A stretch of DNA of 63,040 nt, the filler included, from Anaerolineae bacterium (lineage in GTDB: Bacteria; Chloroflexota; Anaerolineae; B4-G1; DUEL01), in the NCBI GenBank assembly GCA_041082215.1. It is 5 parts of 5 records of this genome, joined end to end, with 100 filler letters (N's around TTAATTAATTAA, not from the genome) between each part and the next. Parts side by side here need not be neighbours in the genome. Positions count along the whole stretch, not along the records: positions 1 to 29,697 come from JBDOIF010000011.1; 4 more parts are not named here. One strand, given 5' to 3'. The notes beneath the pieces were generated by a model that saw only the letters and a list, made by a program, of their open reading frames with translations, made no database searches and was not told where the DNA came from. This document shows positions 1 through 63,040 of this stretch, piece after piece (position 1 is the first letter of the stretch; each line of letters starts with the position of its first letter). Position numbers and translations under genes: made by a program.

Positions 1-220
1 CATCAGCCCTGTATCCTCTGGTTGATCAGACCATCCAGGGAGGAGCGGGCTGATGGCAGGGGCAATTGTACTTCAAGATGGGCCGATTGGGAAGGACTGG
101 GAGGAGGCGTTGTACCGGGAGGGCTGCGCCCTCCTCAATGGCCCCGACGCCTCCAAACCCTGGGTGCGATCCCTTCGCCACCAGGTCCACCTCTATCACC
201 TACTAAACTGATACAGACTC
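1..220 (+). mobile_element. Right part of a ~259-bp non-autonomous TIR element (family A)
   Basis: 1-147 is identical to 55657-55803. The right end TCACCTACTAAACTGATACAGACTC (196-220) is an imperfect inverse of GAGTCTGTAACAGATTAGTAGGTG at 55618. It is followed by CTCAGAGTCA, which also precedes the left end at 55608-55617. Confidence 0.75.
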
Positions 221-237
221 CTCAGAGTCATTCGGAC

Positions 238-266
238 TTGACAAGCGGGGAAGGGTCTGATATAAT
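238..266 (+). promoter_or_regulatory. Sigma70-type promoter (rrn P1)
   Basis: TTGACA (238-243), 17 bp, TATAAT (261-266): perfect consensus upstream of the 16S. Confidence 0.85.
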
Positions 267-357
267 ATAAAGCGCAAGTGAGGGGGCGGGGCAAGACTCC
301 TGACTAAAATAGCTGGAAGTTGCCCGACCGATGCGGAAGCATCGGCCGTTTTGTCCC

Positions 358-386
358 TTGACAGATTGAAGGAGTTGTGGTATAGT
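358..386 (+). promoter_or_regulatory. Sigma70-type promoter (rrn P2)
   Basis: TTGACA (358-363), 17 bp, TATAGT (381-386) with an upstream TG. Confidence 0.8.
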
Positions 387-486
387 ATGGCCCCGCAGGG
401 CAGGACCTTAACAACTGAAGAGTGGTAGGTAAGGGACGTGGATCCGGGCCTACGTCAAGCACAACGGTCTAAGGACCGTAGTCCAC

Positions 487-1980
<1,494 letters not shown>

Positions 1981-2077
1981 AGGGAGAAAGGCCAAAGGCA
2001 CGGTTCGGGCCTGAGGCCAACACTTGGATCCGCGGACCTTCCTGCCACTCTTCAGTCGTTAAGGCCTGACCGAATGG

Positions 2078-2154
2078 GGGCCTGTAGCTCAGTCGGTTAG
2101 AGCACTCCTCTGATAAGGGAGTGGTCAGTGGTTCGAGTCCACTCAGGCCCACCA
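2078..2154 (+). tRNA. tRNA-Ile(GAT)
   Basis: Cloverleaf GGGCCTG...CAGGCCC-ACCA, anticodon loop CT-GAT-AA, located in the ITS. Confidence 0.97.
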
Positions 2155-2159
2155 GGTTC

Positions 2160-2232
2160 GGGGATGTAGCTCAGATGGGAGAGCGCCTCCCTTGCACGGA
2201 GGAGGTCAGGGGTTCGAATCCCCTCATCTCCA
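2160..2232 (+). tRNA. tRNA-Ala(TGC)
   Basis: GGGGATG acceptor with G3:U70, anticodon TT-TGC-type loop (CT-TGC-AC), GGTTCGAATCC; CCA not encoded. Confidence 0.96.
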
Positions 2233-2241
2233 CAGAGGCGC

Positions 2242-2270
2242 TTGACAGGAGCTGAGAACGAAGGTATACT
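2242..2270 (+). promoter_or_regulatory. Putative internal promoter in the ITS upstream of the 23S
   Basis: TTGACA (2242-2247), 17 bp, TATACT (2265-2270). Confidence 0.65.
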
Positions 2271-2520
2271 ATCCCCGTCGTGAGGTGCGTATCGGATGCG
2301 ATTGGCGTGCGAAGGAGCGGTAAACGAATAGCGGGTGCTCCGGCATATCTCGGAGGTAGGGGTACGGCCTGGGATATGCCAGGCCGTTACGTTTGAAAAG
2401 GGGGGTTGAAGGTTGGCCCCTGCGGCTCAAAGGGGCAGCAGCGGCCAGCGGTCAACCCGTTGGAACGGAAGAGCACCTTAACAGCTGAATAGGAGCGAGA
2501 ACTTCAATTTCTCCGCGTCA

Positions 2521-4565
<2,045 letters not shown>

Positions 4566-5244
4566 AGGACCAGGACGGCAGTCCTGGAAGGGCCGTTACA
4601 AAATCTGGCTATATGCTGGAACACCTGGAGTATCCCACACTACCGAGAAGGTGACAACGTGATGGGTGCAGGCAATCAGCAGGAAAGGCTGTCTCAGGAC
4701 GAACGATCCAGATGGTTTCTCGCTGGCCTCATTGAGGGTGAAGGGTCGGTCTGTGTCTCCATCAAAGCCCATCCAGGGGCCCGATTCGGCTACTACGTCG
4801 ATCCGGAGTTTTTCCTCTACCAGAAGCAAGAGGGAGTGGAACTGCTCCGGCTGGCTCAGCGGATCTTCGGCACAGGCCGGATATTCCCCAAGCCCGGCAA
4901 TGAGGATGTCCTGGTCTTCGCGATCACCGATCGGCGATCCCTCAGGGAAAAGGTCATCCCGTTTCTGCGACGGTATATGGCCCTTTCCCCCAGAAGGAAA
5001 ACCTATGAGATGTTCGCCGAGATCGTGGAGGCTATGGAGCGGAAAGAACACTGGACGCCCGAAGGGTTGGCACGCATCGTCGAGAAGGCGTATGCGATGA
5101 ATCCAACCACTAAAGGGAAGGAGCGGAAACAGAAGCTCAGCGAAGTCCTGAGCAGAATCCTCAGAGACCATACGCCAGACACTCCGGACGTGGTTCAGGG
5201 GTGAAGAGATGGTCCAGTCCCTATGGCGACATAGGGAGCAACTG
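4566..5244 (+). mobile_element. Group I intron in 23S rRNA at E. coli position 1923 (679 nt)
   Basis: Exon ends in U and the intron ends in G. P1: exon TAACGGT pairs with GCCGTTA (4592-4598), giving U.G at the splice site. Core motifs are P ATGCTGGAA, Q AATCAGCAGG, R TCAGAGACCAT and S AAGAGATGGTCC. Joined exons restore TAACTATAACGGTCCTAAGGTAGCGA. Confidence 0.96.
4662..5204 (+). CDS. Single-motif LAGLIDADG homing endonuclease (I-CeuI-like), 180 aa
   Basis: FLAGLIEGEG motif, then FGYYVDPEF, FGTGRI and DRRSLREKVIPF resembling I-CeuI; SD-like AAGGTGA 7 nt before ATG 4662. Confidence 0.93.
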   Translation: MGAGNQQERLSQDERSRWFLAGLIEGEGSVCVSIKAHPGARFGYYVDPEFFLYQKQEGVELLRLAQRIFGTGRIFPKPGNEDVLVFAITDRRSLREKVIPFLRRYMALSPRRKTYEMFAEIVEAMERKEHWTPEGLARIVEKAYAMNPTTKGKERKQKLSEVLSRILRDHTPDTPDVVQG

Positions 5245-6220
<976 letters not shown>

Positions 6221-6295
6221 TGGCGCGGAGAAATTGGAGTTTTCCTCCTATTCAGCTTTGTGCTCTTGGGCAGGCCATTGCGCCTGTCTTCAGGT

Positions 6296-6415
<120 letters not shown>

Positions 6416-6485
6416 GCCTTTTTTTATTCGGCACTTGTGGTATAATTTTGTTCCGATTCCACCCTGAACGACAAGAGGGTATTGC

Positions 6486-7487
6486 TTGAGAAAATCCATC
6501 CTGTTTCAACTGGTCCTTCTGACACTGCTGCTGGCCGGCTGCGGCGAGGTGATCACACCGGAGCCAGAATCATCGGCCGTCACCCCCTCCCCGACAGAGC
6601 GACTCCCCACCGCCCGCCCCTCCGTCACCGCCCCGCTTCAGCCCACCCCCGCCACCGTCACCCCTACTATCACCCCCACCCCCATCGTCCACGTGGTCCA
6701 GGAAGGGGAGACGCTGGCCGGCATCGCTGCCACCTATGGGGTCTCGGTTAGGGCACTCCAGGCGGTCAACGGGATCGAGAACCCCCTCCTGCTTCAGCCG
6801 GGGCAGGAGCTGATCATCCCTACCGGCGAGGAGGCAACGGTGCCCGAGTCGGGCCTGTTGCTGCTGACCCCCACCCCTCTCCCCTTCGGCGTGCGCGGCG
6901 TCGGTTTCTATGAGACTCCGGTGGGGAGCCTGTGGTGCCTGGGAGAGGTGGTCAATACCACCCCCTACACCCTCACCAACGTCCAGGTCCGGGTCACTCT
7001 GTTCGACCCGGCCGGGACGCCTCTCATTGAAGGGGACGCGTTCGCGGCTGCCGACATCCTTCCCCCGGCCGACCGGGCCCCCTTTGGCATCCTGTTCATC
7101 TCGCCGCCGCCCAACTTTGCCAGCCACCAGGTAACGATCCTGCGGGGGGAGTTCGCCGCGGGTCTGGGCGATGCGTACGTCCCCCTCGATGTGGAGCAGG
7201 CAAACGGTGCTCCGTCGGGCCCCCAGTTTGAAGTGACCGGCCAGGTGCGCAACGCCGATCCCGCACGGGTGGCAGCTTCGGTCGTGGTCATCGTGACCAC
7301 CTACGATGAGGAGGGGCGGGTAACGGGTTTCCGCCAACAAACAGTGGACATCGGCGAAGGGCTGGCTCCTGGAGCTACCGCCTCCTTCCGCCTTCTCCTC
7401 ACGGCCTACAGGGGAGTCCCCGCTGATTGGTCTGTCATCGCCATTGGCCGGACCCGGGGAGAAGAGGCTGGCCAGGGAGGAGGTTAA
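6486..7487 (+). CDS. LysM-domain lipoprotein with PT linker and two FxLYD-like beta-sandwich domains
   Basis: Lipobox LLLAGC; HVVQEGETLAGIAATYGV LysM; two GxVxN...VTxxD repeats. Confidence 0.8.
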   Translation: MRKSILFQLVLLTLLLAGCGEVITPEPESSAVTPSPTERLPTARPSVTAPLQPTPATVTPTITPTPIVHVVQEGETLAGIAATYGVSVRALQAVNGIENPLLLQPGQELIIPTGEEATVPESGLLLLTPTPLPFGVRGVGFYETPVGSLWCLGEVVNTTPYTLTNVQVRVTLFDPAGTPLIEGDAFAAADILPPADRAPFGILFISPPPNFASHQVTILRGEFAAGLGDAYVPLDVEQANGAPSGPQFEVTGQVRNADPARVAASVVVIVTTYDEEGRVTGFRQQTVDIGEGLAPGATASFRLLLTAYRGVPADWSVIAIGRTRGEEAGQGGG

Positions 7488-7488
7488 G

Positions 7489-8109
7489 GTGCAGAAAGTC
7501 CTGAGGGCCATCGTCCGCGCCCTGATCCCCCTGCTGATCCGGCTGGAGGTGGAGGGGAAGGACAACCTTCCTTCCAGCGGACCGTATATCCTGGTGACCA
7601 ACCACCTCTCCGCCTACGATCTTCCCGTCATCCTGGCGGTCTGTCCGCACAGAATCTGGGCCTTCGCCGCCTCCAAGCACCGACGCAATCCCCTCTATGC
7701 GCCAATCCTGGCGGCAGGGGGGTCCATCTGGGTGCGGCGCGGAGAGGTGGACCGGGAGGCGCTGCGGCAGGCGCTGGAGATCCTGCGGCGGGGAGAGGTG
7801 CTGGGGATGGCGCCGGAAGGCACACGGGCGCGCAGGGTATACGCCCTTCAGAAAGGGAAAAGCGGCGCTGCCTACCTGGCCACCCGGGCGGATGTCCCCA
7901 TCGTTCCTGTGGGATTGACCGGGACTGAAAGGATAAAAGAAGACCTCCCCCGGCTGCGTCGCGCGAAGGTGCGGGTGGCGATCGGCGAGCCGTTCCGGCT
8001 ACCGGAAAGCGGCCCGGTGCGCGGCCCCAAGCTGGAAGAATATACCGAGATGATCATGCGGCGTATCGCCGCGCTGCTTCCCCCGGAGTATCGAGGAGTG
8101 TACGCATAA
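7489..8109 (+). CDS. Lysophospholipid (1-acyl-G3P) acyltransferase, PlsC family
   Basis: NHLSAYD and APEGTR motifs; GTG start after GGAGGA. Confidence 0.9.
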   Translation: MQKVLRAIVRALIPLLIRLEVEGKDNLPSSGPYILVTNHLSAYDLPVILAVCPHRIWAFAASKHRRNPLYAPILAAGGSIWVRRGEVDREALRQALEILRRGEVLGMAPEGTRARRVYALQKGKSGAAYLATRADVPIVPVGLTGTERIKEDLPRLRRAKVRVAIGEPFRLPESGPVRGPKLEEYTEMIMRRIAALLPPEYRGVYA

Positions 8110-8127
8110 GGGGCAACGCCCCCGCTG

Positions 8128-9546
8128 TCAATCCGCCAGGCCCTCCCCGATCTCCAGCTCCCCTTCCAGCCCGAAGTCGGCCGGGGTCTTGTGGACCTCG
8201 GGGGCATGAATATATTTTGTCACCATCCCGGCGGAGTCCACCACCCCCAGTTGCTCGAAGAGGAAGCCGAACTGCTCCTCCAGCGCCGCTCCGATGGCCG
8301 CACGGATCCCCTCCGGCAGGTCCCAGAAGGCCCGCTTGAAGGGCCCCAGCCCCTGCTTGCGGCTTGTGTAGAGGAACTGCTCCTCGGTTTGCCCTTCCTT
8401 CCGCTGGTCGGCGAAGTGCTCTTTGATGTAGGCGTAGATCTCTTCCCGCAGGTCGGCGGGGAAGAGGGGGTGGTCGTAGACGATGTTCTGGAAGCCGGTG
8501 GCCAGGTGGACCTCGCAGGCGCCGGCCTCGGCGAACTTATGGAACGCCTCCGGGGGGAGGGTGGAGGCCCCATGCTGGACCGCGCCGGCCAGCCCGTACT
8601 CCTCCCTGGCGACCCGGCTCAGTCGGGTGAGTGTGTCGAAGTCAATCTTGACGCGGGCCAGCGTGCCGTCGGGCAGGACCACGCCGCCGTGGGAGGTGCC
8701 GGTCTGGATGCTCAGCTTGGAAAGTCCGGCCATTCCTTGCGGCAGCCTGCTGTTGTAGCCGTCCATAAAGGCCCGCAGTTCTTCCTCTGTGGAGTTCTTT
8801 CCGCCCACCTCGCCGATCTCCCCGCCCACGGAAATGGTCACTCCCGCAGGCTCAAGGGAGCGGATCAGTTCTGTGAAGCGGGCGCATAGCTCAAAGTTGA
8901 CCCGCTGCTGTTCGGAGACGGTCGGCTGGCTCAGGTCAACCAGCGTCGAGGTGTCAATGTCAATGTTAAAAAAGCCGACCCCGATCGCCTCCCGGATCAG
9001 GTCCTCTACCGCCTTCAGCTCCGCTTCCGGCTGGGCGGCGTACTTATTTGCGCTCACCTGGAAGTGGTCGCCCTGGAGGAAGAGCGGCCCCCGGAATCCT
9101 TCCCGGATGGCGGCGCCGATGATGACAGTGGCGTACTCCGCCAGCCGCTGGTCGGTGTAGCCGATCTCGGAGCGGGCGATCTCGAAGACGATCGCCCCTG
9201 CCCTCCGGGCCAGCGCGGCGCGGAAGACAGCACGGGCCATATCGTAGGTCAGTGTGCGCAGGTTCATCGCCGGGACGGTCCACCCTTCCCCTGTCTCGCC
9301 GCGGCCGCGGCCCATATACAGGTTGTAGATGGAGGCGGGACGGATGTCCAGCGCCTGGCCCAGCTCCCAGAGAAGGTAGCGGGCGGTTGCCTGTACTTCC
9401 CGTCCAGCAAAGACCGCGTTATAGACCAGTTCGTCCAGCACCGGTCCCCGCAGCTTTGCTTCATCCACCATCCGCACCTTCCCGTCCTCAATCGCCACGA
9501 TCCCTTTCAACGATGCCATCAGTTCCCCGACATCACGTCTGACCAT
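8128..9546 (-). CDS. Class II fructose-bisphosphate aldolase family protein (long form)
   Basis: QGDH, GEIGEVGG, GTSHG and VQHGAS metal/phosphate motifs. Confidence 0.85.
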   Translation of the reverse strand: MVRRDVGELMASLKGIVAIEDGKVRMVDEAKLRGPVLDELVYNAVFAGREVQATARYLLWELGQALDIRPASIYNLYMGRGRGETGEGWTVPAMNLRTLTYDMARAVFRAALARRAGAIVFEIARSEIGYTDQRLAEYATVIIGAAIREGFRGPLFLQGDHFQVSANKYAAQPEAELKAVEDLIREAIGVGFFNIDIDTSTLVDLSQPTVSEQQRVNFELCARFTELIRSLEPAGVTISVGGEIGEVGGKNSTEEELRAFMDGYNSRLPQGMAGLSKLSIQTGTSHGGVVLPDGTLARVKIDFDTLTRLSRVAREEYGLAGAVQHGASTLPPEAFHKFAEAGACEVHLATGFQNIVYDHPLFPADLREEIYAYIKEHFADQRKEGQTEEQFLYTSRKQGLGPFKRAFWDLPEGIRAAIGAALEEQFGFLFEQLGVVDSAGMVTKYIHAPEVHKTPADFGLEGELEIGEGLAD

Positions 9547-9563
9547 CTTTGCCTCCTGGCTCT

Positions 9564-9598
9564 TGCGTCATACGTCATACGTCATACGTCATGCGTCA
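9564..9598. repeat. 5 x 7-bp tandem repeat (TRCGTCA)
   Basis: tgcgtca tacgtca tacgtca tacgtca tgcgtca, between a stop codon and the next RBS. Confidence 0.9.
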
Positions 9599-10054
9599 TT
9601 TGATCTCCGGCCCTGCTGTCCAATCGTATCCGATCGTCGGGTCGTCGTGGGGAATGCGGCCCTCATCGGAGCCGTCGTACTCCCGGGAGGTGATGTAGAA
9701 GATGTGGGCCGGCCCCTGAAGGACACGGTAACCGTGGGCCACACCGGGCGGGATCTTGAGCACCATCGGCGGGTGGCCATCCCCCAGCAGAAGCTCCTGC
9801 AGCTCCCCGTGGGTGGGGGAGTCGGGGCGGGTGTCGTAGAGGGCGGCCTTGATGGTGCCGCAAGCCACGTACCACCAGTCCACCTGCCTCTGATGGACAT
9901 GCCAGGCCTTTGCCACGCCTGTGTGGCTCATGGTGTGGCTCCACTGGGCAAACCCTTCGCCGAAGAAGGGGTCGCTGCCACGGATAACCTCGCGGAAGAA
10001 ACCGCGCTCGTCGGTGTGGGTGACCAGTTTTTTGAGTTCGACGCCGTGAATCAT
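9596..10054 (-). CDS. dTDP-4-dehydrorhamnose 3,5-epimerase (RmlC-like cupin) family
   Basis: DERGFFRE, AWHVH, DTRPDSPT and IPPGVAHGY motifs. Confidence 0.85.
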   Translation of the reverse strand: MIHGVELKKLVTHTDERGFFREVIRGSDPFFGEGFAQWSHTMSHTGVAKAWHVHQRQVDWWYVACGTIKAALYDTRPDSPTHGELQELLLGDGHPPMVLKIPPGVAHGYRVLQGPAHIFYITSREYDGSDEGRIPHDDPTIGYDWTAGPEIK

Positions 10055-10153
10055 CAGGTGAAGACCTCCATGCTTTTAAGGTGTAACGCCTGAGCAAGGG
10101 GATTATAACGAAAAGCGGGAGGAATGTCCAGTAGCGCAGGCTGTCGGCCTGCC

Positions 10154-12115
10154 TCAACGGGCCTGGTGGCCCGCATACAATGCAGGTCTGACGGCCTGGG
10201 CTTGAACCGTCACCCAACCGATCTGAAGGTGGTCGGCTGTCTCTCCCCCTGTGGTCGTCACCGGCAGCCGCTCCCCCGTCACCAGGTGGTAGAGGCCCAT
10301 CACGAGTGCGTACTCTCCGGGGGGAAGGTCCGGCGGCAGCAGCACCCCGATCCGATCCGTGACCGTCTGGCCCATCTCCCACCGGTCGGTGGGCAGCAGG
10401 TTGCCCAGCGGCTCGGCGTCGGTTTGGGCTGCCAGTCCGCCGCTGCCGTCCAGGAGGTGCAGGAAGAGCTTGTACCGTTCCGTTATGGCCCCTTCCGCCT
10501 CCCAGAAGAGGGTTACTGGCACCACCTCCCCGGGGGCGAAGGGGCCCTCACCCAGGGCATAGCCATGCAGCCGAATCGTCTCGCCGAACCGGGCCTCCAG
10601 CGGTGTGGCGGGTTCCTCCGGCAGCGACCCCAGCCCGTAGATAGCCACCCGCACCGTTCCGTACCACCGGTCTCCGGCGGGGTAGGCGTGGGTTGCCAGC
10701 CACCCCTCGACCAGCCGCTGCGGGTCCGCCTCGGCCTCTCCCCAGTAGAGGACGAAGAGCCGGGTGTGGGCAGCCCCGATCCGGGCCAGTTCCGCCGCCA
10801 CGTCGTCGGCGCGGGGCGGGCGGCTGCGGGGAATGGGGTAGACCGGCGCTCCCTCCCGGTGGTAGTAGGTGAACACCTCCCACTGATTGGGTGCGTCCAG
10901 AACGATGCCGTCTCCAGGGCGGGCCATCCTTTCAATGTCGGCGGCGATCTGCCGGTAATCGTCGCGGGCGTAAGCGGGGTTGAAGTAGAGGTTGTGAAGG
11001 GAGGGTAGGGAGATGGTGAGGAGGAGGACGTAGAGCGTCAAGCGTGAGACGTCAAACGTCGAGCGTGAGGCGTCAAACGTCAGGCGTGAAACGTCAAGCG
11101 TCAGGCGGGATAGCCGCTGCACCCCGTGGGCCAGCAGGAGGTGGAAGGGAGGGAGGACGGCCAGGAGGAACTTGAGGTAGGCGGGCTTGTAGAGGTCGAA
11201 GGCGAAGATGAGGGCGACGGGGAGGAACAGCCAGGCAGCCAGCGCGCCGACCGGGCCGGCCTTCCCCCGTTCGGGCCACAGGCCGATCAGGAGCAGAAGC
11301 CCCGCGACGATCAGCCCCCACCGGGCCTCTGCCGCCTCCAGCGTGAGCCCTACCGTCAGTGCCCGGAAGAGATGCAGCAGGGCGCTCCCTACCGTATACC
11401 CTCCTCCTGCAGACGGCCAGCCGGTGACCGAGCGAAGGGCGATGGGGAGCCAGGGGGCGAAGAGGAGAAGGACAGCTCCCTGCAACCCGGCCCACCCTCC
11501 AAACAGCCGCCACCGGTCCGGCTGCCTGTGGCCCTGCACCCCCCACCAGGCGAGGAAGAGAAGGTTGTGGACCGCCAGGACGAAGGGGAAGGCGTAGTGA
11601 GTGTAGAGGCCGGCGGCGGCAGCGAGAAGGAAGCAGGAGGCAGGAAGCAGGAAGCGGGAAACAGGAGGCAGAAGGTAGAGGGCGAAGTAGGTGGAAGCAG
11701 CAGAGAGGAGGCCGAGCAGGGCGTACATCCGCGCTTCCTGGGAGTAGTAGACCGAAAGGGGGGAGAGGGCAGCGAGGAAGGCAGCGCCCAGGCCGACGGA
11801 GGGACTCAGCAGACGACGGCCCAGCCCGTAGGTGAAGGCCACGGTGAGGATACCACAGAGGGCGGAGAGGGCCCGCAGGCTGAACTCACTCTCTCCGGTC
11901 AGCCCCCGCCAGAGATGGAGAAGCAGGTAGTAGCCGGGGGGATGGATGTCCCCTTCGGCGGCCTCCAGGATCAGGGGGATCGGCCGCTCGGCGGCGCGGG
12001 CGGAGTTTCCCTCATCGTTCCAGAAAGATTGGGCCTCCAGCCGGTAGAAGCGTACTCCCGTTGCCAGGAGGAGGATTGAGATCAGGATCAGGGTGCGGAC
12101 GGCCTTCCTGCTCAT
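10154..12115 (-). CDS. GT-C fold membrane glycosyltransferase (PMT_2/GT39-like)
   Basis: SFWNDEG, DIHPPGYY and YYSQEARMY motifs; many TM helices; extracellular C-terminal domain. Confidence 0.85.
   Translation of the reverse strand: MSRKAVRTLILISILLLATGVRFYRLEAQSFWNDEGNSARAAERPIPLILEAAEGDIHPPGYYLLLHLWRGLTGESEFSLRALSALCGILTVAFTYGLGRRLLSPSVGLGAAFLAALSPLSVYYSQEARMYALLGLLSAASTYFALYLLPPVSRFLLPASCFLLAAAAGLYTHYAFPFVLAVHNLLFLAWWGVQGHRQPDRWRLFGGWAGLQGAVLLLFAPWLPIALRSVTGWPSAGGGYTVGSALLHLFRALTVGLTLEAAEARWGLIVAGLLLLIGLWPERGKAGPVGALAAWLFLPVALIFAFDLYKPAYLKFLLAVLPPFHLLLAHGVQRLSRLTLDVSRLTFDASRSTFDVSRLTLYVLLLTISLPSLHNLYFNPAYARDDYRQIAADIERMARPGDGIVLDAPNQWEVFTYYHREGAPVYPIPRSRPPRADDVAAELARIGAAHTRLFVLYWGEAEADPQRLVEGWLATHAYPAGDRWYGTVRVAIYGLGSLPEEPATPLEARFGETIRLHGYALGEGPFAPGEVVPVTLFWEAEGAITERYKLFLHLLDGSGGLAAQTDAEPLGNLLPTDRWEMGQTVTDRIGVLLPPDLPPGEYALVMGLYHLVTGERLPVTTTGGETADHLQIGWVTVQAQAVRPALYAGHQAR
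11034..11103. repeat. 10 x 7-bp degenerate tandem repeat (RRCGTSA) inside the CDS
   Basis: agcgtca agcgtga gacgtca aacgtcg...; translated as RLTLDVSRLTFDASRSTFDVSRLTL. Confidence 0.9.
11629..11670. repeat. 6 x 7-bp tandem repeat (GGARGCA) inside the CDS
   Basis: ggaagca ggaggca ggaagca ggaagcg ggaaaca ggaggca. Confidence 0.85.
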
Positions 12116-12116
12116 C

Positions 12117-12977
12117 CTAACCCCGCCGTTCTGTCAGCCGCCCCTCCCGTTTCGCCAGCCGCTCCAGATATCCCAGCGCGTACCAGGCGGCCACGATGAA
12201 GAGGATACTCAGCCCCGTCAGCGCACCGACCTCCACCGGCACAGACAGGAACCCCAGGGTGGGGTTTGTCGGGAAGAGTAGCTGCCGCATCGCGTCCAGC
12301 CCCAGGGTGAGGGGGATGAAGGAGGCCACCACTGCCACCCAGAACCCCAGGTGGCGCACCGGGAAGTAGAAACCGGAAAGGAGATAGACCGGCTCGGTGA
12401 GCAGGTTGGAGATGTGCCAGGCCTCCCGTCCCCAGAGGAGGTAGAGGGAGGCGAACAGCATCCCCATCCCGTAGAGGGCAGCCATTGTGAGGGCAAAGGT
12501 GAGCAACAGGAGGCCGAAATCGCCCAGGGCGTAATGGACGTCAAAGATGAGGGAGCCGATGGCGAGGATGGCCGTGGCACGGAGGGTGGTGGAAAAGAGA
12601 CCGCCCACAGCCATCCCCAGGAGGATGGCCATCATCGGGGCAGGGGCGGCGATGTAGAGGCCCAGGTTGCCGCTCTCCTTTTCCCAGTAGAGCTGGCTGG
12701 ACATAGACCAGAGGACGTTCATCCAGAAGGCAGTCATCGCCCCGCCGACGATGACGAAGCCGATGTACTCCTCCGGCGCGCCCACCGCCCGGTAGACGAA
12801 GACGTAGGCGGCGGTGCCCAGAAGGGGGAGGAAGGTGTCGAAGAAGAGCCAGGACCGCTCCCGGTTGGCCCCGACGATGCGGGGGTAGGCCCGCCCGATC
12901 ACCGTCCGCACCCACAGCTCCAGCCCGGCGCGCATCCTTCCTCTCCGCGTCTCCCCGTCCCTTCGTCTTTTCCTCAT
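12117..12977 (-). CDS. ABC-2 type exporter permease
   Basis: Six TM segments, LLSGFYFPV motif, 4-bp overlap with the ATPase gene. Confidence 0.88.
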   Translation of the reverse strand: MRKRRRDGETRRGRMRAGLELWVRTVIGRAYPRIVGANRERSWLFFDTFLPLLGTAAYVFVYRAVGAPEEYIGFVIVGGAMTAFWMNVLWSMSSQLYWEKESGNLGLYIAAPAPMMAILLGMAVGGLFSTTLRATAILAIGSLIFDVHYALGDFGLLLLTFALTMAALYGMGMLFASLYLLWGREAWHISNLLTEPVYLLSGFYFPVRHLGFWVAVVASFIPLTLGLDAMRQLLFPTNPTLGFLSVPVEVGALTGLSILFIVAAWYALGYLERLAKREGRLTERRG

Positions 12978-14023
12978 TCCCCGGGATGCTCCTCTGTCAA
13001 CCCCCGCCCGACCAGGCTCATAAACACATCCTCCAGCGTGGGCTCCCGTTTCTCCAGTGAAAGAATGCGGGCGCCGGTGCGGCTGATGCGGTCCACCACC
13101 GGCGTCAGCACGTCATCCTCCTCCAGGATGAAATCCAGATGGACGTGGCCGTCGTGAAAGCGGGGGGTGAACTGACGCACTCCCTCGATGAGGTGGAAGC
13201 TGGGGGCCAGCTCCTGAGGGAAGGGGGAGACGCGGATGTGGTAGATGGCCTCGCGGCTGAGGGAACGCTTCAGGTGGGAAGGGGTATCGCAGGCCAGCAC
13301 CTGACCGTGGTCAATGATGGCCACCCGGTCGCACAGTTCGTCCGCCTCCACCATATAGTGGGTGGTGAGCAGTACCGTCCGCTCCGGCCGTTCCCGCAGC
13401 CAGTTGGCGATGAAGGAGCGGACCTGTCGGGCAGCCCCCACGTCCAGCCCCAGCGTCGGCTCGTCCAGAAAGATGATGCGGGGATCGGTGAGGAAACCCC
13501 GCACGACGTTCATCTTCTGCCGGAGGCCGGTGGAGAGGTCGGATATCTTGGTGTGGCGACGGTCTGCCAGCCCCACCATTTCCAGCAGTTCGTCCATCCG
13601 CTGGCGGGTGGTCCGCCGGTCCATGCCGTAGAACTGGGCGAACATCCACAGGTTCTCCTGGACGGTGAGCAGGCCGTAGCCTGACGTTTCCCCGCCGGAG
13701 ACCATGTTGATCCGGCGGCGGATTTCATCCACGTCCCGCTCCACGTCCAGCCCGTCCACCCAGGCCCGGCCGGAGGTGGGGGAGAGGAGGGTGGTGAGGA
13801 TTTTGATCAGCGTCGTCTTTCCGGCCCCGTTCGGCCCCAGGAGGCCGAACAGCTCTCCCTGCCGCACCTGCAGGTTCACCCGGTCCAGCGCGACCAGTTC
13901 CCCCCTCTTCTTCTGGCGACCCTTTCCCTCCCGAATCCTGTAAATACGGGTCAGGTTTTCCGTTCGAATCGCCAGCGGCTCCTCCATAACTCTCCGTGTC
14001 TCCGCGTCTCCCCGTCCCTCCAT
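12974..14023 (-). CDS. ABC exporter ATP-binding protein
   Basis: GPNGAGKTT, LSTG signature, FLDEPT, LTTH and PTLEDVF. Confidence 0.93.
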   Translation of the reverse strand: MEGRGDAETRRVMEEPLAIRTENLTRIYRIREGKGRQKKRGELVALDRVNLQVRQGELFGLLGPNGAGKTTLIKILTTLLSPTSGRAWVDGLDVERDVDEIRRRINMVSGGETSGYGLLTVQENLWMFAQFYGMDRRTTRQRMDELLEMVGLADRRHTKISDLSTGLRQKMNVVRGFLTDPRIIFLDEPTLGLDVGAARQVRSFIANWLRERPERTVLLTTHYMVEADELCDRVAIIDHGQVLACDTPSHLKRSLSREAIYHIRVSPFPQELAPSFHLIEGVRQFTPRFHDGHVHLDFILEEDDVLTPVVDRISRTGARILSLEKREPTLEDVFMSLVGRGLTEEHPGE

Positions 14024-15663
14024 TATCCCAGCAGCCGCTGTCGCATCAGCCGGGGCGGAAGGCTACCGCTGCTCAGGATGGCGTCGTGGACCTCCTTGAG
14101 GGAAGCGCCGGGGTTGGCCTTTCGATAGTCCTCTACCAGTTCCAGAATGGAGAGCTTCCCCATCAGGTAGGATTGGGGCTGGGTGGGGCTCTGGGTGTAG
14201 CGGCGGACCTCAGCCAGGGCGTTGGCCGGCTCCAGCTGACACTCCTTTACCAGGAAGTCCACCGCCTCCTCCACCGGCATCCCCCGGGTGTGGAGCGATA
14301 CATCCAGGATGATGCGGGCCGCCCGCCAGAGCTGGTCGGAGAGCCGGCCCAGTCGCTGGATCGGCTCGGCGATGTAGCCCAACTGCTCCATCATCTCCTC
14401 GCAGTAGAAGGCCCAGCCTTCGATAAAGAGGGTGGCGAGGAAGGAACCCATCCGCCGGGGGATGGTCTCCTGCCGGTTGGCCCAGACGAGCTGGAGGTGG
14501 TGGCCCGGATAGGCCTCGTGGAGGGCGGTGACGGGCAGCTTGGCCCGGTGGTGGCCCTTCAGTTTCTGCTCCTGTTCCTCAGGCGGCGCCTCGGGGTCCA
14601 CCGGCGTGACGATGAAAATGCCCTCCTGCTTTTCTTCCAGGATGCCGGGGGGCATGTAGGCGGCGTAGGGGATGATGGGGCGGAGGTAGGGAGGGGTCTC
14701 GATGATGCGAAGGCTCTCCCCCTCCGGGATGGTGGCGATGTCGTGTTCGATGACGTACTGGCGGGCAGCGGCCATCGCCTCCTCGTAGGCCGAAAGCAGC
14801 TCCTCCGCCGAGGGATGGTCCGCCTTGGCCTCTTCCAGGAGCTCCTGGACAGGCTTATTCGGGGCGATCTGCCGGGCCAGCGCCTCCATCTGGGCGCGGG
14901 TCTTGTGGAACTGCTCCCAGCCGATCTCCAGAAGCCGGTCGGCGTCGTAATCCACCATATGCTCTTCGCGGAGGATTTCGTCGAAGAGGGGCCTGCCGAC
15001 GGCGAAGTCGCCTGCAGCCCGGGGGAGGACCTCTTCTTTCAGGAAGGCGGCGTACTCCTGGACCGCCGCGGCGGCGGCCTGGCCTGCCTCTGTCAGTTCC
15101 TGTTGCAGCTCCGGCGCGGCCTGGGCGGCCAGGGCGGGCAGTAGGCCGAGGAAGAGGGCCGGGGCCTGCTGGGCCTGCTCCAGTGTGATCTCCGCCCAGA
15201 CCTTTGGCACCCGTTCGGGAACGATGTTGGCCTGTCCGTCCTTCAGCACCCGGGGGGTCTCCCGCACCCGTCCGAGGGCAGAGCGGAGCCGTTCGGGCAG
15301 GGGGGCAAACTCGCGGATGATGAGAGAAAAGACGCCGCCCAGCGGTTCGTCCAGATAGGTGCCGGGGTTGCGGAGGTGGGGCTGGACCTTTTCGTAGTTC
15401 CGGATAAAGGAACCGAAGATCTGGACGACCAGGGTATGGTCTATCCGGGCGTCCAGGCGGAAGCCAGAGCTGTCCATTCCCCGGAACTCCTCCAGGGCAG
15501 CATGGATCTCCCGGCTCTGTTCCTCCATCGCCTCCAGGCTGGTGTCGGAGAGCCGGTCGTCCCACCGGTGGTCGCCCAACTGGGTTGCCGCCACCGGGCT
15601 TAGCTCAAGAAGCCGCTCCAGCCACTGCTCGGACCGGCGGTAGAAAAGGGCTTCATCAGTCAT
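14023..15663 (-). CDS. DUF885 family zinc-peptidase-like protein
   Basis: HEAYPGHH, FIEGWAFYCE and EVRRY motifs; ATG 15663 after AAAGGAG. Confidence 0.88.
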   Translation of the reverse strand: MTDEALFYRRSEQWLERLLELSPVAATQLGDHRWDDRLSDTSLEAMEEQSREIHAALEEFRGMDSSGFRLDARIDHTLVVQIFGSFIRNYEKVQPHLRNPGTYLDEPLGGVFSLIIREFAPLPERLRSALGRVRETPRVLKDGQANIVPERVPKVWAEITLEQAQQAPALFLGLLPALAAQAAPELQQELTEAGQAAAAAVQEYAAFLKEEVLPRAAGDFAVGRPLFDEILREEHMVDYDADRLLEIGWEQFHKTRAQMEALARQIAPNKPVQELLEEAKADHPSAEELLSAYEEAMAAARQYVIEHDIATIPEGESLRIIETPPYLRPIIPYAAYMPPGILEEKQEGIFIVTPVDPEAPPEEQEQKLKGHHRAKLPVTALHEAYPGHHLQLVWANRQETIPRRMGSFLATLFIEGWAFYCEEMMEQLGYIAEPIQRLGRLSDQLWRAARIILDVSLHTRGMPVEEAVDFLVKECQLEPANALAEVRRYTQSPTQPQSYLMGKLSILELVEDYRKANPGASLKEVHDAILSSGSLPPRLMRQRLLG

Positions 15664-15720
15664 GTTATGCTCCTTTACTTGGCTCACTGGTCATTGACCA
15701 CTAGTCACTGGGTGATTGGG

Positions 15721-16572
15721 TTATTGGGTGACCTGGATGACGAGCTGCCATCCTCCCGGTCGTTCCCCGTCGGGGCAGGGCTGGGCCTGAAGGCCGGAGA
15801 GGACGGGGGCATCAGGCACATCCACGCTGAGGGCGTAAGGGGTGTCGGGCTGGAGCGTGAAGTCGGCGTAGCCGGGGTCAATTTCGGGCCGCAGGCCGGT
15901 GACCGCCCGGTCCGCCCCGCCGGGCCAGGTGAGCCAGAGGGCCACACCTGGCAACGGGGTCGGTTCTGCCTCCTTTTCCTCCTCATCTACCTGCTCTGGG
16001 ACAGCCTGGACCCATACCTGGAGGATCGGCACCGTCCCGGTGCAGAGCTGCGTCTGGCTGATCACACGGTAGAGGGAGGGGATGGGAAGGGGAGAGAGGA
16101 AGGGGGTGGGGGTAGCCGTCGGTGTGGGAAGGAAGATGCGGGTGGGGGAAGGGGAGGAGGCAGGGAAGAAGGAGGGGGTTGGAAGGATAGTCGGGGCAGG
16201 CGTAAGCTCAGCCAGGTAGACTGCCATTGCCGGGGTCCGCACGCCCAGTCGGTCGGCCAGGCGGCTCAGGGGGCGGAGGAGGCTGGCAGGCTTTCCCTGG
16301 ATGGCGTATGCCTCGATCTGGGCGGCCAGCGCGGCCTGCACATCCGGTGCAGGGACCGCTCCCAGTCGGACCAGGGCCCGGTCCATATCCCCGTCGGCGA
16401 CATACCCCAGGGCGGCCAGTCGCACCCATTCGTGGCGGTAGTCCTCCCGCAGGAGGGCGGGGGTGGTGTTATAGAGCTTGACTGGCTCGATCAGCCAGGC
16501 ATAGGCCAGGCCGAGGACCAGCCCGACGACGGCGCCGACTGTCAGCGCCAGGAACCGCGCCTGGTGGTTCAT
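15721..16572 (-). CDS. Membrane-anchored hypothetical protein (paralog of 16569-16934, with PT linker and C-terminal beta domain)
   Basis: N-terminal TM; PVKLYNTTPALLREDYR motif shared with the upstream gene. Confidence 0.7.
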   Translation of the reverse strand: MNHQARFLALTVGAVVGLVLGLAYAWLIEPVKLYNTTPALLREDYRHEWVRLAALGYVADGDMDRALVRLGAVPAPDVQAALAAQIEAYAIQGKPASLLRPLSRLADRLGVRTPAMAVYLAELTPAPTILPTPSFFPASSPSPTRIFLPTPTATPTPFLSPLPIPSLYRVISQTQLCTGTVPILQVWVQAVPEQVDEEEKEAEPTPLPGVALWLTWPGGADRAVTGLRPEIDPGYADFTLQPDTPYALSVDVPDAPVLSGLQAQPCPDGERPGGWQLVIQVTQ

Positions 16573-16934
16573 TCGCCCTCCAGGTAGGGAATCATCGGGG
16601 CGGTGATTGCTCCCAGGCCGTCAGCCAGATGGACCAGCATCTGGATGTCTGTGGGACGGCCCCCTTCGGCGATCAGCCGCTCCGCCAGTTCCACCGCTGG
16701 CCGGGCTGGATCGTCGGGATCCAGCAGGGCCAGCCGTGCCCGGGCCGCCTCCAGGTCCCCTTCCACCCGGTAGGCAGCAGCGACCATCAGGATGAAGTCG
16801 TCCCGGTAGTCCTGGCGGAGCTGGGAGGGGGCGGTGTTGGTATACTGGACCGGCCAGAGGACCCAGCCGGTGAGGAGCCCGAGGGCCAGCCCGAGGGCCA
16901 ACCCAACCGATGCCAGCAGCGCGATCCTGCGCAT
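16569..16934 (-). CDS. Membrane-anchored hypothetical protein
   Basis: ATG 16934 after GAGGGG; TM then PVQYTNTAPSQLRQDYR; 4-bp overlap with the next gene. Confidence 0.72.
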   Translation of the reverse strand: MRRIALLASVGLALGLALGLLTGWVLWPVQYTNTAPSQLRQDYRDDFILMVAAAYRVEGDLEAARARLALLDPDDPARPAVELAERLIAEGGRPTDIQMLVHLADGLGAITAPMIPYLEGE

Positions 16935-17000
16935 TTTCCCCTCTACAGAACAACGGGGCCGCGAAAGCGGGCCCCCTTGTGCCTGGCGGCTGTGCCCAGG

Positions 17001-17084
17001 TGCCGGAGGTGGGATTCGAACCCACACGTCCCTTCGGACAACGCATTTTGAGTGCGCCGCGTCTGCCTGCTCCGCCACTCCGGC
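17001..17084 (-). tRNA. tRNA-Leu(CAA)
   Basis: GCCGGAG acceptor, CT-CAA-AA loop, long variable arm, GGTTCGAATCC. Confidence 0.96.
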
Positions 17085-17211
17085 AAACGAGACCATCTGT
17101 CTATGCTGACAGTATACCTTGAAAGGGTCGGGCTGTCAAACCTGACGCTCCTCCTTGACAAGCCAACCCTTCAGGGTACAATGATATAAAAGGGGGTCGG
17201 GGAACTGGGGT

Positions 17212-18138
17212 ATGGAGTACAAAGATTATTACCGCATTCTCGGCGTCGAGCGTGGCGCGACCCAGGAAGAGATCAAGCGGGCCTACCGCAGGTTGGCCCG
17301 CCAGTTTCATCCCGACGTCAATCCCGGCGACAAGACGGCCGAGGATCGCTTCAAAGAGATCAACGAGGCCTATGAGGTCCTTTCGGACCCCGAAAAGCGA
17401 CGCCAGTACGATCAACTGGGGGCGAGCTGGAGCCAGTGGCAGCGGATGCGAGGGGCGACTGGAGGGTTTGACGACTTCGCCCGCCAGTGGTTTGGCCAGG
17501 CCGGCCCCCAGGTCCAATATGTGAACCTGGACGACCTCTTCGGCCAGGGAAGCCTGGGAGACCTGCTCGACGCGCTTTTCGGGTTCGGCGCAGCCCGGGG
17601 ACGCACCTCCTGGCAGCGCTCCCGGCGTGGGCAGGACCTGGAGGCTCCGGTGGAGTTGACGCTGGAGGAGGCGTTCCAGGGCGCGGTCCGGCGGGTGGAG
17701 CGGGGGGATGGCCGTATCGTTACGGCTCGCATCCCCCCCGGCGCCCGTACCGGCTCCCGCATCCGGCTGGCCGGCCAGGGCCGACCGGGAGCGGGCGGCG
17801 GCCCCCCAGGCGACCTTTACCTCAAGGTCACGGTGAAGCCCCATCCGGTCTTCCGTCGTGAGGGGGAGGACCTGTGGCGCGACCTGGATGTGGACCTCTA
17901 CACGGCGGTCCTCGGCGGCGAGGTGACGGTGGAGACCCTGAACGGGGATGTGAAGCTCAAGATTCCCCCAGGGACCAGCGGGGGGAAAACGTTCCGCCTG
18001 CGCGGAAAAGGGATGCCCGACCCCGCGAATCCTCAACGCCGTGGCGACCTGTATGTGGTGGTCCAGGTAAAGGTCCCCTCCCATCTCACCGCCCGGGAGC
18101 GGGCGCTGTTCGAAGAGCTGGCCCGGATGCGAAAGTAG
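17212..18138 (+). CDS. DnaJ class B / CbpA-like co-chaperone
   Basis: KDYYRILGV and HPD J-domain; DnaJ C-terminal domain without zinc finger. Confidence 0.93.
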
Positions 18139-18201
18139 ATACTCGACGACTTTTTGGTTGACGGAGCGCCAGGGCTGGCCCATTCTGGAGGTGGAGTAGC
18201 T

Positions 18202-19374
18202 GTGAACCGTCTTCTGTTAGCAGGGGCGCTTTTGATCGGCATGGTTGCCTGCTCCTTTATCTCCTTGCCCACCGAGCCGGTCCCGGATGAGCTGACACCT
18301 CTCCCTTCTCTTTCCTCCCCGCCCGTCGTGGTGGCTACGCCCACCCCTCTGCCGGAGTCCTTCATCGCCGGGGCCACTGCTGAGGAACGCCTGCTCATCA
18401 ACCTCTACGAGCGGGTCAACCCCGGCGTGGTCAACATTGACGTGGCTGCAGGTATCGGCGAGGAGGCCAGCCCCTTCGGCAGCGGGTCCGGCTTTCTGAT
18501 CGACACGGAGGGCCACATCGTCACCAACAACCATGTGATCGAGCAGGCGGATACGATCTGGGTCACTTTCAGCGACGGCAGCCTCCGCTCGGCTGAGGTG
18601 CTGGGGTCCGATCCGGACTCCGATCTGGCGGTCCTGCTGGTGCAGGACCTGCCGCCGGGGGCAGTGCCGCTGGAGCTGGGGGATTCGGATACCCTCCGGG
18701 TGGGGCAGATGGTGGTCGCCATCGGCAACCCATTCGGCCTGGAGGGGACGATGACGCTGGGGATCGTCAGCGGGCTGGGCAGGCTTTTGCCCGCCCGCAT
18801 CACCGCCAGCGGCGGCTATTTCCGCAACCCGCAGATCATCCAGACCGACGCCCCCATCAACCCCGGCAACTCCGGCGGGCCGCTTCTGGACCTGCAGGGG
18901 CGGGTCGTCGGGGTCAACACCGCCATCCGCAGCACCGCGGGCGTCAATTCGGGGGTTGGTTTCGCCGTCCCGGTCAACACCGTCAAGCGGATCGTCCCCC
19001 ATCTGATCGAGGAGGGGAGATACCGGTACCCCTACCTGGGCATCACCGCCGACGGCCGGTTCGACCTCGCTCAACTGGCCCTCTTCCTGAACCTGCCGAC
19101 CACCCGGGGGGTGCTGGTATCGGAGGTGGAGCCGGGCGGGCCGGCGGCGCGGGCCGGTATCCTCGGTGGGGACCGGGAGGTGACGGTGATGGGCGCCACC
19201 GTCCGCGTCGGCGGTGACATCATCGTCGCCATTGACGACTACGCGGTGAAGGATTTTTCGGACCTGATCTCCTATCTGGTGCTCAAAACCGAGGTCGGGC
19301 AGGTGGTGACGCTGACCGTGTTGCGGGATGGAGAGACGCTGCCGATCCAGGTAAGGTTGGGGGAGCGTCCGTAA
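18202..19374 (+). CDS. HtrA/DegP-family serine protease lipoprotein with PDZ
   Basis: TNNHV, DLAVL and GNSGGPL triad motifs; lipobox MVAC; C-terminal PDZ. Confidence 0.93.
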   Translation: MNRLLLAGALLIGMVACSFISLPTEPVPDELTPLPSLSSPPVVVATPTPLPESFIAGATAEERLLINLYERVNPGVVNIDVAAGIGEEASPFGSGSGFLIDTEGHIVTNNHVIEQADTIWVTFSDGSLRSAEVLGSDPDSDLAVLLVQDLPPGAVPLELGDSDTLRVGQMVVAIGNPFGLEGTMTLGIVSGLGRLLPARITASGGYFRNPQIIQTDAPINPGNSGGPLLDLQGRVVGVNTAIRSTAGVNSGVGFAVPVNTVKRIVPHLIEEGRYRYPYLGITADGRFDLAQLALFLNLPTTRGVLVSEVEPGGPAARAGILGGDREVTVMGATVRVGGDIIVAIDDYAVKDFSDLISYLVLKTEVGQVVTLTVLRDGETLPIQVRLGERP

Positions 19375-19407
19375 CAGGCTGCACTCGCTGTCAGGAAAGG
19401 ATGGAAA

Positions 19408-20517
19408 ATGATTGACGAAAAGGAGCTGCGCAGGCTGGCGAAATTCCAGAGCGAAACACCCATCCTGAGCGTGTACCTGAACGTGGATCCGACTGAACAC
19501 ACCAGCGAGGAGTATCTGCTTTCTCTGCGGCACATGCTGGAGGCTGTGGAAGGACAGGCAGACACAGCGGACATCGCGGCGGTCCAGCGGTACTTCGAGC
19601 ACGAATACGACTGGTCGGGGCGGGGGGTGGTCGTCTTTTCCTGCGCAGACGCCGATTTCTGGCGTGCCTATTCTCTGGCTGTCCCCGTTGCCTCGGGCGT
19701 CACCGTTGCCCGACGGCCCTATCTTTCCCCCCTGGCCGCGTTGATGGACGCTTATGGGCGATACGTCGTGGCCCTGGTGGACCGACGGGGGGTTCAGTTG
19801 TTCCTCTTCCAGCTTGGAGAGCTGACCCGCGAGGAGAGCTTTGAGGGGGAGGAGGTACGGCGGCTCAAGAGGGGACGGGGATCGTCGGGGGGGCCAGGGC
19901 GACGGGGTGGTGCGCCGATCTCCAGTCGCCACGAAGAGGAGACGGCTATGCGGAATCTGCGGGGCGCGGCCAAAGCAACCCATCACTTTTGCCGCCGCCA
20001 TAAACCCCAGCGGCTGATCCTGGCCGGGGCGGAGCCTACTGTCGCTCAGTTCCGCGATCTGCTTCCCAGGGAGCTGCAGGATCAGGTGATCGGCACGATG
20101 GGGGTGGATCCGGGGGCGGGTGAACCGGATATCCGGGAGCAGTCGCTGGAGATCCTGAGGCGGGTTGAGGAGGAGCGGAAGGCGGCGCTGGTGGAGGCGG
20201 TCTTTACGGCTGCCGCCAAAGGACGGGAGGGGGTCGTGGGGCTGGATGGGACCCTCAGCGCTGCCCACGAGGGCCGCATCCGCACGCTGGTCATAGACCG
20301 GGACTACCACGCCCCCGGTTACCGGTGTGACCACTGCGGCTTCCTGACAACCCAGACGCTGGCCCGCTGTCCCTTCTGTGGGGGAAACTTTGTGGAGATC
20401 CCTGACGCGGCGGAGGCAGTGGTCACCAAAGTGATCGAAGAAGGGGGAGAGATCGAGGTAGTGGACGGGCACCCTCAGCTCCGTTCGGCCGGGATCGGGG
20501 CGCTGTTGCGGTACTGA
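19408..20517 (+). CDS. Bacterial eRF1/aRF1-like (baeRF) protein with C-terminal zinc ribbon
   Basis: ILSVYLNVDP N-terminus; LILAG domain 2; VVGLDGTL domain 3; CDHC..CPFC; GIGALLRY C-terminus. Confidence 0.82.
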   Translation: MIDEKELRRLAKFQSETPILSVYLNVDPTEHTSEEYLLSLRHMLEAVEGQADTADIAAVQRYFEHEYDWSGRGVVVFSCADADFWRAYSLAVPVASGVTVARRPYLSPLAALMDAYGRYVVALVDRRGVQLFLFQLGELTREESFEGEEVRRLKRGRGSSGGPGRRGGAPISSRHEEETAMRNLRGAAKATHHFCRRHKPQRLILAGAEPTVAQFRDLLPRELQDQVIGTMGVDPGAGEPDIREQSLEILRRVEEERKAALVEAVFTAAAKGREGVVGLDGTLSAAHEGRIRTLVIDRDYHAPGYRCDHCGFLTTQTLARCPFCGGNFVEIPDAAEAVVTKVIEEGGEIEVVDGHPQLRSAGIGALLRY

Positions 20518-20528
20518 GTGGAGAGGAC

Positions 20529-20604
20529 TGGTGGCCCATAGGGGATTCGGACCCCTGTTTCCGGCTTGAGAGGCCGGCGTCCTAGTCCACTAGACGAATG
20601 GGCC
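20529..20604 (-). tRNA. tRNA-Glu(CTC)
   Basis: GGCCCAT acceptor, CT-CTC-AA loop, CCA encoded; T-loop reads TCCGAAT. Confidence 0.92.
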
Positions 20605-20655
20605 TGGACAAGCGGCATTCTACCAGGGAAGGAGAGTTTTGTCAACCGGGAGGAA

Positions 20656-20809
20656 TGGGGTTCGGACAGGAGTTCGGACAGGGTAGGAGAGCAACCCTCA
20701 CCCCTCCCTCTACTCCCTCCCCTCTCCTGCTGCGCGGGAGAGGGGAGGGGGCCAGGGGGTGGGGTGAGGGCCGATGAGCACCTGTGTCCGAACTCACGTC
20801 TGAACTTCA
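20656..20809. mobile_element. 154-bp TIR element (family C) with internal REP-like hairpin
   Basis: TG...CA ends with ~25-bp imperfect inverted repeats (GTTCGGAC occurs twice per end, once degenerate); flanked by direct repeat GGGAGGAA (20648-20655, 20810-20817). Confidence 0.7.
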
Positions 20810-20824
20810 GGGAGGAATGAAAGA

Positions 20825-21691
20825 ATGCCGCGGCAGATGAGCGACCATGCCCGGCCACGCCAGGGCGGACAGGCGCCCCGCCGGAAGGGAGGGCTGCCTG
20901 CCCCGGACCGGCGCACAGAATGGGGCTACGATCGGGGGGTGGAGCGCACCGGATCCGTCCCGTTCCGGCTGCTGGCTGCTGTGGTCCTCCTGACGGCCGC
21001 CCTCTCTCTGGTCCACGGGCTGGGGGGCGGCTCCCTGCCAGCTCCAGGTGGTCACCCTGCTCCCTTCTCCACCTCCGTCCGGCTCGCCGGCCCGGCCTCC
21101 GTCGCTACCGGGCCTGCCGTTTCTCTATCCCCCTCTCCCCCAGAGACGCCCCTCTCGTCCCTCCCCATTGGCATCGTCGCCGGCCACTGGGGGAACGATT
21201 CGGGGGCGGTCTGCGAGGGCTGGCTGCGGGAGGTGGACATCAATCTCTCTATAGCCCAGCGGGTGGTCTATACCCTTCAGGCGATGGGGTACCCCACTGA
21301 CCTGCTGGAGGAGTTCGACCCCCGGCTGGAGGGATACCGTGCCCGTGCCCTCGTCTCTATCCACGCCGACTCCTGTCTCTATCCCGAGGCCTCTGGCTTC
21401 AAGGTGGCGAGGGTGGAGGACAGTGCCGTGCCAGGGGTGGATGACCGCCTGGTGAACTGCCTGATCGAACGGTATCAGGCCCGGACGGGTCTGGCTTTTC
21501 ACGAAGGGAGTATCACGCCGGATATGACGCGATACCACACTTTCTACGAGGTCGCCCCCTCCACCCCAGGGGCGATCATCGAGGTCGGATTTATGCTGAC
21601 CGATCGGGACCTCCTCCTTCACCGACAGGACCTGATCGCCCAGGGGATTGTGGAAGGGATCCTGTGCTTCATTCAGGAAGAGGTCCCATAA
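20825..21691 (+). CDS. N-acetylmuramoyl-L-alanine amidase (Amidase_3); start uncertain
   Basis: AGHWG, E..INL, VSIHAD and IIEVGFM zinc motifs; TM anchor. Confidence 0.85.
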   Translation: MPRQMSDHARPRQGGQAPRRKGGLPAPDRRTEWGYDRGVERTGSVPFRLLAAVVLLTAALSLVHGLGGGSLPAPGGHPAPFSTSVRLAGPASVATGPAVSLSPSPPETPLSSLPIGIVAGHWGNDSGAVCEGWLREVDINLSIAQRVVYTLQAMGYPTDLLEEFDPRLEGYRARALVSIHADSCLYPEASGFKVARVEDSAVPGVDDRLVNCLIERYQARTGLAFHEGSITPDMTRYHTFYEVAPSTPGAIIEVGFMLTDRDLLLHRQDLIAQGIVEGILCFIQEEVP

Positions 21692-21695
21692 GGAG

Positions 21696-21888
21696 GGGCG
21701 TATTTCAATTTCGGGGCGATTGGTTCTCTCGCTCGCCGGTGGATCGCGAATCCCACGAATGGCCCGAATACGCCGAATTAGGAGGGATACCTGCTCCATT
21801 TGCAGTATTCGTTTCCATTCGCGCCATTCGTGTTTCCCCAGGTCCGGCCCGGGCCAGGGGCATCTCGCCCCCAAACTGAAATACACCT
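21696..21888 (+). mobile_element. MITE family B copy 1 (193 bp)
   Basis: ~24-bp TIRs GGGCGTATTTCAATTTCGGGGCGA / TCGCCCCCAAACTGAAATACACCT; perfect 9-bp TSD CATAAGGAG. Confidence 0.92.
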
Positions 21889-21903
21889 CATAAGGAGGAC
21901 AAA

Positions 21904-23868
21904 ATGACGTTTGCCAAGGCTGGCATCCTGGCTGGCGACGGTCCGGTCCGACCTGAGGACCTGGAGGCAGTGCGCCAGGCGGGGATCGAAGCGGTCAAAC
22001 TACGGGCCTGGGTCAACCCGCTGGCCGATCTGAACGCGTATCGGGATGTGGGCATTCACACCTTTCTGGTTCAGATCCTCAGCCCTCGTCCGGGCATCGC
22101 GCCGGTGTCCCCTGAGGATTTCGTCGTCGAGTGCGCGCCTACGGTGGCCTCGTTTCTCAAGGCTGGCGCGGTGGACTTCGAGATTCACGGGGAGCCGAAC
22201 GTCCGCGAGCGGGGGTTCGGCATTTCCTGGGACAGCCCGGCCGCTTTCTCCGACTGGTTTCTGGCGGTGGCCCACGGCCTGCGGGAGGAGTTCGGTCCTT
22301 CGATACGGGTGGGTTTCCCCGGACTGGCCCCATCGGGGCCGCTGCCGCCGGGGGTTACCCCTGCCGTCTCCGACGACGTTTTCCTGGAAGGGTGCAAAAG
22401 TGCGCTGGCCGCTGCCGACTTCATCTGTTGCCACGTCTACTGGACCAGCCGGAGCGAGATGGAGGACTACGATGTTGGCCTCCGCTTCCTGCGCGTCTAT
22501 CTGGAAAGGCCGGAGACCCGCCAGAAGCGGGCGGTTATCTCCGAGTACGCCAACGTCAACCCGGGGGAGCCGCCCGAAGAGAAGGGGGGGCAGTATGCGG
22601 ACTTCCTCTTCCTTTGCTCCCAGTATGACCGGCTGGCAGCGGCCTATGCTTTCCTGCTCCGCTCGCCGGACCCCGCCTATGCCAGTCTGCGGTGGGTCCG
22701 TGTTGACGGCACGCCAACTCCCATTCCGGAGCGGGTCGGTCGGCGCAGGCGTATGCCCCACCCGACTCGCCTCCGTTTGGGCTGGCCCACGGTGACCCGT
22801 TCCTATACGCAGGCGTTCGGGGACCGCCAGCAGGTTTACTATGACGCCTCTTTTGACCAGACCCATCAGGTCCACTGGCTTCACGGCGGACACGAGGGGG
22901 TGGATATGGAGGCAGCCGAGGGCTCGCCGATCCTCGCCTGTCTGGGAGGGCGGGTCTCCCACGGCCCGCCGGGCACAGCCTATGGGAACTATGTCCGCGT
23001 GACCAGCCAGGTGTCGGGTGTGGGGGAGGTGACGCTGCTCTACGCCCATCTGCGGGAGATCAGCGCGCCCGACGGGGCTGAGGTGAGCAAGGGAACGGTG
23101 CTGGGCTTCGCCGGACGGACAGGCCAGGCCACCGGGCCGCACCTCCACCTGGGGATGAAGATCACGGGGCTGAGGCTGAGGCCCACCAGCCATTACCTGA
23201 ACGCCCGCCCCTATCTGGAGCCGGTGAGAGGGACCCCCCGCGAGCCGTATACCCGCACTTACGTCTTGCTGCCGCCCGGGGCGGACCGGAGGTGGGCGCA
23301 GGCTGTGGTGGAAGCGACGTGGGACGCCCGGCGCTTTACGGTGGGGGGAAGCGCCGACGACGCCGGGATCGGCGACCTCCCGGTCCGCCGGGTGATCGCC
23401 GTCAACCCCACCGCGTGGGGGGACGACCTGAGGGCTTTTTACGAGGCCCACTACCCTGGCCTGCTCCTCTTCCCCCTGGAGGCCCCCACGCCGGAGGCGC
23501 TTTCTCAGACGCTGACCAGCCTGCCTCCCACTCCTCCGCTCCCCTCTCAGCCCTTTCCCCGCCCCGGGCTGCCCCGGGTCCAGTATGCCCGCACCTACGT
23601 GCTGCTGCCGCCCGGGGCGGACCGGAGGTGGGCGCGGGCTGTGGTAGAGGCGACGTGGGACGCCCGGCGCTTCACGGTGGGGGGGAGCGCCGACGACGCC
23701 GGGATCGGCGACCTGGATTTCCGCCGGGTGATCGCTGTCAATCCTACCGCGTGGGGGGATGACCTGCGGGCTTTCTTCGAGCGATTCTATCCGGGCGTGG
23801 TCTACGTGCCCGTGGACGCGGAGTCGCCGGAGGAGCTGGTCGAGCGGCTGACCAGTTTCGTCGCCTGA
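21904..23868 (+). CDS. Glycoside-hydrolase-like domain + M23 peptidase + two C-terminal repeat domains
   Basis: HEGVD, YAHL and GPHLH M23 motifs; N-terminal GEPN...SE TIM-barrel-like motifs; duplicated ~75-aa unit. Confidence 0.8.
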   Translation: MTFAKAGILAGDGPVRPEDLEAVRQAGIEAVKLRAWVNPLADLNAYRDVGIHTFLVQILSPRPGIAPVSPEDFVVECAPTVASFLKAGAVDFEIHGEPNVRERGFGISWDSPAAFSDWFLAVAHGLREEFGPSIRVGFPGLAPSGPLPPGVTPAVSDDVFLEGCKSALAAADFICCHVYWTSRSEMEDYDVGLRFLRVYLERPETRQKRAVISEYANVNPGEPPEEKGGQYADFLFLCSQYDRLAAAYAFLLRSPDPAYASLRWVRVDGTPTPIPERVGRRRRMPHPTRLRLGWPTVTRSYTQAFGDRQQVYYDASFDQTHQVHWLHGGHEGVDMEAAEGSPILACLGGRVSHGPPGTAYGNYVRVTSQVSGVGEVTLLYAHLREISAPDGAEVSKGTVLGFAGRTGQATGPHLHLGMKITGLRLRPTSHYLNARPYLEPVRGTPREPYTRTYVLLPPGADRRWAQAVVEATWDARRFTVGGSADDAGIGDLPVRRVIAVNPTAWGDDLRAFYEAHYPGLLLFPLEAPTPEALSQTLTSLPPTPPLPSQPFPRPGLPRVQYARTYVLLPPGADRRWARAVVEATWDARRFTVGGSADDAGIGDLDFRRVIAVNPTAWGDDLRAFFERFYPGVVYVPVDAESPEELVERLTSFVA

Positions 23869-23896
23869 GGTGGGAAGCTTCGTTAACAGAGCTGTA

Positions 23897-23927
23897 ACCG
23901 GCCTGCTATCTCGGGCAGGCCGGTTTT
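23897..23927 (+). terminator. Intrinsic terminator
   Basis: AACCGGCCTGC-loop-GCAGGCCGGTTTT. Confidence 0.75.
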
Positions 23928-23992
23928 AAAGTATCATAGAAATTGACTGTCCTTTCAGCCTGGAGGAGATGATCTTGCCGGAGGATAAAGCG

Positions 23993-24613
23993 ATGAAGAA
24001 AGGGCGACTCGTTCTGTGGTTTATGGCGGGGATCTTGCTGGCTTCGTGCAGCACGAGCGTCACGCCGTCGGCGCCTTCAACGGCTGAACCAACCGCAGTG
24101 GTCACGGCTGCACCGCGGGAAATCGTGATGGCGAGGGCAAGGGAAGTGGTGGAAGCGCTCAGAGATCGGGATATGGAAAGGCTCTCCGCTATGGTTCATC
24201 CCGTGAAGGGCGTGCGTTTCTCTCCCTATGCATTTGTGCAGGATTCGGACCTGGTTTTCAAGCCTGATCAGTTGATCAGCCTGCTGTCGGACCCGACAAA
24301 GTATATGTGGGGGTATTATGATGGATCGGGGCTTCCGATAGAGATGACGTTTGAGGAGTATTACGGACGGTTTGTCTATGACCAGGACTATGCTAACGCG
24401 GAGCAGGTGAGTTACAATGAGAGGATAGGGCCTGGGAACACCATAGACAATAGTCTGGAATACTATCCTGGGGCCAGTGTGGTGGAGTATCATTTCTCCG
24501 GATTTGACCCGGCTTTGGGGGGTATGGACTGGAAAAGTCTGCGTCTGGTTTTCCAGCAAGAGGGGTCTGTGTGGTACCTGGTTGGTATCATCCATGATGA
24601 GTGGACGGTCTGA
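23993..24613 (+). CDS. Hypothetical lipoprotein with atypical (lower-GC) codon usage
   Basis: GGAGGA RBS; lipobox LLASC; GVRFSPY and WYLVGIIHDEWT motifs. Confidence 0.8.
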   Translation: MKKGRLVLWFMAGILLASCSTSVTPSAPSTAEPTAVVTAAPREIVMARAREVVEALRDRDMERLSAMVHPVKGVRFSPYAFVQDSDLVFKPDQLISLLSDPTKYMWGYYDGSGLPIEMTFEEYYGRFVYDQDYANAEQVSYNERIGPGNTIDNSLEYYPGASVVEYHFSGFDPALGGMDWKSLRLVFQQEGSVWYLVGIIHDEWTV

Positions 24614-24645
24614 GCCGGTAGATTCCTGACCGCAGGGGGTGAAGT

Positions 24646-25680
24646 GTGAGCGTCGCCAGGCTGCTGGAGGAAGGGATCGCGGCTGCCCGGGCAGGAAGAC
24701 GGGCGGAGGCCCGTGCCGCCTTCCGTTCCGTGCTGCGGGAGGATCCCTTGAACGAAACCGCACTCCTCTGGCTGGCCTTCCTGAGCGACAGGCCCCGGGC
24801 CAGCCTTTCCTACATTGCCCGGGCCCTGGAGGCCAATCCGGACAGCCCCCGGGCCCAGGCTGCCCTTCAGTGGGCCCGGCGGCAGGCGTCCAATCTCCCT
24901 GCCCCGGCCGGCCAGAAGGCCGTCTATCCGCCCCCACCGCCTGTACGGAGCTCAAGGCTTCACCGGACGGTGCTGGGAGGGGCTCTGGTACTGAGCGCGC
25001 TCCTCCTGATCGTTTGCGCTATTGGGTGGGTAGGGCAGATGCTTCCGTCCGCGCAGGCAGGGGAGGGGGGGATGGCCACGACCGCCTCCCCTGTGTCAGC
25101 GCTGGAGCTGTCCCCCACCCCGGATGCCCTGCCCTCTGCTGTTCCCACTGTTCCCCCCTCAGCTACCCCTACCCCCACCCCCACCACTGTCCCTACCGCC
25201 ACCTCCGTCCCCACGGCCACGCCGACCCCCTCACCGACCCCCTCGCCGACCCCCACTCCTATGCCCACCGTCCCGCCCACGGCCACGCCTATCCCGCCCA
25301 CGCCGCTTCCTCCCTCCACGGTATCCGAGAGCCGCTGGATTGATGTGGATCTGACCCACCAGATATTGACTGCCTATGAGGGGGATATTCCGGTGCGGAC
25401 CGTCGTGGTCTCTACCGGCCTGCCACGCACCCCCACCCCTGTGGGGCAGTTCCGCATCTGGGTCAAGCTCCTCTACGATGATATGGAAGGGCCCGGCTAC
25501 TATTTGCGCAACGTCCCCTTCGTGATGTATTTCTACGGCCCCTACGGCCTCCACGGCACCTACTGGCACAACAACTTCGGCCAGCCGATGAGCCACGGCT
25601 GCGTCAACCTGCCCACGCCGGAGGCGGAATGGCTGTTTAACTGGGCAGAGGTAGGGACGCTGGTCAACATCCATTACTGA
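24646..25680 (+). CDS. L,D-transpeptidase (YkuD) with N-terminal TPR, TM and PT linker
   Basis: IDVDL, VSTG and HGTYWHNNFGQPMSHGCVNL catalytic motif. Confidence 0.9.
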   Translation: MSVARLLEEGIAAARAGRRAEARAAFRSVLREDPLNETALLWLAFLSDRPRASLSYIARALEANPDSPRAQAALQWARRQASNLPAPAGQKAVYPPPPPVRSSRLHRTVLGGALVLSALLLIVCAIGWVGQMLPSAQAGEGGMATTASPVSALELSPTPDALPSAVPTVPPSATPTPTPTTVPTATSVPTATPTPSPTPSPTPTPMPTVPPTATPIPPTPLPPSTVSESRWIDVDLTHQILTAYEGDIPVRTVVVSTGLPRTPTPVGQFRIWVKLLYDDMEGPGYYLRNVPFVMYFYGPYGLHGTYWHNNFGQPMSHGCVNLPTPEAEWLFNWAEVGTLVNIHY

Positions 25681-25721
25681 TGGGGGGTAAAAGTGCGGGC
25701 AGGCCATCGGCCTGCCCGTGC

Positions 25722-25812
25722 TGGCGGAGGGGGTGGGATTCGAACCCACGGTGGCCACAAGGACCACAACGGTTTTCGAGACCGTCCCGTTCGGCCGCTC
25801 CGGCACCCCTCC
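25722..25812 (-). tRNA. tRNA-Ser(CGA)
   Basis: GGAGGGG acceptor, CT-CGA-AA loop, long variable arm, GCCA end. Confidence 0.96.
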
Positions 25813-25869
25813 AGGGGTGGTTTGATTATAACATGGAGGACCGGGGTCGGCAAGGGTCGAACCTGACGC

Positions 25870-26061
25870 AGGTATATTTCAGTTTGGGGGCGAGATGTCC
25901 CTGGCCCGGGCCGGACCTGGGGAAACTCGAATGGCGCGGATGGAAACGAATACCGCAGGTGGTGCAGGTATCCCTCCTGTTCGCTGTATTCGGGCCATTC
26001 GTGGGATTCGCGATCCACGGGCGAGCGAGAGGGCCACTCGCCCCGAAATTGAAATACGCCC
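25870..26061 (-). mobile_element. MITE family B copy 2 (inverted, 192 bp)
   Basis: Reverse complement of copy 1 with some substitutions; flanks CCTGACGC / CTTGACGC (8 bp, 1 mismatch). Confidence 0.9.
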
Positions 26062-26099
26062 CTTGACGCTTCTCCCCGTCTGGGTTATCATATCGGGCG

Positions 26100-27323
26100 A
26101 TGTATGAACAGCTCTCCCTTTTTACGGAGCCGGGGCCCGTACCCTATACCGTCAGCCAGTTGGTGGCCCGCATCCGGGAGACGCTGGAGGCGAACCCTGA
26201 GCTGGCGGATGTGTGGGTGGAGGGCGAGGTCTCCAACTTCCGCCAGGCCCCTTCCGGTCACTGCTACTTCACGCTGAAGGACGGGGGGGCAGAGCTCCAG
26301 TGTGTGATGTGGCGGAGCGTGGCCTCGATGCTCCGCGCCCTCCCCGCCGACGGCGACCAGGTGCTGGCCCACGGGAACGTGGGGGTCTACGAGCAGCGGG
26401 GGAGCCTTCAGCTCTATGTGGACCATCTGGAACCGGCCGGCGTGGGGCTTCTCTACCAGGAGTTCGAGCGGCTGAAGGCCCGGCTGGAGGCGGAGGGACT
26501 GTTTGCCCCGGAGCGAAAGCGGCCCCTTCCCCGTTTCCCGCAGCGGATCGGCGTCGTCACCTCTCCCTCCGCCGCTGCCCTGCGGGACATCCTCAACGTC
26601 CTGGCCCGGCGATACCCGCTGGCAGAGGTCCTCCTCTCCCCCACCCTGGTTCAGGGGGAGGAGGCCCCGCCGCAGATCGTCGCCGCGCTGGAGGCGTTGA
26701 ACGCGCGGGAGGATGTGGACGTGATCCTGGTGGTGCGGGGTGGGGGTTCGCTGGAGGAGTTGTGGGCCTTCAACGACGAGCGGGTGGCCCGTGCGGTGGC
26801 CCGCTCCCGTATCCCGGTGGTCTGTGGCGTGGGCCACGAGACCGATTTCAGCCTGGCCGATTTCGCCGCCGACCGTCGAGCACCCACCCCCTCAGCAGCG
26901 GCGGAGATCGCCACACCCGACCGGGCCGAGTTGCGCGCGCAGGTGCGGGCGCTGGGCGGCCGGCTGACCTATGTGCTGGGGGGAGAGCTGGCCCGGCGGA
27001 GAGGCGCTCTGGCGGAACAGCTACGGGCGCTCCGCCATCTCTCCCCCGCCGTCCGGCTGGCCCAGGCCCGTCAGCGGGTGGACGACCTGGCGACGCGGGC
27101 GACGGATCTGCTGGGGCGCTGGCTTTCCCTCCGACGGGAGCGGCTGGCGGGGCTGATGGGACGGCTGGAAGGGGTAAGCCCCCTGGCCACGCTGGAGCGG
27201 GGGTATGCCATCGTCCGCCGCCGGGCCGATGGAAAGGTGGTCTTCTCTGTGGCCCAGGTCGGGCCGGGCGACGGCCTGAACATCCGCGTCTACGACGGCG
27301 AGCTCGACGCCACTGTCAACTGA
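26100..27323 (+). CDS. xseA: Exodeoxyribonuclease VII large subunit
   Basis: VWVEGEVSN, SGHCYFTLKD, RGGGSLEEL, GVGHETD and APTPSAAAE. Confidence 0.97.
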   Translation: MYEQLSLFTEPGPVPYTVSQLVARIRETLEANPELADVWVEGEVSNFRQAPSGHCYFTLKDGGAELQCVMWRSVASMLRALPADGDQVLAHGNVGVYEQRGSLQLYVDHLEPAGVGLLYQEFERLKARLEAEGLFAPERKRPLPRFPQRIGVVTSPSAAALRDILNVLARRYPLAEVLLSPTLVQGEEAPPQIVAALEALNAREDVDVILVVRGGGSLEELWAFNDERVARAVARSRIPVVCGVGHETDFSLADFAADRRAPTPSAAAEIATPDRAELRAQVRALGGRLTYVLGGELARRRGALAEQLRALRHLSPAVRLAQARQRVDDLATRATDLLGRWLSLRRERLAGLMGRLEGVSPLATLERGYAIVRRRADGKVVFSVAQVGPGDGLNIRVYDGELDATVN

Positions 27324-27359
27324 ATTGCACAGTTGAACCTGCGACCCCAAGGATCGGCT

Positions 27360-28667
27360 ATGGACATCGGCATCATCGGCGCTGGCATCACCGGCCTCAC
27401 CGCCGCCTGCGACCTGACCCGGGCAGGCCACACGGTCACCGTTTATGAGGCCCGCCCCTATGCCGGAGGGTTGGCGGCAGGCTTCCGCGATCCCCGGTGG
27501 GAGTGGCCCCTGGAGCGGTTCTACCACCACTGGTTCGCCTCCGATCACGACGTCATCCGTCTCATTGGGGAACTGGGGGCGCGCGACCGCCTCTTTTTCC
27601 CTCGCCCCACCACCTCGATCTACCACCGGGGGCGCATCTACCCCTTCGACAGCCCGCTGCGCGTCCTCCGCTTCACCCCCATCCCGCTGACAGACCGGCT
27701 CCGGGTGGGACTGGTCACGCTTTACCTGCGGCTCCTGCGCGACTGGCGGCCTCTGGAGAAGGTGTCCGCCGAAGAGTGGACCCGCCGCGCTGTCGGGGCG
27801 CGCGCCTATGAGGTGCTCTGGAGGCCACTGCTGGTCAGCAAATTCGGGGAGGAGAACTACCGGGATGTCAATATGGCCTGGTTCTGGGCCCGCCTTCACA
27901 AGCGGACCCCCCGCCTGGGCTACTTCGTCGGCGGCTTTCAGGGGTTCGTTGACCTGCTGGTGGAGCGGGTGGAAGCCCAGGGCGGGCGGGTCCGGCTCGG
28001 CGTCCAGGTGCACGGGGTCTATCGGGCTGAGGGGCGCATCCGCCTGGAGACATCCGCTGGCCCTGTAGAGCACCAGCAGGTGATCGCCACCTGCTCCCCT
28101 CAGACGGTGCGGGCCTGCACGCCGGAGCTCCCCGCCGACTACGCTGCCCGTCTCGATGCGCTGAGGTCAATGGGGGCTGTGGTGCTCGTCCTGGCCCTCA
28201 GCCACCGGCTGACCAACGGCCATTACTGGATCAACATCCCGGCCGGCGAGGGCCTCCCCTTTATGGGGCTGGTCGAGCACACCAACTACATCGGGCCGGA
28301 GCACTATGGGGGAGATCACCTGGTCTATTGCGGCGATTACCTGCCGCCCGACCATCCCTACTTCGGCTACTCTAAGGAGCAGTTGCTGGAGGCTTATCTG
28401 CCGGGGCTGACGCGGATCAACCCCGACTTCCGCCCCGACTGGATCCGCGCCAGCTGGATGTTCGCCGAGCCCTACGCCCAGCCAGTGCCGACGCTGAACC
28501 ATTCCCAGAACATCCCCCCCCTCCAGACCCCTCTCCCGGGCCTGTGGATGGCGAGTATGAGCCAGGTGTACCCGTGGGATCGGGGGACCAACTATGCGGT
28601 GGAGCTGGGGCGGCGGGTGGCTCGACGGGTGATGGAGGAAGCCATCCACAGGGGGCATGGGGTTTGA
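27360..28667 (+). CDS. FAD-dependent oxidoreductase (amine oxidase / protoporphyrinogen oxidase-like)
   Basis: GIIGAGITGL Rossmann motif; LERFYHH; YPWDRG. Confidence 0.85.
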   Translation: MDIGIIGAGITGLTAACDLTRAGHTVTVYEARPYAGGLAAGFRDPRWEWPLERFYHHWFASDHDVIRLIGELGARDRLFFPRPTTSIYHRGRIYPFDSPLRVLRFTPIPLTDRLRVGLVTLYLRLLRDWRPLEKVSAEEWTRRAVGARAYEVLWRPLLVSKFGEENYRDVNMAWFWARLHKRTPRLGYFVGGFQGFVDLLVERVEAQGGRVRLGVQVHGVYRAEGRIRLETSAGPVEHQQVIATCSPQTVRACTPELPADYAARLDALRSMGAVVLVLALSHRLTNGHYWINIPAGEGLPFMGLVEHTNYIGPEHYGGDHLVYCGDYLPPDHPYFGYSKEQLLEAYLPGLTRINPDFRPDWIRASWMFAEPYAQPVPTLNHSQNIPPLQTPLPGLWMASMSQVYPWDRGTNYAVELGRRVARRVMEEAIHRGHGV

Positions 28668-28670
28668 CTT

Positions 28671-29363
28671 CTATACAATGGTCCTCGCCCGCCCGTCGAG
28701 CAGTTCGTCCAGGGTCTCCTGTACCGCTTTCAGGGATGGGAGGACCCGGCTGGCATGGGAGAAGTCTGCCGAGGCGGCCTCCGGGCTGGGCACGGCCACG
28801 CAGAACATCCCCGCTGCCCGGGCCGCGGCGACTCCCAGGGGGGCGTCCTCCAGGGCCAGGCAATGGGCCGGAGGAACGGCCAGCCGCTCCGCTGCCAGCA
28901 AGTAGACGTCGGGGGCCGGTTTGCCGTGCGCCACTTCATCCCCTGTGGCGATGGCCTGGAAGCGACCGTTCAGCCCCAGTGTGCTCAGGGCCAGCCCCAC
29001 ATACCGACGGTGGCCAGAGGTCGCCACCCCCAGCGGGAGCCCCCGCCGGGCCAGTTCGTCCAGCAGGGGATAGAGGCCCGGACGGGCGCGGAGCTTATCT
29101 GGCACCGCCGCCAGGAACAGGCGGTCTTTTTCGGCCATAGCCTCCTGGGGGGTAAGGGGAAGCTGAAACCGCCGACAGAGGAAGGCGGCAGAGTCAATCA
29201 CCCGCAGCCCGAGGATCCCCTGGGCGCTCTCCTCATCGAGGTGATGCCCGTACCGGGCGAGGACCTGGTTCCAGGCCCACTTTGCCAGCGGCTCGCTATC
29301 CACCATCAACCCGTCCAGGTCGAAAATGACGGCCCGTATTTCTCGTTGGGATGTCCCCTCCAC
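28671..29363 (-). CDS. HAD-family phosphatase
   Basis: IFDLDGLMVDS, ATS, GKPAPD and LEDA motifs. Confidence 0.9.
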   Translation of the reverse strand: MEGTSQREIRAVIFDLDGLMVDSEPLAKWAWNQVLARYGHHLDEESAQGILGLRVIDSAAFLCRRFQLPLTPQEAMAEKDRLFLAAVPDKLRARPGLYPLLDELARRGLPLGVATSGHRRYVGLALSTLGLNGRFQAIATGDEVAHGKPAPDVYLLAAERLAVPPAHCLALEDAPLGVAAARAAGMFCVAVPSPEAASADFSHASRVLPSLKAVQETLDELLDGRARTIV

Positions 29364-29520
29364 TTGGCCTCTACCCCTTTCACACTTTTTCTGTGCAGGA
29401 CAGGCTCAAGCTTGTCCTGCAAACAGCGGAGAAGTTTAGCACCTTTTATCTTGAAGTCAAATAGTTGACAGACCGCCCGCCTTCGCTTATAGTTATCTCA
29501 GATCAGTCAGGGGGGCCGGG

Positions 29521-29697
29521 ATGGAGGTTGGAACCGTCCGACAGGTAAATATCGAGCAGGAGATGCGCAGCGCCTATCTGGACTATGCGATGAGCGTCAT
29601 TGTGGCGCGGGCGCTGCCGGACGCGCGGGACGGGCTGAAGCCGGTTCAGCGGCGGATTCTGTATGCCATGCACGAGCTGGGGTTGCGGCCGGATGCT
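29521..29697 (+). CDS. gyrA: DNA gyrase subunit A, N-terminal fragment (truncated by contig end)
   Basis: [32 protein letters not shown]. Confidence 0.92.
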
Positions 29698-29797
29698 NNN
29701 NNNNNNNNNNNNNNNNNNNNNNNNNNNNNNNNNNNNNNNNNTTAATTAATTAANNNNNNNNNNNNNNNNNNNNNNNNNNNNNNNNNNNNNNNNNNNN
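29698..29797. other. Artificial contig linker
   Basis: N-run, TTAATTAATTAA (stops in all frames), N-run. Confidence 0.98.
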
Positions 29798-30078
29798 GAG
29801 ACGATGACCCCTTCGTCAATCAGCCTCTCATCCCGGAGAAGTCTGATGACCAGAGCAAATTCGTTGACGACATCAACGCCGACGGACGCGTCCCAATCCT
29901 TTACCTCGACCGCAAGGCGGAGCTGGTGAGGCCCCGGCGTCGGCAGTTCGACGTACACATCTATCTGGTTGCCGGCCAGCAAGATGTCGTGCTCGACCTT
30001 CTGCGCCCCCATCCGGCGGTACAGGTCCGCCACCCGCCGCTCCAGCTCCCGCCCGGTCCTGACCTCCCTCCTGGCCAT
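29798..30078 (-). CDS. PD-(D/E)xK restriction-endonuclease (Mrr-cat-like) domain protein, truncated by contig end
   Basis: GRELERRVA...QIDV...AVEVK...VGVDVV pattern. Confidence 0.75.
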
Positions 30079-30349
30079 TGTGCCCTCCTCTGCCGCGATG
30101 AACGGACAAGGCATGATGGCAGGGACCGCCACCCCTCCCTTGCAAATTGAAGTATAGTTTATTCCGGTTGGGTTGTCAACCCCGAATTCGCTAAAACCGC
30201 TTTTTGGTCAGGGTAAGTTGCATCTTGGTTTCTCCTGAATGTGCAATGTTTGGTGAGCCTGCTGGGGGATTGGACAATTCCGGCCGGTTGGGGTACAACT
30301 GAGATATGAAAATCCTGCGCTTTGTCTGGCTGCCGGAAGAGGTGGCAAG

Positions 30350-32461
30350 GTGATCAAACTCATAAGATTGCTGGTGTTCCTCTCTCTCCTCCTGGTTCGC
30401 CCTGCTCCTGCCATCCCTACCCCTTTTTCCACCACCACCCTCGTCCTCCCCACCTACCCCTACCACCACTGCCTCCAGACCCGCTCCAACGGCCCCTACA
30501 CCTACCGGCGGCTGGATTGGGGCTGCTACGGCAACCCTACCCCCAGCCCCCGCCCCTACACTCTCCTGATGATGGAGAACCCGTACCTGCGCGTGACGGT
30601 GCTGCCCGAGCTGGGCGGACGGGTCTACCAGATGGTCTTCAAGCCCACCGGTCACAACGAGCTCTACCAGAACCCGGTGGTCAAGCCCACCCACTGGGGT
30701 CCTCCCGAACAGGGCTGGTGGCTGGCAGTCGGGGGGATCGAGTGGTGCCTGCCGGTGGAGGAGCACGGCTACGAGTGGGGAGAGCCCTGGTCCTGGTCCG
30801 TCCTCACCTCCACAGTGGGGGTCACGGTGACGGTGCGGGATACCAGCGCCACGGACCGGCTCCGCGCCGCCATTGACCTCTTCCTCCCCGCCGACCGGGC
30901 CTATCTGGCGATCACCCCCCACCTGGAGAACCCCACCGGCAATAATCTCCCCTACAAGTTCTGGCTCAACGCCGCCCTCGCCCCCGGGCCGGAGAACCGG
31001 CCCACCAGGGGACTCCAGTTCATTTTCCAGGCCGACGAGATGGCGGTCCACTCCACCGGCGACTGCCGCCTCCCCGGCTGCTGGCCCACCCAGCCCACCG
31101 GTCCCAACTACCGCTTCTCCTGGCCCGCCTACAAGGGCACCGACTTCTCCCGTCTGCGCAACTGGCGTGAGTGGTTGGGCTTCTTCGAATACCCCCACGC
31201 GTCAGGCGACTTCGTCAGCGTCTATAACCACGACGCACAGGAAGGAGTGGTCCGGGTCTTTCCCTCCCACGTGGCCCGCGGGACCAAGGGGTTCGGCTTC
31301 GGCTGGTCGGACCCCATTGACTGGCATCTGTGGACCGACGATGGCTCCGGCTATGTGGAGCTTCACGGCGGAGTGGCCCCTACCTTCTGGGATACGGCGG
31401 TGCTGACCGCCTGGGCCATTCTCTCCTGGACCGAGTACTGGTATCCGGTCGGCCCCATCGGCGCCCCCTCCGCTGCTACCGCTGAGGCTGCGCTGGGGGT
31501 GCGGGAGGAGGGCGGCCGCCTCTACGTGGGCCTCCACCCCACCGGCCCCCATCCGGCGGGGGATGGGACCCTCTACATATGGGATCGGTCCACCTGTGGT
31601 GAGCTGGCGCGTCGGGAGCTGCCCGCCGTCGGCCCGGATGCCCCCTTCATCGCCTCTGTGCCGTCCGACGGGTATGGGCCGGAGGAGGTGTCGGTGGCTT
31701 ATATGGACAGGGAGGGCAACCTGCTGGCGGGGTTCAACCCCACCGACTGCCTGCTCCCCCGAGCGTGGGTGGAGCCGCTACCGCTGTGGGTGGGGACCAC
31801 CGACTTCACCGTCACCTGGTCCGGGGAAGACGCCTGGAGCGGGGTCGCGGCCTACGATGTGCAGGTCCGCGACGGCTACGAGGGGGTATGGACGGACTGG
31901 ATCACCGGGACGGCCGCCACTGCTGGCCTCTTCACCGGCCTCCACGGCCACACCTACTTCTTCCGGGCCCGCGCCCGCGACGGGGCGGGCAACGTGGGGA
32001 CGTTCACCGACGAGGAGTGGGGGCAGGCTTTCACCACAGTGCTTACCCAGCCGGCCCCCGTCCTGGTCACCTCCCGCAAAGAGGCCCTTCCCCCTCTCTT
32101 TCCCCCGGGCCAGCCTGTCTCCTGCACGCTTCTCATCAGCAATACCGGCAATCTCACCGCCACCGCCGTGCTGACGGACACGCCGCCGTCAGAGATGGCC
32201 GTGCTGACAGAGACACTGGCGGCCACCGGCGGCCCCCCGCCGGGCTATGCGGATGGGGCCGTCCTCTGGGCGGGGGACGTGCCGCCGGGGGCTGAGGTGA
32301 GGGTGACCTATACTCTTTCTCCCACGCTCTCCACTCCCCTGCTCGTGCCACTGACCAGCACCGCCCGGATCGAGGGCAGCGTCCTGGGTCCCATCATCCG
32401 TCGGGCGACCGTGATGCAGGCCCGCCTGCTGCGGTTGCCTTTTGTGGTACGGGAGTGGTAG
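30350..32461 (+). CDS. Secreted DUF5107-like protein with Fn3-like and DUF11-like domains
   Basis: Signal peptide; ENPYLRVTVLPELGGR; SGVAAYDVQ...YFFRARARD; C-terminal RLPFVVR. Confidence 0.75.
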   Translation: MIKLIRLLVFLSLLLVRPAPAIPTPFSTTTLVLPTYPYHHCLQTRSNGPYTYRRLDWGCYGNPTPSPRPYTLLMMENPYLRVTVLPELGGRVYQMVFKPTGHNELYQNPVVKPTHWGPPEQGWWLAVGGIEWCLPVEEHGYEWGEPWSWSVLTSTVGVTVTVRDTSATDRLRAAIDLFLPADRAYLAITPHLENPTGNNLPYKFWLNAALAPGPENRPTRGLQFIFQADEMAVHSTGDCRLPGCWPTQPTGPNYRFSWPAYKGTDFSRLRNWREWLGFFEYPHASGDFVSVYNHDAQEGVVRVFPSHVARGTKGFGFGWSDPIDWHLWTDDGSGYVELHGGVAPTFWDTAVLTAWAILSWTEYWYPVGPIGAPSAATAEAALGVREEGGRLYVGLHPTGPHPAGDGTLYIWDRSTCGELARRELPAVGPDAPFIASVPSDGYGPEEVSVAYMDREGNLLAGFNPTDCLLPRAWVEPLPLWVGTTDFTVTWSGEDAWSGVAAYDVQVRDGYEGVWTDWITGTAATAGLFTGLHGHTYFFRARARDGAGNVGTFTDEEWGQAFTTVLTQPAPVLVTSRKEALPPLFPPGQPVSCTLLISNTGNLTATAVLTDTPPSEMAVLTETLAATGGPPPGYADGAVLWAGDVPPGAEVRVTYTLSPTLSTPLLVPLTSTARIEGSVLGPIIRRATVMQARLLRLPFVVREW

Positions 32462-32495
32462 GGGAGCGGTTTACCGCCGGTTTTGTGGGCATAGT

Positions 32496-32687
32496 GGGCA
32501 TATTTCCATTTCGGGGCGAGTGGTCCTCTCGCCCGCCGGTGGATCGCGAATCCCACGGATGGTCCGAATACAGCGAACAGGAGGGATACCTGCTCCATTC
32601 GCGGTATTCGTTTCCATTCGCGCCATTCGTGTTTCCCCAGGTCCGGCCCAGGCCAGGGACATCTCGCCCCCAAACTGAAATACACCT
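32496..32687 (+). mobile_element. MITE family B copy 3 (192 bp)
   Basis: Same TIRs and core; perfect 8-bp TSD GGCATAGT. Confidence 0.92.
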
Positions 32688-32703
32688 GGCATAGTAAGGC
32701 AGA

Positions 32704-32732
32704 TTGACAGCCGGGGCGGGGCATGGTAGAAT
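32704..32732 (+). promoter_or_regulatory. Promoter of the tRNA/tmRNA cluster
   Basis: TTGACA, 17 bp, TAGAAT with an upstream TG. Confidence 0.75.
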
Positions 32733-32767
32733 GGAGTTGCGCTGGGAAGCCATCTCCCCGCGAGAAT

Positions 32768-32854
32768 GGAGGGATGGCCGAGTGGACAAAGGCGGCAGTC
32801 TTGAAAACTGCTGTGGCCGCAAGGTCACCGGGGGTTCGAATCCCTCTCCCTCCG
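32768..32854 (+). tRNA. tRNA-Ser(TGA)
   Basis: GGAGGGA acceptor, CT-TGA-AA loop, long variable arm. Confidence 0.95.
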
Positions 32855-32875
32855 CAGCAAACCGGATAAGAGCCG

Positions 32876-32967
32876 GGGGAGGTGCCAGAGTGGACGATTG
32901 GGGCCGCCTGCTAAGCGGTTGTGGGGGTAAAACTCCACCCAGGGTTCGAATCCCTGCCTCCCCGCCA
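32876..32967 (+). tRNA. tRNA-Ser(GCT)
   Basis: GGGGAGG/CCTCCCC acceptor, CT-GCT-AA loop, GCCA end. Confidence 0.95.
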
Positions 32968-32971
32968 GCGT

Positions 32972-33048
32972 GCCCCCGTGGCTCAGATGGATAGAGCGTC
33001 TGGTTGCGGACCAGAAGGTCGCAGGTTCGAGTCCTGCCGGGGGTACCA
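32972..33048 (+). tRNA. tRNA-Arg(GCG)
   Basis: Anticodon stem TCTGG/CCAGA, loop TT-GCG-GA, ACCA end. Confidence 0.92.
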
Positions 33049-33080
33049 GGAGCGCAAGGCTGTGGCCTCTGCCTCCCCCT

Positions 33081-33464
33081 GGGGATGAAAGGCTTCGACG
33101 GGGAAGGCTGGTCACGGATGGCGAGCCGAGGGGCTCCGGCCTCGTTAACAACGGAGCATCACCCAAGAGTGCCAACAATTGGGCTGCTATTCCCGTCGCC
33201 GCCTAGTGCGGCAGTGGGAAAAACGGACCGCCCCGTGCGGTCCCGCCCGCCCCGGCCTCGCGCTGGTGGGTCGGGGGCCGGGTGTCAGAGAGCCAGCGTG
33301 CGGCGGCCGGACGCCGATAAGGCCGCTTGAGACATCTCTCGGCTGGTCCCGGGTGTAGCGCGGTCGGCGGCGACTCCCCGGGCGAGAGGAAAGGGCCGAC
33401 TACGCTCGTAGAAGTCTGTGGCCGAGTTCTCCGGACGCGGGTTCGATTCCCGCCATCTCCACCA
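33081..33464 (+). ncRNA. ssrA: tmRNA; tag (A)ANNWAAIPVAA*
   Basis: 5' GGGGATGAAAGGCTTCGAC; 3' GGTTCGATTCCCGCCATCTCCACCA; tag ORF 33171-33206 ends AA-stop. Confidence 0.95.
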
Positions 33465-33465
33465 C

Positions 33466-33496
33466 AAAGGGCCGGTCCCTTCTGGACCGGCCCTTT
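33466..33496 (+). terminator. Intrinsic terminator after tmRNA
   Basis: AAAGGGCCGGTCC-loop-GGACCGGCCCTTT. Confidence 0.8.
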
Positions 33497-33596
33497 CCGA
33501 TAAAAAACCACGGAGCCAAAGAGGGCGCGGAGAAGTGCTAAGGGGCTTCCTCCAGGGGAACCCTGTGTTCTCCATATCTCCGTGGTTTGAGGTGAG

Positions 33597-34115
33597 ATGG
33601 AAAGGCGTGTTGTCCTCATCACTGGCGAGCGGGGGGTGGGCAAGACCACCCTCTGCGGGCGGGCCGTCGAGCTGGCCCGGGCAGCGGGCCACTCCTGCGG
33701 CGGGCTGCTGACGCGGACTGCCAGGGGAGGCGGACGGGTGGTGGTGGATGTGCGCACCGGCGATGCCCGACCGCTGACCGTCACCGAGGGGGGAGTCGCT
33801 ATAGGCTGCTACCGCCTCGACCCGGCGGCGCTGACCTGGGGGGAAGGAGTGCTGGCCCGGGCCGTCCCTTGCGACCTGCTGGTCGTTGACGAACTGGGGC
33901 CGCTGGAGGTGGAACGGGGAGAGGGGTGGACGAAAGCGTTCGACCTTCTCCGCACCGGCTCCTTCCGCCTCGCCCTTGTCGTGGTCCGCCCGGAGCTGGT
34001 GGCTGAAGTCCTGCGGCGGCTGGAGCTATCCCCCTCCGCCGTGGTGGAGGTGACCCTCCAGAACCGGGACCGGCTCCCAGCGGCGCTGGTGAAGGGATTG
34101 GGACCGGCCGGATGA
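33597..34115 (+). CDS. THEP1/NTPase_1-like P-loop NTPase
   Basis: ITGERGVGKTT and LLVVDELGPLE. Confidence 0.85.
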   Translation: MERRVVLITGERGVGKTTLCGRAVELARAAGHSCGGLLTRTARGGGRVVVDVRTGDARPLTVTEGGVAIGCYRLDPAALTWGEGVLARAVPCDLLVVDELGPLEVERGEGWTKAFDLLRTGSFRLALVVVRPELVAEVLRRLELSPSAVVEVTLQNRDRLPAALVKGLGPAG

Positions 34116-34119
34116 CCGG

Positions 34120-34491
34120 CTATTCACCTTTCAGGGCCGCCTGTAGCGCCCGCAGCGCCACCAGCGCACATTGGGTCCGCGCCCGACCCAGCTCCACCCC
34201 CAGCAGTGCCTGCACGTCCCCCTCCGCCAGCTCCCTCAGCTCCCCCAGGCTCTGACCGTGGATATGCTCGGTCAGCATCGAGGCGGACGCCATCGAGATG
34301 ATGCACCCATCCCCCTCAAACGCCGCCTCAGTCACCCGCCCGGCCCTGTCCAGATGCAGCTCCAGCCGGACCCGGTCTCCACAGACGGGGTTATCCGCCT
34401 CTCCCACCCGGTCGGGCCTTTCCAATCGGCCCCGATGGCGGGGGTTATGGTAGTGGTCCAGGATCCGCTCGCGGTAGGGAGATTGGGCCAC
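34120..34491 (-). CDS. SufU/IscU-like U-type Fe-S protein (copy 2)
   Basis: ILDHY, NPVCGD, GCIIS and RTQCA. Confidence 0.88.
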   Translation of the reverse strand: MAQSPYRERILDHYHNPRHRGRLERPDRVGEADNPVCGDRVRLELHLDRAGRVTEAAFEGDGCIISMASASMLTEHIHGQSLGELRELAEGDVQALLGVELGRARTQCALVALRALQAALKGE

Positions 34492-34494
34492 AGG

Positions 34495-34869
34495 TTACCC
34501 CTTCAGCCTCTGGAGTCCTGCCCGCAGAGCAACCAGCGGCGTAAGGGCGCAGCGACGGCGGCTGGGGCCGACCGGGGCGTCCAGTAAGGTCAGCACCTCC
34601 TCCTCGGTGAGGGCTGCCAGCTCCTCCAGCGACCTGCCCTTGATGTACTCGGTGAAGAGGGAGGTGGAGGCCATGCTGATCATACACCCCTCTCCTTCAA
34701 AAGCGACCTGTTCGACCCGCCCTGTAGAATCCAGCGCGATCTCGATATGGACCTGGTCGCCGCAGGAGGGGTCATCGGCATCGGCGACAATGTCGGGGTT
34801 TTCCAATCGGCCCCAGTTCCGCGGATGGGCGTAGTGATCGAGGATGTGTTCCCGGTAGAGGTCTTCCAT
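34495..34869 (-). CDS. SufU/IscU-like U-type Fe-S protein (copy 1)
   Basis: ILDHY, DPSCGD, GCMIS and RRRCA. Confidence 0.88.
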   Translation of the reverse strand: MEDLYREHILDHYAHPRNWGRLENPDIVADADDPSCGDQVHIEIALDSTGRVEQVAFEGEGCMISMASTSLFTEYIKGRSLEELAALTEEEVLTLLDAPVGPSRRRCALTPLVALRAGLQRLKG

Positions 34870-34874
34870 TCCGC

Positions 34875-36104
34875 CTACGCTTCCTTGCCCAGCGCCCGGG
34901 CGGCCTTTTCCAGCGCCTCAGCCAGCCGGTCGGCCTCGTCGGGGGAGTTGTAGAGGTAGAAGCTGGCGCGGGTGGTGGCCGTCAGGCCCAGGCGGGCGTG
35001 GAGGGGCTGGGCGCAGTGGTGGCCAGCCCGCACCGCCACCCCCTCCAGGTCCAGCAGATGGGCCAGGTCATGGGGATGGATCCCCCGGAAGGAGAAGGCG
35101 ACCACCCCGCCCCGGGCCCGGGCCGGCGGCCCCACGATCTGCATTCCCGGCAGCGCCGAGAGCCGTTCCATCGCATAAGTTACCGTCTCCCGTTCGTGGG
35201 CGGCGATTGCCTCCATTCCGAACCCCTCCAGATAGTCCACCGCCGCCCCCAGCCCGATCCCCTCGACAATGGCGGGTGTGCCGGCCTCGAACTTCCACGG
35301 CAGGTCGTTCCAGGTGGCCCGGTGGAATTCCACCCGCCGGATCATATCCCCGCCGCTCAGGAAGGGGGGCATTGCCTCCAGCAGCTCCTCCCGACCGTAG
35401 AGGACCCCGATGCCGCTGGGGCCGCACATCTTGTGGCCGGAGAAGGCCAGGAAATCGCAGCCCAGCTCCTGCACATCCACCGGCAGGTGGGGGACTCCCT
35501 GCGCTCCGTCCACCAGCACCACCGCTCCCACCGCGTGGGCCCGCTCCACCAGCTCCTTTGCCGGCGTGATCGTCCCCAGCACGTTGGACATCATCGTGAA
35601 GGCCACCAGCCTCACCCGTTCGTCCAGCAGCTCGTCCAGCCGGTCCATCTGCAGAAAGCCGTCGTCGGTGATGGGCAGGTAGACCAGCTCCGCCCCTTTC
35701 TCCTGGGCCAGAAGCTGCCAGGGGACCAGGTTGGAGTGGTGTTCCATCTCTGTCAGGAGGATACGGTCGCCGGGGCCGATGTTGGACCGCCCCCACGAGT
35801 AGGCGACCAGGTTGATGGACTCGGTGGTGTTGCGGGTGAAGACGATCTCCTCCCTCACCCGCGCGTTGATGAAAGAGGCCACCTTGTCTCGCGCCTCTTC
35901 GTAGGAACAGGTGGCCTCCTCGCTGAGGGTATAGACCCCCCGATGGACGTTGGCATAACACTCCCGATAGGCCCTCTCCATCGCCTCCAGCACCGCCAGG
36001 GGCTTCTGGGAGCTGGCTGCGCTGTCGAGGAAGACCAGAGGTTTGCCGTGGACCTGACGGGAGAGGATCGGAAAATCGGCCCGGATCCGATCTACTTTCA
36101 GCAT
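34875..36104 (-). CDS. sufS: Cysteine desulfurase, group II
   Basis: LDSAASSQKP, SGHKM, FEAGTP and RAGHHCAQPL. Confidence 0.95.
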   Translation of the reverse strand: MLKVDRIRADFPILSRQVHGKPLVFLDSAASSQKPLAVLEAMERAYRECYANVHRGVYTLSEEATCSYEEARDKVASFINARVREEIVFTRNTTESINLVAYSWGRSNIGPGDRILLTEMEHHSNLVPWQLLAQEKGAELVYLPITDDGFLQMDRLDELLDERVRLVAFTMMSNVLGTITPAKELVERAHAVGAVVLVDGAQGVPHLPVDVQELGCDFLAFSGHKMCGPSGIGVLYGREELLEAMPPFLSGGDMIRRVEFHRATWNDLPWKFEAGTPAIVEGIGLGAAVDYLEGFGMEAIAAHERETVTYAMERLSALPGMQIVGPPARARGGVVAFSFRGIHPHDLAHLLDLEGVAVRAGHHCAQPLHARLGLTATTRASFYLYNSPDEADRLAEALEKAARALGKEA

Positions 36105-36145
36105 ACGTTTGCCCTCCGAAACTCGAAACCTGTGCGAAGACAGCC

Positions 36146-36195
36146 GCAGGATAGCCTTCCCAGGCCGTCTGGGCAGGCTGGAAAGCCCGCCCCAC
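36146..36195. repeat. REP-like inverted doublet (GTGG-type)
   Basis: Minus-strand GTGGGGCGGGCTTTCCAGCCTGCC faces a degenerate partner GCAGGATAGCCTTCCCAGGCCGTC. Confidence 0.55.
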
Positions 36196-36429
36196 GACTT
36201 CTTGGATAGACTCTCGTTCGATCTTCAGGGCCGGGGAAGCTCTGGAGGCTCTGGCAAGAGTATAGCACACTCGGCCCAGCACGCAACCATCCTGCCCTTT
36301 TTCGTTATCTCCCTCTGCTTTTTTGACAGGGCAGGAGGGCCATGGTATAATGCACGCAAATTGCACATCCGTTGTGGAAGTGAACAGAGCGGTCGCTCTA
36401 CAGTCAATTTTATGCTTAAGGAGCGGATG

Positions 36430-36750
36430 ATGAGTGAGAACCAGACACCCCTTTCCGAACAGGAGCTGGAGCGCGTTCGGGATGCCCTCAGGGACGTGTA
36501 CGATCCCGAGATCGGCATCAGTGTTGTGGACCTGGGGCTGGTGCGGAAGATCGAAGAGGTGGAGGGAGAGCTTCACATCACGATGATCCTCACCGCTCCG
36601 TTCTGCCCGTTGGCGGGGATGATCCTGGAGCAGGCCCGTGCAGCAGCCCAGGCGGTCACCGATCGGCCGGTGCGGGTGACGCTGGGGACGGAGCGGTGGA
36701 ACCCCTCGATGATGACGGAGGAGAGCCAGCAACGGCTCGGCTTCGGTTAA
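36430..36750 (+). CDS. DUF59 / SufT-like Fe-S assembly protein
   Basis: VYDPEIGISVVDLGLV and LTAPFCP; AAGGAG RBS. Confidence 0.9.
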   Translation: MSENQTPLSEQELERVRDALRDVYDPEIGISVVDLGLVRKIEEVEGELHITMILTAPFCPLAGMILEQARAAAQAVTDRPVRVTLGTERWNPSMMTEESQQRLGFG

Positions 36751-36762
36751 AGGAGGAAGGGT

Positions 36763-37764
36763 TCAACGGGTCCCCTGTTCCCGCAATCGGGCCGCCTTCC
36801 CCACCTCTCCCCAGCGCACTCCCTCCAGGCCCATAAAGAGCAGCCCGGCCAGGGTCACCGGGACGAGCAGGATGGCGTGGAGCGCCAGCACGTAGCTCCC
36901 CGCCGGTGCTGAAGGGGCACCGATCCCCTCCAGCACTTTGATCCCCAGCTCGAAGGTGCCGATGTAGCCGGGGAGGGAAGGGAGCGCTGTCAGCAGGTTG
37001 ACCGCGCCCCCCATCAGCATGATCCCCGCATAGGGCAGGCGCAGCTCGAAGGCCAGGCTGACCAGCCAGTACTTGAACGTCTCCAGCACCCACACCCACA
37101 CCGTCACCCCGAAGAGCACCCCTACATCCCGCCCGCTGCGGAGGCCCCTCAGCCCCTCCACCACCCCCTCGACGAATCGGAGCAGGGGGGGACGGAGGGG
37201 GGCCGGGATGAGACGGCCGATCAGGGCGTGGGCCAGCCGCCGCAACAGATCCGGCCGGGCAGCCAGGAAAAGGAAAACCGCCAGCGCACCAAAGAAGACC
37301 AGACTGGCGACGGCGACCAGCCGGCCCAGGAAGGCGGACATCGGGACGAAGAGCAGGCCAAAGAGGACAAAGATGACCATCGTCAGCCCGTCGAACAGCC
37401 GCTCCACCACCGCGGTGGTCAACGTGGCCCCCACATTGACCCCTTCCTTCCGCCAGAGGATGTAGGCCCGCAGCACCTCTCCCAGCCGGAAGGGGAGGAT
37501 GTCGTTCCCCATGTAGCCGATGACGACGATGGGGAAGAGGCGGCTGGCGGAGAGGGGCTTGCTCCCCCGCAGGAGGAAGCCCCACCGCCAGCTACGGAAC
37601 CAGACGGAGATGAAGTAGACGATCACGCCGGGGAGGACCCACCAGTAGCGGGCTGTCTTCAACGCCGCCCACACCTCCGGCAGGTGCAGGTCGCGGAGGG
37701 CGATCCAGAGAAAGAAGAGGCTGACCACCAGGCCGAGGAAGAGTAAAAGCCAGCGTCGTCTCAT
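36763..37764 (-). CDS. Lysylphosphatidylglycerol synthase TM (flippase-like) protein
   Basis: ILPFRLGEVLR, ERLFD and PGYIGTFE; multi-TM. Confidence 0.85.
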   Translation of the reverse strand: MRRRWLLLFLGLVVSLFFLWIALRDLHLPEVWAALKTARYWWVLPGVIVYFISVWFRSWRWGFLLRGSKPLSASRLFPIVVIGYMGNDILPFRLGEVLRAYILWRKEGVNVGATLTTAVVERLFDGLTMVIFVLFGLLFVPMSAFLGRLVAVASLVFFGALAVFLFLAARPDLLRRLAHALIGRLIPAPLRPPLLRFVEGVVEGLRGLRSGRDVGVLFGVTVWVWVLETFKYWLVSLAFELRLPYAGIMLMGGAVNLLTALPSLPGYIGTFELGIKVLEGIGAPSAPAGSYVLALHAILLVPVTLAGLLFMGLEGVRWGEVGKAARLREQGTR

Positions 37765-38540
37765 GCGCCGCTCTTTTCACGGCGGCTGCGGGGGGAGGAA
37801 GACGTTTCCCTCTGCTGTAGCGCCTCGTAGAGGACCACGGACCCGGCCACGGCGGCGTTGAGGGAGGTCACCCTTCCCCGCATCGGCAGCTCTACCAGGA
37901 AGTCGCACCGCTCCCGCACCAGTCGTCGCAGCCCCTCCCCCTCGCTCCCCACGACCACCGCCAGCCCTCCCCGCAGGTCGGCCTGGTCGTACCGGATGGC
38001 CCCCCGCACCGCTTCCAGCCCGACCACCCAGACCTCCCGTCCCTTAAGCTCCTGAAGGGTCTCCGGCAGGTTGGGGACCTGGGCGATCCGCAGGTGCTCT
38101 GCTGCTCCGGCGGAGGCGTGGACCACGGCGGGCGTGACGCCGGCCGCCCGCCGCTTCTGGATCACCACCCCGTGGACCCCCACCGCTTCTGCTGTGCGGA
38201 GCAGCGTCCCCACATTCTGGGGGTCCTGCACAAGGTCGAGCAAAAGCAGAAAAGGCGGCTCGCCGCGCTGACGGGCCGCCACCAGTATCTCATCCAGAGT
38301 GACGTAGGGATACTCGCTGACCTCCAGGGCCACTCCCTGGTGGTTTACTTCTCCCAGCCAGTCCAGGTGCCGTCGGGGAACCCGTTCGACGGGGAGCCGC
38401 GCCTCCTCGGCCAGGGTCAGGATGTCGGTCAGGACCTCTGTAGCGCGGACGGTATCGGCCAGGATCAGCCGGAAGAACTGGCGGCGTCTGGCCCGGAGGG
38501 ATTCGTAGACGCTGTTGCGGCCGTAGAGGGTTTCACGCAC
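37761..38540 (-). CDS. rlmB: 23S rRNA G2251 2'-O-methyltransferase
   Basis: YGRNSV, DPQNVG, GSEGEG and SLNAAVA SpoU motifs. Confidence 0.93.
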   Translation of the reverse strand: MRETLYGRNSVYESLRARRRQFFRLILADTVRATEVLTDILTLAEEARLPVERVPRRHLDWLGEVNHQGVALEVSEYPYVTLDEILVAARQRGEPPFLLLLDLVQDPQNVGTLLRTAEAVGVHGVVIQKRRAAGVTPAVVHASAGAAEHLRIAQVPNLPETLQELKGREVWVVGLEAVRGAIRYDQADLRGGLAVVVGSEGEGLRRLVRERCDFLVELPMRGRVTSLNAAVAGSVVLYEALQQRETSSSPRSRREKSGA

Positions 38541-38546
38541 AGGCCC

Positions 38547-39998
38547 TTACCTCTCCAGACGCCAAGCCGGCCCCTCCGGTCGGTCCTCCACTATGATCCC
38601 GAGCTCCGCCAGCCGGCTGCGCAGCTCGTCGGCCCGGCCCCACTCCCTGGCCGCCCGGTACTCCTGTCGGATCCCCAGGATGATGTCCATCAGCCCGTCC
38701 AGCAGCTCCCCTGCCACTCCTGGCGGCTCCAGCTCATCCGGGATAATCCCCAGCACCTGCCCGCCCAGCTCCCGGAAGAACTGGTCAATGGTCGCCAGCG
38801 TGCCCCGGCTGATGGGCTTTTCGGAATCGAGCAGCCGGTTGATGGCGCGGGCGAAGTCGTACAGCGCCGCCAGCGCTTTCGGCGTGTTGAAGTCGTCGTC
38901 CATCGCCTCCAGGAAAGCCTCCCGATAGGGGTCCAGGTCGGCGATATAAGAAAGGTCCGCCGTTCCCTCCAGCGAGGCATCCTTCATCTTGGCCCGGATG
39001 GCGCGGACGGTGTTGTGGAGCCGGCGGACCCCCTGTTCTGCTGCCAGCATGGCCTCCCGGCTGTAGTCGAGCGGCCCCCGGTAGTGGGCGGAGAGGACAA
39101 AGGCCCGGATCGCCTCGGGGCTGTAGAGCTTCAGCGCGTCCTTGATGGTGAGGAAGTTGCCCAGGCTCTTGCTCATCTTGACCCCGTTCACCGTCAGCGA
39201 ACCGACCAGAATCCAGTAGCGGGCAAACGGTTTGCCGGTGCGTGCTTCCGCCTGGGCGATCTCGCATTCGTTGTGGGGGAAGATATTCTCCAGCCCTCCG
39301 CCGTGGATGTCGAAGGTCTCCCCCAGGTACTTGGTCGCCATCACCGAGCATTCGATATGCCAGCCCGGGTATCCCCAGCCCCAGGGGGATGGCCAGCGGA
39401 GGATATGTTCTGGCTCTGCCCGCTTCCACAGAGCGAAGTCGGCCGGGTGGCGCTTCTCCTCCCGGACGGCCACCCGCGCCCCCGGTTCCAGCTCTTCCAC
39501 CTTTCTCCCCGAGAGCTTGCCGTAATCGGCGAACTTCTCGACGGAGAAGTAGACGTTCCCGTCCACCTCGTAGGCGTATCCCTGCTCCAGCAACGACTGG
39601 ATCCACTCGATCTGCTCGGGGATGTGGCAACTGGCGCGGGGGGAAATGTTAGGGCGGATTACCCCCAGGGCGTCCATGTCTTCAAAATAGGAGCGCATGT
39701 AGGTCTCCACCAGCTCCATCGGCTCCACCCGCTCCCGACGCGCCCCCTTGAGGATCCGGTCCTCCCCCGTATCCAGCAGGTGTCCGACGTCGGTGATGTT
39801 CTGGACGTAGCGGACCTTATAGCCCAGGAAGCGCAGGTAGCGGACCACCACGTCCATGGCGACGTACAGTTTGGCGTGGCCGAGGTGGGCGTGATCGTAC
39901 ACAGTTGGCCCGCAGACGTACATATGGACCCGCCCGCGTTCCAGCGGCTTAAAGGTCTCCTCTTCCCGGCTCAGATAGTTGTAGACTCTCAGGGCCAT
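38547..39998 (-). CDS. cysS: Cysteine--tRNA ligase
   Basis: [21 protein letters not shown] and KMSKS. Confidence 0.97.
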
Positions 39999-40020
39999 AC
40001 CCTTTCCTCCAGCAGAAGTC

Positions 40021-41079
40021 TCACCGGCGCTCATCGGGTTCCAGGGGACGGGCGAAGATCATCCGCCCTGCGGCGGTCTGCAACACCTTTGTCACCATTG
40101 CCTCGATCTCCGAGCCGATGTAAGAGCGGCCGTCCTCCACCACTACCATCGTTCCATCCTCCAGATAACCGACTCCCTGCCCGGCTTCTTTCCCTTCTTG
40201 AAGGATGTGCAGGGTCAGCGTTTCGCCAGGCAGATAGACGGCCCGCACGGCGTTAGCCAGCTCGTTGATGTTCAGGACAGGGACTCCCTGCAGCTCAGCA
40301 ACCCGGTTGAGATTATAATCGTTTGTGACGATCGCGCAACGGAGCCGCTTGGCCAGCAGCACCAGCTTGTCGTCCACGTCCCGCACCCCTTCCACATCCA
40401 TATCCACAATGCGGACGGGGCTGACCGACTCCTCCTGCAGCCGTCGCAGCATATCCAGCCCCCGCCGTCCCCGGTTGCGCCGCAGGGTGTCGGGGGAGTC
40501 GGCGATATGCTGGAGCTCATTGAGGATGAAGCGGGGCACCAGCATTTCGCCACGGATGAATCCGGTGCGGCTGACGTCGGCGATCCGGCCGTCAATGATG
40601 ACGCTGGTATCCAGCAAAACCGGTGGGGACTTGGGCCTTTCTTCCTCCTGCACTACGGCCAGCCGGCCGCGCCCCAGCAGGGCGAAGATCTCCTGCTGGC
40701 GGATGGTCATCACCATCACTCCCAGATAGCCGAAGAGGATGGCGGAGAGGAAGGGGAGGATCTGGTTGAAGGGCTGGGGGAGCAGCGACAGCGGGAAAGC
40801 GCTCAGAGCGGCGATGATGAGGCCGACGATCAGCCCCAGAGCGACGGCCACGAGCTGCTGGATCGGGACGCGGCGGATCTGCCGTCGGAGGAAGAGCAGG
40901 GGGCGAACCGTTATGTAAGGTGTGATCACCAGCCCTGCCAGCGCACCGACCAGGAGGAAGGTCACCCCGTAGAGGTAAGGGGAGGTGCCCGCCAGGTCGG
41001 CCAGATGGACCCCCAGGAATAACCCGCCAGTGGCCAGAATAAGCATACCGATGATCCGGGCGATGAATTCCGGACTCAT
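40021..41079 (-). CDS. Membrane PIN/TRAM-domain protein (YacL-like)
   Basis: Four TMs; LDTSVIIDGR, TNDYNL and GYLEDGTMVVVE. Confidence 0.92.
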   Translation of the reverse strand: MSPEFIARIIGMLILATGGLFLGVHLADLAGTSPYLYGVTFLLVGALAGLVITPYITVRPLLFLRRQIRRVPIQQLVAVALGLIVGLIIAALSAFPLSLLPQPFNQILPFLSAILFGYLGVMVMTIRQQEIFALLGRGRLAVVQEEERPKSPPVLLDTSVIIDGRIADVSRTGFIRGEMLVPRFILNELQHIADSPDTLRRNRGRRGLDMLRRLQEESVSPVRIVDMDVEGVRDVDDKLVLLAKRLRCAIVTNDYNLNRVAELQGVPVLNINELANAVRAVYLPGETLTLHILQEGKEAGQGVGYLEDGTMVVVEDGRSYIGSEIEAMVTKVLQTAAGRMIFARPLEPDERR

Positions 41080-41336
41080 GATACCCTCCTTATGTTAATG
41101 AATGGGGATGATTGGATAATTTAAAATGATGAACTGATAACAAAGAACCGACGGAGCCTGGCGCAACACGCGCCTGTCCATCGGCTGCCATTGGGTCCGG
41201 TTGCCCCGATCAGATGATACGGCAAAGAATAATGAAGTGATGATAATGACCGCAGGAGACAGGCTTCCGAACACGTTGGGCCGAAGGCACCCTCATCTTA
41301 TCACAACCGCCACCAAAAGTCAACGACTACCCGGAC

Positions 41337-41960
41337 TTACAACTCCACCAGAAACCGGCAGGCCCTTTCCCCCATCGCCCGGCAGCCGATCTCCCGCACA
41401 GGGTATTCCCGTCCGGTGGCCCACTGCACCGCCTCGCCGATGGAGCCGACGTAGAGATGGCAGACGGGCTCCTCTGCCTGCTGGCCGTAACAGACGGCGC
41501 AGGAGTAATCGGCGAAGACCGGCCCCTCCGGCGTTTCTTCGATGAGGATGCAGACTTCGTCGTTGGTGTCCATCAGTGCTTTGGCCATCTGGTTGAGGAT
41601 GAAGTGAAGGCGGGCCTTCTGAGGCATCAGCTTGAGGCCGACTCCCACCAGCCCCATCAGCGTCGCCTGCTCTTCCACGCCGTAGCGAAAGGAGGCCCGG
41701 CCGATCCGCCGCAGCATCCCTTTCCCCGCCCGCCCATAGAAGGACTGCACCGCCCGGTTCAGCGCGGCATACTCGCTGGCATGGGCTCCCAGCTCCAGAT
41801 CGTCCGGCGGGAGGCTGCCGATATACCGCTCCAGCCCCGCCTCGCGCAGCACCACGTTGAGGCCCTGGGTCCCCATTACCTCCTCGATGGCCAGGATCGC
41901 CTGGCGCATGAGGGCGTTGACCAGTCGCCACCTCTGGGGTTCCCGACATTCCTGTGTCAT
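41337..41960 (-). CDS. V4R (4-vinyl reductase) domain protein
   Basis: CAVC...PVCH...EIGCRAMGERAC pattern. Confidence 0.8.
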   Translation of the reverse strand: MTQECREPQRWRLVNALMRQAILAIEEVMGTQGLNVVLREAGLERYIGSLPPDDLELGAHASEYAALNRAVQSFYGRAGKGMLRRIGRASFRYGVEEQATLMGLVGVGLKLMPQKARLHFILNQMAKALMDTNDEVCILIEETPEGPVFADYSCAVCYGQQAEEPVCHLYVGSIGEAVQWATGREYPVREIGCRAMGERACRFLVEL

Positions 41961-43831
41961 CTCTGCTCCTTTCCTCTCCTGCTATGGTGCCCGCCGCTGC
42001 GCAGATGATACGGCACATCTATGATGACCCGCTGAAAGCCCAGTCGTCGCCGCCGGTAGAGAAGCGCCGCTTTCAACAGCCAGGCTGTCTGGTTGTGGAG
42101 CAGGTTGTGCCACCAGCCCGCCGGGACGAACTCCGGCAGGATAATGACCGCCTGTTGCCCGTCGTTGTGCTGCCGGTCGGTCTCATCCAGAAAATCCAGC
42201 AGCGGCCCGACGATGGAGCGGTACGGCGAGGGCAGGATGACCAGCGGCACGTCGGGCCACCAGAGCTCCCATTTCTGCCGCACCCGCTCCCCGCTCCCCG
42301 GCTCCAGTTCCACATAAACTGCCGTTACCTCCCGGGCGATGGAGCGGGCGAAGTTGACGGCATCCACGACACCCCGGTGGACACCGGAGATAGGGATGAC
42401 CACCCGGGGGCGCGGGGGAATTTCCAGGGAAGGGGGCAGGCCGTGAAGGGAGAGTTCTCGAGCCACTTCCTGGTAGTGGGCCCGGACCCGGAGGAACCAG
42501 GTAACGATGAGGGGGATGGTCAGAAGAGTGATCCAGGCCCCTTCGGTGAATTTACTGACCCCCACGGCCAGCGTGGTCAGGCCGGTCGCCAGGGCGCCCA
42601 GGCCGTTCAGCGCCGCCTTCAGCCACCAGCCGTGCCCCCGCTCCCGCGCCCAGTGGACGACCATGCCGGCCTGGGAGAGGGTGAAAGCCAGAAAGACCCC
42701 GACAGCGAAGAGTGGGATGAGGGCGTGGGAATCGCCGCCGAAAAACAAAATCAGGCCGCCGGTGGCGAAGGCCAGCGCGACGATGCCGTTGGAGAAGACC
42801 AGCCGGTCGCCCAGGCCGGCCAGTTGCCGGGGGAGGAAGCCGTCCCGGGCCAGGATAGCCGCCAGACGGGGGAAACCGGCGAAACTGGTGTTGGCCGCCA
42901 CGGTCAGGATGAACAGGGTGCTGAACTGGATCAACAGGTAGGCCGGGCCGCTCCCCAGAAGCCGCCGGGCCAGCGCGGAGAGGATGGTCTCGTCCGCTCG
43001 GGGGATCACGGCCAGCGCCTGGGTCAGCCCGATGCTGCCGACAAAGAGGACGGCCATCAGGATAGCCATCGCGACCAGGGTCCGTCCCGCGTTGCGGGCC
43101 TCCGGTGGCCGGAAGGCTGGCACCCCGTTGCTGATGGCCTCGATGCCGGTCAAAGCGGTGCAGCCGGTGGCGAAGGCGTGGAGGATCAGGAAGGGCGTCA
43201 CCGGTTCGGCAGGGGGCGGGGCTACGCGGGCCATGTCCCCCGGCCCCTCCAGCGCCAGCCGTGCCATTCCCCAGGCCAGCATCGGCAGATACGTGCCCAG
43301 GAACAGATAGACGGGAACGGCCATGGCCGTCCCCGCCTCCTGAATCCCGCGCAGGTTGAGCAGGGTGATGACGCCCAGCAGGAGGAGGGCCAGTTGCACC
43401 CGATAGAGCCAGAGCATCGGGAATGCGGAGGCGATGGCCTCTACCCCCGCCGTCAGGCTGACCGCCGCTGTCAGCGTATAGCCCACCATCAGCGCGGCGG
43501 CGGTGACCAGGCCCGGCAGCGTCCCCAGGTTTTCCCGGGCCACCGTGTATGAGCCGCCGCCGGTGGGGTAGCCGTGGATGGTCTGGAAATAGGAAAGGGC
43601 CACCAGTACCAGGAGGCCCGTGATGGTCAGGCCGATGGGGAACGCCAGCGAAAGCCCCGCCGCCCCGGCAACGGCCAGTCCCAGATAGATTTCCTGGTTA
43701 GCATAGGCGATAGACGAGAGGGCATCGGGAGAGAACGCTGCCAGTGCCCGGATTTTGTTCAGCCGCTTGTGGGCCAGTTGCTGGGTCGGCAGCGGCGAGC
43801 CGATCAGCAAGTGGCGGAGTCGTTCGAGCAT
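41957..43831 (-). CDS. APC-family permease, KimA/YdaO-like
   Basis: DALSSIAY, GGGSY, GCTALTGIEAISN and LLHNQT. Confidence 0.88.
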   Translation of the reverse strand: MLERLRHLLIGSPLPTQQLAHKRLNKIRALAAFSPDALSSIAYANQEIYLGLAVAGAAGLSLAFPIGLTITGLLVLVALSYFQTIHGYPTGGGSYTVARENLGTLPGLVTAAALMVGYTLTAAVSLTAGVEAIASAFPMLWLYRVQLALLLLGVITLLNLRGIQEAGTAMAVPVYLFLGTYLPMLAWGMARLALEGPGDMARVAPPPAEPVTPFLILHAFATGCTALTGIEAISNGVPAFRPPEARNAGRTLVAMAILMAVLFVGSIGLTQALAVIPRADETILSALARRLLGSGPAYLLIQFSTLFILTVAANTSFAGFPRLAAILARDGFLPRQLAGLGDRLVFSNGIVALAFATGGLILFFGGDSHALIPLFAVGVFLAFTLSQAGMVVHWARERGHGWWLKAALNGLGALATGLTTLAVGVSKFTEGAWITLLTIPLIVTWFLRVRAHYQEVARELSLHGLPPSLEIPPRPRVVIPISGVHRGVVDAVNFARSIAREVTAVYVELEPGSGERVRQKWELWWPDVPLVILPSPYRSIVGPLLDFLDETDRQHNDGQQAVIILPEFVPAGWWHNLLHNQTAWLLKAALLYRRRRLGFQRVIIDVPYHLRSGGHHSRRGKEQR

Positions 43832-43913
43832 ATGGGCCTCGAATCTCGTTTTTAAATGTATCCAGTAGCTCCATAATCATACCACATTTTCCTGTTTCCT
43901 CCATCGGCGGGAC

Positions 43914-44104
43914 GGGCGTACTTCAATTTTGGGGCGAGTGGTCCTCTCGCCCGCCGATGGATCGCGAATCCCACGAATGGCCCGAATACCGCGAACAGGA
44001 GGGATCCCTGCCCCATTCGCGGTGTTCGTTTCCATTCGCGTCATTCGTGTTTCCCCAGGTCCGGCCCAGGCGGGGGACATCTCGCCCCAGACTGAAACAC
44101 ACCT
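43914..44104 (+). mobile_element. MITE family B copy 4 (191 bp)
   Basis: Same TIRs and core; flanks CGGCGGGAC / CGGCGGAAC (9 bp, 1 mismatch). Confidence 0.9.
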
Positions 44105-44250
44105 CGGCGGAACCGGACTTTTGCCGGTGGGAGGGGGAACCCGGGCAGCTCTTTGTGCGTCTGGAAGTAAAGAAGCCTTGCTGGGCCCGCGGGATGAGAA
44201 AGGGCTCAACTGCGCAGATTCCGCCAAAATCTAAGGAGGGAGAGATAACC

Positions 44251-44514
44251 ATGTCTGGCAGAGGGTACAGGATCGTAGCAGTGCTGATGTTGATCGGGGT
44301 GATGCTCAGCGGCTGCAGCCGGGACGATGGAGAGACCGGACAGGCTGGCGTGCCGAATCCGGCTTCCGCCTATTGTGAGGAGCAGGGCTACACGCTGGAG
44401 ATCCGCACCGACGAGAACGGCGGACAGTACGGCGTCTGCGTCTTCCCCGACGGCAGCGAATGCGACGAGTGGGCGTTCTATCGGGGCGAGTGCGGCCCGG
44501 GCGGAGAGGAGTAG
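44251..44514 (+). CDS. DUF333 small lipoprotein
   Basis: Lipobox LSGC; NPASAYC...GVC.FPDGSECDEWAFYRGEC. Confidence 0.88.
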   Translation: MSGRGYRIVAVLMLIGVMLSGCSRDDGETGQAGVPNPASAYCEEQGYTLEIRTDENGGQYGVCVFPDGSECDEWAFYRGECGPGGEE

Positions 44515-44541
44515 GGGAGAGCGAAACGCCCTCTTCCCATT

Positions 44542-44576
44542 CAGGTGGCAGTCACCGGGGAGGTGACTGCCACCTG
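44542..44576. repeat. Perfect 15-bp palindrome (REP-like or bidirectional terminator)
   Basis: CAGGTGGCAGTCACC-GGGGA-GGTGACTGCCACCTG. Confidence 0.75.
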
Positions 44577-44615
44577 CTTTCCGACACCGGTGGGTCCGGG
44601 CTGATGAGGTACAGG

Positions 44616-44689
44616 TGCCCCTGGCGCGATTCGAACGCGCGACCAAGAACTTAGGAGGTTCCTGCTCTGTCCTTCTGAGCTACAGGGGC
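44616..44689 (-). tRNA. tRNA-Arg(CCT)
   Basis: GCCCCTG acceptor, CT-CCT-AA loop, GTTCGAAT. Confidence 0.95.
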
Positions 44690-44756
44690 CTGCCTTCAAA
44701 TTATAACACGGTCGCCAGGGGGAGACAAGGGCTTTCGAACACTCAATCAGGCGATC

Positions 44757-45860
44757 CTACGTCGGGCTGAACCGGAAGAGACAGACGTCGCCGTCCTGCA
44801 CCCGATACTCCCGCCCCTCCACGCGGATCAGTCCCCGCTCGCGGGCAGCTCCCCATCCCCCAGCCCTGACCAGCTCCTCCCACCCGATCACCTCGGCCCG
44901 GATAAAGCCCCGCTCCATATCGCTGTGGACCCGACCGGCCGCCTCGGGCGCCAGGGCTCCTCGCCGCACCGACCATGCACGGACCTCCCGCCCGCCGACA
45001 AGGGTGAAAAAGGTGATCAGGTCCAGCGTCTGATAGCCGGCCCAGACCAGGGCTTCCAGGCCCGATCGCTCCAGACCGACCGCTGCCCGGTACTCGGCTG
45101 CCTCCTCGGGAGGCCACTCCGCCAGATCGGCCTCCAGCCGGGCGCAGAGGACAACGCAGGGGACCCCCTCTACCTCCGCCACGGCCGCTACCGCCGCCGC
45201 CTGCTCCCCTCCGTCCGGCAGGTCCTCCTCGCCGACGTTGGCCACGTACAGGCGGGGCTTGGCCGTCAACAGGTGGAGCTCCTGCGCCAGGGCGGCCTGC
45301 TCCTCCCCTTCCAGCGCCCACCGATGGGCCTGCTCCCCCCGCTGCAACCGCGCCTCCAGCTCCTCCAGCAGCCCGACCTCCCCCGCCACCTCTTTCGGGC
45401 GGGCCTTGGCCGCCGTGCGCGTCTTCTCCAACCGGCGCTGGACCGTCTCCAGATCGGCCAGGGCCAGCTCCAGGTCCAGCACCTCCAGGTCCCGCACCGG
45501 ATCGAGACTCCCCTCCACGTGGGCGACATCCGGGTCGGCGAAGCAGCGGGCTACCACCGCCACCGCCTCCACCTCCCGGATGTGGGCCAGAAAGCGGTTG
45601 CCCAGCCCCTCCCCCCGGTGTGAACCCCGGACCAGTCCGGCGATGTCCACGAACTCCACTGTTGCTGGCGTGACCTGCTCCGGCCCCACCAGCCGGGCCA
45701 GCGCCTCCAGCCGCCGGTCGGGCACCGATGCGATACCCCGATTGGGATCAATGGTGGTAAAAGGATAGGCCGCCACAGCGGCCCCGGCCCGGGTCAGTGC
45801 GTTGAAAAGGGTGGACTTTCCCACGTTGGGGAGGCCCACAATGCCGATCTGGAGGCTCAT
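44757..45860 (-). CDS. ychF: Redox-regulated ATPase YchF
   Basis: GLPNVGKST, YPFTT, DIAGLV and GFIRAEV. Confidence 0.96.
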   Translation of the reverse strand: MSLQIGIVGLPNVGKSTLFNALTRAGAAVAAYPFTTIDPNRGIASVPDRRLEALARLVGPEQVTPATVEFVDIAGLVRGSHRGEGLGNRFLAHIREVEAVAVVARCFADPDVAHVEGSLDPVRDLEVLDLELALADLETVQRRLEKTRTAAKARPKEVAGEVGLLEELEARLQRGEQAHRWALEGEEQAALAQELHLLTAKPRLYVANVGEEDLPDGGEQAAAVAAVAEVEGVPCVVLCARLEADLAEWPPEEAAEYRAAVGLERSGLEALVWAGYQTLDLITFFTLVGGREVRAWSVRRGALAPEAAGRVHSDMERGFIRAEVIGWEELVRAGGWGAARERGLIRVEGREYRVQDGDVCLFRFSPT

Positions 45861-48800
45861 TCTCCGTCCTGCCCCTGTGGTGGTGGGACGCGGATGGGCA
45901 GGGCGATGGTGAAGGTGCTCCCTTCGTTCAGGGCGGATTTCACCCACACCCGCCCTCCGTGCCGCTCGACGATGGATTTGACGATGGCCAGTCCCAACCC
46001 GCTCCCACGGACATCCTCCGTATCCCGGCGACGGATGCGGTAGAACTTCTCAAAGAGGCGCACCTGATCCTCCGGGGCGATGCCGATGCCCGTGTCGGTC
46101 ACGATGATGAGCACCTCCTGACCCACGCGCCGGATTCCCACCGTCACCGAGCCGCCGGACGGCGTGTACTTGATGGCGTTATCCACCAGGTTGGCTACCG
46201 CCTGCCGCAGAAGGGTGGCGTCTCCCAGGATGACCGGCGCCGGTTCCGAGGCTTCCAGCCGGAGGACCAGCCCCTTAGCGGTCGCCCGGGCGCGCATCCC
46301 GTCCACCGCCTCTACCACCAGCGCCCCAAGATGGCAGGGCCGCTCCTCCAGCCCGACCCCTGCCTCGATCCGGCCCAGGTTCAGCAGGTCCTCGATCAGC
46401 CTCCCCATCTGTTCGATGCCGATCAGGATTTTATCCAGGTACTCCTGCTGCTTCTCGTTGAGCTCCCCCACCATCGGCAGCATCGTGGCGTACCCGCGCA
46501 TAAAGGTGAGGGGGGCCCGCAGGTCGTGGGAGACGGTGGCGACGAACTCCGACTTCATCTCGTCCAGCTCTTTGAAGTGGGTGATGTCCCGCATCACCAC
46601 GACCCGGCCCATGTTCTCCCCGTCGGCGCTGAGGATGGTGGACGCGCTGGCGTAGAAGGTACGGCCGTCGGCCAGCGGCACTTCCTCCACCAGCGGTCCG
46701 GCCCTGCCCAGGGGACTGGTGAAGATGCGGGTCAGCTCCGGCCCCAGCGGAGTTTCCTCCACCCGGTGGCCGATCAGTTCGTCTGAAAGGAGGCCCAGGG
46801 CCCGTTCGGCGGCCGGGTTGACCAGCAGCAGCCGGTCGTCCCGGTCGGTCACCAGAACGGCGTCGCCGGTGCTGGCAAGGATGGCCGCCAGACGCCGTCG
46901 CCCTCCTTCCGCCATCTGGAACAGTCGGGCGTTCTCGATCAGAACCGCTGTCTGGCTGGCAAGCGTGGAAAGGAGGTCCCGCTCCGACGCCTCGAACTGG
47001 CGGGGCTGGGGGAAGCCCACCCACATCACCGCCACCGCCCGCCCCTTGCTCCGGACCGAGAGGGCGATGGCAGCCTGGATCTGTTCGGGCAGGGGGCCGG
47101 ATTCCGCCAGGGTGCGGACGCGGCGGAGGTTCTCGATGGGCAGTGGCTGCTCCGCATCCCGGGCTGCCAGGGCCAGGGCCCGGTCCAGCGTGCTGATGCC
47201 CTCCACCATATTCCCCCGCCCGATCACCACCTGGGGGTCCCCCGTGGCAGAGAGGAGGACGATGCGGGCGACGGAAGCGCCCGTCGCCTGGATCGCCCCC
47301 TCCAGGATCGGCGGCATCCCCTGGGCGATGTCCAGCGTCGCCGAGACCTCCTGGGCCACACGGAGGAGCAGGGAGAGGTCCTCCAGCCGCCCCTTCAGCC
47401 CGATCCGCATCTTCTCGAAAGCGTCCCCTACCCGCGCCACTTCGTCGTCGCCTGCCACATGGACCGGCTGTTCCAGGTCCCCACGCGCGATCTGCTCGGC
47501 GGCGCGGGCCAGCAGGTTGAGGGGGCGGGTTAGCTGGCTGGTGGCAAGGGGGATGACCACCCCCACGCCAGCGGTCAGGGCGGTGAGGAGCAACAACAGT
47601 GGTGCGGCGATGCGGGTCGCCAGGCCCAGCACCACCTCATAGGGGAGCAAAACCACCACTGCCCAGGGGTATCCTCCCACCTGCACGTAACAGGCCAGTT
47701 GGCGGGCGTTCGTCCGGGTATCGCGGCTTTCCCGCACCCATCCCTGCCCTTCTGGAAGGCTCTCCAGCAGCGGACGGCTCAGGTCCGTCTGCCACCGCTC
47801 CAGCAGCCGTGCCGGGTTCGGGTGGACGACGATGCGTCCGGTGGCATCCACGACAAATCCCTCTCCCTGCTGCATTGTCCATTGCAACCCCGTCAGCACC
47901 TGATCCAGGATGGGGTTGAGGTCAATCTCGACCCGACCGACCAGCACCCCGTGCCGTTCCCCCCCCTCCGGTCGCTCCAGGGGGCTGAGGAAGGAGAGGA
48001 GAATCTTGCCATCCGGGGTCCGGTGGACCTGAGTGGTCTGCAGGCCGCCGGTGGTCATAACCACCCCCATCAGCTCAGCCTCTTCCTGAGTGGGCATCAC
48101 CTCCGCCGACGTAGCCTCTGGATAGGTGCAGAACACCTCTCCGTTTCCACCATAGGCGGTGAGGCGGCTGAAATACGGGAGCATCTGTACGGAACTCTGG
48201 AGCCGCACCCGACAGGTAGCCTCATCTCCGCTCCAGATTTCTGGCTCACCGGCGAACTGACGGATCAGGCTCTGGCCGGTAGAGATGAACTGCCATACCC
48301 CCTCCGCCCCGTTAGTGGCATCGCGCAGCATGGCGTCCACTGCCTGTCGGGTGGCGATGTCTATAGCCGTGTTGCCGACAGCGTAGACCAGGACTCCTAT
48401 CATCAGGATGAAGAGGGGGATAAAGAGGGACTGCAGGCGGCGGTTCAACGTCCGGCTGTAGGGAGGAGGGCGGCGTGCGATCTTCACCGGACGCACGCTG
48501 GGGAAGGGGAGGTAAACAAGCTGGAGCAACACGCCGTAAGCGGAGAACTCCACCAGCCCCAACTGGGATGTGACCTTCATAAGAGTCCAGGCATAGTCCA
48601 GGGCAGCCAGCGCTCCGCCGGGCACGTAGGCGGGCACGAAGGTGGAAAACAGGACCAGCGGCTGGGTCACGATCGCCACCCCGGTCAGTGCGACAACGGG
48701 TTGGCGGACCAGCCACATCAGCCGCCCCCGGTAGTCCTGCCGCAGGAAGTAGGCGACCAGTGCCGCCTGGAAGGCCAGATTGAAGGGTTCCAGCGGATTG

Positions 48801-49189
48801 TGACTGCCCCCCCCGGCCCGGAAGACCCCCGCCACAAGCCCCAGCAGCGCCGCCGGGCCAGCCCCTGTCCAGGCTGCACCGACCGCCACCGGCAGAAGCC
48901 CCAGCAGAGGCAACCCCGGCACGACCGGCTCGGCTGCCCGATAAGGAGGCGGCAGCAGATCGGAGGGGCGGGGGCGCAGGATCAGCAGGTTGTTGAGGAA
49001 AGGGGTGAGGAACAGGAGAAGCAGGAACAGGAGCAGACGACGGCCGCGCAAGGCCCCAAAGTCCCTCCTTCTCCCTATGAGAAGCAGGAGAAGGCCAAGA
49101 GCATATGCGGCCAGGGTAAGGGCGGCCTCCCAACGCCCCATCCACTCGAAAAAGGGAAACAACCCGCTGCCCCAGAACTCGATCCCCAT
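45857..49189 (-). CDS. Multi-TM sensor histidine kinase (Cache, HAMP, GAF, PAS, HisKA, HATPase)
   Basis: SHDLRAPL, NLVDNAIKY, DTGIG and GSGLGL. Confidence 0.93.
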   Translation of the reverse strand: MGIEFWGSGLFPFFEWMGRWEAALTLAAYALGLLLLLIGRRRDFGALRGRRLLLFLLLLFLTPFLNNLLILRPRPSDLLPPPYRAAEPVVPGLPLLGLLPVAVGAAWTGAGPAALLGLVAGVFRAGGGSHNPLEPFNLAFQAALVAYFLRQDYRGRLMWLVRQPVVALTGVAIVTQPLVLFSTFVPAYVPGGALAALDYAWTLMKVTSQLGLVEFSAYGVLLQLVYLPFPSVRPVKIARRPPPYSRTLNRRLQSLFIPLFILMIGVLVYAVGNTAIDIATRQAVDAMLRDATNGAEGVWQFISTGQSLIRQFAGEPEIWSGDEATCRVRLQSSVQMLPYFSRLTAYGGNGEVFCTYPEATSAEVMPTQEEAELMGVVMTTGGLQTTQVHRTPDGKILLSFLSPLERPEGGERHGVLVGRVEIDLNPILDQVLTGLQWTMQQGEGFVVDATGRIVVHPNPARLLERWQTDLSRPLLESLPEGQGWVRESRDTRTNARQLACYVQVGGYPWAVVVLLPYEVVLGLATRIAAPLLLLLTALTAGVGVVIPLATSQLTRPLNLLARAAEQIARGDLEQPVHVAGDDEVARVGDAFEKMRIGLKGRLEDLSLLLRVAQEVSATLDIAQGMPPILEGAIQATGASVARIVLLSATGDPQVVIGRGNMVEGISTLDRALALAARDAEQPLPIENLRRVRTLAESGPLPEQIQAAIALSVRSKGRAVAVMWVGFPQPRQFEASERDLLSTLASQTAVLIENARLFQMAEGGRRRLAAILASTGDAVLVTDRDDRLLLVNPAAERALGLLSDELIGHRVEETPLGPELTRIFTSPLGRAGPLVEEVPLADGRTFYASASTILSADGENMGRVVVMRDITHFKELDEMKSEFVATVSHDLRAPLTFMRGYATMLPMVGELNEKQQEYLDKILIGIEQMGRLIEDLLNLGRIEAGVGLEERPCHLGALVVEAVDGMRARATAKGLVLRLEASEPAPVILGDATLLRQAVANLVDNAIKYTPSGGSVTVGIRRVGQEVLIIVTDTGIGIAPEDQVRLFEKFYRIRRRDTEDVRGSGLGLAIVKSIVERHGGRVWVKSALNEGSTFTIALPIRVPPPQGQDGE

Positions 49190-49307
49190 CCGATATGCCG
49201 CCTCAAGGCCACAATGGAAAGATTAACAGAAATTATACACCGAAATTTTGATCCCGCAAAGAGATGATGAGGGCAGAACGGGGCTTCCCTTAGCGCTCCC
49301 TCCAGCC

Positions 49308-49568
49308 TCAGGCGCTGGCCCCTTTCTGAACCTGATCCAGATAGAAGCGATACGCATCCTCCACCGTCCGTACCTTCCAGGCCGATTCCACCGGGATAGG
49401 GATGCCCATCTCTTCCAGCCGGAGCATCATCTCCACCATCTGGATCGAATCTGCCAGCAGGTCTTCAACGAAGGAGGCTTCCGGCACCACCTGTGCCTCG
49501 TCCACATCCAGCTCCTCAGCGATGATCCGTCGAAACTCCTCGAACGTGATCTTCCTGATTTTCATCAT
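49308..49568 (-). CDS. Acyl carrier protein
   Basis: EDLLADSIQMVE phosphopantetheine-attachment motif; acidic, ~86 aa. Confidence 0.88.
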   Translation of the reverse strand: MMKIRKITFEEFRRIIAEELDVDEAQVVPEASFVEDLLADSIQMVEMMLRLEEMGIPIPVESAWKVRTVEDAYRFYLDQVQKGASA

Positions 49569-51184
49569 AGCGCCTGCTCCTTCAGGGCTATCTCCCGCAG
49601 TCGGAACCGCTGCGGCTTACCGGTGGAGGAGCGGGGGAAGTCCTCCACCAGCCGGACCACCTGCGGGATCTGGTAGGGTTCCAGCGCCCCCCGGCAGAAC
49701 GTCCGCACATCGTGGGGGGTCAGTTTGGCTCCTCTCTCGGGAATGACGAAGGCCCACACCTCCTCTCCACCCAACCCGGCGGGCACACCCACCACTGCCG
49801 CCTCACGGATGGCGGGGTGGCTGGCCAGGTGGTTTTCCACTTCGTCGGGGTAGACCTTCCGCCCGCCGCGGATGATGACGTCCTTCTTTCGGCCGACGAT
49901 CCGCAGATACCCCCGCTCGTCCATCACCGCCAGATCGCCGGTGTGATACCAGCCCTCCTCGTCCACCACCTCCGCCGTCTGCTCCGGCGCCCCCCAGTAA
50001 CCCACCATCACGTTCTCCCCCCTCACCACCAGCTCCCCCACCTCTCCTGGCGGGAGGGGATTCCCACCTTCATCCACGATGCGGACCTCGACGCCGGGCA
50101 TCGGCTGTCCGACCGTCTCCGCCTGCAGCTCCTCGGGGTCGCCCAGGCTGGTGGCGGCGATCCCCCCGCCCAGCTCGGTGGCCCCAAAGCCGATATGAAG
50201 CGCACAGCCGAAACGCCGCTGCACCTGGCGTGCCAGCTCCGGCGGGCAGGGGGCCGAGCCGGTGCCGCAAATGAGGAGAGAGGAGAGATCGTACCGGTCG
50301 AACCCCTCCACCCGAAGCATCACCGCCAGCGCCGTCGGCACCGCCACCAGCACCGTCGCCCGTTCCCGCTGGATCAGCTCCAGCGCCTGGGTGGGGTGGA
50401 AGTGGGGCTGGACGACCAGAGTGTCGCCCATCAGGAGGGCCTGGAGGAAGACCTCGATGCCGGTGATGGTGTGGAAGCCGACGGTGGAGAGAAAGACCTG
50501 GGGACGGCCCGCTGCCCGCAGAAGCCGCTCCCGGTAACGCACCAGCGCCCGCCCCATCCTGGGAAGCTGCTGGAGGGAGGGGCGACGGATCCATAGCTCC
50601 CGCAGCTTCAGGCTGGCAACGACAGGGGCGATCAGGCTGCGGTGGGTGTGCATCGTCCCTTTGGGCGAGCCGGTGGTGCCGGACGTGTAGAGGATCGCCA
50701 GCAGGTCCTCCGGAGCGACCTCGACCTCGTCGCCTGCTTCCCCCTCCCCTTCCCACAACTCCGCTGCCGGTGGGCTTCCCTCCACCACCCGCACCGCCGT
50801 TCCCTCCGGCAGCGCCTCCGAGAGTTCGGCCGGGAGTGGTTCCTGGGCGATCAGCAAGAGGGGCTCTGTCTGCTCCAGTGCCCGGGCGATCCGCTGCGGC
50901 TGGGCGGAGGGATCGAGGGGGACGGTCACGCCGCCCCGCTCCGCTGTGGCGAAGAAGAGGATGATAAGTTCAGCACCAGGCGGCAGAAGAAACGCCACCC
51001 GGTCCCCTTTCCGCACCCCCAGGCGGGCCAGACCGGCTGCGGCACGGTCCACCCGCTCCTGGAGCTGCCTGTAGGTGAGCCGCAGGGAACCCACGACCAG
51101 AGCTTCCTGCTCGGGCCGGCTCTCTGACACCCGTCGCAGGGCCTGGCCCATCGTCATCCGGAGAGTCAGCGCCGGTATGCTCAT
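49565..51184 (-). CDS. Adenylate-forming acyl-CoA/acyl-ACP ligase
   Basis: YTSGTTGSPKG, GFGATE, YHTGD, GRKKD and STGK. Confidence 0.92.
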   Translation of the reverse strand: MSIPALTLRMTMGQALRRVSESRPEQEALVVGSLRLTYRQLQERVDRAAAGLARLGVRKGDRVAFLLPPGAELIILFFATAERGGVTVPLDPSAQPQRIARALEQTEPLLLIAQEPLPAELSEALPEGTAVRVVEGSPPAAELWEGEGEAGDEVEVAPEDLLAILYTSGTTGSPKGTMHTHRSLIAPVVASLKLRELWIRRPSLQQLPRMGRALVRYRERLLRAAGRPQVFLSTVGFHTITGIEVFLQALLMGDTLVVQPHFHPTQALELIQRERATVLVAVPTALAVMLRVEGFDRYDLSSLLICGTGSAPCPPELARQVQRRFGCALHIGFGATELGGGIAATSLGDPEELQAETVGQPMPGVEVRIVDEGGNPLPPGEVGELVVRGENVMVGYWGAPEQTAEVVDEEGWYHTGDLAVMDERGYLRIVGRKKDVIIRGGRKVYPDEVENHLASHPAIREAAVVGVPAGLGGEEVWAFVIPERGAKLTPHDVRTFCRGALEPYQIPQVVRLVEDFPRSSTGKPQRFRLREIALKEQAL

Positions 51185-51217
51185 TTTCCGCTCCTCCGGC
51201 TGCTTTCGTACAGGCTC

Positions 51218-52354
51218 CTAGAGCGGGAGCTGATACATCCGGAAGTGCTTGTACTGCTCCGCCCCCAACCGCTGGGCGATCAGGTTCACCATCAGATTGT
51301 ACTCCGAAGTGACCGATCCATCAAGCCAGGCGTACCCTCCGGCGAGGAAACCCCGCAGCACTTCCAGATAGAGCATGGCGTCAATCCCCCGCATCCGGTA
51401 GGCGGGCAGCACCCCCAACAGCTTGAAGGTCGCCACATCCACCTGGCGGATCAACCGGCGGAGGCGGAGCCAGTTGAAGGGAAGGAGCCGGCCGTTGAGA
51501 TGGATGAGGACCCGGTTGATGTCGGGGAACGCCACACAGAAGCCGACCGGTTTCCCGTCCACCTCGGCGATGACGGCCATCCCCGGATCAATGAAGGGCC
51601 GGAGCTGATTCGCCATCTGGCGGAATGTCTCTTCGGGCATTGGGACGCGGTGCGGCACGTGGGTCAGTGTGGCGTTGTAAAGGTAGTGAACGATGCCTAC
51701 TTCCCGGTCCCAATCCTCCATCCGCACGTGACGGACCGTGGCGCCGCTGGTTCGGGCACCGGCCTCCGCCACATGAACCAGCTCCGGTGGCAGGTTCTCC
51801 AGGTTTTCTCCGATCTGGTGGCGGAAGGCCCGGTAGGCGTAGAAGTCCTGGTGCTTCTCCATTCCATACTGCTCCAGAAACCCGGCGTAGTAGGGGGGGG
51901 TGTGCGATTCCAGCATCGCCGGGGGACAGTCGGCTCCCCCGATAAGGACGCCGGGGTGGTCGGCGCTGTTAAAGTTCATCGGGCCGCGCATTACCTGCGC
52001 GCCCCGCTCCCGCAGCCAGCCGGCCGCCGTATCCAGCAGCCGGGCCGCTACCTCATAGTCTTCGATCACCTCGAAGAAGCCAAAGCCGCCCACCATCTCC
52101 TCCAGCTCCTCCGCCAGCCACCGGTCGAAGAAGGCAGCGATGGTCCCCACCACTTCCCGGCCCCGCCGCGCCACGAAGAGGGCAACGTCGGCCTGCTGGA
52201 AGAAGGGATTATGGGCCGGGTCGAGGGTGTGCATCTGCTCGGAGATCAGCGGCGGGACCCAGTTGGGGTCCCCTTTGTAGACGCGCCAGGGAAAACGGAC
52301 AAAGGCACGAAGGTCGCGTCGGTCGGTCACGGGCTGGACGGTCAACTCGGGCAT
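51218..52354 (-). CDS. YghO / bacterial ceramide-synthase-like GNAT N-acyltransferase
   Basis: FPWRVYKGDPNWVPPL, NPFF, GFGFFE, RGPMNF, PPYY and LGVLPAYRMRG. Confidence 0.75.
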   Translation of the reverse strand: MPELTVQPVTDRRDLRAFVRFPWRVYKGDPNWVPPLISEQMHTLDPAHNPFFQQADVALFVARRGREVVGTIAAFFDRWLAEELEEMVGGFGFFEVIEDYEVAARLLDTAAGWLRERGAQVMRGPMNFNSADHPGVLIGGADCPPAMLESHTPPYYAGFLEQYGMEKHQDFYAYRAFRHQIGENLENLPPELVHVAEAGARTSGATVRHVRMEDWDREVGIVHYLYNATLTHVPHRVPMPEETFRQMANQLRPFIDPGMAVIAEVDGKPVGFCVAFPDINRVLIHLNGRLLPFNWLRLRRLIRQVDVATFKLLGVLPAYRMRGIDAMLYLEVLRGFLAGGYAWLDGSVTSEYNLMVNLIAQRLGAEQYKHFRMYQLPL

Positions 52355-52405
52355 CGGCTCACCTCCTTTTCAGGTTAAGAACCCCCGGTATGTTCAGGGG
52401 TTGCT

Positions 52406-53104
52406 TCACCTTTCTGCCCACAATGCTACCTGCTCAAACCGGACACGGACCGCTTCTCCCTCGAATCTCCGTACCCAGAACCCCATGTCGCCGGCCGGCC
52501 CCAGGCTGTCCGGGACGGCGGCGACATATTCATCGTTCACCCAGAAGTGGCAGACCCCGCCTGCGCAGGAGAGACGGAGCCGGTTTGCGGCCCGCCCCCG
52601 GCGGATGTGGGGGAACTGTTGCCAATCCAGCAGGGGAGTCTCCACATCCTCTTCTACCTGGAGGACGGCCAGGTAGCCGTCCGGCCCTATGGCAAAGACC
52701 CCGTACCGGTCCGTTGACCGGATGCGGAAGGCCAGGCCGAAGCCACTGAAGTCGGAGCCTTCTGTAAGCGTCCCCACTGCCTCCATGGTGAAGGAGCCGG
52801 CCGGGTGGTCCAGCGAGTAGATCACCCATCGCTGAGGGGCAGCAACGGTCAGTTCGAGGGGGGCAGGGAGCTGCCAGTCTGGCGTTGCTGCCGGACGGGG
52901 GCTGTTCCAGCCTGTGCCGATGGCCACGGAGAGCGCCACCCCTCCAGCCAGCGCCAGGGTAAGGGCCCAGAGGACGCCGCGCCAGAGCCACCGGGGAGGG
53001 GAGGTTCCATACCACACGGCCCATTCCCTCCGCCATCCGGCTGAGGCGGGGTTCGGTCGGCCGCTGTCACCCGCCCTTTCCGTTTCTCGAGATGTCGCCG
53101 GCAT
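52406..53104 (-). CDS. Membrane-anchored concanavalin-like (DUF1080-like) protein; start uncertain
   Basis: TM helix then GFGLAFR, NRLRLSC and FWVND beta-sandwich pattern. Confidence 0.6.
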   Translation of the reverse strand: MPATSRETERAGDSGRPNPASAGWRREWAVWYGTSPPRWLWRGVLWALTLALAGGVALSVAIGTGWNSPRPAATPDWQLPAPLELTVAAPQRWVIYSLDHPAGSFTMEAVGTLTEGSDFSGFGLAFRIRSTDRYGVFAIGPDGYLAVLQVEEDVETPLLDWQQFPHIRRGRAANRLRLSCAGGVCHFWVNDEYVAAVPDSLGPAGDMGFWVRRFEGEAVRVRFEQVALWAER

Positions 53105-53189
53105 CGGGAAGTCATTATAGCACAATATCGGGAACTGGCAGGTCCGTCCGGAGTCGGGTATAATTTGTCTCAGGATCGGGGAGGTGGTC

Positions 53190-54068
53190 ATGAGCGGGCT
53201 GGTTTATTCGAAGGAAGAGCTGACCATTGCCCTGGGGCAGATGGATGTGCCGGCAGGCCAGCCAGAGCGAAACGGGGAACGGGCCTGGGCGCTGGCAAAG
53301 CAGGCCCGCGAAGCGGGGGCGGACCTGCTCCTCCTGCCGGAGCTGTGGCTCCACGGCTACGACCTGGAGCGGGCCAGGGAGTGGGCGGCCCCGATCGGGG
53401 AAGGGGGATTTGCCCGGATGTCGGCGATGGCCCGGGAATTCGGCCTCTACCTGGGCGGCTCCCTGCTGGAGCTACACGACGGCGGCGTTTCCAACACAGC
53501 CGTCCTCTACGGCCCTGACGGCGCCCTTCTGGGCGCCTACCGTAAGGTCCATCTCTTCCGGCTGATGCAGGAGCCCCGTTACCTGGTCCCAGGGGATCGG
53601 GCCGTCCTCTGCCCCACTCCCTGGGGACCGGTGGGGCTGGCGATCTGTTACGATCTGCGCTTTCCTGAGCTCTGCCGCGCGATGGCGCTGGCCGGGGCGG
53701 TTTTCTTCCTGGTTCCGGCCCAGTGGCCGGTCCGCCGTGTCGAAGCCTGGTGGCTCCTGGCGCGCGCCCGTGCCGTGGAGAACGAACTCTTCGTCGCGGC
53801 CTGCAACCGGGTGGGGACGGACGGGAGCGTGGTTTTCCCCGGTCGCTCCGCCGTCATTGACCCCTGGGGAAACGCGCTGGTGGAAGGAGGGGATGGAGAG
53901 GAGCTGCTGGTTGCCCGGGCCGACCTGCGGGAGATCCGCAAAGCCCGGCGGTATCTGACCGTTTACGAAGACCGGAGGCCGGAAGCCTACCGGGTGGCCC
54001 CTTCTATCTTTGGGGCCGGGGAGGAGTTCCCTACAGTGCCCGGATCAGGAGCAGGCCGATCAGGCTGA
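53190..54068 (+). CDS. Carbon-nitrogen hydrolase (nitrilase superfamily)
   Basis: LPELW, YRKVHL and ICYDLRFPE catalytic triad. Confidence 0.92.
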   Translation: MSGLVYSKEELTIALGQMDVPAGQPERNGERAWALAKQAREAGADLLLLPELWLHGYDLERAREWAAPIGEGGFARMSAMAREFGLYLGGSLLELHDGGVSNTAVLYGPDGALLGAYRKVHLFRLMQEPRYLVPGDRAVLCPTPWGPVGLAICYDLRFPELCRAMALAGAVFFLVPAQWPVRRVEAWWLLARARAVENELFVAACNRVGTDGSVVFPGRSAVIDPWGNALVEGGDGEELLVARADLREIRKARRYLTVYEDRRPEAYRVAPSIFGAGEEFPTVPGSGAGRSG

Positions 54069-54240
54069 TGACCAGGCCGAGGTGGAGAAGGAGATTCACG
54101 TCTGCCATCCAGTCAATGACCGGCCACGACGGCAGGAGCTGCAGGACGAAGTTGAGCAGGATCAATCCCAGGCCCACGAGCACCGGCAGCCCCGGCACCC
54201 GGGCGAGGAAATCACCGATGCGTTTCAGCCAGTCAGCCAT
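54031..54240 (-). CDS. Small two-TM membrane protein
   Basis: GGAGG RBS; 69 aa with two hydrophobic helices. Confidence 0.7.
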   Translation of the reverse strand: MADWLKRIGDFLARVPGLPVLVGLGLILLNFVLQLLPSWPVIDWMADVNLLLHLGLVISLIGLLLIRAL

Positions 54241-54326
54241 ATCCTCCCTCCCGCAAGTTGATTGTAACACAGCCTTTCCCCCACGTCAAAATTGGCCGAT
54301 GGGGGGTGTTTAAGGGGGGACGGCCC

Positions 54327-54426
54327 NNNNNNNNNNNNNNNNNNNNNNNNNNNNNNNNNNNNNNNNNNNNTTAATTAATTAANNNNNNNNNNNNNNNNNN
54401 NNNNNNNNNNNNNNNNNNNNNNNNNN
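54327..54426. other. Artificial contig linker
   Basis: N-run, TTAATTAATTAA, N-run. Confidence 0.98.
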
Positions 54427-54466
54427 GGCGGGGCCGGGTGGGCGGCCCCGCCCCATCCGGTCCCTC

Positions 54467-55402
54467 TTACTTGAACTGCTCCAGCGCATCCAGATCGAAC
54501 CCGGCCGCTGCGGAGGTCAGGTCCAGGCCGTAGAACTGCTGGCTGAGCTGCTGGAGTGTCCCGTCCTGATGCATCTCGTTGATGATCTCGCTCACCCGCT
54601 GGATCAGGGAGACGGGGTCCTTGCCGGCCGCCTTATCCACGGCCGCTGCCAGGTACTCGAAGAAGACCGGCTCGCCCAACTGCTTGATGGGCATGCCGTC
54701 GGCGATGGCGCCGGCCCCTGTCGGCTGAGCCGTCAACACCGCATCCAGCCGCACCCCATCACCCAACGCCAGGTCTTCCAGAGCGAAGAGGTCGGTGTCG
54801 TAGGGCTTGAGCACCGCGTTCTGGACCACCACCTCGAAGGTTTCGCCGGGGATCTCCAGGACCCCTTCCAGATAGTACTCGTAGGTCGTCCCGACGCCGA
54901 AGCCGATCTGCTTGCCAGAGAGGTCAGAGGGCTGGGTGAAGGTCGTGTTGTCCCGATGGACGAAGAAGGCGGCGGGGGTGGTGTAGTAGGGCTGGGAGAA
55001 GTACAGCTTCTCCATCCGGTTGGGCGTGATGGTCATCGAGCCGATGCTGATATCCCATCGGTCCGCCCAGCCGCCAGCGACGATCAGGTCCCAGTTCGGC
55101 GTGACGAAGCAGGGCTCAACGCCCAGGCGGCGGGCCACCTCTTTGGCCACCTCGATGTCGAAGCCCTGCAGTTCGGCCGCCGTCCGCTGGTCGCCCGTGC
55201 ACTTCGTGTCGGCGGGCCGCTGCGCCCCCTCGACCAGCTCCGACTGGGGTGGGTAGGCAGGGTCGGTGGAGATGATCAGGGTTCCACGGGCGAGGATCTC
55301 GGCCAGTTTATCCTGAGGCGCCTCTGTAGGCTTGGGGCCACAGGCCGTGACAAGCAGGCCGATAACGGTCAGGAGTCCCAAGAAGACAGTTATTCGTTTC
55401 AT
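54467..55402 (-). CDS. Polar amino-acid ABC transporter substrate-binding lipoprotein
   Basis: Lipobox VTAC; DPAYPP, GFDIEVA and SMTITPNR...FSQPYY. Confidence 0.92.
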   Translation of the reverse strand: MKRITVFLGLLTVIGLLVTACGPKPTEAPQDKLAEILARGTLIISTDPAYPPQSELVEGAQRPADTKCTGDQRTAAELQGFDIEVAKEVARRLGVEPCFVTPNWDLIVAGGWADRWDISIGSMTITPNRMEKLYFSQPYYTTPAAFFVHRDNTTFTQPSDLSGKQIGFGVGTTYEYYLEGVLEIPGETFEVVVQNAVLKPYDTDLFALEDLALGDGVRLDAVLTAQPTGAGAIADGMPIKQLGEPVFFEYLAAAVDKAAGKDPVSLIQRVSEIINEMHQDGTLQQLSQQFYGLDLTSAAAGFDLDALEQFK

Positions 55403-55617
55403 TTTTTGTTCTCCTCCTTCCTGAGCGCTGATCGAACTGAGTTTACTTCATACGGGTAAAATAAGGGGAAGAGTTTCGCCAGGGCCTCACCTCTCCTTCC
55501 GAGGAACTATGTGAATAAAATTATACGTCCTTCTCAACAGAAGTCAACCGCCCTCCGCGCCCCCGCTACCTGGCCCACCCCGTCACCTTCTAAACTGATA
55601 CAGACTCCTCAGAGTCA

Positions 55618-55803
55618 GAGTCTGTAACAGATTAGTAGGTGGAGTTGCAAAATAGCCATCAGCCCTGTATCCTCTGGTTGATCAGACCATCCAGGGAGGA
55701 GCGGGCTGATGGCAGGGGCAATTGTACTTCAAGATGGGCCGATTGGGAAGGACTGGGAGGAGGCGTTGTACCGGGAGGGCTGCGCCCTCCTCAATGGCCC
55801 CGA
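55618..55803 (+). mobile_element. Left part of family A TIR element (truncated by contig end), preceded by a degenerate right end at ~55558-55607
   Basis: Left TIR GAGTCTGTAACAGATTAGTAGGTG; 147-bp identity with window 1-147. Confidence 0.75.
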
Positions 55804-55903
55804 NNNNNNNNNNNNNNNNNNNNNNNNNNNNNNNNNNNNNNNNNNNNTTAATTAATTAANNNNNNNNNNNNNNNNNNNNNNNNNNNNNNNNNNNNNNNNN
55901 NNN
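55804..55903. other. Artificial contig linker
   Basis: N-run, TTAATTAATTAA, N-run. Confidence 0.98.
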
Positions 55904-55996
55904 CTGGTGGTGCTGGCGGTCATCCTGGTCTGGGACGCTGTAGGCTCGATCCGCCGGTATCAGGCGGAGCTGCGGGCTAAAGCAGCCAGCCGGTAG
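55904..55996 (+). CDS. C-terminal fragment of a membrane protein (possibly a CstA-family transporter)
   Basis: LVVLAVILVWDAVGSIRRYQAELRAKAASR*: a TM helix plus basic tail. Family inferred only from context. Confidence 0.5.
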   Translation: MVVLAVILVWDAVGSIRRYQAELRAKAASR

Positions 55997-56079
55997 GCCT
56001 GGCCCGCACAGGAGCACAAAGCGGTGAGGGATGGGACGGGCCGCCGGGCCGGCCCGTCCCGTCCCTGTGAGGGAGCCCG

Positions 56080-56472
56080 ATGGCAAACACAAACCGGTCG
56101 GAGGGAAAGATCCGTCTGGAGGTCATCGCTCATATCCCGACGACCTTTCGCTATTGTATGCACTGCGAGCAGTGGATGGACGCTGCGGTGGGAGCAGCAG
56201 CGCGCCAGGAAATGGCAGGAGAATATCCGGCCGACATCCTGGAGGACTTCGGCCGGCTGCTCTCCTGGACGGATGAGTGGACATCCCGGTGGGGGCCAAC
56301 CCTCCAGGTACGGGTGATTGACCCCCAATCGCCGGAAGGTGTGTGGAAGTGCTTGCGCTACGGCGTCCGTCGCTACCCCGCCTTCATCGTAGAGGGACGA
56401 CGACGGGCGGTGGGCTGGGACCGGGAGGCTGTGGAACAGGCGCTGGATGAGGCGCGGGCAACACAAAAGTGA
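56080..56472 (+). CDS. Small CxxC thioredoxin-fold-like protein
   Basis: CMHC motif; VRVIDPQS...YGVRRYPAFIVEG. Confidence 0.7.
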   Translation: MANTNRSEGKIRLEVIAHIPTTFRYCMHCEQWMDAAVGAAARQEMAGEYPADILEDFGRLLSWTDEWTSRWGPTLQVRVIDPQSPEGVWKCLRYGVRRYPAFIVEGRRRAVGWDREAVEQALDEARATQK

Positions 56473-56771
56473 CTCGCCGGACCTACTGGATGCAGACAGG
56501 CCATCGGTTGCGGGAGCTGGGGCGCACCCTGCGGGACATCCTCTACGGGATGACCGTCTACGAATGGGTGCGCGAGTTCGAGAAGGCACGGGGGGAAGTG
56601 GAGCGGATCTTCACCGTGATTGTCTTCGGCGAGCTCCTTGGAATCCCCATTCTGCCCCCTTACTATGCGCTGCGCCTCCTGCCCTACGCCGTCCCCCGGC
56701 TGGAGGTCTGGCGACGTAGCCTCCTTCGAGAGCAAGACTGGACGGACCTGTTCGATCAGGAAATCGGCTAG
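56469..56771 (+). CDS. Small hydrophobic protein A (ArsA-associated)
   Basis: FGELLGIPILPPYYALRLLPY; 4-bp overlap with the upstream gene. Confidence 0.8.
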   Translation: MTRRTYWMQTGHRLRELGRTLRDILYGMTVYEWVREFEKARGEVERIFTVIVFGELLGIPILPPYYALRLLPYAVPRLEVWRRSLLREQDWTDLFDQEIG

Positions 56772-56803
56772 AGAGTTGAGTTTCTTCAAATCATGGAGGG
56801 AAG

Positions 56804-57088
56804 ATGGCTGAAAAGAAAGAAAAAGACGAAAAGAAAAAGGGAGGATTCCTCGATGCCGCCAAGAGCATCCTCTACGGGATGGCAGGGCACGATATGGCCC
56901 GCTTCGCCCTGAAGACACGGGGTAGTATGGAGCATCTCTTCATCCTGATCACAATGGGAGACCTGCTGGGGATCCCCATCCTGCCTCCATACTACTCCCT
57001 GCGCCTGTTGCCCTACGTCGTTCCCCAGATCAGCACCTGGAAGCGGCGCATGCTTCGGGAGCGGGACCTGACGGATGCGCTGGCGTAA
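56804..57088 (+). CDS. Small hydrophobic protein B (paralog of A)
   Basis: MGDLLGIPILPPYYSLRLLPY. Confidence 0.8.
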   Translation: MAEKKEKDEKKKGGFLDAAKSILYGMAGHDMARFALKTRGSMEHLFILITMGDLLGIPILPPYYSLRLLPYVVPQISTWKRRMLRERDLTDALA

Positions 57089-57115
57089 ACCAGCAACCAG
57101 CAACCAGCAACCAGG
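57088..57115. repeat. 4 x 7-bp tandem repeat AACCAGC
   Basis: Lies between a stop codon and the GGAGG RBS. Confidence 0.85.
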
Positions 57116-57123
57116 AGGTCGAA

Positions 57124-58104
57124 TTGTCCCTAGCACGCGTTTTCCAAGAGCACCCAGAACGTCGCTACATCATGTTTGGCGGCAAGGGAGGGTTGGGGAA
57201 GACCACCTTCTCCGCGGCCACCGCCTACTGGCTGGCCAGGCAGGGGCATAAGGTCCTGGTCTTCTCCGTGGACCCCCAGGCGTCCCTCTCCGATATCTTC
57301 CAGCAGGATATCTTCGGCAAGGGGGCGGTGGAAATCGTGCCCAACCTCTTTGCTCAGGAAATTGACGCCGATCGCCGCATCCGGGAGTACCAGGAAGAGA
57401 TCCGGCAGAAAATCCTGAAAATGTACGGCCTGGAAAAGGTGCCCGACGAGATCGAAGACTACATCCAGGCCGCCGCCGCCGAGCCGGCAATGGAGGAAAG
57501 CGCCATCTTCGACCAGGTGGTGGACATCATCGTCGGCGGCGACTACGACTACTACATCTACGACCTGGTCCCTCTGGGCCATGCCCTCTACTACCTGAGC
57601 ATGGCCAGCGTCTACGACCAGTGGATCCAGAAGATCACCAAGCTGCGGGAGGAAATGGAGGAGTACGCTCAGGTAGCCTCGCTCCTCCGACGGGAGGACG
57701 AACTGGAAGAGGACAAAATCCTGGCCGAATTGCAGGACATCCGCTACCGGATCAGCACCTCCTCCGGCATCCTCACCGACCGCGAAAGGACCGCCTTCTT
57801 TTTCGTCGTTGTGCCCGAGGAGATGATCCTGGTGGATACGCAGAAGGCGGCAGGGCTGTTTGCCAAGTTCCACGTGCCGATCTCCGGCTACATCGTCAAC
57901 CGGGTGCTCCCGGCAGAACTGGAGCAGCAGAACATCCCGGAGTACCTGCGTCACCGCATCCAGATGCAAAAGAAGTACCTGGCCGAGATCGATCGCCTCT
58001 TTGGGGGGCAGGTGCTGGCCTACATCCCGGAGTTCGAGCGGGACGTGACCGGGCTGGAGATGATCGAACGGATGGCGGAGGCGATGTTCGGAGGTGCGGC
58101 ATGA
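57124..58104 (+). CDS. Get3/ArsA-family ATPase, subunit 1
   Basis: GKGGLGKTT, SVDPQASLSD and DLVPLGH. Confidence 0.9.
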   Translation: MSLARVFQEHPERRYIMFGGKGGLGKTTFSAATAYWLARQGHKVLVFSVDPQASLSDIFQQDIFGKGAVEIVPNLFAQEIDADRRIREYQEEIRQKILKMYGLEKVPDEIEDYIQAAAAEPAMEESAIFDQVVDIIVGGDYDYYIYDLVPLGHALYYLSMASVYDQWIQKITKLREEMEEYAQVASLLRREDELEEDKILAELQDIRYRISTSSGILTDRERTAFFFVVVPEEMILVDTQKAAGLFAKFHVPISGYIVNRVLPAELEQQNIPEYLRHRIQMQKKYLAEIDRLFGGQVLAYIPEFERDVTGLEMIERMAEAMFGGAA

Positions 58105-59075
58105 TCCAGAAAACAATGATCCAGTTCGTGGAGGAGCACCCCGGCCTCAAGTATTCCTTCTTCGGCGGCAAGGGGGGCGTGGGGAAGACTGTGATGGCCG
58201 GGGCGGCAGCCCTGTGGTTTGCCCGGCAGGGGAAACGGACCCTCCTGGCCTCCACCAACCCCGTCCACTCCCTCACCGGCCTGCTGGGGCAGGACGTCTT
58301 CGGCAAGCCGACGCCGGTGCAGGGAGTGCCCAACCTCTGGGCCTACGAGATCGACACCCGGGACACCATCGAGAAGTCGAAACGGGAGATTCGGGAAAAG
58401 ATCGAGTGGTTCCTCAGGTATGCCGACATCAAGACAAAGGCGGACGAATTCGTCGAGTCGGCCACCATGAACCCTGCCTTTGAGGAATCGGCTATGTTCG
58501 AGAACATGATAGACATCATGTTCGAGGACGCTTACGAGACCTACGTCTTCGATACCGCCCCCACCGCCAACGCCCGCCGACTGCTGGGAATGTCCAGCGT
58601 CTACTCGATGTGGGTCAACAAAATGGTCCAGAGCCGCCAGGAGGCGATGACCCTGCGGGAGCTCCTCTCCTACAGCAAGAAGAAGCAGGAAAAGGATCCG
58701 CTGATGGAGTATCTCCTTCAGTTCCGGGATCGGATGCAGCATGCCAAGGAGCTCCTGACCGACAAGGCCAAGACTGCTTTCTTCTTTGTCACCCTGCCCG
58801 AGGCGCTCCCCATCGCCGTCATCCGCCGTTTCATCAACTGGTTCAACGAATTCGGCATACCGGTAGGCGGAGTGGTGGTGAATATGCTGATTGACCCGGA
58901 GGCAGTGGGGGAGGATACCCCGGAGTTCGTCCGCAACCGGATCGCGATGCAGGCGGAGTACATGGAGCAGATCTGGCAGCTCTTCCCCGACGTGCGGGCG
59001 CTGGTCCCCCTGTTCGAGACCGAGGTGAAGGGCGTGGAGATGCTGGAGCGAACGGCCCAGCGGTTGTTCGTCTAG
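58101..59075 (+). CDS. Get3/ArsA-family ATPase, subunit 2
   Basis: GKGGVGKTV, STNPVHSL and DTAPTAN; ATGA overlap with subunit 1. Confidence 0.9.
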   Translation: MIQKTMIQFVEEHPGLKYSFFGGKGGVGKTVMAGAAALWFARQGKRTLLASTNPVHSLTGLLGQDVFGKPTPVQGVPNLWAYEIDTRDTIEKSKREIREKIEWFLRYADIKTKADEFVESATMNPAFEESAMFENMIDIMFEDAYETYVFDTAPTANARRLLGMSSVYSMWVNKMVQSRQEAMTLRELLSYSKKKQEKDPLMEYLLQFRDRMQHAKELLTDKAKTAFFFVTLPEALPIAVIRRFINWFNEFGIPVGGVVVNMLIDPEAVGEDTPEFVRNRIAMQAEYMEQIWQLFPDVRALVPLFETEVKGVEMLERTAQRLFV

Positions 59076-59095
59076 CACAAGGAGGGTAAAAGAGG

Positions 59096-59134
59096 ACACC
59101 CCCGCTGGCCGGGCCGCTGGTGGGGGTGTTTTTT
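59096..59134 (+). terminator. Probable intrinsic terminator
   Basis: ACACCCCCGC...GTGGGGGTGT followed by a T-run. Confidence 0.65.
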
Positions 59135-59148
59135 CCCTGGAGGAGAGA

Positions 59149-59760
59149 ATGCGGCACGAGTTCCTTATCCTGCTGGTTGGGCTGGCCTACGCTCTGATCT
59201 TTCGCCTCCTGGCCTGGATGCGCAAGGACGCCTTTTCCCTCCAGTTCATCCTAGAGGCCGTGGTGCTGACGGCGCTGGCCGCGGCCCTTTCGTTCCTGGG
59301 CGTGCTGCGGCTGGACCCCGTCCTCTTCGTCCTGCTCCTGTATTTTCTGACCATGCGATCCCCTCTGCTGGTGGACCTGGCGAACCTGATCGCGCGGTCG
59401 GGCCGCTTCGAGCTGGCGGAACGGGTCTACGGCCTGGCCAGCCGCCTCTGGCCGGATGAGCCTGCTCGACGGGTCATCGCGATGAACCACGGGGCGGCGC
59501 TGATCCTCCAGAACCGCATCTCTGAGGCCATCCCCCTCCTCGAGGGGGTGCTGGAGATCTCAGGGCTATCCCCAAAGCACGCCGCTGCAACCCACTACAA
59601 TCTGGGGATCGCTTACCGCTGTCAGGGGGATAACCAGAAGTCCAACAAACACCTGCATGAAGCGATTGACGCTTTCCCTGGCTCGATCTACGCCCGGCGT
59701 GCCCAGGCCTTGCTGAAGAAACGGGCGGAAGAAAAAGAACTGCCCTCCGATCAGGGGTAG
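59149..59760 (+). CDS. Membrane protein with C-terminal TPR repeats
   Basis: Three TMs; AATHYNLGIAY TPR pattern. Confidence 0.75.
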   Translation: MRHEFLILLVGLAYALIFRLLAWMRKDAFSLQFILEAVVLTALAAALSFLGVLRLDPVLFVLLLYFLTMRSPLLVDLANLIARSGRFELAERVYGLASRLWPDEPARRVIAMNHGAALILQNRISEAIPLLEGVLEISGLSPKHAAATHYNLGIAYRCQGDNQKSNKHLHEAIDAFPGSIYARRAQALLKKRAEEKELPSDQG

Positions 59761-59764
59761 AACC

Positions 59765-60514
59765 GTGGGGCTGGTGCTGGTTGTTCTGACAGGGCTGGCG
59801 GTGGGAGCGATCGTCAACCGGCTGGGGACCGATCTGCCGGCCCGTCACCCTCCGCGTTATCCCCGTTGCCCCTATTGCGGTCGGCTCCGGCCCTGGTACC
59901 ACTGGGTGAGCCTCCCGGCCTACGCCCTGGGCCGGACGCGATGCCCCTACTGCTCGGCACCGATCCCTGTCCGCTATCCGCTGGTCGAGCTGGCCCTCGC
60001 TTTCCTCTTCGGCTTCCTCTTCCTGCGGTACGGCCCGACGGCCCGCTTCGGCTTCTTCGCCGCCTATACCGCCGTCTTCGCCCTGGCGGCGGTCACCGAC
60101 CTGGAGCGCCGGCTGATCCTCAACGTCGTCACCCTGCCGGGGATGGCGCTCGCCCTCGTCGGCTCCTTCTTCACCGGCCACGTCACCTGGTGGAGCGCGC
60201 TCCTGGGAGGGCTGGTGGGCTACATCTTCTTCCTTATCGCCGCCCTGCTGGGCAACCTGCTGGTGGGGCCGGGGGCGCTGGGCGGCGGGGATGTCAAGCT
60301 GGCCGCCTTCGTGGGGATGGTGACCGGCTTTCCCTTCGTCATCGAAGCGCTGGTCCTGGCCATCCTCAGCGGAGGACTGATCAGCGTGACGCTGCTCCTC
60401 CTTCGGCTCCGTTCCATGCGCGACCCCATCCCCTACGGCCCCTTCCTCATCCTCGGAGGCTGGGTGACGATGATCTGGGGGATGGAGATCGCCAGGTGGT
60501 TTCTTTTTAGATAA
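59765..60514 (+). CDS. Type IV prepilin peptidase (A24)
   Basis: CPYC..CPYC, YPLVE, TDLE, GGGDVKL and IPYGPFL. Confidence 0.9.
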   Translation: MGLVLVVLTGLAVGAIVNRLGTDLPARHPPRYPRCPYCGRLRPWYHWVSLPAYALGRTRCPYCSAPIPVRYPLVELALAFLFGFLFLRYGPTARFGFFAAYTAVFALAAVTDLERRLILNVVTLPGMALALVGSFFTGHVTWWSALLGGLVGYIFFLIAALLGNLLVGPGALGGGDVKLAAFVGMVTGFPFVIEALVLAILSGGLISVTLLLLRLRSMRDPIPYGPFLILGGWVTMIWGMEIARWFLFR

Positions 60515-60517
60515 AAA

Positions 60518-61405
60518 TTACCTTCGCTGCGTTCGCGGACGGAAGATGAGCCGCAACGGGGTTCCGGTAAAGGGGTAGGCCTCCCGGATCCGGTTCTCCA
60601 GATACCGCTCGTAGGAAAAGTGGACCAGGTCCGGGTCGTTGACATGAAAGACAAACGTGGGCGGGGTTATCTCCGGCTGGCTGACGTAGTAGATTTTCAG
60701 CCGCTTCCCCCGCTTGCTGGGCGGCGCCTGACGGGCTACTGCATCCCGGATGATGCGGTTCAGCTCCCCCGTAGGTATACGGTACTGCCGGGCCTGATGC
60801 ACCGCAAGCGCCTCCGGGATGACCCGGTTCACCCGCTGTCCGGTCAGCGCTGAAATAAAGAGGACCGGCACATAGTCCAGGAACTTCAGTGCCTGCCGGA
60901 CATGCCGGGTATACTCCTGCATGGTGTGGGTCTCCTTCTCGACCGCGTCCCATTTGTTGACCAGCACCACTACCCCACACCATTCGTCAAGGATAAACGA
61001 GGCCACGTGGGCATCCTGCGCGGTGACCCCATCGGTGGCATCAATCAGGAGAAGGGCCACATCGGCCCGCTGGATGGCCCGTAGCGCCCGGAGGACGGAG
61101 TACCGCTCCACGCCCGGCTGCACCTTCCCCCGGCGTCGAATCCCGGCAGTGTCGATCAGCGTGATGGGGACCCCCTCCCACTCCATCCGCGTATCTATGG
61201 CGTCCCGCGTGGTGCCGGGAACCGGGCTGACGATGGCCCGTTCCTCCCCCAGCAGCCGGTTCAGCAGGGAGGACTTGCCCACATTCGGCCGGCCGACGAT
61301 GGCCAGCTTCACCGACTCGTCCTCCGGCTCCCCCGCCCACGTCGGCAACGCCTCCACAACCCGGTCCAGCAGGTCCGCCACCCCCTGCCCGTGGAGGGCA
61401 GAAAT
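60518..61405 (-). CDS. der: Ribosome biogenesis GTPase Der, C-terminal part (truncated by contig end)
   Basis: GRPNVGKSS, GTTRD, DTAG, NKWD and KH-like domain. Confidence 0.95.
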   Translation of the reverse strand: MSALHGQGVADLLDRVVEALPTWAGEPEDESVKLAIVGRPNVGKSSLLNRLLGEERAIVSPVPGTTRDAIDTRMEWEGVPITLIDTAGIRRRGKVQPGVERYSVLRALRAIQRADVALLLIDATDGVTAQDAHVASFILDEWCGVVVLVNKWDAVEKETHTMQEYTRHVRQALKFLDYVPVLFISALTGQRVNRVIPEALAVHQARQYRIPTGELNRIIRDAVARQAPPSKRGKRLKIYYVSQPEITPPTFVFHVNDPDLVHFSYERYLENRIREAYPFTGTPLRLIFRPRTQRR

Positions 61406-61406
61406 G

Positions 61407-61506
61407 NNNNNNNNNNNNNNNNNNNNNNNNNNNNNNNNNNNNNNNNNNNNTTAATTAATTAANNNNNNNNNNNNNNNNNNNNNNNNNNNNNNNNNNNNNN
61501 NNNNNN
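61407..61506. other. Artificial contig linker
   Basis: N-run, TTAATTAATTAA, N-run. Confidence 0.98.
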
Positions 61507-62079
61507 AGCCCCGAGATGATTGCCCGCGCCCGGGCCAACGCGCGGGCCGCCGGAGTGGAGGTCCGCTTTGAGGTCGCCGGATTCGGCGAACTCTCTGCTT
61601 GCTTCGGCGGCGGCTTTGACGGCGTCCTCTGCCTGGGCAACTCCCTGCCCCACGTCCTGACACTGGACGCTCTGCGCGCGGCCCTGGCCGACTTCGCCGC
61701 CTGCCTGCGGCCCGGCGGTGTCCTGCTGATTCAAAACCTCAACTACGACCGGATTCTGGCCCGGCGGGAGCGCTGGATGGAGCCCCAGGCCCACCGGGAG
61801 GGGGAACAGGAATGGCTCTTCCTGCGTTTCTACGACTTTGACCCCGACGGCCTGCTCACCTTCAACATCGTCCGGCTCTACCGCGCAGGCGGCCCGTGGG
61901 AGCAGCGGGTCCTCTCCACCCGTCTCTGGCCCCTGCGGCAGGCGGAACTGGTGGCCGCACTGGCGGAGGCCGGATTCACGGCGCTCAACCTCTACGGAGA
62001 TATGCAGGGCGCGCCCTTTGATCCCGAGCGGAGCCCGAATCTGGTTGCCGTTGCAGTCCGGAAACCGCAACGGCGTTGA
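61507..62079 (+). CDS. Class I SAM-dependent methyltransferase, 5'-truncated
   Basis: SPEMIARAR, FDGVLCLGNSLPH and LRPGG. Confidence 0.85.
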   Translation, partial: SPEMIARARANARAAGVEVRFEVAGFGELSACFGGGFDGVLCLGNSLPHVLTLDALRAALADFAACLRPGGVLLIQNLNYDRILARRERWMEPQAHREGEQEWLFLRFYDFDPDGLLTFNIVRLYRAGGPWEQRVLSTRLWPLRQAELVAALAEAGFTALNLYGDMQGAPFDPERSPNLVAVAVRKPQRR

Positions 62080-62106
62080 GGGGTATTCCTCCGAGGAGGC
62101 CTGACG

Positions 62107-62715
62107 ATGAAGCGGGTCATAGGAAGTATGCTGGCAGCGCTGGGCGGCTCCTTCGCCCTTTTTCTGACGGTGGGGTTTGCTCTCGGCACCCGTGCCCAGA
62201 ACTACGAGGCGTGGTGGATCAGTCTCCCCCTCGGCTTTCCGCTGGTGTGGACGCTTTTCGGCCTCGCCTGGGCAACAGGGACAAAGCGCCGCGTCCGCCC
62301 TGTGGTCGGTGTTCTGATCAGCCTGGGAGCCCTGGAGTATGCGGGGTTTTTCGCCTACGCCACTTTGGGAATCAGTCGCCAGGTGTCCAGGTCTGCCAGC
62401 CTCCTGGCCGGGGCCGCGTATCTGGCCCTCTTCCCATTGTGGCTGCTGGCTCTCCTCTTCGCCGCAATCGCCTGGGCTCTCCTCAGAGGTCAGAATTTAC
62501 GCGGGGTACGCTCCATATTTCTGGGCATCACGACAGCCTGGCTGGCCGCCTGGCTGGGGTTCTGGGGAGTATGGTTTCCTCGCATGGGAAACATCCGTCT
62601 CCTGACCCCCCAGTCCTGGCTGATCCACGCTTTCTTCTGGCTTCCGGCCCTACTCACCCTTGTATTCGCTCTGACATTGAGGAGGGGTGGCTCCAGTGGT
62701 GAGCAAGATGGATGA
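62107..62715 (+). CDS. Hypothetical multi-TM membrane protein
   Basis: GGAGG RBS; about six hydrophobic segments. Confidence 0.7.
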   Translation: MKRVIGSMLAALGGSFALFLTVGFALGTRAQNYEAWWISLPLGFPLVWTLFGLAWATGTKRRVRPVVGVLISLGALEYAGFFAYATLGISRQVSRSASLLAGAAYLALFPLWLLALLFAAIAWALLRGQNLRGVRSIFLGITTAWLAAWLGFWGVWFPRMGNIRLLTPQSWLIHAFFWLPALLTLVFALTLRRGGSSGEQDG

Positions 62716-63040
62716 GAGAGGAAAAACGCAGGTGCTTATCCTGGGCGCCGGCTTCGCCGGACTGTACACCGCGCTCCACCTGGACCGTCTCCTGCCGGAA
62801 GACACACCGGTGGAGGTCACGCTGGTGGACCAGAGCCACTTCCACCTTTTCACGCCGCTGTTGCACGAAGCCGCCAGCGGGGTCATCCATCCTGGCCTCA
62901 TTATGACCCCTATCCGGCGGCTCCTGCGGCGCAGCCGGGTCCGATTCCTGCGCGCCCGCGTGGACAGGATTGACCTGGAACACCGCCGGGTGCAACTCTG
63001 TTGCATCGTCCTGCCCTACGACATCCTGGTGATTGCCCTG
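62708..63040 (+). CDS. Type II NADH dehydrogenase-like FAD oxidoreductase, 3'-truncated
   Basis: Manual translation: MDERGKTQVLILGAGFAGL...LFTPLLHEAASG...YDILVIAL. Confidence 0.85.
   Translation, partial: MDERGKTQVLILGAGFAGLYTALHLDRLLPEDTPVEVTLVDQSHFHLFTPLLHEAASGVIHPGLIMTPIRRLLRRSRVRFLRARVDRIDLEHRRVQLCCIVLPYDILVIAL

Follow-up and report, generated by a model that had tools for sequence, protein, structure and literature searches.

A group I intron with a gene for an I-CeuI-related homing endonuclease at position L1923 of the 23S rRNA gene of an Anaerolineae bacterium

The sole 23S rRNA gene found in the assembly of an uncultured Anaerolineae bacterium (GCA_041082215.1) is interrupted by a 679-nt insert. 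Very probably the insert is a genuine P2-less group I intron, located after U1923, which encodes a homing endonuclease with one LAGLIDADG motif from the same lineage as I-CeuI and which works as proposed below. The stretch of DNA that was analysed, termed the window, comprises 63,040 nucleotides, filler included, and all positions refer to it. An earlier note on this DNA had proposed that L1923 is occupied by an intact group I intron encoding an I-CeuI-like endonuclease, and this proposal is upheld by exact boundaries, a fold backed by covariation and the identification of I-CeuI as the best single-domain relative among solved structures. Established are the boundaries of the insert, its fold and the covariation behind it, the protein's family and fold, and the patchy distribution of the element across phyla. 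The element is of a known kind, of which it provides a clean new example in an uncultured bacterium, with I-CeuI as a distant cousin of its enzyme; the general understanding of such mobile elements is unchanged by the finding.

Insertion site and ribozyme core

A search with the Rfam model of bacterial LSU rRNA revealed a complete 23S rRNA at 2521-6221 (2708.9 bits, model positions 1-2925) with a single gap of 684 nt at the insert, which lies directly 3' of the base equivalent to E. coli U1923 (L1923). The 5' exon ends in TAACTATAACGGT, with 4565 as its last base, the 3' exon starts at 5245 with CCTAAGGTAGCGA, and the insert begins with A and ends with G5244. As neither boundary base recurs on the opposite side, the boundary cannot be shifted; the U/G splice boundaries claimed in the earlier note, U4565 at the end of the exon and G5244 at the end of the insert, are exact. 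The joined exons form the 26-bp recognition sequence of I-CeuI, identical to that within primer CeuF (PMC2790883), in agreement with the claim that they restore the I-CeuI target. A passage in PMC3315327 uses the term 'n.1923 LSU target site' for the insertion site of Ce.LSU.5/I-CeuI in the chloroplast. The site and the helices are as follows.

4553-4565, plus strand: 5' exon half of the 26-bp homing site; AACGGU at 4560-4565 is the exon strand of P1, and U4565 (E. coli U1923) is the 5' splice site
4566-5244, plus strand: group I intron, 679 nt, 56.4% G+C, defined by the exon boundaries and a fold with covariation
4570-4587, plus strand: 7-bp hairpin with loop GGCA, an extension of the P1 loop, read from the sequence where the alignment is gappy
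4589-4597, plus strand: internal guide sequence; GCCGUU at 4592-4597 pairs with the 5' exon (P1; covariation set)
4604-4609, plus strand: 5' strand of P3, partner 5174-5179; both-side changes in 4 of 6 pairs, 98.6% of cells pair
4615-4619, plus strand: 5' strand of P4 ('P'), partner 4676-4680 ('Q'); 100% of cells pair
4624-4627, plus strand: 5' strand of P5, partner 4669-4672; 4 of 4 pairs covary
4634-4666, plus strand: P5a/P5b arm; P5a 4634-4640/4659-4666 with A4662 bulged, P5b 4641-4644/4650-4653 with loop GAGAA
4681-4684, plus strand: 5' strand of P6, partner 5158-5161, the P6 loop being the body of the ORF; 100% of cells pair, 1 of 4 pairs covaries
5166-5172, plus strand: 5' strand of P7 ('R'), partner 5208-5214 ('S'); 2 of 7 pairs covary, 89% of cells pair
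5180-5203, plus strand: P8 hairpin, 5180-5185/5198-5203, with stop codon TGA 5202-5204 in its 3' strand; outer 4 of 4 pairs covary
5218-5237, plus strand: P9 hairpin of 8 bp with a GCGA tetraloop (5226-5229); 6 of its 8 pairs covary
5244, plus strand: terminal guanosine (omega-G), 3' splice site; G is the last base in 62 of the 64 complete introns at L1923
5245-5257, plus strand: 3' exon half of the homing site, by sequence match to the 26-bp site

The insert adopts the fold of a group I ribozyme with P1, P3-P9 and the P3/P7 pseudoknot, and it lacks P2, with just 6 nt between P1 and P3 as read from the structure. In 35 related ORF-carrying L1923 introns, 95.8% of the cells of the 55-pair fold are paired, as opposed to 84.2% after shuffling of the columns and at most 43.5% with a slid partner. 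Both sides of the pair change in a compensatory manner in 29 of the 55 pairs, and the covariation score (0.419 versus 0.183) was reached by none of 500 shuffles. RNAalifold applied to a separate set of 21 ORF-less L1923 introns yielded the same helices, with compensatory changes in 37 of 71 pairs. The P1 pairing recognized in the earlier note was recovered between AACGGU 4560-4565 and GCCGUU 4592-4597; its wobble pair U4565-G4592 is present in all 35 related introns, which also keep the remaining P1 pairs. The P/Q/R/S core was likewise found, formed by the two strands of P4 (4615-4619 and 4676-4680) and of P7 (5166-5172 and 5208-5214). P4 is uninformative for covariation because the helix is nearly invariant, and two inner pairs of P8 were omitted from the count because the alignment is unreliable there. 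In the MAFFT alignment, G4627/G4628 of the window, at the end of the 5' strand of P5, are shifted by one column. In the P5 arm all seven P5a pairs covary and 99.6% of the cells pair, with 100% in P5b. Six of the seven P7 pairs are formed in the window, the last being A-G, and the 3' half of the helix aligns to the Rfam consensus at high posterior probability; P7, which crosses P3 as a pseudoknot, is presumably the guanosine-binding helix. From the sequence, AGG 4589-4591 may pair with CCU 5245-5247 as P10, a pairing that is weak in relatives such as the intron of locus L003.

P2-less introns at LSU/1923 of archaea are classified as IB4 (Nawrocki, Jones and Eddy 2018, PMC6125680), and it is by analogy, for this site, that the label may be borrowed for the window intron. 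The introns at the neighboring sites L1917 and L1931 are termed IC1-like without P2 in the portion of Haugen et al. 2007 (PMC1995217) that describes them.

In the search with group I models that the earlier note suggested, the 3' half of the intron matches the consensus of the generic model RF00028 (E 1e-5), but the score of 30.3 bits is below the 50-bit gathering score of Rfam. The 5' half of the model is misplaced inside the ORF because the true 5' half is located approximately 490 nt upstream, and the low score is read as a limit of the generic model rather than of the intron. It could also be taken, together with the frequent misassembly of rRNA operons in genomes built from metagenomes, as a sign of an assembly or binning artefact, or of another kind of intervening sequence, either a spacer that RNase III excises with no joining of the ends or a bulge-helix-bulge intron of the archaeal type. 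Such explanations are extremely unlikely. The boundaries follow the U/omega-G rule and the covariation agrees with a group I fold, pseudoknot included, for which reason both the RNase III spacer and the bulge-helix-bulge intron were rejected. The insert interrupts the helix 69-71 region, where a break left in the RNA would mean the loss of a conserved part of the ribosome. With one 23S rRNA gene and one intron copy in the assembly, the rRNA is necessarily made from the interrupted gene.

Against an artefact, both junctions are contained in DNA contigs of public sequencing runs. Four runs, all as assembled contigs, were compared with the window. The 5' junction is spanned by DNA contigs of two runs and the 3' junction also by a contig of one of these two; the contigs over the intron cover 4536-5090 and 5061-5295 with no differences and 4537-5090 with two. 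The DNA run that best covers the window may be the source sample of the assembly, and the DNA runs with the best coverage are labelled hot springs metagenome. An exon-exon joint (4565 to 5245) occurs in all four runs, but its sides comprise only 18-24 nt of universal 23S sequence and its depth is 414-3029 compared with 18-44 on the intron; as these depths far exceed that of the intron, the joints probably stem from other organisms and are evidence neither of splicing nor of an allele lacking the intron. The sole RNA-library contig on the intron extends from 4633 to 5102, short of both junctions, and may result from DNA carry-over.

The endonuclease gene and its product

The group I intron contains an ORF that runs from ATG 4662 to TGA 5204 without a stop across 180 codons, which supports the claim of an open LAGLIDADG frame.

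4648-4653, plus strand: Shine-Dalgarno-like AAGGUG, 8 nt upstream of the ATG, within the loop and the 3' strand of P5b
4662-5204, plus strand: homing endonuclease gene, 180 aa, one LAGLIDADG motif, identified by Pfam, PDB match, fold model and homologues

The body of the ORF occupies loop L6 and both of its ends overlap the ribozyme core, the first 8 codons in P5a'/P5'/P4'/P6 and the last approximately 16 in P6'/J6-7/P7/P3'/P8, such that one sequence is under two constraints. A GAG(G/A)AGGU motif, read by eye, precedes the start codon by 7-9 nt in 12 of the 35 aligned relatives, namely those with a short P5b. The protein matches PF00961 (LAGLIDADG_1) in one stretch, residues 20-122, with 47 bits versus a cut-off of 23.1 (E 5.3e-12). 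Its motif reads LAGLIEGEG, in which E25, G26, E27 and G28 are invariant among 20 homologues 62-87% identical to the window protein; E27 is presumably the catalytic acid.

The resemblance to I-CeuI described in the earlier note withstood comparison with solved structures. With the single sequence as query, I-CeuI (PDB 2ex5) is the best single-domain match (77.7 bits, E 1.1e-20), above both domains of the best-scoring two-domain protein (65.5 and 56.5 bits), and with a family profile as query the values are 118.4 bits (E 2.9e-33) versus 90.2 and 81.1 bits. The predicted model (pLDDT 87.1) contains the elements H12-27, E28-36, E44-55, H56-69, E73-77, E80-88 and H91-105, whose alpha-beta-beta-alpha-beta-beta-alpha order is that of the LAGLIDADG core fold. 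In Foldseek searches it resembled I-Vdi141I (3e54), I-CeuI (2ex5) and I-TnaI with TM scores of 0.79-0.80, and identity to I-CeuI was 34%. All three are homodimeric enzymes of rRNA introns, as is stated in the literature for I-CeuI and I-Vdi141I. By analogy with these two and on the basis of the single motif, the window protein would be a homodimer whose cut leaves 4-nt 3' overhangs.

Relatives of the element and possible roles of the protein

The earlier note, in calling group I introns of bacterial rRNA uncommon, understated their occurrence. A metagenome scan revealed at least 56 further complete L1923 introns, 880 homologues of the endonuclease were found, and group I introns make up 45% of the 968 insertions that a 2024 survey (PMC11270868) recorded in the 23S genes of CPR bacteria. 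The 64 complete L1923 introns compared comprise 38 with and 26 without an ORF, and the frames of all 38 encode at least 173 aa. The L1923 element is not rare but common in environmental DNA, spanning several phyla, among which its distribution is patchy: the nearest named relatives are in Acetothermia, WOR-3, Caldisericota and Actinomycetota, and among 400 other sampled genomes of the host's phylum there was no L1923 intron, the uninterrupted site being present in 102 of them. Occupancy across several phyla fits horizontal transfer into a universally conserved target. The literature search that tied the site name L1923 or position 1923 to 23S group I introns yielded nothing, and the matches listed for a 23S rRNA intron in Acetothermum autotrophicum contained nothing relevant.

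Insertion sites of the loci, located by motif searches and blastn, were compared with a quick search version of the endonuclease tree. The endonucleases cluster according to insertion site: the tree requires 12 changes of site label compared with a shuffled mean of 46.4, and 12 was reached by none of 200 shuffles. Of the 18 members of the window's clade (98% SH-aLRT), 17 reside at L1923. The remaining member, L059, is encoded in an L1931 intron, so that insertion site and lineage are not strictly tied. Three automatic site labels on the tree were wrong: the label L1923 of L137/L163 traces to a chance motif within a third intron of genome G002, the label L1923 of L011 belongs to a second ORF that is weak and sits on a long branch, and L057 is an intron at L1931 whose exon is a variant. 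Residence at L1923 and the composition of the clade make the window protein a candidate isoschizomer of I-CeuI that would cut the L1923 site. The sharing of the intron between bacteria and organelles that the earlier note had envisaged stands only for the site and for the endonuclease lineage; the identity to I-CeuI is 34%, and nothing points to recent exchange.

The same data bear on the present state of the protein. One rrn copy in the genome offers no empty site for homing, so that the endonuclease may be idle or decaying, and the single intron copy would suit a fixed passenger late in the homing cycle, the RNA of which splices since the cell needs rRNA and the endonuclease of which is inactive or drifting. 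ORF-less forms are common among the complete L1923 introns, showing repeated gene loss, and one DNA-run contig joins 4690 to 5154; the 463 nt skipped would correspond to an ORF-less form, with a side of only 25 nt. Such decay is nevertheless improbable: the frame is intact over all its codons, the motif and 47 further columns are invariant among the homologues of 62-87% identity, the closest homologues are 89% and 82% identical over the full length, and the G+C at third codon positions, 0.685, lies close to that of the host's long ORFs (0.724), which fits a gene that has long been read.

Alternatively, the ribozyme is alive and the protein, past its role in mobility, is retained mainly as a maturase that aids folding of a pared-down intron at high temperature. 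According to a review (PMC3984707), the LAGLIDADG protein of the Thermotoga neapolitana 23S intron has a maturase-like activity by which the intron is stabilized at high temperature. Among the fold matches of the window protein, I-TnaI ranks third, the DNA runs that best cover the window are from hot springs by their labels, and the genome contains no internal target for the enzyme. In addition, P9.1 and P9.2 are missing from the window's clade and present in most relatives, a loss that could weaken self-folding. Among 61 distinct complete L1923 introns (the state of L047 being taken by eye from the alignment), all 12 without these arms have an ORF and none of the 26 ORF-less introns lacks them. 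This link follows lineages, however, rather than independent events, and the invariance of E27 in the family suggests that cleavage is still selected. A maturase in place of an endonuclease is considered rather doubtful; the two roles can coexist, which makes the maturase an addition more than an alternative to the mobile intron with its endonuclease.

Proposed working of the element and comparison with known systems

For the homing intron, which the earlier note had called probably functional, we infer splicing, translation, dimerisation, cleavage specificity and present-day mobility. The intron would be transcribed within the rrn operon, and its guide 4592-4597 would pair with the last six exon bases, the U-G wobble marking the splice site. 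The P3-P9 core with the P3/P7 pseudoknot would bind free guanosine, which attacks the 5' splice site, after which G5244 would enter the same pocket and the exons would be joined, restoring the helix 69-71 region of the ribosome. The endonuclease would be translated from ATG 4662 behind the ribosome-binding site AAGGUG. As both are buried in the P5a/P5b helices, translation and folding of the ribozyme should compete. A homodimer would then cleave 23S genes without the intron at the 26-bp sequence which the intron interrupts, and repair from the intron-carrying copy would spread the element.

A tentative extension, to which we attach little probability, regards the element as an RNA-protein feedback unit in which the arm-less ribozyme depends on its own maturase at high temperature, folding gates translation through the ribosome-binding site and start codon in P5a/P5b, and the protein is thermostable with I-CeuI-like specificity. 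If so, the element would be more than a selfish passenger. The intron adds L1923 to those 23S positions at which bacteria have been seen to carry group I introns with an endonuclease gene, and its family comprises natural variants, in the hundreds, of an enzyme directed at the I-CeuI site, a part of them from runs with the label hot springs metagenome. Among the sources consulted, the 2007 table (PMC1995217), a 2014 review and the 2024 CPR survey (PMC11270868) give other sites, and mention of L1923 is confined to plastids and archaea. A passage of Table 1 of Haugen et al. 2007 (PMC1995217) lists L1917 and L1931, the text gives four bacterial rDNA positions, and the string 1923 occurs nowhere in the paper. 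The frequent LAGLIDADG_1 sites of the CPR survey are 1917, 1931, 1952, 2593, 2604 and 2657, and site 1923 is not named in its main text or in one supplementary file.

The CPR introns resemble the window intron in that many belong to group I, encode LAGLIDADG_1 proteins and lie in the 3' half of the 23S gene, and L009, a relative in the L1923 clade, is from a Saccharibacteria genome. The bacterial introns at L1917, L1931 and L2593 (Synechococcus sp. C9 / S. lividus C1, Thermotoga, Simkania), as described in PMC1995217, likewise lack P2 and have a complex P5 arm. Their single-motif LAGLIDADG genes encode 143-181 aa, and their ORFs, as in the window, reach from a peripheral loop to within the core of the ribozyme. 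The ribozyme cores at these sites are alike, and the endonucleases, among them I-TnaI of Thermotoga (PDB 5gkk), are related to that of the window, which, unlike them, belongs to a separate clade linked to L1923. The archaeal IB4 introns at LSU/1923 and LSU/1931 (PMC6125680) share site and ribozyme family with the window intron but differ in the domain of the host, and the archaeal loci L012-L014 (L1931) have core motifs and the placement of the start codon in common with it. Ce.LSU.5/I-CeuI of the Chlamydomonas eugametos/moewusii chloroplast (PDB 2ex5) occupies the same position in the same 26-bp sequence and, like the window intron, encodes a single-motif LAGLIDADG protein. The two differ in host, plastid versus bacterial, and in length, 207 residues in the I-CeuI chain versus 180 aa, at 34% identity. 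As the match begins at approximately residue 43-48 of the I-CeuI chain, the N-terminal part of I-CeuI is without a counterpart in the window protein.

Position and fold of the insert

The first part of the window (positions 1-29,697, a single contig, C87, of the assembly; the N runs begin at 29698) starts with an rrn operon that is complete according to Rfam:

16S rRNA, 487-1978
two tRNAs, 2078-2232
23S rRNA, 2521-6221 (2708.9 bits, model positions 1-2925)
5S rRNA, 6298-6414

The sole large gap in the 23S match, 684 nt at model positions ~1955-1960 of the Rfam alignment, contains an insert of 679 nt, which reading of the sequence places at 4566-5244. Upstream of it, exon 1 closes with ...TAACTATAACGGT at 4565, and exon 2 resumes with CCTAAGGTAGCGA at 5245. 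The base preceding the insert is U, the equivalent of E. coli U1923 as judged by the sequence of helix 69, and the final base of the insert is G; since the flanking bases differ, the boundary is unable to slide. Both the sequence reading and the Rfam gap thus confirm an insertion at 23S site L1923 with U/G boundaries, as the earlier note had claimed. Its claim that the joined exons form the target of I-CeuI also proved correct, in that they equal the 26-bp site printed within primer CeuF (PMC2790883). According to the same paper, I-CeuI cleaves the 23S gene when no intron is present, producing a 3' overhang of CTAA. In the assembly (174 contigs, 96% complete) the 23S gene and the insert are each present once. 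Minus the intron, this gene measures 3022 nt compared with the 2925 positions of the model, and therefore about 97 more bases are inserted elsewhere in the gene.

The generic group I model of Rfam (RF00028) recognized the insert in part. Its 3' half (J6/7, P7, P3', P8, J8/7, P7' and P9) aligned at high posterior probability, but the score of 30.3 bits (E 1e-5) fell below the cut-off of 50 and the 5' half of the model was pushed into the coding region. Because of the low score and the misplaced 5' half, relatives of the intron were gathered, by a protein-guided scan of species genomes, which yielded 13 loci, and by a scan of metagenomes with a pattern that combined the end of the exon with the P3/J3-4/P4 motif, a scan which yielded at least 120 stretches. 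Among the 120 metagenome matches listed, at least 56 contain complete L1923 introns, 41 contain L1931 introns, which are preceded by the eight exon bases CCTAAGGT, and 23 are L1923-like in stretches without the 3' exon. The window intron, seven genome loci and the 56 metagenome introns make up a set of 64 complete L1923 introns, 26 of them ORF-less (252-381 nt) and 38 ORF-carrying (660-801 nt). All but two end in G (62/64). The exceptions are the identical introns L005 (2906-3582) and L044 of a Caldisericota MAG, which end in A while the core and a 183-aa frame look intact; the terminal A reflects either a shifted 3' splice site or an impaired ribozyme.

RNAalifold was applied to 21 of the 26 ORF-less introns, four being omitted on account of length (L049, L050, L079 and L095) and a fifth, L086, for its AT-richness and poor alignment. 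It returned P1, P3, P4, P5, P5a, P5b, P6, P6a, P8, P9, P9.1 and P9.2, and 37 of its 71 pairs are preserved by changes on both sides. Independently of this fold, the structure of the window intron (10 helices, 55 pairs, P7 as a pseudoknot) was imposed on an alignment of 35 distinct ORF-carrying introns. Pairing was found in 95.8% of 1917 cells, compared with 84.2% when the letters of the 3' strands were shuffled and only 31.9-43.5% when the partner was slid by 1-3 columns. Two-sided changes occur in 29 of the 55 pairs, and the covariation score of 0.419, as opposed to 0.183, was reached by none of 500 shuffles. Covarying pairs are found in P3 (4/6), P5 (4/4), P5a (7/7), P8 (4/4 counted) and P9 (6/8); P4, like the greater part of P1 and P6, is invariant and hence uninformative either way. 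The window intron forms all pairs except the last of P7 (A-G), and it lacks P2, P1 and P3 being spaced by six bases. The group I core noticed in the earlier note is thereby supported by covariation in the ORF-carrying and by RNAalifold in the ORF-less introns.

The endonuclease and its overlap with the ribozyme

The open frame runs from the ATG at 4662 to the TGA at 5204 and encodes 180 aa, with Pfam LAGLIDADG_1 matching residues 20-122 in a single stretch (47 bits, cut-off 23.1), which establishes the LAGLIDADG frame claimed from the sequence. In the PDB, enzymes with two domains, I-LtrWI (4lq0) among them, have the best whole-chain scores, and the best per-domain match is I-CeuI.

Scores of the window protein against the PDB
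Single-sequence query: I-CeuI (2ex5), one stretch, 77.7 bits; 4lq0 domains 1 / 2, 65.5 / 56.5 bits
Profile query (20 homologues): I-CeuI, 118.4 bits, E 2.9e-33; 4lq0 domains 1 / 2, 90.2 / 81.1 bits; I-TnaI, 89.8 bits; I-Vdi141I, 87.5 bits

An AlphaFold model (pLDDT 87.1, pTM 0.80) displays its helices and strands in the order expected, and the top three Foldseek matches are I-Vdi141I (31% identity, TM 0.80), I-CeuI (34% identity, TM 0.79) and I-TnaI (29% identity), so that the proposed resemblance to I-CeuI is borne out. I-CeuI (PMC3315327) and I-Vdi141I are described as homodimers, the latter originating from an archaeal L1927 intron; I-TnaI, to judge from its name and a table in Haugen et al. 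2007 (PMC1995217), is presumably the enzyme of a Thermotoga 23S intron. Within the LAGLIEGEG motif E25, G26, E27 and G28 are invariant across the 20 homologues, and E27, by its position within the family, would be the catalytic acid.

Both ends of the gene are part of the ribozyme. P5a, P5 and P4 take their 3' strands, and P6 its 5' strand, from the opening codons (MGAGNQQE); the closing codons span P6', J6/7, P7, P3' and P8, and the stop codon lies within the P8 3' strand. Because coding overlaps the ribozyme core, two terminal stretches, N-terminal QQER and C-terminal ILR..TPD, rank with the best-conserved residues and are common to introns at other sites. The bulged base of P5a is the A of the ATG, and AAGGUG, eight bases upstream, occupies part of the P5b loop and 3' strand. 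GAG(G/A)AGGU, read by eye, is found at a like distance from the start in the aligned introns that have a short P5b, 12 out of 35. We infer that folding of P5a and P5b hides the translation signals.

Sequencing runs and splicing

The public runs that best cover the stretch (shares 0.53-0.86, two studies) are labelled hot springs metagenome, and one of them may be the source sample. DNA contigs of run X1 cover 4536-5090 and 5061-5295 with no differences, and in run X3 the cover extends over 4537-5090 and shows two; both intron junctions are therefore real in DNA. An RNA-library contig of run X9 (4633-5102, one difference) stops short of either junction and could stem from DNA carry-over. Exon-exon joints, 4565 to 5245, occur in all four runs at depths of 414-3029, compared with 18-44 for the intron; with sides of only 18-24 nt of universal sequence they are taken to be intron-less genes or rRNA of other organisms and uninformative on the host. 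One X3 DNA contig joins 4690 to 5154, with a side of only 25 nt, and skips 463 nt, the body of the endonuclease gene; it may come from a relative without the ORF that lives in this community.

Splicing of the window intron is strongly implied by its genomic setting, since the sole 23S gene found is interrupted and the split region is invariant in the exons of the relatives. A maturase-like helper role of the protein has a precedent in a Thermotoga protein with such activity, mentioned in a 2014 review (PMC3984707). Unlike most relatives, 12 introns, that of the window included, are without the P9.1/P9.2 arms; all of them carry an ORF, while the arms are kept in 26 of 26 ORF-less L1923 introns. 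However, this correlation follows lineages, for which reason we regard a helper role as rather unlikely. As an endonuclease, the protein would be expected, from the established behaviour of the family, to be translated, to dimerise, to cleave and to promote homing.

Distribution and comparison with known introns

Among 1025 candidates, 880 endonuclease homologues were found at E <= 1e-5, the closest being 89%, 82% and 74% identical; named ones include Acetothermia (72%, 67%) and WOR-3 (69%). Genome loci with an L1923 intron belong to an unclassified bacterium (66%), Caldisericota (57%) and Actinomycetota (56-57%, 38%); a member of the L1923 endonuclease clade from Saccharibacteria (48%) is truncated at the 5' end. 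In 400 sampled other genomes of the host phylum, 23 have a relative (identity at most 36%), located, by break points against the window exons, mostly at L1931 and otherwise at L1917, ~L1951, L2593 and two more sites. None of these is at L1923, nor was the L1923 5' junction pattern found in the 400 genomes. The 400 are a sample of the phylum, in which a failure to find the intron does not amount to its absence. The uninterrupted 26-base site occurs in at least 102 of them, a lower bound because many lack an assembled 23S gene.

A total of 95 distinct endonuclease domains were placed in a quick maximum-likelihood tree, in which insertion sites change 12 times, compared with a shuffled mean of 46.4; none of 200 shuffles reached 12. 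The clade of the window protein (eight members, 96% SH-aLRT) is entirely at L1923, as are 17 of the 18 members of the enclosing clade (98% SH-aLRT), and at least three endonuclease lineages occupy the site. The remaining member, L059 (metagenome contig, minus strand, ~1157-1876), resides in an L1931 intron inside the L1923 clade, reaches 275 bits with the profile of the L1923 family and may represent a switch between overlapping target sites 8 bp apart. The G+C content of the intron (56.4%; exons 60%) and of third codon positions in its gene (0.685; long host ORFs 0.724) is near the host values, which argues against the idea that an AT-rich donor supplied the intron very recently.

Some 23S genes carry several insertions. 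In a Solirubrobacterales MAG (L008:2890-3700) an L1923 intron is followed by the eight exon bases CCTAAGGT and an L1931 insertion with its own LAGLIDADG gene, which would be two group I introns split by an 8-nt micro-exon. A genome of the host phylum (L161, G002:C346:46873-50316) has three endonuclease-bearing insertions within ~35 exon bases of one 23S:

after GTAACTAT (L1917)
after CCTAAGGT (L1931)
after GGGTAAGT (about L1949)

In 'archaeon FK5.bin12' (L004, 4.9-kb contig) the intron and compared 23S flanks are identical to those of a bacterium (L003), and the contig was probably misbinned into the archaeal genome.

L1923 is the I-CeuI site of the Chlamydomonas eugametos plastid (PMC3315327), and Table 1 of PMC6125680 places archaeal IB4 introns at LSU/1923. 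For bacteria, Haugen et al. 2007 (PMC1995217) list L1917 and L1931 and mention four positions; '1923' is absent from its whole text and from the 2014 review. A 2024 CPR survey (PMC11270868) gives 1917, 1931, 1952, 2593, 2604 and 2657; one of its supplementary files lacks 1922, 1923 and 1924, and the survey's other supplementary tables may list rarer sites. A literature search, covering few subscription journals and no rRNA intron databases, gave no relevant match for L1923 group I introns. On these texts the bacterial site appears unlisted, which is no claim that it is unreported.

Boundaries, covariation and protein family together uphold the original reading of a group I intron with an I-CeuI-like endonuclease at L1923. 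The intron is well preserved and belongs to a known, widespread family; what is new is a member at a site unlisted in the bacterial literature examined. It resembles the cyanobacterial introns at L1917, L1931 and L2593, whose ORFs, according to Haugen et al. 2007, likewise extend into the core, but differs from them in its site. With the I-CeuI system it shares the insertion site and the identical 26-bp sequence, whereas the proteins are only 34% identical.
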